Source: Phallusia mammillata (Eukaryota). From it: DNA of 64,000 bases. This document shows positions 1 to 64,000 of the stretch, one piece after another (position 1 is the first letter of the stretch; the number at the start of each line of letters is the position of its first letter). The position numbers and the translations under genes were made by a program. The stretch spans positions 17,112,001 through 17,176,000 of the forward strand of contig OZ281501.1 in the NCBI GenBank assembly GCA_965637545.1, read 5' to 3'. The notes under the pieces were generated by a model. The model did no database searches, had not been told where the DNA came from, and saw nothing but the letters and a program-made list of their open reading frames with translations.

Positions 1-3000
1 GTATCATACTTATCTTATTTACATTTGAGAACATTTTTCAGTGACCAAAAGTGCCAGAGCATCAAAAACTATCGAGGGCAAAATAATTTTCACATACCAA
101 ATCAACTTTTAGTTGGCTGGGCACAATTTCAACTGCTCACACGATAGTGGCAGGTGCCTCAAAAAAATTGACAACGCGTATATACTATCTAGCACGTACA
201 TCTAACAGCTGTAGTGTCATAACGGGTGTTTCCATTGAGCAGGCGTTACTCCTACAACAAAACAAAAACGTTTTATACGTTCTGTTTGTTAACAGCGAGA
301 CAAAGTATCATATTGTACAACGGCCTGTTCTTATTCCTTCTAGGCATGTGGATTCCACGAAAAGCAAGGGTTTATTGACACAGCACTTAATATTTGGATG
401 GGGATTTCAAGACTTTAAGCATTTTCAGTGGAAAATATCATCCAAAGCCGAAAGTAAAAATGGTCAGTTGGTTCGTAAATGTTTTAGCATGTGCAAGTCA
501 TCATTAGATTTTGATATTTTCGTTGTGAAATAAAATATAATCACAAGCAGATCATACCGTTTTAGGACGCAAAGTGGTGTAAAATACAACCCAAATACAT
601 TAAATATTGACACGTTCTACTAAAGTGTGTTCCAGAAATGGTGGTAGCCTGCATGTCATTTGTGATTTCCCGATAACACAGGGCAATCTGACCAAATGAT
701 ACGTGACGTTTGTGGTTTCCAGACTGTGTTTTGTCGCAATCTGTTGACACGGATGTATGTGCTCTGCTCTACGATCGATCGAATAGATTACATGCCATGT
801 ACTAGAAATACGAGCTGTTGTGTAGAGAAAGTGAAAAGGTCTTGTGTATAAAGCTGTATAATAAAGATGTCAAAAAGTGGTTTATCACATAGACGCATGT
901 TTTCACTTTATCGCAACTTGCAAAAATTTCAACAGACTCTAACTATCTGCCATGAGGTAATGTCGAAATACTTCCCAATTTATTACTGTTTGCTTGTCAA
1001 AGAAATTATAATTTATGAAAGATAGGATGCACAATTTCAGCACCTAATCAAGGAAAACAGCTGTACGATTTGTAAAACTATGGTAAAATTGATTTACAGG
1101 TAATAAAGGAACGTATAAAGCATTATTGCTGTTGATCAAAACCTTTGGTGCCATATGGTTTTGAGATAGGACAAGTATTAGCAAACGGAAATAACGGAAA
1201 ACATAAAGCGTTCTCAGCCAGTTTCGGTTTATAATCAACGCAATACAAGCTTTCGGAAAGAAGTGAATTGTTGAACGATTAAACAAAAGGAAGCGAAACA
1301 AGCTACAGTTTCAAGGAAGGCAAAACGAACACTGTCTCAAACTGGCAACTTATCACAATGAAAAAATAGGAAATTTCTAGCTGGAAATATTTCGTCTACA
1401 AAAATGCTAATATTAGCTATACACACAGAACCAAAAGCGCCTCAAGTCAGTTCAACACAAATGCGTGTTAAACAACCGGAAATATATTATGGTAGGCAGT
1501 AAATATTGAACCGATATTTTCCACACAAAAACAAAACGTAAATTTGTTAGAAAGTAACACATTTCACATCCTAGGTCACGTACACATTGATGATATCATA
1601 CTGGGTACACGGCACAAGTATATATTTTTAAAAAGGTGCTCTTTCTTTTTGTGAGTAATACAAAAAGGCCTAACTTATGTCACTTGAGTTGGCAACAACA
1701 GGTAAAAAAACACTGTTGAATTGAACACCTAATCAACAAGATGTAGAAACTTACAGAAGTTCACTTACAACAAACAAGTGCAAAATTGGGTTTTGAGCCA
1801 GGTGTCTGAAAACAAATTTTGTAAATAAAATATTACTACTTTTAGGGTTCGTTCTGACAAAATTTCAAAAAGCTACTCGGATTTTAAAAGGGTGTCAAAC
1901 CCTACTAGTCTAGGGAAGTAAATCAGGTAAAAGGTAACCAGAAGAAACTGTTGCACCATTTGTATTTGAGGAGAAAGTGCAGTTCCATAAAGCGTTATGT
2001 GTATTGGCAACAGAGTTTAGAAACATCACTACAACAGTCCATTCACAGTCATAACCATGTCGTCAACACAAAGGCGTCAAGTTTATAGACAAATAAGCCT
2101 TCTCAATATCAGCTGGAAATAAAAACCCGGAAATGCTTTGGCAACCTTCAATTTGGCATTTACAATGAAAGCCACATCCTTTTGACAAATTACTGTGATT
2201 CGCTTCATGTCGTAAGTATGGCCCACACACACTGATGTACTTCAAATGTCTGATGTGGTCAATGGAGGTGTGAGGACGCAAGTATTGCTTAGCAATAGGT
2301 CAGTCCTTTAATTGTTAACAAATACGAAGAATATGTTCAATACCTGACAAACAGGTTGTTTATCTAATTAAACGAAAAAACCCCGACTCAAAGCTCTAGT
2401 AATAAGGGGTTTGTCATAAAGCTGCTGGAAGAGCAATACTGGTTTAAAACTCCATGTTTATTGAAATCAACCAATCGTATTTACTTCACAATATTTGATA
2501 AGCTAAAACAGAACACCACTTAGGAATTGGAACCAAAAACCTTGTGACTTTAGAGACCACTGGTGTAAAACAGTTAACGGCAAACATTGACTGCCAAAAA
2601 ATGTTACACAATTTTGCATGTTCTGCCAGGTCGTAATGTTACACAATTGGACTCTACCAAGTCAAATAAAATCTTAACCTTACTTTATGAGAAACGAACA
2701 GTGAAAATTTGACAGTCACCATATCGTTGAACAAAACTTGTGTTTGGACCTTTCAATGGAAATGTTAAGTCATACCTTAAACTATACTACACACAGGATA
2801 AATAAAAATAAATCCAAAAATTTCCTAAAATTTCGCTCGTATTAACATCATGTAACTTGTCAAGCAGAAAGTTTGACCTTTTTGCCCTGAGTTACATCCA
2901 CAAACCACAATGTTTGTTTAAAAATGTATCCAGACAGGTCAATGTGCCTTAACTCACGTCAAACAGTTGAACTAATAATTGTTCAAGGGGTGTATGGTAG

Positions 3001-5659
3001 ACCGGTTGCGGTTATATGACAATGGCCTGTAGGTGTGACTGCACAATGAGTATCATCCTTTTAACGTCATAGAGCAGTGCCATATCACTAAATAAACACG
3101 ACAAAATGTAGACCTGAAAGAAGCGGTAGACAAAATGTACGGAAACTGATCGTTCAGCCACAGTCAATAGGGAATTTCTCCTAAGTTTTGACACGAGGTG
3201 CAGTCACGCGCCAAAGGCGTGATCGGGCGCTTGGGACACGTGGGCATATGAGCTCAACCGTGACCGTTCTAGTATTCACCAGAAGTTCAAGTGCTTTGAA
3301 TTGTCGTTGAACGCGGATTCGCGGTTAGGCGGAACTGGAAATTCAAGAAACTCAAACCAGTCCTAAGCCATCGGTGCTATGTAAAGCAAAGTGTCATGTA
3401 TAAAGTTGGTTGTGTATTTTTTATGTGTAGGGGTATCTGCTTTTGGGTATAAAATTTTGGCACTATGTTAATGTCCCAGCTTTATACTTCATTGGGTCAC
3501 AACTTTGAAAAAGTATTAGGTGCCTTTCGATGGCTACACTAGCCAATGCGGCCTATTTCTTGTCACCAGCTGCACTGATATAACCTTATAGGTCGAATCA
3601 ATGTGCACTGTCTACACCCTAATCTATAACTTGATTTTGTAAATTATTGATATTAATACACAAGATAATTGTATGCTTAAATTGCCAATACAGTACAACA
3701 TATACAACGTATTACTTTACTTTTTCGCTTCCTAAAACGCACTAGGCTTCTTGGCAGAGAAGAAACTGTTCCGCCATGCTAGTATCAATACTCGACGCAA
3801 GAAAAACAAACTAACGGACATCACTAAGGATGCGGTAATCAAGGGGGTGACCAGATAACCCTTGTTACATACCAAAGAAGCCTTACTGGTGATTCGCCTG
3901 ACAATTTCAAACGACGCCCACTTTAGTAAATATTGAGAGAAAACATCAAGTGATCTGTAAAGCGAAACGCTTGAGTTCGTTGGACCTAGAGAAAATAAAT
4001 CTGTCCGCCTACGTGTATTACTGACATTTGAGTTATGTCAGGAATTCACTGGCGAACAGAGACAATCGAAACACATGCGTCACAGTGGGTGATTATGACG
4101 TAGGAATGATAAAGTCGCCGTTCGTTTTGTGAATGAGTGTACGGAACACTGTTGTAAAACCAACGCACGGTACAGGTTTTTGTTGTGTGATTTGGACACT
4201 CAGCGTGCGGTAACCATGAGGAAATTTCCAAACGATTTTCCAATCACAGGAAAGTGATTCACTCCTCATGGGACGGCGCAACACACAGCGGGCGTATTTT
4301 CCGAATTATTACATTCATCTTTAGTAATATAATGATACTAGAGTCACGGCATATTGAAAATGCCCTTTTCTTGAATTTTAATCATAGTTCATATTTATAA
4401 TTCTGAATCAACAAAACTAAATTTGGAAAATTGGCAAAGTATGTTAAGTAATATTATTATCATTATTCATTGAATCATATTTAAAATATAACATTTAATG
4501 ACCTTCGTCAATTTAAGACCATCCTAATAAAGGCTAATACAAATTAAATTATCTCAATTCTTGGTAAAATATGTCGACCATCCCTTGATGCTAGCACGCT
4601 GTTAAATCCCCATAGCTTTCCCAAACGTTATGAAAAAACGACCAAAGTTGCCACAAAGACCGACAACAACATCCCGAAAACAGCTGTCAAAAGACATACG
4701 ATGATTTAACGAAATTTTCCTTATAGGAACTAGTACACTAAGGCTGCAAGGTAATTAGTGAATACAAGCTATACCTCATTCTAATATAGGCGATTGTATT
4801 TCGATTTTTCGATGCAAAGCCCGGCAATTAACATACAAACGCCGGTGTATATTTCCTTCCCAACTCTTTACCATGTAAATACTTTAATCAAATACGATGT
4901 AACTTGAAGCTACAACATAACGAAAAGGAAACTGCTTAGGACTCTACAGGTGGATTTGAATACATTTCAAGGCTTGGATGAAAAGTAAGAAACACATCTT
5001 GAGAAGTATTTTGAATCGTAGCTTAGAAACATAACCACTGCAGCTTTGAATGTAATGTAGCTTGCATAGTCATGCGAACATAAAAAAAGATTTCTTCATC
5101 TTTATGTGTCCTGATTGTTTTTTAAAACACTTCGGCTATTTGGGACAGAATCTGCATATAGTTAGTATTGTCTGGTCTAGTGTGGGACGTTTTTAAGTTG
5201 TATTAACACAATACAATGATAACATTTTCATCAGAAAATTTCACAAAGAAAGCTATTTAAATTTATGAGGTATAAACTTGGGAAAGTATTTCATCATTTT
5301 ATGCCAGTTTTCCCTTACAGTTATTTCGGTAGTATCTCCTCCTTCTAAACTCGAGCCTATATTTTCTTGGTAAAGTTGGCAGATTCGACGAAAGCTTTCC
5401 GAAAGGTCCAAGGCCTCACGTAAAAACGTGTGTTTTAAAATTAACCGAGCATGCACCGTGACACAAATCCCACGCAAAAATCGATCGGCCGTACACGAAG
5501 CACGCAAAAAACATCTTACGTCGCCTGCGGGGCAACTGTGACGTAACAAAAGCCAAGTGATTTGCCCTATGGCTTGAGCGTCAAGGTGACGGCGCTAATT
5601 ATTGTACATACATGTCACATCAATAAATACTTGAGGGGGTTTATGCAGTCGACACAAAA

Positions 5660-5750
5660 GACGTCAGTTTTAATGATCTACGTCAGCTGTAGTATGACGT
5701 AGAAGGTCAGGTGTCACGTTGTCAAAAAAGGTTGGTGTCACAAAGTGTTA
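5660..5750. promoter_or_regulatory. Candidate muscle-type cis-regulatory module (CRE + E-box + T-box cluster)
   Basis: Within 90 bp: GACGTCA 5660, TACGTCA 5679, CAGCTG 5684, TGACGT 5695, AGGTGTCA 5709, GGTGTCA 5734, AAGTGTTA 5743. CRE, MRF E-box and Tbx6 clusters are the known grammar of ascidian larval muscle enhancers. Motif evidence only. Confidence 0.45.
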
Positions 5751-8700
5751 CCAAAAGCAATGTGCAAAAAAACCTTTACATAATAAGTGCACTGGTTCAC
5801 ACGGCCGTTCAGGCGTTTAAGGCTTTTTAATCAACCATTTTTAGCCTTATTATCATAAATAATAGAACTAGGGCTACACACGCTGCACCGTTTTAAAGAC
5901 ACGTAAATCACGATATACGTTATGATCAGAACTTTTTTAATGTGTGCAAAACCTCAAGCATTTTCTAAATTTTCAGGCTGCAAGATCAAAAGCTGCTTTG
6001 ATCACGTGTCAAACCAACGCAGCCTTGGAATCTTTATGTCGTCATAAAACGCTCTTTCGGATGTGTTAGCGTCACAATTGCGAGACAGGCCGCACTTTTT
6101 CGGTCAGTTTCGGGCTTCAATTTGAATAAAACGGATTTGATTCGGGCCTGACTTTACACTGTTTGTGCAATTCCACCTAGTTTCGGCGCTAATATGGGCT
6201 TTTGACAACACAATCGGGTTCGAGTCGGGTTTCGGGTTCTGGCCCGATGTTAAACCCGCTTATAATTCCAGTTAGCGTGGGTGGCTTTCCTAACAGAAAA
6301 ACGGAGCGGTCACTAAAGGATCGTTTGACAAATCACACTAAAATGTTACCTTGAACATGTCATTGAATGATTTTTCATTGAAAATGCGTTGCACACCATA
6401 CAGACTTGGCCTATACAGGGTGTTTTATGGTTAATATTTGAACAGCAGCAACGGCTCCCTTTGAAGTTTTGTAGGTGTATTTGTTTCCATTTTATTTGTT
6501 GGCTTAGGTTTTTGTGACCCGCCAATGCATTCAATGCTAAACTTTTAAACTGGCTGTGAGTTGCAGGAAAAAGACAGATATTTGATAATAGTTACGCAAC
6601 ATCAAAAATTCGAAGTTCGTTTCCAAAGTAAAGCAAGTTCACAAATGGTGGATTACTAAAATGTTAATCAGAAAGTTGCCATTCCCTATTCTATTCCTCT
6701 AGTTTCATGCTGATCCATATTCATCTTTCCTATAAAACATGAACCTAATACGTTGTCAATTAGTCCTAAATGACGGTTATATTACATTCGATTGTGTTTT
6801 TATTTTCTAAACCGTAGAGTTTTTGAGGCGCAGAACCACAAAAAAGTTTGAAAAGATTTCATGAAAATTCATCATAACTTAATAGCATAGTTTAAAATAT
6901 ATGAGTTTCGGTCATTTTTAGCGATACAATACACGATTCTAAATAAGGATTAGTTTAGAGGAGGATTCACGATTTGTGGAACGACTACTGAGATATAACC
7001 TATACTTCTTGGAAACCACTCAACTATTGCGGAACGCGAAATTGAGATTACAAAACCAATAATAAAGGGAAAAACCACTAACTATGATAGTAATACGCAA
7101 GTGATTCAAGTACAGCCGGCTACTGATGTGGCTTGAATTTCACTGTGAAGAAATGCACGTTCACCGAATTCTACGTGCGTTTCTACGGAAAAGGATTCAA
7201 CGAACGTAAGATACACCAATTATACGCATACGAGCTGTTATTTCGCTACAGTAAAGCAAAAATTATCACACAGAATTAAGGGGATGACGTAACTGCAACT
7301 TGCCCTAACGAGATGGGTAAAAAATCGATGTTATTAAATTGTGTTAGACTGGGTTTTGGAAAGCGAGAGAACCAGAGCCAAATATGGAGACGTGACATGA
7401 ATATGCCTTCTTCCTTTTTCTCTCGCGGTCGAAAAGCTGGCCATAACCGGCACACACCGCCATAGGCCTGTTGCACTTTAGAGGTGACGCAATGCAAATG
7501 CCTTAACGAGGGCGATAGGCATTAAATCCTGCGACATCTCAAACTGTCGCAAGTTTTAACGAGTTTACATGCACGAACAACCATGATAATTTATTCATGC
7601 ATTTTTGAGCCAGCAAAATGCGCCTTGAGAAGCAAACTCAGGATTGAATCCAAAATCGAACCTTGCAAGTCTCAAAAAAGGATTATTACGTCATTCAGAG
7701 AAACCCCCTATAAAACTTGGGCCTTTGCATACAAATCGCTGAAAGCATTCTTTACTTAGAATACCGTCGTTTAATGATTTTGTATCTGACCTGTTTAGTA
7801 AGCAAACAAAATGCTACAACGACAAAATCATAAGCTTGGACTACTGATCAATTATACAACCAGCTCAAAGTCAAAATCGAAAATAAAATTCTGGTCTTGT
7901 TTTACCACTATTTTGGGAACCAATTTCTCGAAGTAATTAGAAAAGTCACTCACCTCACATTTGTAACAGATGTCTAACAGAAACTTTAGATGATAAAGTT
8001 AAACAACTTAGTATTGTAGATGATTATTAGGGCTTATCCCAGTATAGGGAATTGAGCTCAATAATAAAGGATTTGTTTATGCACTACTGTAGGTGCCTTG
8101 TTATGACAAAAAAATCATCAAAAATACACCATATTTCAGACTCGGACAAGAAGAAAAAGTGCAACAAGTACATCCTGTATTATTGTAACTGTGACGAGAA
8201 CGTTATTCATTTTTGTAAGTCCGGACTTTGTGCTATGAGTCTTGAGGTCGTTACGCATTGGTGTACGTGTTTGTGGTTCGGTCTACAACGAACTTGTGTG
8301 GTGGAACATGGTCTCTGTGCGCTGACAGTAAATTTTAAAGTAGCTTGTGGCGCAAATGTCACTTGAATCCATTTTAATTGTATATTACACCGACAAAATC
8401 GAGTTTGACTTTTTTGTGACCCAAGTCCGTTTTGTATTTCTGTACTGAACTGCGGTGGGTGGTATGCATTTAAGATTTACAGACGAATGTTGGCTACGAT
8501 CTTGCGATTTTTGTGTTAAGCTGCTCATTTGGTGATTTTTCGAAACATACAAAAACGTTTTGTGTTATCACATTAGCACCATGTAACCTTAAAAACTTCT
8601 TTTCCTTGCTTTTGAACATTTACATTACGTGTTAAACGCCTGATTATTACGTTAGGGATACTGCCACACATGAATAAAACACACTCGCAAAAAAGTGAAA

Positions 8701-11700
8701 TATTTCGACCGAAAAATCACAGAAAAACATTTCTTTTCCCAGAAACTAAGTAATGTCGCAACCGACTCGAAGGAATTGATTATTTACAAGATTTATGGAA
8801 AAAAGGAAGCTGAATTTCGTAACGATCATTGAAAGAATGCTGTTGTTTACCAGGAACGTAACGGCCCAAGCGTGAATAAATGGGACCGTACCCCAGGCCG
8901 AAATCGGGCACTTTGGAATGCCTTTCGCAAAAGACTCTACCAGGGTCACGTCAGGTAACGCTAAGCGAAGTAAACAAGCCCAAGCGGTTTCAAAGGTCGC
9001 TTTTATGGACTCAAATGACTCACTCATTGAGGATAAAACCGCTTTTATGTTTAGTTAGACCCGGGATTTTTTTTATTAAGTGTCATTTACCAAGTAATGA
9101 GAATGTACCTAGGATTACAGTTTAAACAAGCGCTGCAAATGTCATTGTGTATTATGCTAGCTAATGCGGTTTCCACAAATTGATTAAATAATTCTTAAAC
9201 GCCTATACACATCCAAAACTACATCAAAATTTAATGGCCTATTTTGTGGTTCTTTTTTGTTTGCGTTCAAAAATGCATAAAAAAAACTCAAATCGTTGAC
9301 AATAGGCCATATACAATAAAAAAGTTAGCTATCATTGCAAGATACCACAGAATGTTTCAATTTTTTTGTGTAACAACACACCAGGCCGACAGCACAAGAG
9401 CTATATTAACTAAATCAACAGGTCTCCCAAATTGGCCTCAAATGGTATTCGAACCCACGACTGAAACCTATAGCGAAGCGCCTATAGCGTTAGGAGGCTT
9501 AGTGGTCAAAGTTTATACCCAGTAAACATCAGCGGGTCATAACTGAGTCCACTCGCTTGATTCAATATTTAAAGTGTAGCTTATTTTGTAAAGCTTTAGC
9601 ACCTTTCTATATGTTTAAAGTGCTGGGGAAACGTTCATTACAACATTCTCACCAAACCAACAAAACAGACACTACCCTTAACAGCATAATCACATTTACT
9701 AGTTTGATACTAAATCCGCGTTCAGAAAACTATATAAGGCAAGACTTAAAGCATAGATAAGACGTTATTTCCCAATTGAGACATGTAGATTTTGTAACAG
9801 TTTCAAATCGAAATCGTTACCAAATATGGCATCAAAGGCACCGAAGCGTGGCCAAAAAAGGCGGGAAATAGACTCCAGCACGTGGCTGGTGAAGTTTGGT
9901 ATGTCAGGAACGCGGTAGAAGTGGCGCAACCGTTCGAAAATAAGTCGAGCATGGCTGAAACTTCCGTAAAAACGAGACACCTCACAAAAATATCTCCTGC
10001 CACAAAGGATTTTACAACATTTTGCAAGTGCGAACAATTTGTTGCGACAATACACAAAACTGGTACTGTCTCGCCAAGAACTCCATTTGTCGAGACTTTC
10101 ATAAGCAGACATAAACACAATTTGGTGACCGGGAGCTTTTCAATTTGACATTAAAAAATGTAAATCATACGGATATTAAAACACACCCTCCAGACACAAA
10201 TAATTTCGTTGACAAAACACAAGAAAAAGGGTCCTGTATTGCCAAAAACACGAGATTTATAACTAACAACCAGACATAAGATTTAATGGCCTGAGGTTTC
10301 CCAGTTTGACATAAAACGTGTAACTCATACGTATATTTTAAAAAATATGCTTGAGACATGAATAACTCGTTGACAATACACAAACTATGGTGTCTGTCTT
10401 GGCAAATTCCTAATTTGCCGCGATTTGAAGCGTAACAAGTAAGGGGTAACTTTATATCTTTTACACCAGAGTACAGGATACAGGAACAGGTGCTAAACGC
10501 GTGTTTGGGATCAAAGAACGGACAGAAGAAGTCGTAAAAGCTGATAGAGCTGGAACGGGATGAGGTTTGTACAATAAACTATTCTTTTTCCTTAAGGAAG
10601 AACTAAAGCAAAATCTTGATCATCTGTTGACACGACTGAGGCAAATTTGAAGACTTTTGATAACTTACAATCATTTTTGTGTATTTGTTGGGAATCAATA
10701 GGCAGTGTTTGTTCACAGATAAACCATAAACAAATTTCGCCCAATAAACAACACAACCCCCAAATATTTTCAAACTTAACCCCAGCAACTAGCACAGCAT
10801 TTGCTGTGTTTTTGATACACACACATTTATAATAAAAAAGAACTAAAAACGAAATAATGAGTGGGAACCGCAACTACTAAGATCGAATTTTTTTGCCAAG
10901 TTATTAAAACATATAATCAACATAACATTGACGTTTGTTGGTTACCTAGGAAGCAGCAACATAACATGCGCATCCAATGGTGGATCAAAAGGCAGGCAAC
11001 GTGTGGCATGTCAGGGCACGAAAACCCTTAGACACGTGCCAAAGGAACCACTTCTAACTGGGCTATATTACAAAACAGGTCATTAGTCACGAAAAGGCCT
11101 CAAAAATCGACATCACCTGTAAGCTGGGTAAAGCGGGCTACACAATCAAATTGAAATCACGATTTTTGGGATGTTCAAGACCAAGCGCCGTACCGACGTG
11201 ATCATACCGCCGCGGGCAAAGGGCTATCCGTGGCTCTACCGGAAGGTTTGTACGCAAAAGTTCATTGTGAAGAGATTGTTGGACGCGCCCACATTTCGTG
11301 GGAATGAGTCATACCGCGATTTGCCGAACGGCGCCAGAGCTGTTGTTTGTTTCGCTTCAAATTTTGCAAAGCGTTGAAAAACAAAATGGCGACCGGTTCT
11401 GCCAGGTTGGAAACACGCGGCCGCCAAACGTCAGGATACTAAAGTTTATTTTTTAATAGATTTGCAGCAAACACATATGTCGGTAATACTTACACACTGT
11501 GGAGGTATAAAAAGTGTTTAATTAATTTAAAGACATAAAATTGTTTTACTTTTTCATATCACAGCGTAGTAGAAATTTTTTTGCGCTGTATAAAAATCAC
11601 GAATCAGTGTGTTTTAATTAATACACCAAATCCCAGTAACATTCCAGTAGAATCTTTTGTCATGTTAAGTAGTAATTTGCGCCCAATACTTACGCTAATA

Positions 11701-13101
11701 ATCAATATCGATTCCCGATAGCTAAACACATTCGTTGATTTTGAACATTGACCGTTGAAAATTACAATCTGATAAACAAGTTTGCCACAAAGACAAAAGC
11801 GATCGTTGATGAGTTTATTTCAAAATACGTCAATGTCAGGTTCTGTCTCCGTAAATATAGTTTTATATTTATCTAAATCAATGCTTTTTAACCTTTTTCG
11901 CGCCGCGGAAAGGTATTTTGAAATTATTTGCGAAAACCTAATTAACAACTTTAACAACATACTGTAATACAAGAAAAATATAAACAAGACACTTATTTTT
12001 CACCAACACGCCAAACATTAATATACACCAGCAAATCCTTACGTGTGAAATTCTTACTACAAACCTATCGGACCCATTCGGCTTAGTAAACCTTTGTAAG
12101 TGTTATATTGAACCCTAGGGTTTCGCGTAAGAAAGTTTAAAAGCACGAACCTTGACAAAATACTACAAAACTTTTTGGTTCTTAATCAATTCGTAACGTT
12201 TTTACGACCAAGGTAATTGGTTACACGCTACACCAAGCACACAACTGTTTTTGAACAAACGGCTGTAACAAACAAACTATATACGCGAGTAGTCGTCGAC
12301 CTATAGGGGTAAACAATTGTACGACCGAAACACATCGTAACTTAATTTTCACATCAAAAGTAATTTATTAAGGGAAACATTTAACTGTGCAAACGATGTC
12401 AAATAGTTTTTGTCAAGAAAAATTCCGAAGGTTTAAAGAAAAAAATAGCTTAAAAAAAATACCAAACTGACCATACTACTTTACTGTGCTAAATATGTTT
12501 AACAATGTCTTGCTTAGTATTTCGTATTGTAAGAGTATGACTTTCATAGTCTGCAGTGATGTGCAAAAAAGACATTCGAAAAAATAAGTAAAAACGCAAG
12601 TCAAAAATAAGAACATTTTTTAGAAATGATTTCACTTTTCAAAAATGTTATCCATCACATAAGGACAAATCTTAGGAACAAGGACATTATGGAAACTCTG
12701 TCTACAGAGGTTCTTGAACCACGCATATCTATACTAATTCACAAACCAGCATATTTTAAACAGTCAACGCAGCTATGGGCTGGAACTGATTAAACGGCAC
12801 CGCCCGCGTTTTGCATATTTCATTGTGGAATGTGCCAACAACTTACCTTGTGAATTCTTCCACGACTTTTCGCGTTAAACATTTTCTCTGCGCGAGTTCT
12901 AAGAATTGGCGGCTCTACACTTTATCGGAACAGCAACGCCGAAAACTACAACCATACACTGCGCCAAATTCAATGCTAATTTAAGCGCCAGGTAACATTT
13001 TACGCTTTTAATGGTTGCTGCAAACAAATAGGGTTGCCCACGCAAAAACTGTAGGCTATGAAGCATTTTTGGCGCAATTTTGGCCTTTTTCATTGTAACT
13101 C

Positions 13102-13171
13102 GGGGCGGGCGCGAAAACATGTTGTCACGTGACGAATTTTAGAAGGATTATTGGCTGATGGCTAAACCAAT
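13102..13171 (-). promoter_or_regulatory. Core-promoter-like cluster (GC box, GTCACGTGAC palindrome, two CCAAT boxes)
   Basis: GGGGCGGGC 13102-13110, GTCACGTGAC 13124-13133, ATTGG 13150, CCAAT 13167. A strong minus-strand donor (CAAG|GTAAGT, 12847/12846) lies about 250 bp downstream. Confidence 0.5.
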
Positions 13172-16125
13172 GAGAACTTGTTAGTTTGAAATTTTCCGTG
13201 TTTGGCCATGGTTTGCTGGAGTTTTTGCTATAACACTGTTCAAAAAATTTGTCTTGCGGAAAATGAAAGAATACAACTTTCGACATATAAAATGAGGCTC
13301 AAAACCCTAGAAAATCACATGACAAGAATGTGCGAATGGACTTGACAAGCATTTTAACACAAATGAAAAATTGGTGCAAGAAAAAAGTGCCCTAAATGTA
13401 AAGCTATAAGTATAATGGAACGAAAGTTTGTCGTTTTGAAGAACGAAACGTCCAAGTGCCCGTCTTAATAAAACCACAATCTTTTGTCACACATGGTTTT
13501 GTTTACTATTTCAATCACGCTTACCAAAACACATGTGTCAATCTTGGCTCATGCCTTTAGTATATGACCCGAAAACACACCATGCATTGGTATTAACGTG
13601 AGGCAACCTTAAACAACACACACACACGCCCTTCCTAGTTCCCGAACGTAATGCAAGCTGGAATTGCAACGGAAAAACGTCAATACTGTCGCGAAAGGTT
13701 GTTTTGAGAGAGATTAAATTCACAGAAATGTTAATTAATCAAATGCACGAATAAGGGAAACGGAAAAGACACGTCCTGCAAACCCGATTGGTCACTTTTA
13801 ATTTGACGGATGTGACAAGGGGTTGCGGTTGTTGTTGATTTCTATATAACGCCTAAGTTGCTTTACAGCGGTGTTCGCGGCTATAGGGATCGATAAATAA
13901 ATTTGATTCAGCCTGCGCTTCCTTAGAGGTGTTTGCATGCAAATGTTATGTAGATTTTAGTTTTATAATTCAGCGAAAATTAGCACTGTAGTTGCAAAGT
14001 AGTGCAGGGTCAACATTTTACATCACATATTGGGCCTTTGACGCCTGATTTTTGGAGACTGGATTTTACTTCGTAGGTTTTACTTTGGATCAATCAGGAG
14101 CGGGAAAATTATCTTTTAAGTCATTTTCGAATTTTGTTGGTCGATTTTATTACCTAACCCCTCTTTCGAACTTTAGAAAGGTACACGCTGTCTTATTTTA
14201 TAAAGTTCTTGGGCAATTAAGATGAACATAAATTCATAACTGGGATCAACCCTGAAGCGTCTAATGCTTGGTGACCGGCTGATTCGGTATAGCGCCTTCA
14301 ATGGGCCTGGCGTACTGTGGTTCTTGGGCAATGTATGTTTTTAATCATAACTATAAGAACATAATGTCCAAAATCCAATCAACTTTAGATAGTACATAGC
14401 AAATAACAAAATCACTTTATATAAGTCTATCCTATCTAAGTCGCAAATTTGTATTTATAAGATGTGAAAAAATGCACCCAATTAATCTGTGTCAAAAAGG
14501 AACATCGTTTAAATAGTTCACATGTTTTTCAACTGCCTGGCAGTCATTTTCGGGAGGACGTTTTCGCAGGAGCGGAATCTACGGAATGCAAAAAAATGGG
14601 AACTCCCAGTGAGTCAGTGAGAATGCACGCGAAAAAAACAACTTGATCCTCAAATTTGCCCCGAATCGCCCGGACCAGACAGACATCTGCCAAGCAGAAG
14701 CGCCGGTCGGAATTAAAAATTCAAAGCACATTTTTGTGAGTAATAGACTTCGGCTGGAATCTCAAGCTTAAATTACCACTTCTAAAGGCAGAGTTCAAAC
14801 CGTAGCGAATAGAGCTGGGTTTATGGCAACCATTTTGTTCGGGTTATAAGCTGGCACCATGCTGTTTTAGTGGAGAGGATATAAGGAAGATTTTTCGATG
14901 AAATACTAGGCATATTGGAAAAACATTTCGACTTAAACAAAGATTAACATTTCAAAACAGAAATGTGAAAAAGATCTAAAAAGGACAACCTTGAACTTTG
15001 TTTAATTTTACATTTAAACTAAATAACTCGCTGCGTGGGTTAAGTTTAATGCCAAGGGCGCGGGCGATACCCGGGCTAAGGTAAAGGATGATACCACAGC
15101 TTGTGACATTTGCTAGAAATGGTACCATTAATCAATGACAAATTATAATCGTTACGACAAAACTGGCAGTATCAAAATCACACATAGACATTTTAAGAAA
15201 ATTGTTTAAATCCAAATATGCTTTGTTCTTCTTACATATATGCCTACATTTTAAAAGATGTGTGACGCGGGTGAAAATAATTAGAAACGTTGATTGAACA
15301 TGGCGAAAAAGAAAACAAACACAAAAACGGAACAACCCGACCTTCTTGTACTCGCAAAGAAAGGCGATTACCAAAGACTCTTCACGTATAGCATATGTAT
15401 TGAAGCCACCACAAAATCATTCCACCACCCTTCGGTTATTATGTTTCAGTTTTACATGGAAACGCCAATCAAGACAGCATGGTGAAAGACAAAATATGGA
15501 TCAACGGTACAGAGACCCGCTCACAACGCAGTATAGTAAAACACATACCTTAATCCCATGTAATACGCGCTTGGACATTCAATTTATACTAGCTTAGTTT
15601 ACGCAAACAAAATATGATATTTTTGATAGGAAGTTTTGATTCTAGTTTATTTTTGTGTTTTGTGGTACAAGGCTTTTCTGGTCGTTAAATAAATTGTATA
15701 AAGCATTTTGAAATTAGCACTTTGGGAATTTAAATAACAAACAACAGTTAAACGCCCAAATGGGACAAATTGTAACACATAAAAACATTGTTGGTGTTTT
15801 AAAAACTGCTCCCAACAAAGCCAATGACACAATCTTCTAATAATTTACATCTGTGTTACAAAACTAACACAATAGCACCTGAATTCTAGGACAGGTCGAA
15901 AAAACAGGACATAGTGTAAGAAAAAAATGTGGAATCCATACAGCTGTGTGTAGGACTGAACGAATCGGTTGACAGATTCATTCCACATAGAGCTGGTTCG
16001 GCGAAATGCCAAAACACATAAATTTCCCAGAAGCCGGGAAGCCTCGTATCCTGGGCTTCTCACACGAGGCAGTTCGAAAACAACTGGTAATCCAGAGGGA
16101 GCGAGAAAGGTAACCGGGCACCGAG

Positions 16126-16172
16126 CGGAAGTGACGCACTTCTGCGTGGGTACGTCATAACAACTGACGTCA
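16126..16172. promoter_or_regulatory. ETS-CRE composite promoter-like element
   Basis: CGGAAGTGACGCA 16126-16138, then TACGTCA 16151 and a perfect TGACGTCA 16165-16172 in a locally CpG-rich patch. Confidence 0.45.
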
Positions 16173-19100
16173 GCAGCAAATCAATCTCGAAACACAAGAG
16201 CTTCCGTGTAGGGAATGGCGTTGGTAACCGTTATGTGTGTTTTGTAATCAATCAAACACATAGATGAACGTTGAGGACTGAATTTGGTTTGGATTAATAT
16301 CCTTTGATTTGTCTGTTTGACGAAACCACGAAACATTCATGCATGGAAAGAACAAGTTCAGCACTTGCAGCAAAGTCACACTATGTCAAATTTTGACCAA
16401 ACAATGTCCACTAAATCCCAAAGCAGGCTAATTTGAAACAAGATCGCCACCAAGCAGGGACATATTACAGTGATTAGGTATCAGAACAAACCATTTGATA
16501 CAGAACAAATCCCACTATGAAGGGATTGGGTCAGACAGAAAACTATCAAAGAACCACTTTGATGTGTGATGGCACGTTCCCACCGGGGGTAACAGCTCCC
16601 CAAAGGGAAATCACATTTATTCTCTTCCTAATAACAAATCAAGGATTTCCAACTTCCACTAGCGACTTCCGCTAGAAAGCATGACAATATCCGCAGGTTT
16701 CAAAGCTGCTGTCACACGTATGGGTAATTTACACATTTGGTGGCCATTCAAAGCGGTTACGACCACGATTTGTGTTGTCATCTGTAAACAAAGTTTTCTA
16801 GATGATCAACCAAAACAAAATCTCGTATAAACTGTACTTTGAGTTAAAAGGAGATCATTTCTGTTTGAAACGACTTTACAAGATTAACTTGGACTTCATA
16901 GAATTCAATTAGATAAATGAACAATTGTTTACACTTTCGAGGAAATATGAATAACATACATCATTGGTGTGTTTTGTATTCAATGCGGTTTCTTACTCAT
17001 ATGCCATTGATGGTTTGCTCTCAACTGACGTTGGTATTATCGTGCTTGACCAGTTTGTCCGCCCTCTGTGTGTATAATTGTGGTGTGATTCATAGGTCGT
17101 CAACATCAAGTTTGTCAGACTAATTGGATGTTAGGCATGACATTCTCAACAGGACAACCTTAGTGAAGCAAGTTTATTGTATGTTGGGCAGCCTATGCCT
17201 CACACACCTACAGCACGTACAGTTTTTGAAACAACAAACTGCAGCAAACTTAAGGAATTTGGGCAAAAACTTTTGGGATATGAAACTCCTCAAAAGTGAC
17301 CAAAAAATGTCCGCAGAACAAAACAATTCTAAGAAAATAAAGCAGCAAAGTTTTTAGGAGAAATAAACTGCAAAAAACATATTTGTGTTTAAAAATACGT
17401 TCAAATTATTTCACATAACTTGACGTTCACACCTAACTAAAAAGACTTTGCTAGAGCTGGAATTCGGCGAGCGACAACCTATACCAGACTTTAAAATGGC
17501 GTACGGAAAAATGGCTTCAGGCAGAAACCAAGGGTGATAGCAAAGTATCAAATCTTTAACAAACAGAAACACTCGTACCAAAGCTGATGTTCAAAACAAC
17601 GACGCAATTTGCAAACTGAAACCAAGACTCGAAGAATATGAATGAGATTAAACGAGAAAACAAGGTGATTCAGTTGGAACCTACATCAGCAGATGTTTTA
17701 TAATGTCGCGTCTTATCCAAACAAACTCCGGAAGGATTAGGATTTAGAAAGGCGAGTTTCCCCTGCGGCAAGTTCATTCCACCTCTAACAGCCGTTTATG
17801 ACTCGGGTACTTTCCGACTAGGGCCTAACTCCGGATAAATAATTCAGACGGAAAAGGCAGGCACTAAAGTGTGTGCAATGACATAATTTCAGTTGGAAAA
17901 CAGGGTGAATCATCAGCAGAAATTCCCAACCGGCACTTGATAATTCAAACCCCGAGAAGGTTGGAAAAGCATATGTGGCTTTTGCAAAATTAATACACGA
18001 CAATTTTCAACAACCCCAAAGGTTGTATAAAGTGGTGAACCCAAAATTGGACATTATTATGTCATTTTTGGTTTTTGTGCATCACGACGGACTTTTGCAA
18101 ATGTGTTTTGTGGTGCTTTGGACTTTTAACGTGATTAATGAAAAATTTGTGCCTAGAGGTATCTAACTACAGTAAGATCCACTACTCAAACTTTTTTGCT
18201 TTAAACGGTTTATCTAAATTTTCGTATTGATTATATGTTTTAACAACAACCGAACATTTAGTAAGATCCCTAATTTATGATTTACACACAAACATAGACT
18301 TAACAAAAGTGATTTACTATAAAAAGTACACCATATTTTCCGTGCAGTTCACCATTTTCCACGTGAATAATAAAACCCATCTGAAAACATTGTGTTCGGG
18401 TGGCCAAAGGACCAAGTTATATTACTAGTAGTCAACACCAAAGAGCATTCTAACTGGTATTGCAGAAATGTGCATCGCAAAATCACTTTAATAATGTTGA
18501 AACTGTACGTATATTTAAACACTTGTAAATGTCACCCTTACTGTTTGCTGTATAGTTGCGGTAAAACCATTAGGCAAGCCTGGTAGTTTTGAGGTTCTGC
18601 ATACAATCATGAATCACAGGTAAAAAAGTTTTTTTCAAGGCAAGTGACAAACCGAGACGACGTTTACGTTACGGATCAATTGTGGAGCTTGAAGTCACTT
18701 CTAAAAATATTCAAGTGACAATAGTTACACCGGAAAGGCACGGGAGAAAATTAGAATTTGAATAATTTGGTTCAACTTTTCAACTTGAAATTCAATCTAT
18801 ACGCACGTAAAGGTAACGTGAACCCAATATTTCGGGGAACAAAATTTTTAAAACAAAAAATTAAAGGAAACGGACAAGAAAAATGTACCAACATATTTTT
18901 AAGTGGACATGGGCGTTTAACATTTTAATTCATCTTAATACTTTTTTTAAAAATTTAATTAACCTCATTTACGCAGTTTTGTTTTCGAAAGGCGATGATT
19001 TTACAAAAAGTTTACTTGAATGAAACAAAACACATTTGTTTAAATGAAGAAAAAACAGGAAAAGTACTAACCAACAACATAACAACTCTCTAAACAGAAT

Positions 19101-22100
19101 TATTATGACCCACCCAACCCTCTTAAGTTGAACCAAACGTTTTCGAAAACTTGTCATCGCGATGAAGCAGGTTGCGACAGACATTCGAACAAATTGCGCC
19201 ACTGAAATCACCGTCAAAACACTTCGCTCCCCTTAAGCGATCACGCGCACCCTCATTGTGACGTAATAGAGTTCATCGAACGTTCGACAAACAACGTTGG
19301 TGGTTCAGGTGACTTTGGAAAGTTCGAAAACGACCAAAAACAACGGCACCAATCTGACTCGAGCATGAACGTTTCAGCACCGCTACATTTAACTCCGCAA
19401 CGTCACCACGTGACCATGCTTGACAACCATTAAGAAGTATTTTATTTGTGATTTTCCCACGACGGAATATCGACAAAAAATGGTCAACGGTCGGATTATA
19501 TGAGTCAGCAATACAATATTGGGCGGGATAGTTTGAATTGCCCCCGGCGGATATGATTTGAGAAAACAAATTTATTTTAGGGCGGGAGCATATGCGTCAC
19601 TCTGTCGTACATCGTCATGTCTTCGGCAAAGTAAAAAGTTTGATGTGTTACCTAACTTTAAAAGTTATATTAATAAAGGTTTAGACCAACACTTTCCTAA
19701 TTTTGTTGCTTTTAACTTTAAAACGAACAAAACACTAAAGGAAAATCAGTCTTAACGTCCATCGTTTGAATAGCCATCGAGTTAAAGAAAAATAATAACT
19801 GTAAAACAGCTTTCAAAATTCACCAAAAAAAATCGAGACAATCATTATACATCAGCTTTGGGGAAACCAAGCAATTGAAGTCCAAGGTTAAAAAGCAAAA
19901 TTTAAAATCAGTGTGGATGAAGTCATTCTGTTTTTTTTTTTTATAAAAGTTGACCGCTTTCTTTGTGCCATGGGGGTTAGTGACTCTACCAGGCGGCAGG
20001 CGTAGGACCACCACGACGAAAAACAACTTTCGAAAAATTGGGAAACCAAAGAAAGCTTTCGACGCGCATCAAACGACACACGTCAAAATGAACATCTGTC
20101 TACTGTAAAGCAACGAATATGAATCATCAGAAAGAAACAAAAGAGACGCGAGGAGGGTGGCATCAAAAGATCAGGGACTGGCTAGGCGGAACATAAGGAC
20201 AATAAATGCCTTATCAAGTCTTCGTTCAACAGTGATTCACATCGGCGCTGACCGATAGCTTCATCTGACAAACAGTTGATTCAGTCACGAATTGGGCAAA
20301 CAAGCGGGCGGTGATATATAAAACATTGCGGCGAGACGAGCACGGAAAGGTTTCAAGCATGAAACAGCTTTTAAATTAGGATTCGGCCACCAACGCTTGT
20401 GACTCATTTCAAGTTGGTTTGCCAGTTTGTTTGACAAATTAGAAACTAGTGTGTTGATTTGGATACAAAATGTCTTAAATCTATCTGGGAAAAATGATTT
20501 GAAAATCGAATAATTTTTATGGAACTTTCCGCTTTTTGTAATCGATAAAATACTGTAAATTATTCAAGTTTGTAAAGTACAGTAAAGTTTCAATAAAATT
20601 CAACGATCAATGCCCGTCGACAACTTTCAAGGCATGTCATTTTGCACAGTATTTTACATCAAAGCAATGAAAAAACGATCTCTTTCTAGTATTATTACCA
20701 AGCGAAATTGTTTAGAAAATATCGATTTTATGCGTTTAAAAGTGTGTTGCGCAATTATTTTTGTAAGCAATAGTGGCATCCGTTTGTTAAAAACAACTGT
20801 ATATTACGGATATGTACCAATGTAACAAACTTTACCGAAATTCGGCCTTTACAGACTTTTTTGTCTGTTATATGTTGTTTCCTAACTGAACGTATGTTGT
20901 TCGGGTATAACAAGCTGCAGAAATACTGACAAAACATGCAACCAAATTTTAAAACTATTTATGTTGACAGAAAAGTTTAATAAACATTTTGTAAAAAAAA
21001 TACATTTGACAGTGGAGGATTATTTAGTTTAAAGTTTTAAAAACGTTAGTAAAACAAAAGCTGTACAAAACGTATGATACAAACAAATTCGTCTTTCATT
21101 GGATTCCATCGCTTTGTGTGCGCTAATGGAGTACAATATAAAATTTAGACCTAACAAAACCGACCTTAAACAACCACCATGTTCATGTTTTTCTCACAAC
21201 AGAAAAATCTTAAGCTCAACAAAGTTAAACGACCAAAACGGTCGCAAACGGTCAAAACGGTTATGTGTCGTTCCTGCACATAAGGAAGACGAAGAAACTT
21301 TCCTTAAAAATATTTTAAAACTTTGTAAATACACATCATTTACGAGACAAAATATGGCCACACAAATGTATCCAAACAGACTAGTTTTGTCAGTAAATCC
21401 TTTACAGCTAAAATTCCTAACGACTAACTCAATAGACGAGTTCGCCCGTGGTCGGCCAACAAAATGGCGACCGTTTTCCAAAAAATTTAGCGCAAAACTC
21501 GTCATCGGGAACAAACAAGATGAAATGAAAGTCAATAGCGCAGTAGACGCCAGACTGGGAACTTCGGAAACCGTTAAGAAAACACATGAGCAACTACGAA
21601 CTCGAAAACAAATTTGTAAGATTGACACTGAGTTGTGGATTTATTGAGGATCGGCCCTAATACGAATTCCTAGAAATCGTCAAGGACGTTTTTTTCGCCA
21701 AGGTCAAAACGTGAAAGCTCCAACCACACAGTTGTAACTACAAAGTAATTGTGGGATTGGGCAGGAGCTTCGCACATTGATTTCAATCGTCATGCAAGTG
21801 ATAAAAAGATTTAAAAATGCGACAAATCGGTACTAAATTGCAACAATCACAAAGAACGGGCCAAAAACCATATTGTCGTGGTACAAGTTTCTTGTCCCAC
21901 ACAAAAGACAAAAGACTTGTTACTAAAAGGCAATTATCGACAAAAAATCCTATGCTGACGGAAAAATAACAAATCACTTAGCAAACGGGTTAACTCAGTA
22001 ACGCCATCTAGCGGTTTAAGTTTGAAATACACTTTGCCGCCAAATTCAAACAAAATTTCAAAACCAATAATCAAACCAACACAATAAGAAGCCAACATGT

Positions 22101-22147
22101 CTGCCCTACTACAAAATAAGAGGTAAAACAACATTTATTTTGCTAAC

Positions 22148-22993
22148 CTGGTCTTGGGTTTCTTGGGTTGCAAGCCATATCATCAGCAAGCATCAGAATG
22201 ATTTGACTAAAAATAAATAAAAGGTGGCAAGTTAACACATTTTTTTATAATTGATATTTAACATTTACTCACAACATATATTTAAATTTTAAACAATGCT
22301 GTTTCCATTTTAGTTTTCTATTCGTATTTTTATTTGACAACTTGAATAATAGTACTGTGCAACACAAATAACAGAAGAATATAAAAACCTGTCTGGAATG
22401 CCCAGTCTTTTCACACTTCTATAGACAGATAGAGCATTGGCAACATGGCGATAGTTAAACCAAAATCTTGACGTGCAAACCTACAAAAGTTAAAATTTAT
22501 GTTATTTTTTTCCTGTAGATATGAATTTTTTTTTGTTTCTTACCAATACAGCCCAGTTGTTTGTATGGGAACTGCCAGAAAAGTGCTTGTTAACCTGAAA
22601 AACATTTTGTTTATTCTATCACCGTACTAACTGTTTCTCAATATGTAATGGTTATATATTTCGACTGGCACAGACAATACTAAAATCAAGGCACAATTGT
22701 GAATTATTGTTGGCAGCTGGTATGTAAAATTGTAAGACATTGTCAAAAATTACAACACTTAATTCCAAATAATTAAGGTGTTAGAAAGTGTAAATCTTGG
22801 ACATTTATTACATTTCTACTAATATTCAAAAACTATTGCTTGACCTTTGTGGTACTTAACAAATGATACAATATTGAAAATGTTCAATAAAACTACAAAC
22901 CTCTTGGGTAACTTTTGTATTCTTTGCCAAAGAAGCATGACTGGTCGAAATTATGTACAAGAGAAAAGCTAATGGAGTAATATTAATATGCAT
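22148..22993 (-). CDS. PIGK: GPI-anchor transamidase catalytic subunit (PIG-K/GPI8), 5' partial: coding exons 1-4
   Basis: Minus-strand exons 22993-22901, 22594-22544, 22480-22389 and 22206-22148, all GT-AG and phase-consistent (295 nt). They give [31 protein letters not shown]|[17 protein letters not shown]|[31 protein letters not shown]|[19 protein letters not shown]. The [20 protein letters not shown]...RLGIPDS...[13 protein letters not shown] string is the GPI8 signature, and exon 1 looks like a signal peptide. Not in the ORF track. Downstream exons not found in the window. Confidence 0.92.
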
Positions 22994-22999
22994 GTTGCC

Positions 23000-24357
23000 A
23001 TACAAAATCACAGTGTTACTACAATAAGCATAGGAGTCAGAACTATGAACTAATAAAAAATTTAATCCTAAATTGAAGTGCTAAAGAAAAATTTATGGCA
23101 GCAGTATTGCAAAAAAATGTTTGTTACAAATATATACATTTTATATGTGCATATTTTCTGTGTAATTTGTAGCATAGTACCAATGTTATACCAATATAAC
23201 ATAAACAAGCATACATAATAATAAATATTCCTGTGTTAAAACAGGTGTACACAATAATTGCCTAAATAAACCATGAAACAAGCAATACCAAAATTATTAC
23301 AATAAAAACTACAATAAATCGATACCAATGTACAAATCGAAACATATACGCGCAAAAAGTAAATAAACTGCAAAATCCGCATTAATGAGTAATTGCAGTC
23401 ATGTAAGCCGCGTTTTAAAAATTTGCAAAGCTAAATCGAATTTCCTGGCATTAGCGAATCGGCTCGGGTAACCACTGCGAGCCAAACTACCCATGCGTGC
23501 AATAACTCGTATCAGCACATGTTTTCATGCGTTTTGATAACGGATGCTGTTTTAGAACGTTGTGCAAAAATTTTGTACCCATATATCAGCGAAAAAATTA
23601 GCAAGTGAAAATAACTATGTAAGGTAAAAAAAAACAGTTGGAGGGCAAGGTTTTTTTTTATCTGGGACTAAATTTACACCAAGGGGTTATTTGGCATCTC
23701 GTAGAGGTATATTTTATTATTTTTGAGTTTTGGGAATATAAATATTGTGTCAAGGATCCCTGGGTGAAATTTTGTTTTTGAAACCCTTCATTGAATGGGA
23801 TGAACAATTGACAAACAGTCAATAAATTACTGTACACTGCCAAACATAACAAACATTAAGTATTGATTTAAAACTACACAGGCACATTCGTGACAAAATG
23901 CACACCATTTAAAACCCATAACATGTCAAAGCTTATCTATAAATATTGAGGGAACGGCCTGTTAAATGTCTTCAGACGTGACTGCTGGTGGTACCGGTTG
24001 CTATGGCACAGACAAATGGACGGTTGCCAAGTTTCGTTTGAACGCCTTTTTCTGATCGTTTGGTCTCGTTGTGTGGCATGATTGACTTTTTTCTTGCTTA
24101 ACAACTAACGAAATAAGGGATTTTTAGTGTAAACTGCTGCAAAAACGTTGGTAAACTACCATACCAGATTAAAAATGTATACTGGAAAATGTAAACTATC
24201 ATAAAAAGTACTTTTTTATTTGCCCAATACACTAATACAAAACAATATATTGATTGTAGAGTTCCTTAAAAGTGGTTAAACAAGTTACAGAGAGCATGAT
24301 TTAATTTGTTTGTAATTTTCAGAACATGCAATATAGGCTACAATAGTTATTGCAAAA
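23000..24357. promoter_or_regulatory. Head-to-head (bidirectional) promoter interval PIGK <-> PARP2
   Basis: Divergent start codons at 22993 (-) and 24358 (+). CpG-richer patches near 23400-23560 and 23950-24080, an X-box-like GTTGCTATGGCAC at 23997-24009, and a probable PARP2 5'UTR intron 24151-24322 (TTG|GTAAAC...TTTTCAG|). Confidence 0.55.
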
Positions 24358-25983
24358 ATGGCTAGAACAAAAAAATCTGCTGCAAAAACTGCTGGATCTC
24401 CAAAAAAGACACCAACCAAGCGCAAGGCAGATGATGCAGCAAAAACTGTTACTGTGAAAAAAGAAGATGATGTACCTAGCACCTCATCCGATTCTGATAA
24501 ACAAGAGAAAGTTGTTACATTTTCTGGTGCAGTTCCAATTGATGATCAGTGTCCAGTAGACGTGAAAAAATATCATGTAGCAGTTGAAGGCGATACAGTG
24601 TACAATGCAATGCTAAACCAGACCAACATTGGTTTCAACAATAACAAGTACTATATACTGCAGGTTGTTAAGCACAACAAGCTACCAGAGTACCACGTTT
24701 GGTTTAGATGGGGTAGGGTAGGGAAAGTAGCAGGGACCACATTTAAACCAGGCACATTACAGTCAACTGCTGATCTTTTCAGAAGAAAGTTTCAGGAAAA
24801 GACTGGCAACGTTTGGCATTTTAGGGAGAACTTTAAAAAGAGGAAAGGAAAATATGACATGGTTGAAATTGATTATGGCGATGATAAACAAAAAGAGGAG
24901 ACTGATGCTGCTCCAAAGAAACCAAAAGTTGAGGTCCCATCCAAACTAGACAAGCGAGTTCAAGATGTTTTACGCCTAATTTTCGACACTCAAGAATGGG
25001 AGGCATCAGTGAAAGAGATGAAGTTTGATATAAAGAAAGCACCTTTAGGAAAACTGACCAATCAACAGATAACAGCTGGATATGAGTCGCTGAAGAAAAT
25101 CGAAACTTGCATTCAGAATAAAAAGATGGGGAATGAGTTAACTGAAGCATGTAGTGAGTTCTACACCAGAATTCCTCATGATTTTGGAATGAAACGTCCA
25201 CCCCTTATTAAAACACCACAGGAATTGAAAGAAAAATTGCAGTTAATTGAAGCTCTTGGTGACCTACAAATTGCAATAAATATCTTGGATGAAAAGCCTG
25301 AAGACGATAATGTCAATGTCCTCGATGGATACTATAAGTCTCTTGGTTGTGATTTGGTGCCACTGAATAAAACTGACAGTGAGTACAAAGAAATTGCAAA
25401 GTATCTAAAAAATACTCATGGAAGCACACACAGGCAATACACTCTGGAAGCTGAAGATATCTTTCAAGTTCACAGAGAAAATGACAGCAAAAGATTCAAA
25501 GAAGACATTGGCACTAGAATGCTCCTTTGGCATGGATCTAGATTAACCAATTGGTGTGGCATTTTAAAGCAAGGTCTCAGAATTGCACCCCCTGAGGCCC
25601 CAGTAACTGGATACATGTTTGGAAAAGGTGTCTACTTTGCAGATATGGTTTCAAAGTCTGCCAACTATTGCTTCACAAGCCATAGGCAACCTATTGGATT
25701 TCTACTTGTTTGTGAGGTGGCTTTGGGAAATATGAATGAAAAGTTACATGCTGATTGCTATGCTAACCAACTTCCAGATGGAAAGCACAGCACAAAAGGT
25801 GTAGGTCAGACAGCACCTGATCCAAAGCAAGCCACCAAATTACCAGACGGAGCAGTTTTACCTTATGGAAAACCTAAAAAAGTCAATCAGAAGAATGCAT
25901 ATTTGTTTTACAATGAATACATTGTATACGATACTGCACAAATAAAGCCAAGGTACCTTGTAAAAGCTCGTTTCAAGTACTGA
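24358..25983 (+). CDS. PARP2: Poly(ADP-ribose) polymerase 2 (basic N-terminal region, WGR, helical domain, catalytic ART domain), 541 aa, intronless CDS
   Basis: WGR motifs YNAMLNQTNIGFNNNKYY and WFRWGRVG; helical domain KKAPLGKLT..QI.AGYESLKKIE; catalytic LLWHGSRLTNW, GLRIAPPEAPVTGYMFGKGVYFADMVSKSANYC and YNEYIVY (H-Y-E triad intact). These motifs fit PARP1/2 rather than PARP3, and there are no zinc fingers or BRCT, so PARP2. Confidence 0.93.
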   Translation: MARTKKSAAKTAGSPKKTPTKRKADDAAKTVTVKKEDDVPSTSSDSDKQEKVVTFSGAVPIDDQCPVDVKKYHVAVEGDTVYNAMLNQTNIGFNNNKYYILQVVKHNKLPEYHVWFRWGRVGKVAGTTFKPGTLQSTADLFRRKFQEKTGNVWHFRENFKKRKGKYDMVEIDYGDDKQKEETDAAPKKPKVEVPSKLDKRVQDVLRLIFDTQEWEASVKEMKFDIKKAPLGKLTNQQITAGYESLKKIETCIQNKKMGNELTEACSEFYTRIPHDFGMKRPPLIKTPQELKEKLQLIEALGDLQIAINILDEKPEDDNVNVLDGYYKSLGCDLVPLNKTDSEYKEIAKYLKNTHGSTHRQYTLEAEDIFQVHRENDSKRFKEDIGTRMLLWHGSRLTNWCGILKQGLRIAPPEAPVTGYMFGKGVYFADMVSKSANYCFTSHRQPIGFLLVCEVALGNMNEKLHADCYANQLPDGKHSTKGVGQTAPDPKQATKLPDGAVLPYGKPKKVNQKNAYLFYNEYIVYDTAQIKPRYLVKARFKY

Positions 25984-28099
25984 AGTCAAACCCAAAATTT
26001 TTAAATGATATGAGGTGGTTTTATCATAGAGTTTTACTGTTTGCAGTGTGATTTCAAATTGATTTTAGTGTTTTAGAAGTACTTATGTGTGTTGATTTAT
26101 TGCTTAGCACTTGATTTTGGTACATATTATAATTCTGTGAGCATGCATGCATGCACACTCTTCTTCAAACTATGTGTTCATTGTTGTAGTTCCAAATCTG
26201 TCCTGTGCAAACCTGTAAATGTTTTCATTTATTGATTGTTCTTTTCGGTAACCAGTGAAAATTTGTCTGGCAACTCGTCATGTTATTGTTCTGTAAATAT
26301 ATCATGTACTTCATAATCACTGTTACCCAAATCAAGTTTCCCTATATATTTTAAAGTTTGTGTGCAATTCAAATGTTTAACTATTGTTTTCAGCACATAT
26401 CTAATTGCAAATTGTGTACATGCACTTCAGGTGTTTTTGATTGTACTAAAACATATTCGTTGTACTGTTTGTTCGAAATAAAGATGGGTACCAATAAAAT
26501 ATGCGTGTCCACTTTGTCCAATGCTGTCTGTTTGGGGGATAAATTATAGTTTGTTACTTTTTGTATTAGACCTTCTCTTAATTAAACATTTGGTATCGAA
26601 GTTAATCAGAAGTTTGGCTAATTAAAAAGGGTAATCAACAATTACCCGTAGGATTTTAAGCGCTTGGCATTGCTTACCAGAGGTTGTTGAAGTATTGTGT
26701 TTTCAATGGTTTGCTATAGAAACTGTCATGTTGGTGACTTCAAAAAGCGTTTTATACAGGTTTAGGCAGTGAGAAAATAGAGATGTCTTGCAGTTGACAA
26801 ACTAAAATACATCGTGTTTGCAAATAAAAGCTACATAATACATTGCTGTTTGGCTATAACCCAATTACGTATAATGATCTCAATTGTAACTATTTTTTAA
26901 GTTTGTTTTCAATAAAGAACCCAATGTATCATTTAAAATGAGTCAAAAAATCTGTGCTGGTTAAAGCTGTATCAGTAAGGGGGGCTTCTAAAAGGCCAAC
27001 AAAATGGAGAGCAGACACTTTTTCAACATCTGCAAATGAAGTAAAAAAAACTAGAAAGGTGGCTTTCTGATATACTTCCATTTTATATATTCTATACGAT
27101 ATTTAACAATTTACTATACACATCGTTTTATCTACACATATGATTGTTTTTGCAAGCAAAAACTAATGGGTCCCCACATGCGCGTTTGTGCGGATATACC
27201 GTAAACAAACGTCCTGGTTATTTTTTGAGATTCTTAAGAAAAAACTTAATAAGGTCAGTTCACGGTCAGTTTTTAAACACAATTTTCCACAACTGAAAAT
27301 GTGCTTGATAACTTAATAAAACAACATAGCATAGCTGCGCAAAAACAGCTGATTTCTAATCACCGACACGACTGTCTCGTAAAACGTTCGTCCGGACGTC
27401 AAGCTGAGCACTCCCGCTGCATTCACCCTCCTTAAACAAGTGAATTACTCCCTTGAGAGTTGAGACTTCTGTCTGACTGACAGTGTACACATATCATGGG
27501 CTGTAAAAGTAACTATTTGGCCGATTAGGGCAAAATTTTAAATACTGAACGAATAACCTACTGCAAACGATTGTTTAACATTTCAGCACATTACGGCTTG
27601 TATTTTTGGCCTAAAACTTTTTATTTTGGGGTTTAAGGGGTAAAATGGGTGAATCCAATAAAAAGTTACAAAATTCTTTAGAATACCGTACATTGCACCA
27701 ACCAAAAAAGCATGAAACTCTCAGATTATGTACTTTAGTCAGTACGGCCATTTAATTTTTTTTTCAATTTGGGGGCCTGTGGGTGAACCGCTGGGTCGTT
27801 TGGGGTCAAACTTCAGGAGGATCAAATTTGGATTAATAACAAACATCTGTCCCAATTTGAATAAATTTAAAGCACTCTTTCTTGACCAAACGTGTCTCAC
27901 AAACCAGCGTTAGACAGAAAAAAGAAAAAAAAATACGGACAAAAACAATATGTGTCCCCTTCAGGGAAGGGGACCCATAATGAAGATATCCCAAGCTCTT
28001 CAAGCTGCAATAGGACTGATATTTAACTCCCAATTCTGAGGAAAACCTAAGTCTGTAGTAAATTTGAAACCCACATGAATATGAAATGAAGTGTCCCCC

Positions 28100-29025
28100 T
28101 TAGATAGAAAACAAGACAACCAAAACTTTGAAAGAGCTTGCCGCGAGGACTTCTGTGACAAGACTTAATACTTACAAACTGGTGTAGTATGTTAAAACAG
28201 GGCCTGAGAATTGCACCATCAGCCATCATGTGCTTACATGATTGGCAAGGCAGTATACTTTTGCACCAGACATGGTTTCCAAGTCCACTAACTATTATAT
28301 TGCAAGTGCCATGGATGAAAAAGTAAAACAAGACTATTTTGCTGATAAATTGCCAGTTGACACTTGGAAAGCCCAGTACCAAAGGAAAAGAGTACCAGAA
28401 ACAAAACAAGCTGTAAAACTTGATGGTTGATGGTGCTATTATTCATTCTGGCAAACCTTAAGCAAATTTTAATAGAAAATCCTTATCTATAATGAGTACA
28501 TTGTGTACAATAGAGCAGTGCTTGTCAACCTTTTTTGAAGCGGTACACCCTTTTAACGTTCACTCAAAATTTGTACACCCCAGTGAAAAAAATGTTCAAC
28601 CCTGTAACACACTGATTCTGTGGTCCTAACAGAAATAATGATGAGCAAAATACCAACAAGCCATAATCCACTTTCTACTTCAAAATGAACTACCATTAAC
28701 ATCGATTATGAAATGAAATGTTAAACTATGACGTCACAAATAGAGTTTTGTATCTCAAAATCTACGTACACTAATTGATATGCATGTTGTGCCATATATT
28801 GTACACTCCAGTCAGTCTGTTAAACTGAAACCTGCCTATTGTGATACCTAGTCATGGGTATATTATATTTTGTATCTGGTACACCCCAGTACACCCCATC
28901 AAAGTGGTACACCCTTTAAAAATTATGGTACACCCTGGGGTGTACAATACACCCGGTTGAAAAGCACTGCAATAGAGCACAGATTAGACCAAAGTTTTTT
29001 TTTAAACTGCAGTTCAAATAGTTAC
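28100..29025 (+). pseudogene. Decayed partial duplicate of the PARP2 catalytic domain, interrupted by a MITE
   Basis: ACAAACTGGTGTAGTATGTTAAAACAGGGCCTGAGAATTGCACC (TNWCSMLKQGLRIAP) near 28176; GACATGGTTTCCAAGTCCACTAACTAT (DMVSKSTNY); TATAATGAGTACATTGTGTAC (YNEYIVY) just before 28516. Homology resumes after the MITE (CACAGATTAGACCAAAG, versus CACAAATAAAGCCAAGG in the gene). Many frameshifts and deletions. Left boundary approximate. Confidence 0.87.
28516..28969. mobile_element. hAT-superfamily (Charlie-like) non-autonomous MITE, 454 bp
   Basis: TIRs CAGTGCTTGTCAACC...GGTTGAAAAGCACTG; perfect 8-bp target-site duplication CAATAGAG (28508-28515 and 28970-28977); subterminal GTACACCC repeats. Confidence 0.92.
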
Positions 29026-29424
29026 AAAAAAATTTCTGTTACACAAATAGCAATTTTAATTTAACACAACACACAAAAATAATCCCTCAGCTGTTTTGTT
29101 TATCTTAAACCAATGCACTTTTTTCCTGTTGTTTTGTACAATATTAAATACATTATCTTTTTAATTTGCTTTGTAATACAAAATACAATACCTTGCAAAT
29201 TGTAAAGTGTTTATTTGCAACAATCCAGCAACATTTTTACCTTTTGTAAATATTTTGATGAATTAGTATCTACTTGTGGGGCTCACTTAAGGTAGAGTAG
29301 ACCAAACAGACAAAATGCAACAAGGCAAAAATATTTTGGCAGTATGTTTTGCATGCTGCAGCAGATTATAAAAAGAATCGCAACATCATGAAACTTTGAT
29401 ACAAAACAACAAACCACCTCTTTG

Positions 29425-30165
29425 TTACACCATGCTGTCAATTAATGAATCTCTCATTTTGGTTTGTACCGCGGCGGCAGTGTGATTGTCCCCAAGTTTG
29501 AAAACGCTTTCAACTACCGATAGTTCTGTGCTGGTTGTATCCAAACCGCAAAATGCACACCAGTCATTTACCACCATTCCAGCACCAATGACTTCACTTC
29601 CGCGATTTATAGTGCCAGCAACAAGAGGCACCTGCAGAAGGGAAGAGAGTTCGTCCTGATCTTCAACACTAGTTTTAGGATGAACTAAACCTCCTTGGTT
29701 ACTGAAGCAACAATAACTCCCAACTAAAACTTGATCAGTGACAGTTTGGCGAAAGACTTCCACTTTTAGACTGTCGGCTAACATTTCTTCAGTTTCTCTG
29801 TCGAGGTCTGGATGCACAAGTGCAACATAATCGTTGCAAGCCACAACGTTACCAAGAGCAGACAAACGTTCCTCCACCCTTTGCAATTTTACCTCATCAG
29901 GCAAACAATTACGAATATGCTGCAGTTCTTGGTCAGTTGTTGAGCTGGGTACGAGCAAACCGTGCCGATTTCCAACGCACATTCGGCCTATAATCCGACA
30001 TCCACCTATTGAGGCATGCACTACTGGAATTGTATCACCAAGTTCAGACTCAAAAACACTGTAGAAATTTTCTGAACCACCAATGGCGACAAGGCAATAG
30101 GCGTTAGTGAGCTTGGAAAATACTCCAATTTCATTGTTGTTTTCAAACTGTACGCGAACAGCCAT
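29425..30165 (-). CDS. EIF6: Eukaryotic translation initiation factor 6 (60S anti-association factor), 246 aa, intronless CDS
   Basis: [39 protein letters not shown]...[14 protein letters not shown]...[26 protein letters not shown]...[27 protein letters not shown] is canonical eIF6. The true ATG is at 30165; the ORF-track start at 30198 is not an ATG. Short 5'UTR intron: donors 30265/30293, tandem acceptors 30219/30213. Confidence 0.97.
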
Positions 30166-30299
30166 TTTTGCTACTTTGTATGTACTATTCGTTTGCAAAA
30201 CACGCTTACACCCTGCAGCTGCAGAAATAGATTTAGGTTAAAAAACAAGTCATACAAATGCTTACCTGATAATTATTTAAAGTTTATATTCACCTGGAC

Positions 30300-30931
30300 C
30301 TTTTTAACTTTACATCAAACCACCAATTGCACAACTTCTTGCAAAGATCATGTACAAACAAGTTTATGAATAAAATTGCACAACTTCAAGAAATATCAAC
30401 GTGCGTTTATTTTCACAACGATCCGATTTAAAAAAGACTGCACTTTTTATGTTTAAAAAACGAATTTTACGTTCCAAATATATATTTGTAAAATCGTGTT
30501 TTAATTCTTCGTGCAAAAATTATTGCTGAAATTTTGGATTAAATTTCAAATGCAACAAACAACAATAACTTACTTTAGACCCATGAAAAACATTTCATGT
30601 ATTTAGGCCAGAAGAGTAAATAAACAACGCAAATATATATATTTGGTATTGTTAATTGCAGGAAAGAATATTGAACTTCAAACGGCTTCGCCTCGAAATG
30701 TTGTCTTTTAAATTTATTTTCAATAAGCAGTCAATAAACATAGAAACATTTTCATTTTGACCGGTATTTGCTTCGTTTCAGTTTAGTGATTTCAGCTGTT
30801 AATGTTACGCTTGAGTGAAGCTACGCAAACACAAAACAAAAGCACGCCCAAGCCTCTTGTGCTGTGCACTTGTGAGTCACAAGCCGTTATCTCATGTACG
30901 CTCTTTACAGCCTGGCGCAGAGGTATATCCA
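30300..30931. promoter_or_regulatory. Head-to-head promoter interval EIF6 <-> SLC44 distal promoter, with non-coding first exon
   Basis: The eIF6 5'UTR exon ends near 30266-30294 on the minus strand. A plus-strand donor CCA|GTAAGT at 30931/30932 can splice to the acceptor TTTTAG| at 32015, 2 nt before the SLC44 ATG. Confidence 0.55.
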
Positions 30932-32017
30932 GTAAGTGAGTCTGTCGAAACAAAAGCGAGTAAATTAATTGGCTAGAAAAGTAATTATTCTTTTATATTT
31001 TGTACCTGCCCTACGTAAAATAGAAAATTGTCTTCCAGTTTGACTAAAGGAAGTTATATGAAATACAATTTTTAAGCATTGGCAGTTTAGTTAGTTGTAT
31101 TTTGCACTGTTAGAATTGATGTATGTTTTCTCTAACTTTTTTCGTGTTTCTAAGTCCATGCCAAACTGTTAAACCTGTTTTGTGGTTATGTTTTGGCAGA
31201 AAACTATTTTAGAAAACGTTTTTTGAACTTGACTTTCACCTGTTTCTGATAGTACGAAACTTTTGGTAAGTTGTTTTTGTTTAAACATGTGAAGATAACT
31301 TTTTGTATCAAAATTATTTTGTTATATTGTGCATTGCCGGGTTTAATGCAACCATTGCAAGTGATTGTACAGAAAACGTTAGTTAATCCTGACCCGTTTG
31401 GTTTAGACCAAAAAATTGGTCTTTTTCGAATGTTGGTTAGTCAAAGCCTTACCAAAATACAAATCATTGGTTTCTTAAGTTTTGTCTAAATTAGACATAG
31501 ATGAGTAACTGAATCTGGTTTAACCTTGGTTTAATGGACTTCATTTATGCAAAACTTCAAATAAATAGTCAGATGTAGGTTTGATTTGCTGTTTTTTTGG
31601 ATTTAGCAAACTGTAATTATGTTGGTAACACCATTCCTGTGTTTTCAATGCGTCTTGAAATAAAAACAATTAGTAAACTTAAAACCACTATAAGTTACTT
31701 AGAAGTATATGTTGTAGGCACACACCACTTTAGGTGTAAAATATACCTTCTTATGTGTTGAGAATGGAGGTTTGCGTGGTATGCCAAAGTAGTACACAGC
31801 TTAAAGGGACGCATTGGTTAGGACCTTAAATTATTTTCCAAACCCTTTCTTGAATGTTTTAAAAATTCATCGTCCCAGACTTTTTTGGTGTTATTAATAA
31901 CAATATGAATTAGTCGGTGCTTGTAATTGTCCAACCGACTTGACCTATATATGTGTGTGTGATAAATGTGCAGAAATGTATCAAACAATCAAATGTAGTA
32001 TTTGTTATCTTTTAGAC

Positions 32018-35000
32018 ATGGGGTGTTGTGGAGATGATGGAGATTCATCTGAAGATGGAAAATATGGTGAGTACAGTTTCAAAACATTACAAGCTTAAAC
32101 AGAGCTTAAAACCTTTACATAATTTATTATACCTTACCTAATGTAAACCTGTGTTGATATGTTCATGTAAATATTTAATGATCACTGATTTTTTACATGT
32201 GATTGTTGAAATAATAGTGTGTTTTTGAATTAAATATTAAAGAATCACTGTATTGCTCAGTAATTTGAACAGGATATGTTTCATTTCCTCACAAAAATAT
32301 CTACAAAGGATGGTTGAGTTAATATTTATGCAAACAATATACAATTTGAAAACATTGGTTTTTATGACATTTCAAATTAAAAAGCAAAAATATGTACATG
32401 AACAATAATCAATTTGAAAAAATTATTTATGTGAACAATATACAATTTAAAAAATATGTATGTGAACGATATACAATTTGAAAATAAATGTATGTGAACA
32501 AAATACAATTTAAAAACACACACTTAGTTTACATGACATTTTAAGCAAGCTAAAAAACTTTAATAAAAAGTTTTGGGGTTTAGCAAAGTTGTGTGTGCTC
32601 AAATCTTTTAGTTCAAAAATAGCAAAACAAACTAGAAGCCAGTCCTCACTTGTGAGAAGTGCACTTATCTCTTCATTGAAAAGCTATGATCAAATATTGT
32701 TCTGCGGTGTTGTGTGCCGTTGTCAGAGAACAACGTCATAAACCCCTTTACTACCTCCATTCAAAAGAGAGTTTGTTTGAACAATGATGAAGTCTGTTTG
32801 TCATTTGAGGTCAAATAACATGAAAGCAATACCTGGTATAGGAAACTGCATATCCTCATTTAATACTTCTAATCAACATTTAAATGGGTTTTGCAAAGAA
32901 AGTAAGTGTTTTTTTAAAAACAAAACACCTTGTAAAATTGTAACAATAGCAACTGCTGAAGCATAAAGCATACCTTTCTGTTTCACAATGGATAACAATG
33001 CGTGTTATGTATAACATAGCCATTAGAATTACACGAGTATTTACCATTGTAATGATATACACGACCCCGTTTACCATAATATAGTGGACCCAAATTAGCC
33101 AGTCACGTCACCTAACGCAATAAAAACAGCTTGGCGAGTTTGAAAAGCGTCATAGGACCTCACCACGATAAGTAGGCAGTTGTACCGTTAACGCAGTGCG
33201 TCATTTGTGTTCCTATCTCGTCCATAGTGATTTGTGAAAATAGGTGACTCGTATTTCATTTGCGTATGTAGAATGACTGTGAAAACAAGTGTATACTGGT
33301 CTTAGTGCCTGCCTGTGTTCAGCTTCCCGTAAACGTCCCAATACGCTTAGCATATACAGGAAATGCGTAAGGTTCTATTTTGCCTCATTTGAAAAATGAA
33401 GCGCCATTAAACACGTGAATCATATCAATCCATAAATTCAAGTTATAAAACAAGCGTTTGACAGACCAAGTCAAGTAGAGGTTATTTCTTTTCGAAAGAT
33501 TTGATAAAAATGTCAAAACGGACACAAGAACATGTTGACCTTTTTGAAATTAAATTAATCGAATTTGTTTTAATTCAAAACAGCAACCTCTTTGTCCGAT
33601 GTAATATTTTTGTGGAATTATATTCGAAAATGCTTTTTGTTGTAGTTTCGCGTCTAATACTCCCAAAACAAATGCATGCTTATGCTGACTTTTTTTAAGT
33701 ATAACGGTTTGTTTTTAATTCGAAAAAGTAACCTCTATTGAGCGGTGTAATATTTTTGTGGAATTATTTACCAAAGTTTACAAAGCAGACTTGTTGTTTC
33801 GAACGTGTTTTGCCAAGCCAAGTTCTGTACAGGGCAAAGTTCTTGCAACACTTGGGCGTCTGTCTGAACGTGGGCATATATCCGGGAAATGCCAGGCCTT
33901 CATGTCCTCGTGGTATGGCTACAATCAATAGCTTCTACTTTTACTCCCACTTGCTGTAATTAGAGCAATCCTAAATCTTTTTTGTTTGTGTTATACAAGA
34001 AGGGGGCAAGTTTTAAAACATACTTACATGCATGTATTTCCGTGTGATGTAATTACGTTTATATAGACTTAAACTGTATACAGTACAATTGCGTTGCCTA
34101 AAACCGAAATCACTCTACGTTATTACGTGTAGGCCTACTATTTAGTTTGTTCGAAATACAGTAAAACGGCAGTATTATGGAAACAACACCAGATACGTAA
34201 ATACGACAGAACTCGTTAAACTTGCTTGTTTAGAGACATTCATCGTTAAACTCGCGTGTTTAGAGACATTCACTTTTCCGACAAAATATGTTACATTTGA
34301 GGTTGGATTTTTATCTGTGGACGGCCAGTGCTTGAATGCGTTAAGCTCTCAGTAAGTAGGTCGTTGAGCTGCCTGTTTTATTGCAAGTCTGTTGAATGAT
34401 TGTGTTCTCTTGCCTGAGGGGTTATGAATACATTGGTTAATATGGGTCCCAATGCACAATAAACATGTGCATTGGAAAAATGTGCTAAGCTACCCTTCAA
34501 GTTTTTCAAGTTGGTGACTTAAATTTAATTTACCCAACTGGTTCTACTTGGTTAGAGTGATGTTACTTAATTTTCTTGCTCAGGTAAACATAGTTGTTTG
34601 AGATGATATTAGAACCCCTTTCTAAACAAGGTGGTTGTGTTAACTACTCAGTCATCTTGGTGGTTTTGTTTTTACGTTTTGCTGTAAAATCCACTAACTA
34701 AAATAATTCATTTCAAACTTACACCTTTTAAACAAAAAAAAATGCACAGTTAAACCACCAATAAATTTCTTTTGCAATGATTTTTATTCGCCCAATTGTA
34801 TAAACAGACTTGCTTTGGTAGTTTAGGCTTTGCAATTGCCTACGTAGATGTTTATTTGTTTAACTGAGACTGTCATGCTTATCCTTTAAAATCCAGTATC
34901 ACTTTACCCTTTGGTACTTTTCCTTTTCAAAAACCCTTTTGTAGACAAACCAGACCATTATATGTTTGCACACCAATCATTTTTTTAATGAATTGATAAT

Positions 35001-38000
35001 GGCAAAGAAGCACAGTACAAAATCAATAAAAAAAAGATTATTTGAAGTTTTGTTTGTCACGAATCAAAAAACAGAAAACATAGTGCAAAAAGACACAAAT
35101 CGGCTGTACAGTAAATTATATTGTTAGAAGTGAACTGGATCGAATTTTCTTTTTCTGTTGTTCCTTTCTTTCCTTTTTGTGGTCTGGTGTGTCCTCTGCA
35201 TCATATCTCGGCAACTTATTTCCATGGTACACCAGCAGCTCAGTCTTTGCTTCGTTAGCAAACTTGGCCCAGAAGTATACACTCTGTCTATTACCCTCCC
35301 CATTGGTCACTACATAATTAAGCAAGGCCTTGAAGTCCACATCTTCATCGCCATCAGGGACAATCCTTGCTGTAATTTTCTTTAATGGATTAATGACTTT
35401 TATGAATTCAGTAGGAGTGTTGTTTATTTTGGAAAAACAAGCATAGGCCTCCACAAAAAATGTTTTTTTGTCATGGCTTTGAATGTCAACTTGTTTTGGG
35501 GCAGGGTCCTCACTGCCTTTGGAATCTGATTTATTGGTACCCTCATCAATTTTGGCAATCATGTTACTTGCACAAGTTTTTCTGTGTTGAATCCAATGCT
35601 TTATTTGGCAAGCCTGCGTGCAGTAAAACACAACATAACATTCCCCACATCGCCTAAGCTCTTTTGATGGTTGTTCGCAGAAGGCACACACTGCATTTTC
35701 TTTCTCTTCCCGAATTATACAAGATCGCATACATGTGTGTACTACTTTTCTTGTCTTGTCATCTTTTGCAAGGTCAAGAGAGTGCTTGCCATTTACCATA
35801 GCTTTAGGGTCTGCCCCATTCATAACCAGTAAGCGCATGCAGTCTCTGCTGCCACTTGCTGTCGCAATGTGAAAAGCAGTGGCTCCTGAATGGGCCTTTT
35901 TGTGAATATCTGCCCCATGTGTAATTAGTTCCTTTACAAAACGTATATCACCTCCTTGTCTGCAAGCAACCATCAGTGGCGTAAAACCTTCCAAAAGTGT
36001 GCCATAGTTAACGTCCACCTTTTTTTCAAGCAGGCGGGTAAATCCTTTGAAGTAACGTGCACCAATTATCCACTGAAGTGCAGTTCGGCCGTATACGTCA
36101 CGTGTATCTATGGTTTTTACATCCCGCCTTTCATCAGCGTAATTCTCGCAATAAGTGTCGAATATGCTCATAAAGGCATATGCATCCTGTTCAAGAGCCA
36201 TTATAGTAACAGTGTCCAAGTTAGACCTAAATGGCTGCACTTTGGGGTCAAAATCCTCAAGTCCATCCAGAATGTTGTCAGTTTTGAAGTTGTCCTTTTT
36301 CCGGTAATCTAAGTAGTCATACAAGTGGCCATGCAGGGGCTTTTCATACATTCTGTAGTAACTGGTTGTTTCAGACATTATAATGCCGTTGAAGCACACC
36401 AACACTTTGAAATGTGTTTTTGAACAGGAATTACAGTACACTAAGCACTATGAATCAAAAGTAAATGTAGTTACTTTTTGTTCACTAATACATCAGTGAA
36501 AACATTTATGTTAACACTGTCGCTACTCTAAATTAACAGATTGCATTTATCAAAATGTGTTAAAACTACAAAACAGCACACAAATTATTCAGTTTAAACT
36601 GACCACATTATCTAACATTTAACAAAAATATAAACGCAGTGCTAAAGTTTATTGCCACATTAAACTTCGTTGTATTTCACTGGAAGAAATGCTGCAGCAT
36701 TTATAATTTTCAGTTTACTGGACAGGTACATTTTAAAATTCCTTGTTAATCTTCTAAAACAAAATAGCCAATTTAGTTTGCGTAGTACACAATATCTCAA
36801 ATTCAACGCTGTACTAATCTGCTGTGCCCAAATCTAAAAAGCGTGCACAAACACAATCTAAACCTTAGCTGTTATCAAACTTAAACTAGTTCCTGTTTTT
36901 CAGCACTTGTCGGCTGACGCACTGAAGCGTGAACGTGTTCAAACATGCGTGACGAGAAAGTACCTAAAAAAATAAACTCTTTATAAAGCAGGTTTAAAAA
37001 AGCAAATGCTTCCCACTTTTTTCAATAATTATTCACAAAAATATTCTTATAATTGCTACATAAGTTGCGTGTGTTGTTTTATGTTTTCTATTGTTTCGGC
37101 GTGATGAAAAAGCGTTTAGAACGTTACATACGCAGAGCCTATAAATAGACCTACCTATTCACTACAACATGATTTCGTGTGTGACAATTGTACTCAGTAA
37201 TCATCTCACACTTGTCAATACATGTATTTTGTCGCGTTAGCCTGACAAGTACAGGATGTATATCATGTCAGTCCTAGGTAATGTTATGAAATACGGTTTC
37301 TTCTGAAGGCGTTAATGTATTCCGAACCTGAAATTCCGTTTTTAGTTGTGTGCTCATGTGAAGCCAGGTAAAACGTTTCGTAGTGCGAGTCTCCATTAAG
37401 CGATTAGGTCAGTTCGGCCTATAAGTGGTAGGCTTCTCTCCAGAAAGCATTGGACTGTACGTGTAATTGAGTTATAATTCGTTTGTTGGCTTGTAGGCTC
37501 ATGGCAAAAATATATACGTTTGGATATATTGTTTTTTGTTTCAGACATTAGCAGTGTGAAAGTTGTAACCGCAACTGCAAGCTTTTTAGCCAAAAACGGT
37601 TTGCCAAACAAAAAGTACAAAATATTATAAAGTTAGGCGGAAATACTGCAAGTTTTGATCAGCCTTATACATACATGTGTTGTAAAACTGCGTTTGACTT
37701 GTTTTTATTTAACAAAGTGTTCAAAGTCATATTCGTTGTTGCTGTATCCCTATTCTTTGTAAATTCGAAGAACTCTGATTGAGAAAGTGACTTGTAAGAC
37801 TTTTTTCTTGTTGCTGTTTACATTGGTGTACTGCCGACTTTTGTTTCTGGCACCCAGGTATTATGTTCTAGTAACAAAATTCGATACGCAGCGCCTTTGT
37901 AGTGAGCTATGCCGTCGTGTATCATCATTATTACTGCCTGAATAATTTGTCATTCATCCATGCCCGAACAGAACTGTTTTCTTAGCTGGCCGAGAGATAT

Positions 38001-41000
38001 GACTTGCTCAAAATGAAGTTTTAACTAGCTTTGTGGCAGTGATTTTAAAAATCTATTACAGGACGAATATATTTGCAAAATATTTCACTAAATTGGAATT
38101 GTTATCTAAGATATATGACAGTATTTTAATTGTTATCTAAAATATGTGACAAGATTTGTTATGACGCAGTTAAAACTGTTTGTAAGTTTATAACAGCAGG
38201 TATATTATGCGGTCGCACTTTGAGTAAAAATCAGAGCTGTACGTTACAAATGAACAGGTGTAACTAGTATAATTAACATTATTTCCGTTGGTTGCATGTA
38301 CTTTAGCTTGTAGGTGAAGGTGAACATTGTTGAATACTTTCACTCTGAAACTTTTGTATTGTTTACTGAACCTTCATTATGGGAGGGTGCTGCGGAAAAT
38401 CGAGCTCAGGTAAAATACGTCACACAGGCAGTAAAATCCTGGTGCTTTGTCCTTGAACAAAAGCTTTACGGCTCAACAGCACAATAAATTTTTTGGCAAA
38501 TACGTTTTTCTTTGTCTCTCCCTTGTCCCCCTGTTTACTCGTCTGTCGATGGAAATAGCTCTCTGCCTACGTGCGAAGGGCCTGGAAAATTTTCTACCCC
38601 TGAAAGTTTGTATGTAGGTACCAAGAACCCTATTAGGTAGTTTTATATATACTGCCATAAAAATATACGGCTATCCTTTGGCTTTGGCTGTTTGTAATAT
38701 CAAAATATTTCAATATATTACGCGTTTAATATTGTATGCGTTGTTTTCGAATAAACATGTTTTACGATTCACGCCCATCACGTGACAGTGCTTTCCAATC
38801 ACGTGATTTCAAAATACGATTAAACAACAACAGGCACATATGGCTGCTTCACATGTTAAACCAATTCGGTTGCACCATGTTAAAATTTGATAATATATAT
38901 TGAACGCTCTTTGGGAATACAATATGATATCAATGTTTAATAAACTAACTTTCGAAGTTTCGATTTCCAAAGCTGTTGGCAGACCACTCAAAATATGAAA
39001 AAAAAAACATAAAATTGTGACAAAAACTGGATAAATTATGTGTTATTTGAGCAATTCATTTCGTGTATTGTTGGTAAAATGGTACCGTTAGCGTTTTAGA
39101 CATGCGTCACTAAAATGACAAATTTGTCATGGCACCGTTTCTCGTTCTCATGTCAATCATAGAAATATTAAATCACATGTAATTCCATGTACAACCTAAT
39201 TATTCTAAGATGATTGTTTTTATTTAGCAAAATCTTTTTAAGTAGTGTTATCAATTCTTAAAAGCATTTTGTGTAAGATAGAAACGCTACCAACGAACTA
39301 CCGTTTTTTTACGAATGATATTTTTGTGTTTTAGGAAAGGCGAGAGAGTTCGACCCGGATTTCAAGGGTCCTATGAAAAACAGGTCGTGCACGGATATCT
39401 TGTGCTGCCTGCTGTTCTTTGTCTTCATACTCGGATACATTGTCATCGGAATATTTGGTGGGTTGGAATAATCTAACTTAAAATAAATTTATTTTCCGAA
39501 AATGCCCAAACCTGATAGAATATATGTTTTTGTTGTTATCGTCAGTGGTTGGATTTCAATTTTTTGTCAGCCGGTTCTATCACAAAAGTCATATTTTTCA
39601 GCCGGTTCTTTTACAAAAAGTCCTTTGGCAGTAACCAGTAATGCTAACCAGTTCGCTGATCTCATAAAATTTCGTAAGGCGGTTCTATAGAACCGGTGCG
39701 AACCGGCTGAATTCCACCACTGGTTATAGTGCTGTATACACACACGTTTTTGAAAGCATTGTGAAAAATGTGTGACTTTAAATGGAAAATGTAGTTACAA
39801 GACGACACATGTTTATGAGATATGTTTGACATTTCAACCAGCACCTTTGGTTATTCTCGCTCTTTTAAACCCTGTTACGAACTCAGAAACGAGATTTGGC
39901 GACTACGAAACTATACTAAGAGTTTATCTAAGAGGCTTGGGCCTAACCCTTTCCACTTTCGGTGAAATATTTTCCCATGGTGACAACGTTGTTTTTATTT
40001 TTAGCCTGGCTCAATGGCGACCCGATCATGTTGCTGTACCCCACTGACAACCAAGGAAGAATCTGTGGGGTTGATTACACCGACCTGAATTTACAGTAGG
40101 TCCAAGGTTGCTCAATTCTTGCTCTATGTAAGGTCTTATGGCCCACCGCTAATATGTTTTAATGCACAAAGGAAGGGATTTGGGCCCATCCGATTTAAAA
40201 AGTTTCGTTCTGTAAAAAACACAGATTTATTTACGTTTTATATAGGTGGGCTTTATTATCTGTCGGTAGCTTAGGTGTAAGATTGAAAATTAAGCTTAAG
40301 AAAATATTTTTGTTGCGAAATAAAATTGTTCAACTAAGCCAGTAAACATTTCGATCAAACATTCAAAATAATTTTCGAATTGCATTTTTCGAAAAATCCA
40401 AAAAATGTTCATTTGCAGTGCTGTAAAGGTCAACAATACCAGTAGGGAGTCGGTATTTTTTTAAACTACGGCTAGACCAAAATACAACATTCATGCATCT
40501 CAACATAAAATTAAAATATGAAGTTTTTAAGTGGATTGGGCCGTCTCTACCCAAGCAAAACAGGGTTTGGCCTCTCCGTTTATTTTTGTATTTCAAGTCG
40601 TCGTGACTCGACGCGTTGGGAAAACCCTCCCTAACTCTTTTGTTAAGTTGTTTGCTGAAAGGATAAAACACTGGGAGAGCTTGGTCTCGTCAAAACACAA
40701 TACTAAAACAACTTTTCGCTGAAGCGAAAGTTTTAAAAAAGCTCTTTAACGAACGTTCACAACGCCATGTCTTAAATAACCTATTTTGTGCTTCGATTTT
40801 AAACTCAAAAACTTTTCACCTTTTAATTTTTTCAGTCGCAATTAGGGTACTTTTGACAGAAACTGTCGGTAATGTAGTTAAGGAATGGTCACTAATTCGT
40901 GATTTTTAACCCAAGTATATGGTTTTCTAAACTTGTGTGCCATTTTTAGACCCTAAATAAACTCCTACATAATATTGTGTTAAATGCGCATGTACATTTT

Positions 41001-44000
41001 ACACTGAGTCTAAATCCTATAGCCTAATCAGTATTAGCGGGTTTTCACCTCAAAAACGTCTTTACATAGGCCAATAATGCATATTACTAGCATTGCGATA
41101 AACATAAGTTTTGTTGTAATTCAACACCAACACTTTAACCTATATTGTTCTTATAAAGACAAAAGCAAAACCTCTTCTACTTCGACATAACACAATGTGG
41201 GAATCCAGCTTCACTCATAGAGTTCCAATGTGCAACGACACAGGTAATAGCACATTGTTGTGTAATCCACATTCAAAGCAGTTGAAGCAAATATATCTAA
41301 GCAGTTTAAGATTGTTTTTTTGTAAAAGTTTTTTTTTCGAGGGGTTGAAGGGTGTTGTCATTTCGTATCCTTAACTACTACTTATGTTTTTTGGGGTTAA
41401 ATCAGCTAAAACGTTCAAAATTCTTTAATTAACCTGTAAATATTACATTGCAAAAGACCATGTTCATCAAAAAAGCATTCCACTATCAGTCATGAACAGA
41501 AAATCAATCAATACATAAACTAAAAAAATAATAAATAAGAAAAAAAAATAAGGGCTGTATAATATCTATGTTACTGCATGATACTATGTTCTAATCACAA
41601 GAGAACAAAAGTTTTTTTTATTAAAATGCAAAATATACGCCGTCTGATAAATTGACGGATTTACGCTTTTAACGTATGCAACCATTCATTGTAGATTTGC
41701 GTTCAAAGTTGCCCGAACGATACATGGACTTACATTCTGGACATACCCAAGATTGAGGCAGGAATACTGGCTGCCAATCTTGCTAATACTAGCCGAGAAG
41801 GAGCAGCTGTGCAAGCAGAGACGAATTTTTTCTTGGATTGGAGCAAATACATTTGTACATATGGCTTCAACGTCAGAAACGAATTCGTAAACAATAACAT
41901 TGTGAGTTCAAAACACCTAATACAAATTGTTTAATGCTTGTGATAGCAAACTTAGCAAGGTAAAGTTATGTGATCAGCTAGACCGATGCAGTTGTGGGAT
42001 TCATTTTTTTTTTTTCAGCCGGTTCTGTTACAAAAACTCCATTGACAGTAACCAGTAATGCTAAGCGGTTCGCTGATCTCATAGAATTTCGTGAGACAGT
42101 TCTATAGAACCGGTGCGAACCGGATCCCACCACTGGACTAGTGGCCAGTTATCGAAGACTACATGACAACTTGTTTTTTACAACTTTAAGGATTAAAATT
42201 CAAAGGGTGTATTTTGAAGTATCTGAATATTGAAAGATGAAACTAAACGGTTGCTATAGGTCCGCACTAAACAGATACGAAACATTTGCAGAAACCACAT
42301 GAAGCTGTGTTGGCTGGTAAATGTGCTCCCTACTACATGCCAATGACGCCTGTGGTCGGCCGGTGCATTCCCACAATCGTTAAGGACGCTGCGAACGAGC
42401 TGGCAACGTTAACAGATCAAGACGGTCTTACGGTTTCTGTGCCTATAGTGGTAAGACAAAGCATTGATATGTACATCCGAACATCCAGGCATTCATCTGA
42501 CACGTCCATCCTGATTTTACATGTTTTTTCTTTTTTTCAAACAATGTATGAATTAAATCAGATTTGCATAGTTTTAATAGCATGATTATTTAAGCCCAGT
42601 ACTGATCACTGTATTTTACAACACCAAAATGACTGATGGCTATCTCTTGAAATGCATTGTTTTTAACTTTGCATGTGTGGGACCCATGAGTTTCTGCCTA
42701 CGTAGGACCAAGCACATTAAATTTTCTCAAAAACATTAATTCATTTACATTTCAATAAAGGTTAGTGTCATTTACATTTCAGTAAAGTTGCTTGTTTTTT
42801 TTTGCAGGATGCAAACAACAACACTATCAATGGGACAACAGTAGACCTAGGTACCGTTGGCATCAAGCTATATTTGGAAGCTCGTCAAATTGCAGACAAA
42901 ATCTTTGCCGATGTTACAAGCTCTTGGTACTGGCTTCTCGCGTAAGTTTCCTGTGTCTTTTCTGTTTCATGACACGCATTGAAATCGCACATTTTCAAGC
43001 ATTTTGTTTTGATTCGGTATTGCGCCTTTAATATAGGCGGTTCACTCCTTCAATTTTTATGGTTTGTGTACAGGTCTCATAGTTATTGATAAGATCAACG
43101 CATAGTTAACCTTGTATTGCTTTGTACGCTATCAAATCATCTAACAACGATTTATCTTTTTGTAGACTGATTGGTATTTCAGCTGTAGTGGCATTCCTGT
43201 GGATCGTTATTATGCGATGGGTGGCTGGAATCATGGTTTGGGTAACGTTGATTGGAATTATCGCCGCTCTTACATTTGGAACTTGGTATTGCGCTGATGA
43301 ATACGTTGTAAGTATCTAAAAAGAATTCGTTCATATGTTTTGGTAAAAAAACATTGGTGATCAACTATCGCTATAACCAGTGGTGGGATTCAACTTTTTT
43401 GTCAGCCGGTTCTATTAAAAAAAGTGATATCTTCAGCGGGTTCTGTTACAAAAAGTCCATTGACAGTAACCAGCAATGCTAACCGGTTCGCTGATCTCAT
43501 AAAATTTCGTGAGATGGTTCTATATAACCGGTGCGAACTGGCTGAATCCAACCACTGACTATAACTCATGTGTAACATATATTTAAATACCAAGGACACC
43601 GAAAAATAATATCTAGAAAAAAAACGTTTTGTTTTTTGACAGCGTTTGTTGACTGTTCCTGGCGCTAACCAATCGCTCGTTAACGTTGGCTTGACGACCA
43701 ACTTGGACACATATCTCAGTCTAACTGACACCTGGCTGGCATTCGGTAAGAGAAAGGCTCGATTTTTCATGGCATTTAAACGCCCTGCCGTCTTGGTGAC
43801 CGAAGTGATTTTTTACCCAATTTTTGTTGTAACTACCATTGATTTTGCCAACTTTTTACCCCACGTACCAGGTATCTTAAATCTTATGGTAATAATGCCC
43901 GTCAATGAAATGTTAGCTAGTAAAGCTTTTTTAAAGCTACAAAAACATTATTTTGAGACTTTGTCGCAAAACATAGATGTTGGTAAATCACTTCTCAATT

Positions 44001-47000
44001 TAATAGTTAACGAAGTAACCGTAAATTTAAACTAATTTACTGTTTAATTTACAGCTATTATACTTGGGGTGATTGATCTCATCATCATTTTGGTTGTTCT
44101 CTTTCTTCGCAAAAGAATCCAGATTGCAATTCAAGTCATCCGACAAGCAAGCAAGTGGGTAACTCAGAAATCGGTGGCCCCGGCTGGTAAAAAGTCCTAA
44201 AAATTGTTTTGTCCATTGCGCTGTTTCGGGCCCCACCCCGGGTAGATATTTGTAGCACACTTTTTTGTGCCTTGAAAACGCACAGAACAAGGGTTTTTAA
44301 CCAAGGATGAAATGTCGAAACAATGGCTCTTTCAGCCCTAGTAAAAGTTAAAATACGGTTTAGAATATTTATTACATAACATACATAAAAAAGCACCCGA
44401 TGTGTTAAAAAACTTGTAGTTTAATTGTAGTTTGTTGTATATTTTACGACAATTATTTCAAATCGCTTAACTTCTGTCAGTTATCAGTAATAGGGTGAAA
44501 TGTTAAGAATCGCCTACTTGAACTGTTCGCTCTATAATTTGGCCTTTTACTGGTGTTATAAGAAAAACTGTAAGGATAAACTGTAAGCCTATACCAGTGT
44601 GCCATGATCGCTGGTCTGCATCGACGCTTCAGGGCTGATCCCAGCTGTTCATCTATTTTTGTAAGCATGCACTGCAGTTTTTGTAATATGGGGAACTCTT
44701 CTACAGTTGATTTTATCTATTTTTCCGACCAGTCCACTTATATATTTTTTCCTATTTTTTTAACAGGGCGATTGGTTACATGATCTCTACACTGTTTTAC
44801 CCACTTGTCACATTCCTCTTAGTTCTTATTGTTGTCTCCTTTTGGGCGGCAACAGCCCTCTTCCTGGCCTCAACCGGGGATCCGCAATACGTTGTGAGCG
44901 ATCAAACTAACGTATCAGGTTTAGAGGGAACAACCTGCAACGTTCTGGTGAGTCTATGGTGTGTTTTTTTACCTCACATCACTTGTTGAAGCTTCCAACG
45001 TGAGAGCTCAATTCAAAAAAAGTTTGCGAAATGCCGATGGGTGGCGCAAAGAGCAGTACGGAGTATTTAAAAGCAAAACTGATTGAAAATGCTGGCGGTT
45101 CGGGCTATTTGGGTGGGGTGAAGTTTCATAATGAACATAACAATATAACTAACGTAAAACTTTGTTCTTTAAGCTGAAACAACTGTGCTCTTTATGTCAT
45201 CTATCAAACTTTTAGTGATCTGAGTTCTCACGTTAATATCTCTAGCACTTAACAGAGCATTGGCATTTTTGGTGTTGATTATATTTTGTCCTGACCGTTT
45301 TACCGGGAAAATATAAGTCAATATACGCTTGTGTTCCATTTTCTGAGTCTTGTTATACGAGCCCATGTTATGCTCAGGAAACACGAATGAATACAAGTGT
45401 TGTCATTCATTTTCCTATTAAGACTTTATAAAACGTACCACATGTGGCTCTGGAACATTTAAAAACATTTAACGGTTCATATGGTATATTGCATTGCAGT
45501 AGGTTAAACAAAGTTCTGTTTTTTGACATTTAATACAGTAAAACCGAAAGACTGTAAATCCTTGGTTTAAACAGAATCAGTCGGTTTACAGTCTTTCGGT
45601 TTTACTGTATTAAAGTTCAAAAGGCAAACAGTGATCGTCAGTTTAAGACATGCTGTTGATGGTTTTGATCTATTACTAAAGTTATCGTTTTTTGACATGT
45701 TACGCTTAATTGTTTGATTTTACTTTGGCTTGTATAAATTGCAATTAACTCTTTTTTTCATGCAGGAATGGGCCAACTCTACTCATCAATATTATCTGAA
45801 CGATTCGATCAAGTGTGTCTTCCTTAACTATGGTGGAACCTCCCTGTAAGTTGTAAAAAAAATACGTTGTGCATAACTAAGGCTCCCCTTGCTTGGAAAA
45901 ACAATAGGTTAACATATCATATGGTCTATAGTGTATATCGGTGATTCTCAACCGCGACTCTCAGGGCCGCATGCGGCTCCCAACTACTTATTTTGCGGCT
46001 CACACCAGACCTAAAAAAATCACCAAAGATTGCTATTTTAGCTTTCAAGGTTATAATCTTTAGTGATTTTCTGAGCTCCTTACACACTAAAAAAGCTACC
46101 ATTTGGCCCTGTCAATAAAAAAGGTTGATAATCACTGCTGTATATGGTAAATCATTAAAAGGGATCTATAAAAAAGAATTTTGTAATATGTAGAAAAGCC
46201 ACCGTTTTGGTGAAGTGTTGCCTTTGTAAAGTACAGATTTATTAAAATTTTGTTAAAGTATTGTGTTGTCGAAATTTGAATAAAACAATCTGAATTGTTT
46301 TTCAAGTTAGTAAAATGTTTGGATTTCGTTTCAGTTTCCACCAGAATGTGATTTGGCTTCAAGTAATCGAAGCTTTCGGGATGCTCTGGATAATGAACTG
46401 GGTTCTGGCACTTGGGCAATGTTCCCTCGCAGGTAAATTGGTTTGTGATCCGAAAACGCCACATTTTCTCATTCCAATTTTTACTGCATTGATAAAAGTA
46501 ATATTACATCCACTTGGTGGCGATGCAGAGTTCAATTCAAAAAGTTCAAAAAAAAAATTTTTGGTGATGTCCAGTTTCACTGTGAATTTACAAAAGGTTA
46601 TAAGTAATCTAGCCTCTAGCAACTACCAGTTATCGAATTAAATTGCTATTAAAAGGTGAATCATGTTTAATAAGTGCTTCAAACTTTTCAGGTGCTTTTG
46701 CCTCCTACTACTGGGCTTTCAAAAAACCAGCTGACATTCCTTATCTTCCGCTCTACACAAGCTTTGGAAGAGCTCTAAGGTAAAACACTGTTTTGTGTAA
46801 AGCCATCAGCCTTTTGCTTGGACTGACTTGTTTGGCTATAAGTCCTAAATAGATAGCTTAACATTCGTGTATATGGAAAAGCACATTTAACATAGATCAA
46901 CGCAAGATAGATAAATGTCTACATAAATAGCATTCGTTGACGTATGATACACAGTATATACATAATTTTGATTGTGTTTCTCATTTTAGCATAGATAGAC

Positions 47001-50000
47001 AAAAACATGAAATAAGCAAACAGCCCAAGTCACTCTACAAATAATAGCCTCAACGAAAAAATACCATTTAAAACTGCTCTGTATCTGCAATTACTATATT
47101 AGGGGTTGTTTTTTTTACCGTAGATAGGCATAGATACAGAATAAACAAAACAGGCCTAACTTTGCAAATAATAATCTCAGCGTTAAAATATTTTTTTAAA
47201 TTATTTTGGCACATCCATTTAAACGTTGAATATTATCCAGATACCATACTGGATCTTTGGCGTTTGGAGCTCTCATTATTGCCATCGTGCAAATGATTCG
47301 AATTCTTTTGGAGTATGCTGATCACAAACTGAAGGGAACCGAAAACAAAGTGGCCAAGTTCGTTCTCAAGTGCCTCAAATGTTGTTTTTGGTGTCTGGAA
47401 AAATTTCTTAAGTTCCTGAACAGAAACGCTTACATCATGGTTAGTCTGTCTGAGGTTTTCTGACTCACTAAACTGGCTGGGAGTACAGTACTTGTGGTTA
47501 TGTAGAAGATAAGCATGAAAATGCCCCATAGTGGCGAAAGATATGTGGAGTGAGAAATGGACTGATTTTGGTTTTTGTCAAGTGGGATTTCTGTAGATTA
47601 ATTACGTTCAAATGTAAAGCACAACCACAAGTTAAAGCCCATTTCCCTAAGATACACAATTCACGGTTTCAAGATTCTGAAAAGAAACAGTTACGTTAAT
47701 ATATTTGTAAGTTAATAAACGTTTCGACAATTCATATGTCATCTCAGATTTGAGAGTGACATGTAACGTTTGTTGAAATAAACGTTTCGTTTTTTTACAA
47801 ATATATGGCTGGTTTCTTGAAAACTCCCCCACCCCCCCTATTATTTAAATCACATTTTTAACTTGGAACTTTTGTTTAGAACAGTTATAAAACTTTGGTC
47901 GATTTACTAAACCGAGACATCTTTGTTTTGTAAGCTTGACAGATGCAAAACAGGCTAGTCATTGATAGCAACAGTTTCGAATGTTCCATATGACCCGGCA
48001 GGACGCATTCCTTTTACGCTTGGCAAATCCCCCATTGAGCCTCAAAGCCCCCTTGCCACAAAATTGATGTTTTTTACCTGAGATTCAGCTTTTTTTCTAT
48101 TTTTGGTTCGTTTCAGTTCTCTGAAATAACGCAAACTCAGCGGCTTATTCAGTGGTGCGTGCACATTTTTTCCAGAGCGCTTTGTCAAATAGTTTCATAT
48201 TTTGAGAGACAACATGCTGACACAACGTAAACATTTAAAAATTTTCAATGTTTTGCGGTAAAAATGAAAATAAAATTGTGCACAAATCTATAACACGGCT
48301 TACAGAAATATACTTATTCCATAACTAAACGATTACTTTCTATAACTGTACATCAGCAATACTTCACTAACTATATGCAATCTGGTGGTAGAATCGGTTG
48401 TTCAGCTCAGGCTGGCCCGTTAATAGCGATTTATATTTGACAACATACCTCACTTAATCATGTACATGTACATGTCACGTCAAAGGACAAGCCTGTAATC
48501 ACGTGATGACCTGCAATCCATCAACGAGACCGGCACAGAAAAAAATCTTTGCATCTTTTAACACTCACTGGGGGGTGTTTAATGGGCGTGTCGGCAGCAA
48601 GCGAAGGTAGAGGAATTTTGGCTTGTTAATTTCGACCCATTTTAACGGTCGAACTCTTCGCGGAAAAACCTCATGTTGCGGCAACAAGCATTGTTCCGCG
48701 TAATCAGATGTTAGTGCAAGTAACCTTGTTGTTTACCAAACAACGGTTTCTGGCTGCTCTTGCAAGAAGCCTTCCTGAGAGAGATGCACGTACACAGATC
48801 AAAAACACGCAAAGCATTTAACGTCCCTTGCTAAAGTTAGAACAAGCAATTAAAGCGAATCTGCAAACGCAAAAGAATATTAAACAGTGTGTGTAATGTA
48901 GGTATATGCGGCTTTTACGTAAAAAAGTGTTAGATTTAAATAAGGAAAAAAGTACAACGTTTAATTGAAGCTTTCCAAGGGTGGAAAATATCTTTTTATT
49001 GTAGCGTTATGTCAATTAAAATCCCTTATTTTTGGGGAAAACGTTTGCCCTTACTGTGTACCTAAAAGTTGGTGCTTGAAAAATGTTATCATAAGCTGCT
49101 TAATGGCGCAAGAGGCAGTAGGCAACCTCAACTTTCGCGTTCACGGTAGCCTCGCAAGCCAAAATACACTGCGGGTTGACGGTATATTTACACAACATAA
49201 ACTTAATGAGACTCCGTCTTCTTTGAAACTACACGGTGCAGAAATATATGCAAATCGAACCGCCCATACAAACCGTCTTTACTCCTGGTTCAACACCGCT
49301 TATGCCGAGCACTTATTTTTTTATTAGTATTTATAAAGCTCTTAATCCAACCGTATCTGTACATGATCTGTGAGTAACTCGTGTTTGTTCGTTGCGTAGT
49401 GCCGCGGAACGGGAGTTTGGCGAAACACGCTCAAGACTCAGATTGCCATCTTGCCTGGAATGTGTTTATGCCTGTTTGGGTCTTGAGCTTTTTATAGAGC
49501 AGATCTATCACGAACACGACCCGCCACTGACTCCTTTTTTTTCGTTCCGTTATCGGTCTGGTTATACGGTGTATTATAACGAGACAAACATAGACCTTTT
49601 CGACGAACTTGCCATTTTGGTGCAATCAATACATAAGTTTGAGCACCTGTTATGTTTACAATAAGCAGTATTTTTTTATTCAGAACCATGGACAACTGCA
49701 TGTAACATAATGTTCATAAACAATTGTCTAATACATTTTCAAGCAAAAAATTGTCGTTTTTGGCTGCCCCATTGTTTTGCTACATAATAACAAAAAGTGA
49801 CGTTCTGCTATGTAATCCTTAAGTTCACATCAATTTGTAATGGTGTCTATTGGCCTTTGATGTGTATCCTGATAGTCAAACGCATCACAGCACACAAACC
49901 TACGCAGAACACCCCTCCGCGATTAAACATCTCCATCTGATTCTGCTCCCAGAGTATGAGAAATTTGGTCTCAGCGCTGCCCAGATCACATCGATAACAC

Positions 50001-52197
50001 GTTATGGCTTGCAGTTCTTGGAAGGCTTAACTGTGTAGACTAGAGAACTGATAACACCATGCATTATCGGTTGACCATCTCGCCAGACTTGTGTTTCGCC
50101 CTTGGTGTATCTTGTCTTCATCCAAATCGTCGCCCATCTTTTCGACAAACAAGCCTGAACTACTTTAGTGGATCGCTATCTCTTGTCGAGTTCCGCGGCA
50201 ATTTTAAGTGCATGTAAAGGTAAATGCACTTTGGTGAAGGTCGAAAACAAATGTTTGGGCTTTTGAGAAAACGTGGTACTTTGTATAGTTTGTGTATTTA
50301 GTCAACTTCTGATTTTCTTTTAACGTCCATTAGGCTTGTGGACAAAAAAAAACTTGTGTTGTCGTTTTTGCATCGTCGAAAATGCGCTTATTTAGGTTTT
50401 ACCATAAGTTTCTTTGCACTCTTGAGATTCCTTCCTTCATAAAAAACTACAACCCAACTAGTGCACTCATATTTTGCTTAGTGACGTAATCCTATCCTTA
50501 TTCAAATAGAATAACAAAGTTGAAAATTTTTTCATGTTTTTTTCTATAGGTTGCAGTTTACGGCAAAAACTTCTGCGTTTCGGCAAAGAACGCCTTCAAA
50601 CTTCTCATGCGAAATATTTTGAGAGTCGCTGTCGTTGACAAGGTCACAGATTTTATCCTGTTTGTCGGTAAGTCGCATGCGTCGTATTTTATTTCATTTT
50701 CCAACCACAATAAAATCAAAACTAAATAAATTCGATCCATTGAAAAAAATCAAATTTTGTGGTAAAAAAAAAGGCTTCTATGACGTCTTAAAGTGTGATA
50801 GTACACCATGCCTGTAGCCATATAAAGGTTTGGAAATGTCATTTAGTGTGTCAATATCATGTAAGTTGTCCTTTTTAAAAATGTCAACCTTTTGTAATGA
50901 ACACCGACCTTCGCATTTTCATGTTACGCAACGTTTCAAATTTTATTCTTATCGATTAATTTTCTTCCAGGAAAACTGATTGTTACCGTGGGAATGGGAG
51001 CTCTGTCCTGGGCATTTTTTACCAACAAATTTTCCGAAGTTTTGTCTTTCAGTGCACCAAACTTGAACTACTACTGGATGCCTATTATTGTGAGTTTTGC
51101 ATAGGTTTGGATTGAATTGTTGATACGTTAAAAAGCTATAGAGCAGTGCACTTACCTATATTTATGTAAAACAAGCTTAGAAACACTGCACAAAATAAAT
51201 AAACAAAATACGGTCAAGGTTGCAAGCAAAACCTTAGCAGACACTTTCAATTGACATGGAAGCAAAGCATTGCAAACGTGTTTTTAAGTGAAATCTTTAC
51301 GTCCAATACGTGTGTTTTCATGGGTAAAAAACTTCCATTCAGAACAAATATTTCTGTAGTACCTATATCGTTTACCCTGGAAAGCTAATCCTACTTTAGC
51401 CCCAAATCGCAGAAACCTCATATTGGTGATTAACGTTTTTCCTGCTTTTCAGATAATCGGAGTATCCGCTTACTTTGTAGCTGCAGGATTTTTTAACACT
51501 TTTGGTATGGCAGTGGACACAATCTTCCTATGTTTCTGTAAGTACAGTATAATATTTTGTCAAAACGTTGCTTTTAAAGTAATTTATTTGTGACATATCA
51601 AACCGTTTTTGCCCGTAAATCAGGCCTAAGGTGTAACTCCGGCTAAGGTAATAATCTTCGTCACCATTTCTGTGAACATAAACTGCACATTTCAGTTCAT
51701 TGATACTTTTTTCTTGGATTTCGCCTGTATAGAGTTAAATGAAACCTTGATTATAATAAACATTTGTTTTACGCCTTTTCTAATTGCTGACAAGTTGTCC
51801 ACAAATCATACGGGATATACTAAACACCTCACGATACCGCAGATAAAAATATATGCCATAAATAATTTTGAGCCCCGATTATACTTTTTTTATTACAATC
51901 CATCGCTCCAACGCGAGCAGTTTCAACATCAGCACTTTTATAAGTCTGCAAATTATATAACTTTTGCATAGAGTAAATTTCTGTCCATTGAACCACGTGT
52001 CAACATGCGGTTTTTGGTCTCATGGCAAACTACATTAGGGCTTATACCGTCCCAGGTATCTAACCGTTATTGTAACTTATACAGTGGAGGATTTGGAGCG
52101 AAATGACGGAAGTGAACAGAAACCCTACTACATGAGCAAGGGGTTAATGAAGGTGTTGGGCAAGAAAAACAAAAAGCGAAAGGATAGCGATTCTTAA
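32018..52197 (+). CDS. SLC44A2/4/5: Choline transporter-like protein (SLC44/CTL family, CTL2/4/5 type), 19 coding exons, 757 aa
   Basis: join(32018-32066,39335-39457,40005-40095,41159-41243,41695-41901,42292-42450,42808-42941,43166-43307,43643-43745,44055-44154,44767-44947,45766-45845,46335-46432,46692-46779,47241-47439,50550-50667,50971-51089,51453-51537,52085-52197) = 2274 nt, all GT-AG, all phases compatible. Family motifs: [117 protein letters not shown]. Confidence 0.95.
32326..32516. repeat. Degenerate ~32-bp minisatellite (about 5 copies) in SLC44 intron 1
   Basis: Core TGAACAATATACAATTT(G/A)AAAA at about 32399, 32432, 32463 and 32495, plus a detached copy at about 32331. Confidence 0.75.
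33564..33767. repeat. Local ~58-bp direct duplication, 146-bp spacing
   Basis: TGTAATATTTTTGTGGAATTAT is identical at 33600-33621 and 33746-33767, each preceded by a similar TTTGTTTT(T)AATTC...AACCTC stretch. Confidence 0.75.
34213..34272. repeat. 30-bp tandem duplication
   Basis: TCGTTAAACTTGCTTGTTTAGAGACATTCA followed directly by TCGTTAAACTCGCGTGTTTAGAGACATTCA (28/30 identical). Confidence 0.85.
35116..36378 (-). CDS. Ankyrin-repeat + MYND zinc-finger protein (~420 aa), intronless CDS, nested antisense in SLC44 intron 1
   Basis: Ankyrin repeats [16 protein letters not shown]...[12 protein letters not shown] and GATAFHIA...[11 protein letters not shown]; MYND finger CAFC...[29 protein letters not shown]. 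First ATG at 36378 (MSETTSYY); the track start at 36441 is GTG. Confidence 0.88.
   Translation of the reverse strand: MSETTSYYRMYEKPLHGHLYDYLDYRKKDNFKTDNILDGLEDFDPKVQPFRSNLDTVTIMALEQDAYAFMSIFDTYCENYADERRDVKTIDTRDVYGRTALQWIIGARYFKGFTRLLEKKVDVNYGTLLEGFTPLMVACRQGGDIRFVKELITHGADIHKKAHSGATAFHIATASGSRDCMRLLVMNGADPKAMVNGKHSLDLAKDDKTRKVVHTCMRSCIIREEKENAVCAFCEQPSKELRRCGECYVVFYCTQACQIKHWIQHRKTCASNMIAKIDEGTNKSDSKGSEDPAPKQVDIQSHDKKTFFVEAYACFSKINNTPTEFIKVINPLKKITARIVPDGDEDVDFKALLNYVVTNGEGNRQSVYFWAKFANEAKTELLVYHGNKLPRYDAEDTPDHKKERKEQQKKKIRSSSLLTI
38379..38409 (+). CDS. Alternative first coding exon of the SLC44 gene ([11 protein letters not shown], phase 1)
   Basis: ATG GGA GGG TGC TGC GGA AAA TCG AGC TCA G|GTAAAA. 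Same phase as exon 32018-32066, so it splices in frame to 39335. Upstream acceptor CTTGTAG| at 38313; candidate UTR donors at 37277/37278 and 37857/37858. Confidence 0.75.
39543..39722. mobile_element. hAT MITE family A, copy 1 (SLC44 intron 2)
   Basis: TIR CAGTGGTTGGATT...AATTCCACCACTG; 8-bp TSD GTTATCGT/GTTATAGT (7/8); internal sequence shared with copies 2 and 3. Confidence 0.9.
41989..42135. mobile_element. hAT MITE family A, copy 2 (SLC44 intron 5), internally deleted
   Basis: CAGTTGTGGGATTC...GGATCCCACCACTG; shares CAGCCGGTTCTGTTACAAAAA...GACAGTAACCAG...TTCGCTGATCTCATA...AACCGGTGCGAAC; TSD degraded (GACCGATG/GACTAGTG). Confidence 0.88.
43378..43557. mobile_element. hAT MITE family A, copy 3 (SLC44 intron 8)
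   Basis: CAGTGGTGGGATTC...GAATCCAACCACTG; 8-bp TSD GCTATAAC/ACTATAAC (7/8). Confidence 0.9.
45529..45614. repeat. Perfect 30-bp inverted repeat with 26-nt spacer (foldback, probable Tc1/pogo-type micro-MITE)
   Basis: TTTAATACAGTAAAACCGAAAGACTGTAAA (45529-45558) and its exact reverse complement (45585-45614). The internal ends read TA|CAGT...ACTG|TA, as in TA-targeting Tc1/mariner/pogo elements. Confidence 0.8.
45939..46137. mobile_element. hAT (Charlie/Chap-like) MITE family B, 199 bp (SLC44 intron 12)
   Basis: TIRs CGGTGATTCTCAACC...GGTTGATAATCACTG; subterminal GGCCGCATGCGGCTC; 8-bp TSD GTGTATAT/CTGTATAT (7/8). Confidence 0.87.
50497..50512 (-). other. Exact 16-nt match to the Ciona-type spliced-leader exon (ATTCTATTTGAATAAG)
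   Basis: Plus strand CTTATTCAAATAGAAT; reverse complement ATTCTATTTGAATAAG. Followed by GATAGG rather than a GT donor, and no Sm site is visible, so it is not an SL RNA gene. The SL sequence is from memory and should be verified. Confidence 0.5.
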
Positions 52198-55100
52198 AGG
52201 GTGTCTCGTTTTTATTGCCTTACTTGTGAATGACTTTGATTGCAATTTAGTTACTTATTTGTCGCGTAGAATTGCATTTTTTCGTTACTTTTTTCGTAGT
52301 TTATCATTGCAACATGTACTGCACTAATTTCTAACGAAAAACACAAATTAATTTTCCAAAAACAATTTCAAGTGTTTTTAAAACCAAAAAGTTGTAGCCT
52401 AAACTTGAAAACCAAGCGCTTACAAAATTCCTTTGGGTTCGTTTCACCAATAATAGGTGTCATGGTAGCCTACTTCGATAAATATTGCAGAACAAATACA
52501 GTAACTTTCACCAGGAAAAATACTAAAACTCACTGATCATAAGACGTGTTATAGAATCACTGTGTTTTATGAGTGCCGATATCTTCTTCATTTGCGGATA
52601 TAACATCTTTAAACCTCGATTTTGGCGAATCACTTTCACCACAACGTTGCCTTGTAGTGGATTTTCCTTCTAGCGCTACTTTTTTGTATATTTAACATCC
52701 CGTTGTGTATATTTACTTTTTTGTGTCATTTTTTTTCAATCGTGCAAAGGTTCTTTTAAATGTATAGTTAAATGTAGATTATCTAACATATGTTGTTAAA
52801 CATATAATGATAGTATGAATCACATAAAAGCGTCCAGTACAAATCAAATATTATCAAACTTTCTAAACCAACAACCCTTTAATGAGACTGATAACCCTAA
52901 AATGCAAAGCCACAGCCATTGTAACAACCAAGTAAATATTTCAACTTCAGTTATTCAATAGATGTAAGTTCCGAAAAACCACTTAGTCGTTCACCCTTTG
53001 GTTTTAAAGATATATATATTTCGCTATTACAGCATCGTCAGTATCTACGAACAAGCAGAAAGATTCAAAAAAAATTAATGAAAACAGTATGCATAAAAGA
53101 CCTACTAATAAAAGTGTAAAATCAGTTATTCAAATTTCAATTAAAATCTTCAAATTTAAATTTGGTGGTGCAAGCCATTTTCTTCATCACAATATCTACA
53201 TCATAGTTTAATCATACACATTATCTCAAGTATAATTTTCACTCAAAATTTTTGAAACCATGACCGAACATTTAGTTTTTAACATTGTGAACTTGAACAT
53301 TTTATATTTTCTTGTACTAAATGTTTTCATCTGACATTTTTTTCATGTGCATACACATATATTGCGACTTGATTTTTCCTTTTTCGATTTTATACTAGCC
53401 AATCAAAGATCGTGTACATTTGATTTAGTTTTTGAATATTGCTTCAAGTAGTTTTTTTTGGTCGAAAAAAAAACGTGTTTGTTGATTTTGGTTGAATTTC
53501 ATTTGCAAGTGTATATTACGTTCCTCTGATCCGATGTTTCACGAAAGTTCAAACTTACATATTTTGGAAAGTGTGATGGAAAGAACTTCCAGAATATACG
53601 GTTTACATGACCAGTAAAATTTTGATACGCCGTGTTAGTAGAAAATTAACCTAAAGTTTTTTTATTTTGTATTTTAATGGACTGACGACTAACGACCGAG
53701 GGCCACTGAATCGGTGTGAAAACACCTGTTTATGACGTGATTTTGTTTGTTTGTGACGTTCGCTTCAATAAAGATGTTTATTAGAAATGCAAAACTGCTG
53801 CAAGTGATGTATACGACAACAGATCATGGCAGTTTTGACGAACAGAAATTGATCATGACGTCATGGAATTTTACCAAACAATATAGGCTACAACATTATT
53901 GCGCACAATCAAATATTATTAAACTGTGTCAAATTTGTCATTTACTTTACTCAACTTTAAGGTTCTTCAAAGTATGTCATGAAAAATTCTGCTTTAATTT
54001 CGTTCTTGGTTGACTGAATTATGCAAACCTAATTATCATTTGTCACCTATTTTAAACGTTCAAAAAAATTAAACAAACCACACAGCAAGTGGAAAAGTTT
54101 AAGTGGCTCAAATTAGGCAAATACACATACAGGTTATCAATGGTGCTAAACTTAGAACAATAAATAAACCCTTAACCGATAAATAAACTTATGATATCTA
54201 AAAAGTCATACAAATTGACGTCATATTCCAGAGAAACGCATTTAGATTATATGACGCTTTAAGCGACAGCTGGTATAACAAAATAAATAATCCCAGGTCT
54301 GCCGTCTATTTCTCAACGTTTGTGCCCCGTTATTAATAGATACTGGAGACGAAAATGTCGTCTGACGCTTCAGGGTAGAATGACATGACTGTGCACATTC
54401 GCCTCCATTTAAAACAAACGAAGGGTTTTTCAATGCAAATTTGATTTCCATATCATGCAATGACTGTGGCTTTCGGCGACAATACGCTCTTGCTAAAATT
54501 TCACTAACATTTTGCAGGCTGTTTTTGCAGGAATTTACCAAACCTTCTATGGCGTTTTAAATTTACGTTGACAGACGTGTATGAGAGATTGACATTTAAT
54601 GGTCTGCGGTAACTGGTTTCGAAAATGCGAAAATTAAACTTGCGGAAATGTGATGGGAAATTCGTGGTTTCAAAACCATGTTATGTAGCAAAGCAAAATG
54701 CCACATTGCATTGTAAAACATAAAGGAATTCTCGATTAAAAAAACGATTTATTTTTATAGTTACAACGTAGTATATCTACGATGTAACAAGGCCCCAATG
54801 AAATTAAACAGCAAAAACCACGAAATAATTGTGTAAGCGTTTTTATGTAAAGGAAAAATCTATTTTCGTGCAAAAATTGATTAGGTAAAATTAAAATTCA
54901 TTACAAATTCACTTTATTTTGACGTAACAAACGGTCGTGATCCTTAAAAGGACGCGTCTAGGTTGGATGAATGGCAACCCGAAACGTAATTTTATTTGTG
55001 TCACAATCTAATGAAGGATAACACAATAAACTTACTGTAGTCAAGAATCTGATATTTGTTCTCCCAGATGACTCAGTAACTTAATTAAAACGTCTCCATG

Positions 55101-57320
55101 TGCGTGTGTGTGCCTAGATATAATAAAACAGGTCATTATACAATAACATCTCAATTTCTGCTAGTTTTTAGTACAGTCTAAAATACACACACCGTTTTTC
55201 GCCTCGTTGCGTTGGTGCTGGTCATAATCGGTTTAAAACCATTTTGTTTGATGCAAAAACATGCTTAGGTAAAGCTGAGAACTTTCGTCGAACTGTTTTC
55301 CCAGTCAAACGAGAGAATGTTAATCCGATGCACCAGATAATCCTAACCAAATCTTTTGTTGCCTGCCGTCTAATTCACAAGGTAAACATGCAAATAAGGC
55401 ACTTACAGCGTAAGATGTTGTGGTCTGCTCGTTAAAAGTTAGTTTGGACTAAACTACTAACAACTGCGTCTTGAAATTTAAAGCTCTTACGTAGAAACGT
55501 GTCGAATTTTAATTCAAGTTCGTGCAGTTTAATGATGGTGTATGTTTTGGCGCGCCGGATATTAAAGCCCGCGGGCTCAGCACGTTTAGCGGATTAATTT
55601 TAGGTCAAGAGTTTGGTCTGTGTTAAGGTCGAATCCGTTTGGCTAATTGGCGTTAGTATGTCAATTTTCTCCATCTGTGAGCAATTTGAGTCAAACACAT
55701 AAATGGCGTGATGATTAGTTTAGTTAATTGAGCAATGGATTGCCCTTTCCTGTTGTTACGCGTTTTTTTGCGAACCCTCTGTGGGAAAAAATACACAAGG
55801 GAAATGAACATTTATGTTCTCACCTGCTAGTTCCAATGCAATTAGCTTGTGTTCATTCTAACATTAGCATTTAACATTATGTGGTAATTATTAGGCCAAT
55901 TGCGCCAACGAATCCTGTATATTAAGGGTAAAATTGTGATTGACAGCGTTTATAATAAGCCTGGGAAGGGATGTTGTGGTATTTGGCTGCGGCGAGGCCG
56001 ATTCAATGCGTTAAGCAATAAATTCAAAAGCGTTTATTTATACGCACACACTGTCCTATCATCTCGACAAATAGGGATTTACCAAAAACTGGAAAAATGC
56101 CTTAAAAATGTACAGAAAAGGCCATTTTAGTTTTAGCAGAGATGCCGGATTGTCAATTGCATATAGCATAGGAATGCGAGTTAGTCATTTATAAGTATGG
56201 CTACTTTTGTAAATCGTCGGTTAAAAAGATTCTTTGAATAGTTGTGCTCTTGAAATGCCTCGCAGGAAATTGAGGTTTAACGGCATGTCTGGCCCAAATT
56301 TACTTGCTCATAACTTTTGCTCTAATTGACGTTACCTATCATTCAATCTTTTAGGGAAGTTTATCTTATGATAAAATCGCTGTTTATGGGGATGGAAAAC
56401 GTTTTTGGCCTTCTGAAAGATTAAGGATGCTTTTGATGGATATCTTATCTACAAATTTTACTCAAAATTGTCGATTTGACGTTTTTGAATTGAGCTTTAA
56501 ATAAGGAGAATAACATATCAATGCTTGTGCAGAAACCATTTATGTCAACCAAAGCAGTCATGTTATTGCAATTTATTTGATAAAGGCTATTTTCTGTTGT
56601 TCAATTCCAAACTTATCGCCCAAGTCATACATTGGAATTAAATATGCCAAGTGCGCCATTTGCTACTAACAGCCAATTTCTAGTGACAGTAACGGGTGTT
56701 TAACTTTTAACGAAAAGGCAGTTATGTTGAGATTTTGCTTAACTGTTACATATGCATCATCACTCTGGCTAGAACTACTGCCTTGACAAAATGTCAACAA
56801 AGTTTTTTAAACCTACATTGTGGCGAAGGGATTATGACCCCAGAAAAGCCATACAGGCTGACTTTCTATCAACCGTAAGTGTAAAACCAAAACCACAAAT
56901 TCGTCACTAGTGTAATACGACTCCATTGACTCACTAGGGAAATAGTGTTTCCCCTATCCTGTGCCTGCCAGCCATAAAATAATCCACCAGACAGTTCGTT
57001 ATCGTTGTGGGAAAACCTTGTTAACGTCAATCGTCAAGAAAATACACAAAAAAGTCAACACTTTTAGTGCTCACGGAAATTGAGCGCGTGAACGTCAAAA
57101 AAACAGAAAAAAAACGAACGAAGTGAACGTAAAAGAACTGCTAAAATTGCACTTTCCTTTAGGAAAAAAAACATGCGCGTTTCGTGTCACATCGAATAAG
57201 CGACTGCGCCGAAGTAAAGCGAAAACACACAAAAATCAAGAACAAAACTGATTGTGCAAAAACAAGAATGTGAACTTTAAAAGCACGAGACGAAACAACG
57301 AACAAACTCGCGGGACCCTG

Positions 57321-60300
57321 TTACGCCAATGCGCTATGCGACAAAGTGAAGTTACTGAGGTCACTCAAGCGTTTCCCAAGCTGCGTACATGTGATTGGTA
57401 GATATGTGTCACATGACTGAGTCATCTGCACCACGACTTTGGGTCCAGGTTCGTATTTGCTGCTTGTGGTACTGAATGACGACGTGGTGCCGATCGTCGA
57501 ATATACGGTTGAAATAGAAGTCGATGTTCTGCTTTCCATAGTCACAGTGCTCGCTAACGTAGTGGTTGTCGCGTAGTTTGTGTGCAACGGTGGCGCTACA
57601 CAGTCGATTTTCGGTGATTTGCATGGGGCGGGCGTGTCCTGAAGGAACTCTTTCGGTAAAGGGCGCTTCTTTTTCGGCAGAGGACAACTGGTCGTGCGCT
57701 GAATAACGCTCACAGGCGCTGACTGTTGTTCTGTTTTGTGACCGAGCGTGTGTGACTCAATCGCTCTTCCGTCCTCCCCTTGCTTCCTGTTTACCGCACA
57801 CACTAGATCACGTGTTTCGTGGTCACGTGGCTCGGTGGTGTCGTCATCGCACGATGTGGATTCGACTTCGCAACAATGCGAAAGCTCGAGTTCCTCACAA
57901 ACAACCGCGGAAGAATCGTCATCACTTTCGGCCGAGGAATCTGCAAAATGCAAAAAAGCTGAGTCAGCAAAAATGCAATAGGAAGTTTCTGATGCAGGGA
58001 AAACCCAATATGCAGTAACTGTTCCCCAGCCTGACGTGTGTTTCTGTTGCCCGCAATTTTCGTGCACCACGTAATCGATTTTGCATTACTTCCTGGTTTA
58101 AATACAGGTTTGGCAATTCACACTAGCTGTGTTGGCCTGAAACGGACGCTTGCCTGGCAACTATGGCCTATGACGCAGATGCGCTGATTTGGCATAAAAC
58201 ACCGGAATCCAAAGTCCGGTGGCATTTTGGATTGCCACTATTGCGTAACTAGACCCAACCGGCACAGCAGTCTGAGTGTTTACCAGCGAGTGGCTGTTAC
58301 AACTCGTGGTTTATGCTAGTTGTACATTAACCCTACGGTTTTATGACATAATGAGCTCAGTAAAAGCGACGTATACAACAGGATGTGAACTCTGGTCTAA
58401 TTCCGAGCTATAAACAATTTCATCTCTACATGGCGCATTGCGTTTACAGCCTAACACACATATGTTGGTCAAGCGGATGAACCAATACAAAACATCCATG
58501 GGATTTAAGCTGGACTAGTTCACAGCGGGTAACCATTAAGTCGGTATTGTACCATTTCTATGCTTAAAACGACTGTGCAGATATTTTAGCAAAAACAAAT
58601 GTTGCTATGGCCAAAGGATATAGTACAAAAGCGTCAAATCATGGACCCATATGGCTGTGTTTGTATACACTATATACACCCTACAGAAACTTTATTCAGT
58701 CATGGATGTTTTTGAAAGTAGCGCTTTCCTAACCACTGCTACTAATATTTTGATATTATACGAAAGATTCTGCACAAGTAAGGACATTTACCTTTGTCGG
58801 TGGCTTCGGGGAGGTGTTGAAATGACATGACATGCGCCGTGTTGACCGAAACCGACACAGGCTGGGTGACTTGGGAAATTCGCGAAACAGTGACATCCGT
58901 GTTCGTCACGCATGATTGCAGCGCGGACGGTGAGACAGGTGAAGCGTTGCAGGAAATATCATCATCAGTTTCCGCGAGGTAGGTCTTGGATTCTGCGCAA
59001 ATAAAGAAACGAGGGTTTAAATGCCTTTCACGGGTCGGTGGGGCTGTTTCCAGCGGAATGACTTCAAGCGGTCAACAAAAGGACGACTGCAACTTAATAG
59101 CGGTGTGAGCCTTTTGTCGACTGGTAACTTAATCTTGCAGAGGCCAAGAATACAACCCAACGTGATGTTGTCGCGAATGTGGTGACAAAACATAGGAGAA
59201 ACAGTTTTTAAAAACATCGGCACGAAGGCTTAAAGTTACACGCAAAGTTTTTTGTTACACCGCTTCATTCGATACTAGAGACCAAAACTCATGTTTTGCG
59301 GTTTGTTAAGTTGTATCAGATTGCTGGTGGTGACTCTGCACGGCTGGTGACAACTGACAAGCATTGCTGCGAAAATTTACAACGGACCATTCAGTGATTG
59401 CCTAGCGGCGCTGCAAACGATTAACGTCGCTACGTTTGTTTACAATAGCGACGACGTCTGGTCAACGTCCCGATGGACATCTGCCGACCGACAACGGGTG
59501 GTCGTCTCGCCAACGGCTGGTAATTGATAAAACAAGGACAATCGAGAGGTCAGCGCTGTTTAGAAACTGATAAGCAATTAAGAAGCTTTGTCGTTGCGCT
59601 GCGCGACAGTCATTCCCATTTAAGAATTTCAATTAATCTCCAAAAAGCCTTTCAGTTAATTACTCTCCATGGGAAGGCAACAAATGGCCGTTCTTTCACT
59701 GTTAGTCACGATGAATCCATTATCATTGGAGCGACGAAATCTTGGGATTCATTCAAGCGAGCATCCGCGGAAAACACAACAAAAGATTGTGTTTTCAGCG
59801 CATCTCCGTCCGTACTTCTGCGCACTACAAGCGCCGGGAAAACAACCCATATTTCAAGTGCAAAGAGCAATACTGACAGGAATGCCAAAGAGAGGAACGC
59901 CCCAAGGAGGCGGGCCTTTCAACAAAACCACACAAAGACGCGGATTTTCACTCCCAGAGCGATATAGAGACAAGGCTTAACGTAATCCCCTCTCTTTTAA
60001 CTCGCAGTTCGCTTACTGTTTATCTTCGCTTCAATGCGCCTTAAGAGTGCCGGCCCGCTGCGCATGTTCGGCGGACAAAAACGGTGGAAACAAAAATAGA
60101 AGCTGACTCAAATTTCGTAGCAGCTCGTTGAAAAGAAATAATGCCGCACCATTTGAATGGTAAATTACTTCTGAACGGTGCTGCCCTAGAATGAAATTGG
60201 GTGCAGCCGCTCCGCAACGGAAAGGTCAATTGGCATTGGGAAGTAATAATAACTGTTTCTGGGTTCTGACCGTGGGACCATTTTGTTCTCAATCACCATT

Positions 60301-61274
60301 AGCGGGTCAGTTGTAGTCACGTAGCATGTTAGCGGCTACAAACCATAGCGTTTGGTCAACACATAACAGTGTTGCACATAACACATAGCAAACACTCATC
60401 AGTGCAATGGATGTGTGCATGCGCCAGCAACAGTTTTACGACGCAGTGGAAGCAAAGACGGAAGAACCAATTTAGTCATCACGCTTGTGCTATATTAGGA
60501 CAGACACATTTTCCACTAACGCGGGTCGCGAGTACAGCAAACTAGGCGTGTGAAAATTCATCAGGCCCGCTGCCATTATCATCGACCGTCTTCCTGCTAT
60601 TTCCTCTAACGCTAACGGGAAGTTACATCACTGCGCGCGCTTTGTGTTGCTGCCAAGCTTGCGTGTGTGTGCATGCATGCGTGCATGATGAATAATCACA
60701 CGTGCGAAAACATAGTAAGCGACGCGATATATTAACAAAACACGAAATTTACACTTTTGGCATCTCATCATATTACTGCACTGCCAGCAAATGCCTTTAA
60801 TGACCGCAAAAACCAAAGGTCGTGTTACAGCCAACTGCACACATTATATGCGTCAGACTATTTGTGCCATGGTCTTACATTGGGACATTACTGCTTTACA
60901 GAGAAACTAACGGTGCCTTACAGCAATACTTGTGTTTGTGCTACTTAAACCTAATTAAAATATTTACCTGAATTTCGTCTTTTGTCAATATCCTTCACAG
61001 TGTTTTCGTTGATTTGTAGGTCTTCGCATTCCCTTTTAAAACTATTGGATCGCATTTCCGATATTGTGTTCGTTACGATCGTGTAGTCGTCCTCAAGGTA
61101 AGCGCATCGTACCTCCTGTAATACGTGTGCGACGAGAAGGGCTTTACGAAGATCCATTCCGCGGGACTTTCGATCGCTGCGCCCGGCCAAACTAGGCCCA
61201 CCGGCGCCCGATGTCATTTTGTCGATTGAAATGCTGATGAGATGCTGTAATTCGGCATCCATGTCCAACAGCAT
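57321..61274 (-). CDS. IER2/5/5L: Immediate early response (IER2/IER5/IER5L family) protein, 2 exons, 308 aa
   Basis: Exon 1 61274-60968 (307 nt, TCAG|GTAAAT) and exon 2 57940-57321 (TTTTGCAG|, 620 nt) total 927 nt in frame. The N-terminal LQHLISISIDKM...GMDLRKALLVAHVLQEVRCAY matches the IER pattern (I.SISL.K...G..L.K.LLV..VL...R..Y). Then a low-complexity S/T-rich body with a PKKKRP NLS-like motif. Confidence 0.82.
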
Positions 61275-61977
61275 TTTTAATGTTCTTTCAAAAAGAGAGT
61301 CTTTCTAAACAAGAATATGTTGGCATGTTTAAGAGACACCACTGAACAGTATTCAAAACAACAACAAACTTTAACACAACACAGTACTCTAGTCTCGTCT
61401 CGCTTGGCCTTAAACACTAATCCAACTGTTAGGACATCAGTCCAACTGTACAAGAATCAGTGAATATATGTAATACACCAATTGCTAGTTCAATACAATC
61501 TGGCATCTGTCCATAGCGCTGTCCACTATCCAGAATATATTACCCTGATGGAAACCCAAGTTCTCGACAAACAACATGCGTTTGTTTCCAGCAGTTTCAA
61601 GCCACAAAGGCTTTGTTTGTACACAATGACAATTGTATCCAACACTTATATACCTTTTGCAGTAACCAGCGCTCTAACTTGCCAACAAAACACAAGCAAC
61701 TAGCTAGGACAGGAAAATTAGAATGGCTACCACGAGGGCTTATCTTCATAGGGCAGATATGAGTGTTGTAAACCGAGTGCTGGAGGCCTTTTTCCCTTTT
61801 CAACTGCCTGCTCCAAAACCCTTTTTCCTCATGCCCTTCGCGCCACTTCTATTGATCCGGCAACGAGCGCTCGGCAATCGACTGCGTGTTTCCCTATTTT
61901 CGTACGAACGGCTGGAAGGGCACTCCGCGCTATTGATCTATCGACCCACCTAATCCAGCCACTAAAATGAGCGCCGA

Positions 61978-62090
61978 ATTACGTCACAATGCTGCAGCGC
62001 TCTTTTTCTCTTTGTCTATTTGTGGTTGAGCGCGCAGCGGACCCGTGAGACCTCGCGATCGATTCAGGCGAGTGAATGTGCGTCACAATG
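61978..62090. promoter_or_regulatory. Paired CRE-like elements upstream of the IER gene
   Basis: ATTACGTCACAATG 61978-61991 and TGCGTCACAATG 62079-62090, about 700-800 bp upstream of the IER ATG, in a CpG-rich patch. Confidence 0.5.
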
Positions 62091-64000
62091 GATGGTTCGA
62101 ATATAGTGTGTGTGCGCGCTCGAGCCTTGTATGTTTTGAAACGCAGCGCACCACTGCGTGAATCTTTCAGTGCGTTGCGCAACTTTGTTTTGGCGGGCAA
62201 GGAGGAAAAACGTTCCTTCCGCGAACCTTTACTACACTACCGGTTCGTTTTAACTGTCTTGCACGATTTTTGTATTGACTGTTACTGCTATAAACTGGTT
62301 AATCTTCAAGCGTCAGTATTTTGGCGTGTACATTTAATAGAATAAATTCTAGGCCATAAATAATTTACAGTGACTGGGGACATTCTATGTATAGACGGTG
62401 TAAAATAAAACCTAGCTTTTGTGGAATCAAATTGAGATTACAGCTTTTCACAACCGATAAAATCGAACGAACATCACACCACTTAACTGCTGGAAACGTC
62501 ATCTTTTGTTGTTGAGATAAGAGGCCAATCACAAAAGTGAGTCAGTTTCAAACACTTTTGTTCTTATTGTTTACCGAGGTTAAATCATCAAGGTCTTAAA
62601 AGCATAAAGGAGAATTGTTGCCGCATTTAATTACCCAACAAATATGGCGTTGTTAGGTACCAGCAGCCTACCTGTGTCATAAAATATTCACATGCCACGT
62701 AGTGTATATATGGAAGTATAAGCTTCCGCCTATACATACCAATTTCCTTAATGTATCCTCTTCGGATATTGTACGCGTACATTTAGAGCAGCCTTAGCAA
62801 TAACAGCGAAATAAAACTCTGGAGTTACACAACATGTAGTGTAGCCTTATGAAAGTCCTCCTGCATGACTGTATTGGGCATTTGTCAAATTACCGGTTAT
62901 GTCAGCTTCCACAACCGACATGTAACACGACGGGAGGGGCCTGGGTATAGAGTTACAGGGCACAAATTTCCCGTAGCTATAAAAAATTAATGAGCATGTT
63001 ACATCCGCAGCATAATGCTGGCAACCGTAGTGCTCGGTCGTATGGTGCAACGGAGCATTCTTCAATACCCTTGGGGTTCTTAGCCTTACATGTTGAACCA
63101 TCTACTAAGGCCATCAGCACAATTCCCTAATGTAGAGTACAAGCATGGAAACGTCGGCAGTAGTTCAATCATGCCTAATACATCCCGTCTGGTCTAGCTG
63201 TCAGAAGTAATTGCTTCATCCAGTAAGTCGATTAGGATGGAGCCCATGACATTTTCACCACTGTTACAGCACTAATTTTGGGTTACTTTGTAGTGGCAAC
63301 AGTTTAAGTTGTTTTTTGTCATCTGTGGCCGTGTGATGTACATGGGTCTTAGGGTACGGCAAATATATCTTTTGAAGTTTTCTTTGACATTAATTTGATT
63401 TTCAGATGTCATGTTTCGTAAAAATGTGCTTGACTAAGTCTCAATATATAAACTGCTGCTGTCAGGCACAATACATCGACTGAATGATGCCCTTTTGGCA
63501 AAGGTATTGTTTTCACCGACGTTTCAACGTCCTATTAAGGTCGCCTTTATCAGGGTAATAACACTCCAACCGCCAAGTAAAGTATGGTATGAATATGAAA
63601 TGACAGCACAGAATAACGTACGAAAATGGTATGCGCTAAGAAGTGGTAACATGATATTTTTGCTGATCAATAGTCATTGGACTTTGTGTTGAGTACTACA
63701 CTTCAGTTCAAGAGTACAGCAACACCGCGATTGACAGGCGTTTGATGCACTTCCCTAAGTAACTGGTGCATTATGATGCAACAATGCGGCGGACAGCAAC
63801 ACAATCACCACGCCACTTCTAGTCAGGACAAACCGGCCTTAGCTTCCACGTTTCAGGCCGCCGAAAAAGGGCGGTAACAAATATATCAACCCTCGTGTTT
63901 CGTCATAGCGGGCAACGTGGCGCGTTTGGTGCCAAATAATTCACGCGGGTCTTGTGATCGCGAAGCCAGACAGTGGACCACGTGATCGCGCCGAGCATAT

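Follow-up and report, generated by a model that had tools for sequence, protein, structure and literature searches.

The closest described counterparts of the sequence reported here are the H3TM N termini, which are defined by the motif iM-Z-R-X-K, found in 48 among 20,996 human proteins and enriched in chromatin proteins (PMC8166343). H3TM peptides bind PHD and Tudor domains in their K4me3 form and NuRD when unmethylated, and their K4 is methylated in vitro by SET7/9; PHD, Tudor or NuRD partners are on record for the VRK1, BCL11B and TSHZ1 peptides, and no in vivo methylation of H3TMs was found (PMC8166343). A second system is PAF15/PCLAF, the N-terminal VRTK of which is gripped by the PHD finger of UHRF1 like the ARTK of H3 (PMC7060239). 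Mimics of the H3K9 site carry ARKS or ARKT (the G9a automethylation site, and also LIG1 and WIZ); the EHMT/G9a motif is [ASGNLKEC]-R-K-x with an invariant R-K, and a loose version of it fits ~8,230 human proteins (PMC10611923). The NTR (N-terminal region) of human PARP-2 is natively disordered, comprises a nucleolar localization signal (NoLS) at residues 4-7 and a bipartite nuclear localization signal (NLS), and has a weak affinity for DNA; activation does not require its first 39 residues (PMC4770219), and recent cryo-EM work still removes the NTR as disordered (PMC13635751). PARP is absent from the main text of the H3TM paper (PMC8166343), and our search of the literature returned no paper linking PARP2 to histone mimicry.

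The locus investigated here lies in a stretch of 64,000 nucleotides (the window), for which a first-pass annotation had claimed that a PARP2 protein starts with a histone H3-like tail. An uninterrupted open reading frame (ORF) of 541 amino acids on the + strand (24358-25983), opened by the ATG at 24358, displayed the following organization:

24358..25983, + strand: PARP2-like coding sequence, single exon, 541 amino acids plus stop (ORF list, Pfam, PDB match, catalytic columns, transcript contigs)
24601..24834, + strand: WGR domain (Pfam PF05406, residues 82-159, E 2e-17)
24940..25335, + strand: PARP regulatory (helical) domain, PARP_reg (Pfam PF02877, residues 195-326, E 5e-44)
25378..25974, + strand: PARP catalytic domain (Pfam PF00644, residues 341-539, E 2e-72)

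The domain order (WGR, regulatory helical, ART catalytic, and nothing else by Pfam) corresponds to the PARP2 layout, and the Pfam scan of the protein returned neither zinc fingers nor BRCT domains. Human PARP2 was the closest solved structure (E 1e-159), ahead of PARP1, and the H-Y-E catalytic triad was present as H392, Y426 and E520 in invariant columns of an alignment of 29 sequences. These results uphold the identification of the protein as PARP2, and the gene is intact. A WWE domain (PF02825) precedes WGR in most fish and many invertebrate PARP2s (P0041-P0120), and the tunicate proteins are without it. The N termini of teleost PARP2s are strikingly uniform (MRRTRSSRNKSQ...), with an MRR start in 46/119 sequences, which points to a candidate conserved, uncharacterised N-terminal motif in these fish.

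All top relatives of the protein were tunicate sequences (Ciona intestinalis, 62%; C. savignyi, 60%; Styela, 58%). A maximum-likelihood tree placed it within a well-supported clade of 21 rows that holds the short tunicate PARP2s, with P0030 and both Ciona species as its nearest rows. A single-exon eIF6 gene, 87% identical to Ciona intestinalis eIF6, was found at 29428-30165 on the - strand, and thus opposite to PARP2 at a distance of ~3.4 kb; the Ciona locus L001 shows the matching order and orientation. Because this order is common to the window and L001, the window PARP2 is orthologous to the Ciona gene, which is likewise intronless. Synteny beyond this pair is unconfirmed: tblastn with the ORFs of Ciona FUT8 returned no match within the window. 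Every tunicate PARP2 gene examined was a single uninterrupted ORF, namely those of the window, Ciona and Clavelina from the short clade and P0007 from a longer clade (compared loci: window 24358-25983, L001:6001-7614, L002:3001-4734 and L003:6001-7587). Since single ORFs occur in both clades, the intronless form is the normal state here, and it suggests an old retroposition or intron loss that predates the tunicate PARP2 duplication.

Three public runs from the same organism (X1, X2 and X3), labelled RNA by guess and RNA-like in their behavior, were compared with the window over 22800-27300. PARP2 transcript contigs extended over 24321-26044 (X1), 24337-26010 (X2) and 24321-25457 (X3), run depth was zero over 23102-24309 and 26424-27027, and no differing letter was seen in 24358-24408 in any of the three runs. 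The contigs begin 21-37 nt upstream of the ATG, so that both sequence and transcripts place the motif at the N terminus of the protein. Ahead of the coding sequence, one further feature could be read:

24316..24357, + strand: 5′ leader with an acceptor-like ttttcAG (24316-24322), a small upstream ORF (uORF) and an in-frame TAG (direct reading)

The ATG stands in the context AAAAATGG. The in-frame TAG (24334-24336) is located 24 nt upstream of it and downstream of the acceptor-like site; therefore, the frame cannot be lengthened by an exon further upstream. Past the ATG, no other in-frame Met occurs until about residue 85, inside WGR. The assignment of ATG 24358 as the true start of an expressed PARP2 is sound, and on this point (in-frame TAG, contig starts at 24321 or 24337, 17 codons free of variants) the first-pass annotation held. 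The X1 and X3 contigs share their first position, 24321, which coincides with the AG of the acceptor-like ttttcAG; this position may represent a fork between spliced and unspliced forms produced by trans- or cis-splicing. The uORF comprises six codons (MQYRLQ-stop, ATG 24326 to TAG 24346, + strand), is out of frame and stops 12 nt short of the ATG of PARP2.

Other features of the window were recorded alongside. The terminal exon of an upstream gene occupies 22898-23059 (+ strand), where contigs of all three runs join at 22898, a splice acceptor, to sequence absent from 22800-27300; these contigs end near 23059 and are followed by ~1.26 kb without cover before the PARP2 transcript. Downstream, the segment 27028-27178 reached a word depth of ~170-1400 in the runs and appeared in many contigs with differing flanks and, to either side, loose ends. 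We take it for a probable dispersed repeat that many transcripts carry, and it has no Rfam or tRNA match; Rfam and tRNA scans of the window as a whole likewise gave no matches. An open stretch of 443 amino acids with ankyrin repeats and a zf-MYND finger lies at 35119-36447 (- strand) and was all that the ORFs scanned inside 32018-38409 showed.

The resemblance to H3 resides in the first codons of PARP2:

24358..24408, + strand: 17 codons of the finding, M-ARTKKSAAKTAGSPKK, 7/12 in register with H3 1-12 and identical in the X1, X2 and X3 RNA contigs
24361..24372, + strand: ARTK, equal to H3 residues 1-4 and fitting iM-Z-R-X-K (H3TM; direct reading, definition from PMC8166343)

The codons ATG GCT AGA ACA AAA AAA TCT GCT GCA AAA ACT GCT GGA TCT CCA AAA AAG encode MARTKKSAAKTAGSPKK. 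Removal of the initiator Met had been presumed and would be allowed by the Ala that follows; the mature protein would then begin ARTKKSAAKTAG. Set against H3 residues 1-12 (ARTKQTARKSTG, as printed in PMC8166343), direct reading reproduced the likeness as first described, with identities in register at A1, R2, T3, K4, A7, K9 and G12 (7/12) and the swaps S6/T6 and T10/S10. The ARTK is the sole one in the six-frame translation of the window. Given that the H3 comparison was picked post hoc from a genome-wide read, the P values obtained by shuffling are upper bounds on surprise: at least 7/12 identities had P = 5e-4, 2e-4 and 6e-5 for the first 16, 30 and 55 residues, the BLOSUM score of the in-register match to H3 1-12 had P = 7.5e-5, and residues 5-12 alone (3/8 identities) had P = 0.06, with a BLOSUM P of 0.009. 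The H3 likeness is thus nominally above composition, and most of the signal is in ARTK. By Pfam, the tail is followed not by a histone fold but by the WGR, HD and ART domains. An origin from a nearby H3 gene was rejected, as no H3 gene is present within the window.

We then related the start of the protein to those of other PARP2s. ARTK was found in 0/118 other PARP2 N termini, the window being the sole carrier among 119; the motif is therefore not conserved, an outcome that had been set beforehand as counting against the mimicry claim. The typical start of the other 20 clade members is M-P-[RK]-x-[KR], usually with KRK[QS] within a few residues (MPRKK in both Ciona species, MPSKK in P0030, MPRTK in Clavelina, and also MPRSK, MPRAK and MPKKV), and the alignment has the consensus MPRxKxxxKRK. 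Across the 21 members, P (19) or A (2) stands at residue 2 and R (14), K (6) or S (1) at residue 3, and residue 5 is K in 11/21; the T3 of ARTK is found elsewhere in the clade. With PRKK in the syntenic Ciona orthologue and PSKK in the nearest relative, only P/A2 and the basic residue 3 are kept, and ARTK does not behave as a conserved short linear motif. Because the clade starts with M-P-[RK]-x-[KR], the R2 and K4 of the mimic are an inherited basic family motif, and this x-R-x-K frame together with one Pro-to-Ala change (residue 2 codon CCA in Ciona, GCT in the window) results in ARTK. Judged from these starts, ARTK appears to be a variant, by one residue and in this species only, of the basic tail for nuclear import that its relatives have. 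When residues 1-56 alone were used as a database query, 31 word-sharing candidates were scored and none reached E <= 1, as expected of a fast-evolving low-complexity tail.

Within the clade, just one further protein starts with Met-Ala, P0027, an additional PARP2 copy that shares its ENA contig with P0011. It begins MARKTSRASKRS, so that its mature end would be A-R-K-T like H3 7-10 and the ARKT site of G9a, and represents a second, independent Pro-to-Ala change yielding a histone-like start.

Beyond ARTK, the N-terminal region of the window protein displayed three features:

24358..24519, + strand: disordered basic N-terminal region, residues 1-54 (AlphaFold2 pLDDT 25-35, compared to 80-97 for the domains)
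24397..24417, + strand: SPKK (residues 14-17) and TPT-K (residues 18-21), S/T-P-x-K motifs (direct reading)
24418..24426, + strand: KRK, residues 21-23, conserved basic core of the clade (after an N-terminal basic cluster in 18/21 clade members)

S/T-P-x-K motifs such as SPKK are typical of the tails of H1 and of (sperm) H2B, and those found here would be putative minor-groove-binding and CDK-type sites. The window tail resembles these tails in its SPKK 14-17, its TPTK 18-21 and its K/A/S/T/P-rich composition, but it lacks a globular histone domain and contains the motif just once or twice. Two clusters of basic residues separated by a spacer form the classical bipartite NLS pattern, and K5K6, a 12-residue spacer and PTKRK fit it on direct reading; KRK 21-23 is the likely major site of such a signal. 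The tail is also like the human and mouse PARP-2 NTR in being short, disordered, basic and located ahead of WGR, and the PARP-2 NTR contains import signals and has some weak affinity for DNA, while catalysis does not depend on it (PMC4770219). In contrast, the two sequences are unalignable, and the human NTR, in which residues 4-7 form an Arg-rich NoLS and K21/R22 and K36/K37 a bipartite NLS, lacks a Z-R-X-K start.

Taken together, we consider it probable that the N terminus is an import and DNA-tethering tail, the first residues of which happen to equal H3. In this explanation, the PARP2 orthologue of an ascidian related to Ciona, which is expressed, intact and encoded by a single exon, truly starts with codons 24358-24408, and these open an intrinsically disordered, lysine-rich NTR of ~54 residues. 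By analogy with human PARP-2, this NTR would most likely serve nuclear import via the clade-conserved KRK 21-23, bipartite with K5K6, and make weak, non-specific contact with DNA or PAR via SPKK, TPTK and scattered Lys residues. The H3 resemblance would then have arisen from the inherited M-P-[RK]-x-[KR], the Pro-to-Ala change at residue 2 and the K/A/S/T-rich composition beyond. An import and tethering tail agrees with the pLDDT values below 50 throughout residues 1-54, with residues 5-12 that by themselves are not significantly H3-like (P = 0.06) and with a K9 position that has no obligatory Arg at -1. It is less comfortable with the in-register match, which is nominally unlikely under composition-preserving shuffles (2-5e-4 for identity, 7.5e-5 for BLOSUM, again as upper bounds on surprise), and with known cases of real H3 mimicry in which 4 N-terminal residues suffice (PAF15; VRK1, BCL11B and TSHZ1). 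Moreover, Pro2 (19/21) and basic residue 3 (20/21) are the best-conserved NTR positions in the clade. Their conservation hints at a constraint on the extreme N terminus itself, which a plain NLS would not need.

These last points would fit a working H3 mimic, in which the free A-R-T-K end is read like unmodified or K4-methylated H3 (by PHD fingers, RBBP4/7-NuRD, WDR5 or UHRF1-like readers) and tethers PARP2 to chromatin machinery; enzymes of the SET7/9, MLL or Haspin type may modify this end, and the ancestral P-R-x-K starts would act likewise. We regard such a function as unlikely, with some chance left to it. The initiator Met is followed by one of the small residues that the motif allows (G, A, S, T, C, P or V), here Ala at residue 2, Arg and Lys occupy mature positions 2 and 4, and the predicted free ARTK end, as the first-pass annotation had stated, equals H3 1-4. 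By sequence, the start formally qualifies as an H3TM-type motif. Its fit to iM-Z-R-X-K is exact, and none of the human H3TM peptides tested comes as close to H3; like the H3TMs, the motif is situated at the N terminus, in a disordered region and in a nuclear chromatin-associated protein (Chen et al. 2021, PMC8166343). Its Z is Ala as in H3, and related tunicates have P-R-x-K like VRK1, TSHZ1 and HIVEP1. The motif fits 9/21 clade members (compared to 48/20,996 human proteins), although this fraction is inflated by shared ancestry and does not count independent events. Residue 2 is Pro or Ala in 21/21 members, which permits Met removal. N-terminal Pro also precludes N-terminal acetylation. For the Ala of the window protein, acetylation is possible. 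The confirmed start codon and expression speak for the mimic too, as does the precedent of PAF15 among DNA replication and repair proteins. PAF15 is likewise a genome-maintenance factor with an H3-like free N terminus in a disordered tail and Lys residues further along, but its mimicry is conserved in vertebrates and was validated structurally, in extracts and in cells (PMC7060239), whereas the window ARTK is a non-conserved candidate.

The pattern of conservation within the clade argues against a working mimic. R2 is changed to K or S in 7/21 members and K4 is absent in 10/21; over half of the clade has lost one or the other of these two residues, which such readers grip. Compared to the human H3TMs, the window motif is a sequence-level assignment, kept in 9/21 clade members and, as exact ARTK, in one species only, and even for the human candidates methylation in vivo was not found. 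Among the specific forms that a mimic could take, it seems improbable that the short tunicate PARP2 N terminus (free Pro/Ala-Arg-x-Lys, perfected to ARTK here) is a genuine H3-tail surrogate that docks PARP2 onto readers of H3 in its unmodified or K4-methylated form (RBBP4/7-NuRD, PHD fingers, a UHRF1-like PHD). If it were, it would provide a direct, PAR-independent link from a DNA-break sensor to chromatin-modifying complexes.

The first-pass annotation had extended the mimicry to a histone code, with a K9-S10 register used by G9a-, HP1- and Aurora B-type enzymes and K5-S6 as an HPF1-dependent auto-ADP-ribosylation site cross-talking with those marks. We consider this very improbable. It can draw on A7, K9 and G12 in register, a T at position 10 and the BLOSUM similarity of residues 5-12 (P = 0.009, an upper bound on surprise), but identities across the same residues are at chance level (P = 0.06), and none of these matches is kept in Ciona or P0030. 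The supposed K9 is preceded by Ala at position 8 (A-A-K-T), not by Arg. HP1 chromodomains and Aurora B depend on the Arg at this position. The R-K is also invariant in the substrate motif of EHMT1/2 (PMC10611923), and on this ground the K9-S10 register is not supported. The tail does share with the ARKS/ARKT mimics a Lys between small residues, a basic disordered segment and a T after the Lys; in contrast to them, its in-register Lys has no R-K, and the loose motif is matched only by a generic K-R-K-A (residues 21-24). The tail contains one K-S dipeptide, and Ser-ADP-ribosylation prefers K-S sites (PMC6172693). However, chance alone should give such dipeptides in a tail rich in K and S, and a single one is no evidence for modification at K5-S6.

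That the ARTK end is an annotation artefact and never made, with the true start in an exon further upstream or at a Met further downstream, or with a gene that is a dead retrocopy, is hardly credible: the intronless gene, the acceptor-like ttttcAG 36 nt upstream of the ATG and the small out-of-frame uORF raise the suspicion, but a wrong start was rejected on the in-frame TAG between acceptor-like site and ATG, the next Met inside WGR and the contigs from 24321/24337, and a dead retrocopy on the intact ORF with every catalytic residue kept, transcription in several samples and the single ORFs of the Ciona and Clavelina orthologues and the other-clade tunicate gene.

Of the histone-like tail first proposed, the H3-equal first four residues at a real start therefore stand, and conservation and the K9/S10 register do not. 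The observation is real and probably ordinary, a candidate addition to the H3TM motif class from one species. The H3TM class, the PARP2 NTR and the functional precedents are all already known, and at most PARP2 as a candidate carrier is the new part. With it, one ascidian PARP2 joins the candidate H3TM N termini, as do, more loosely, related proteins with P-R-x-K starts, and the case illustrates that a single substitution in a basic import tail easily yields an H3-like start. Were the ARTK end to be read as H3 is, histone-tail readers would find a docking site on a DNA-repair PARP itself; this would be a new coupling of break sensing to chromatin remodelling and a test case for a minimal histone mimic.
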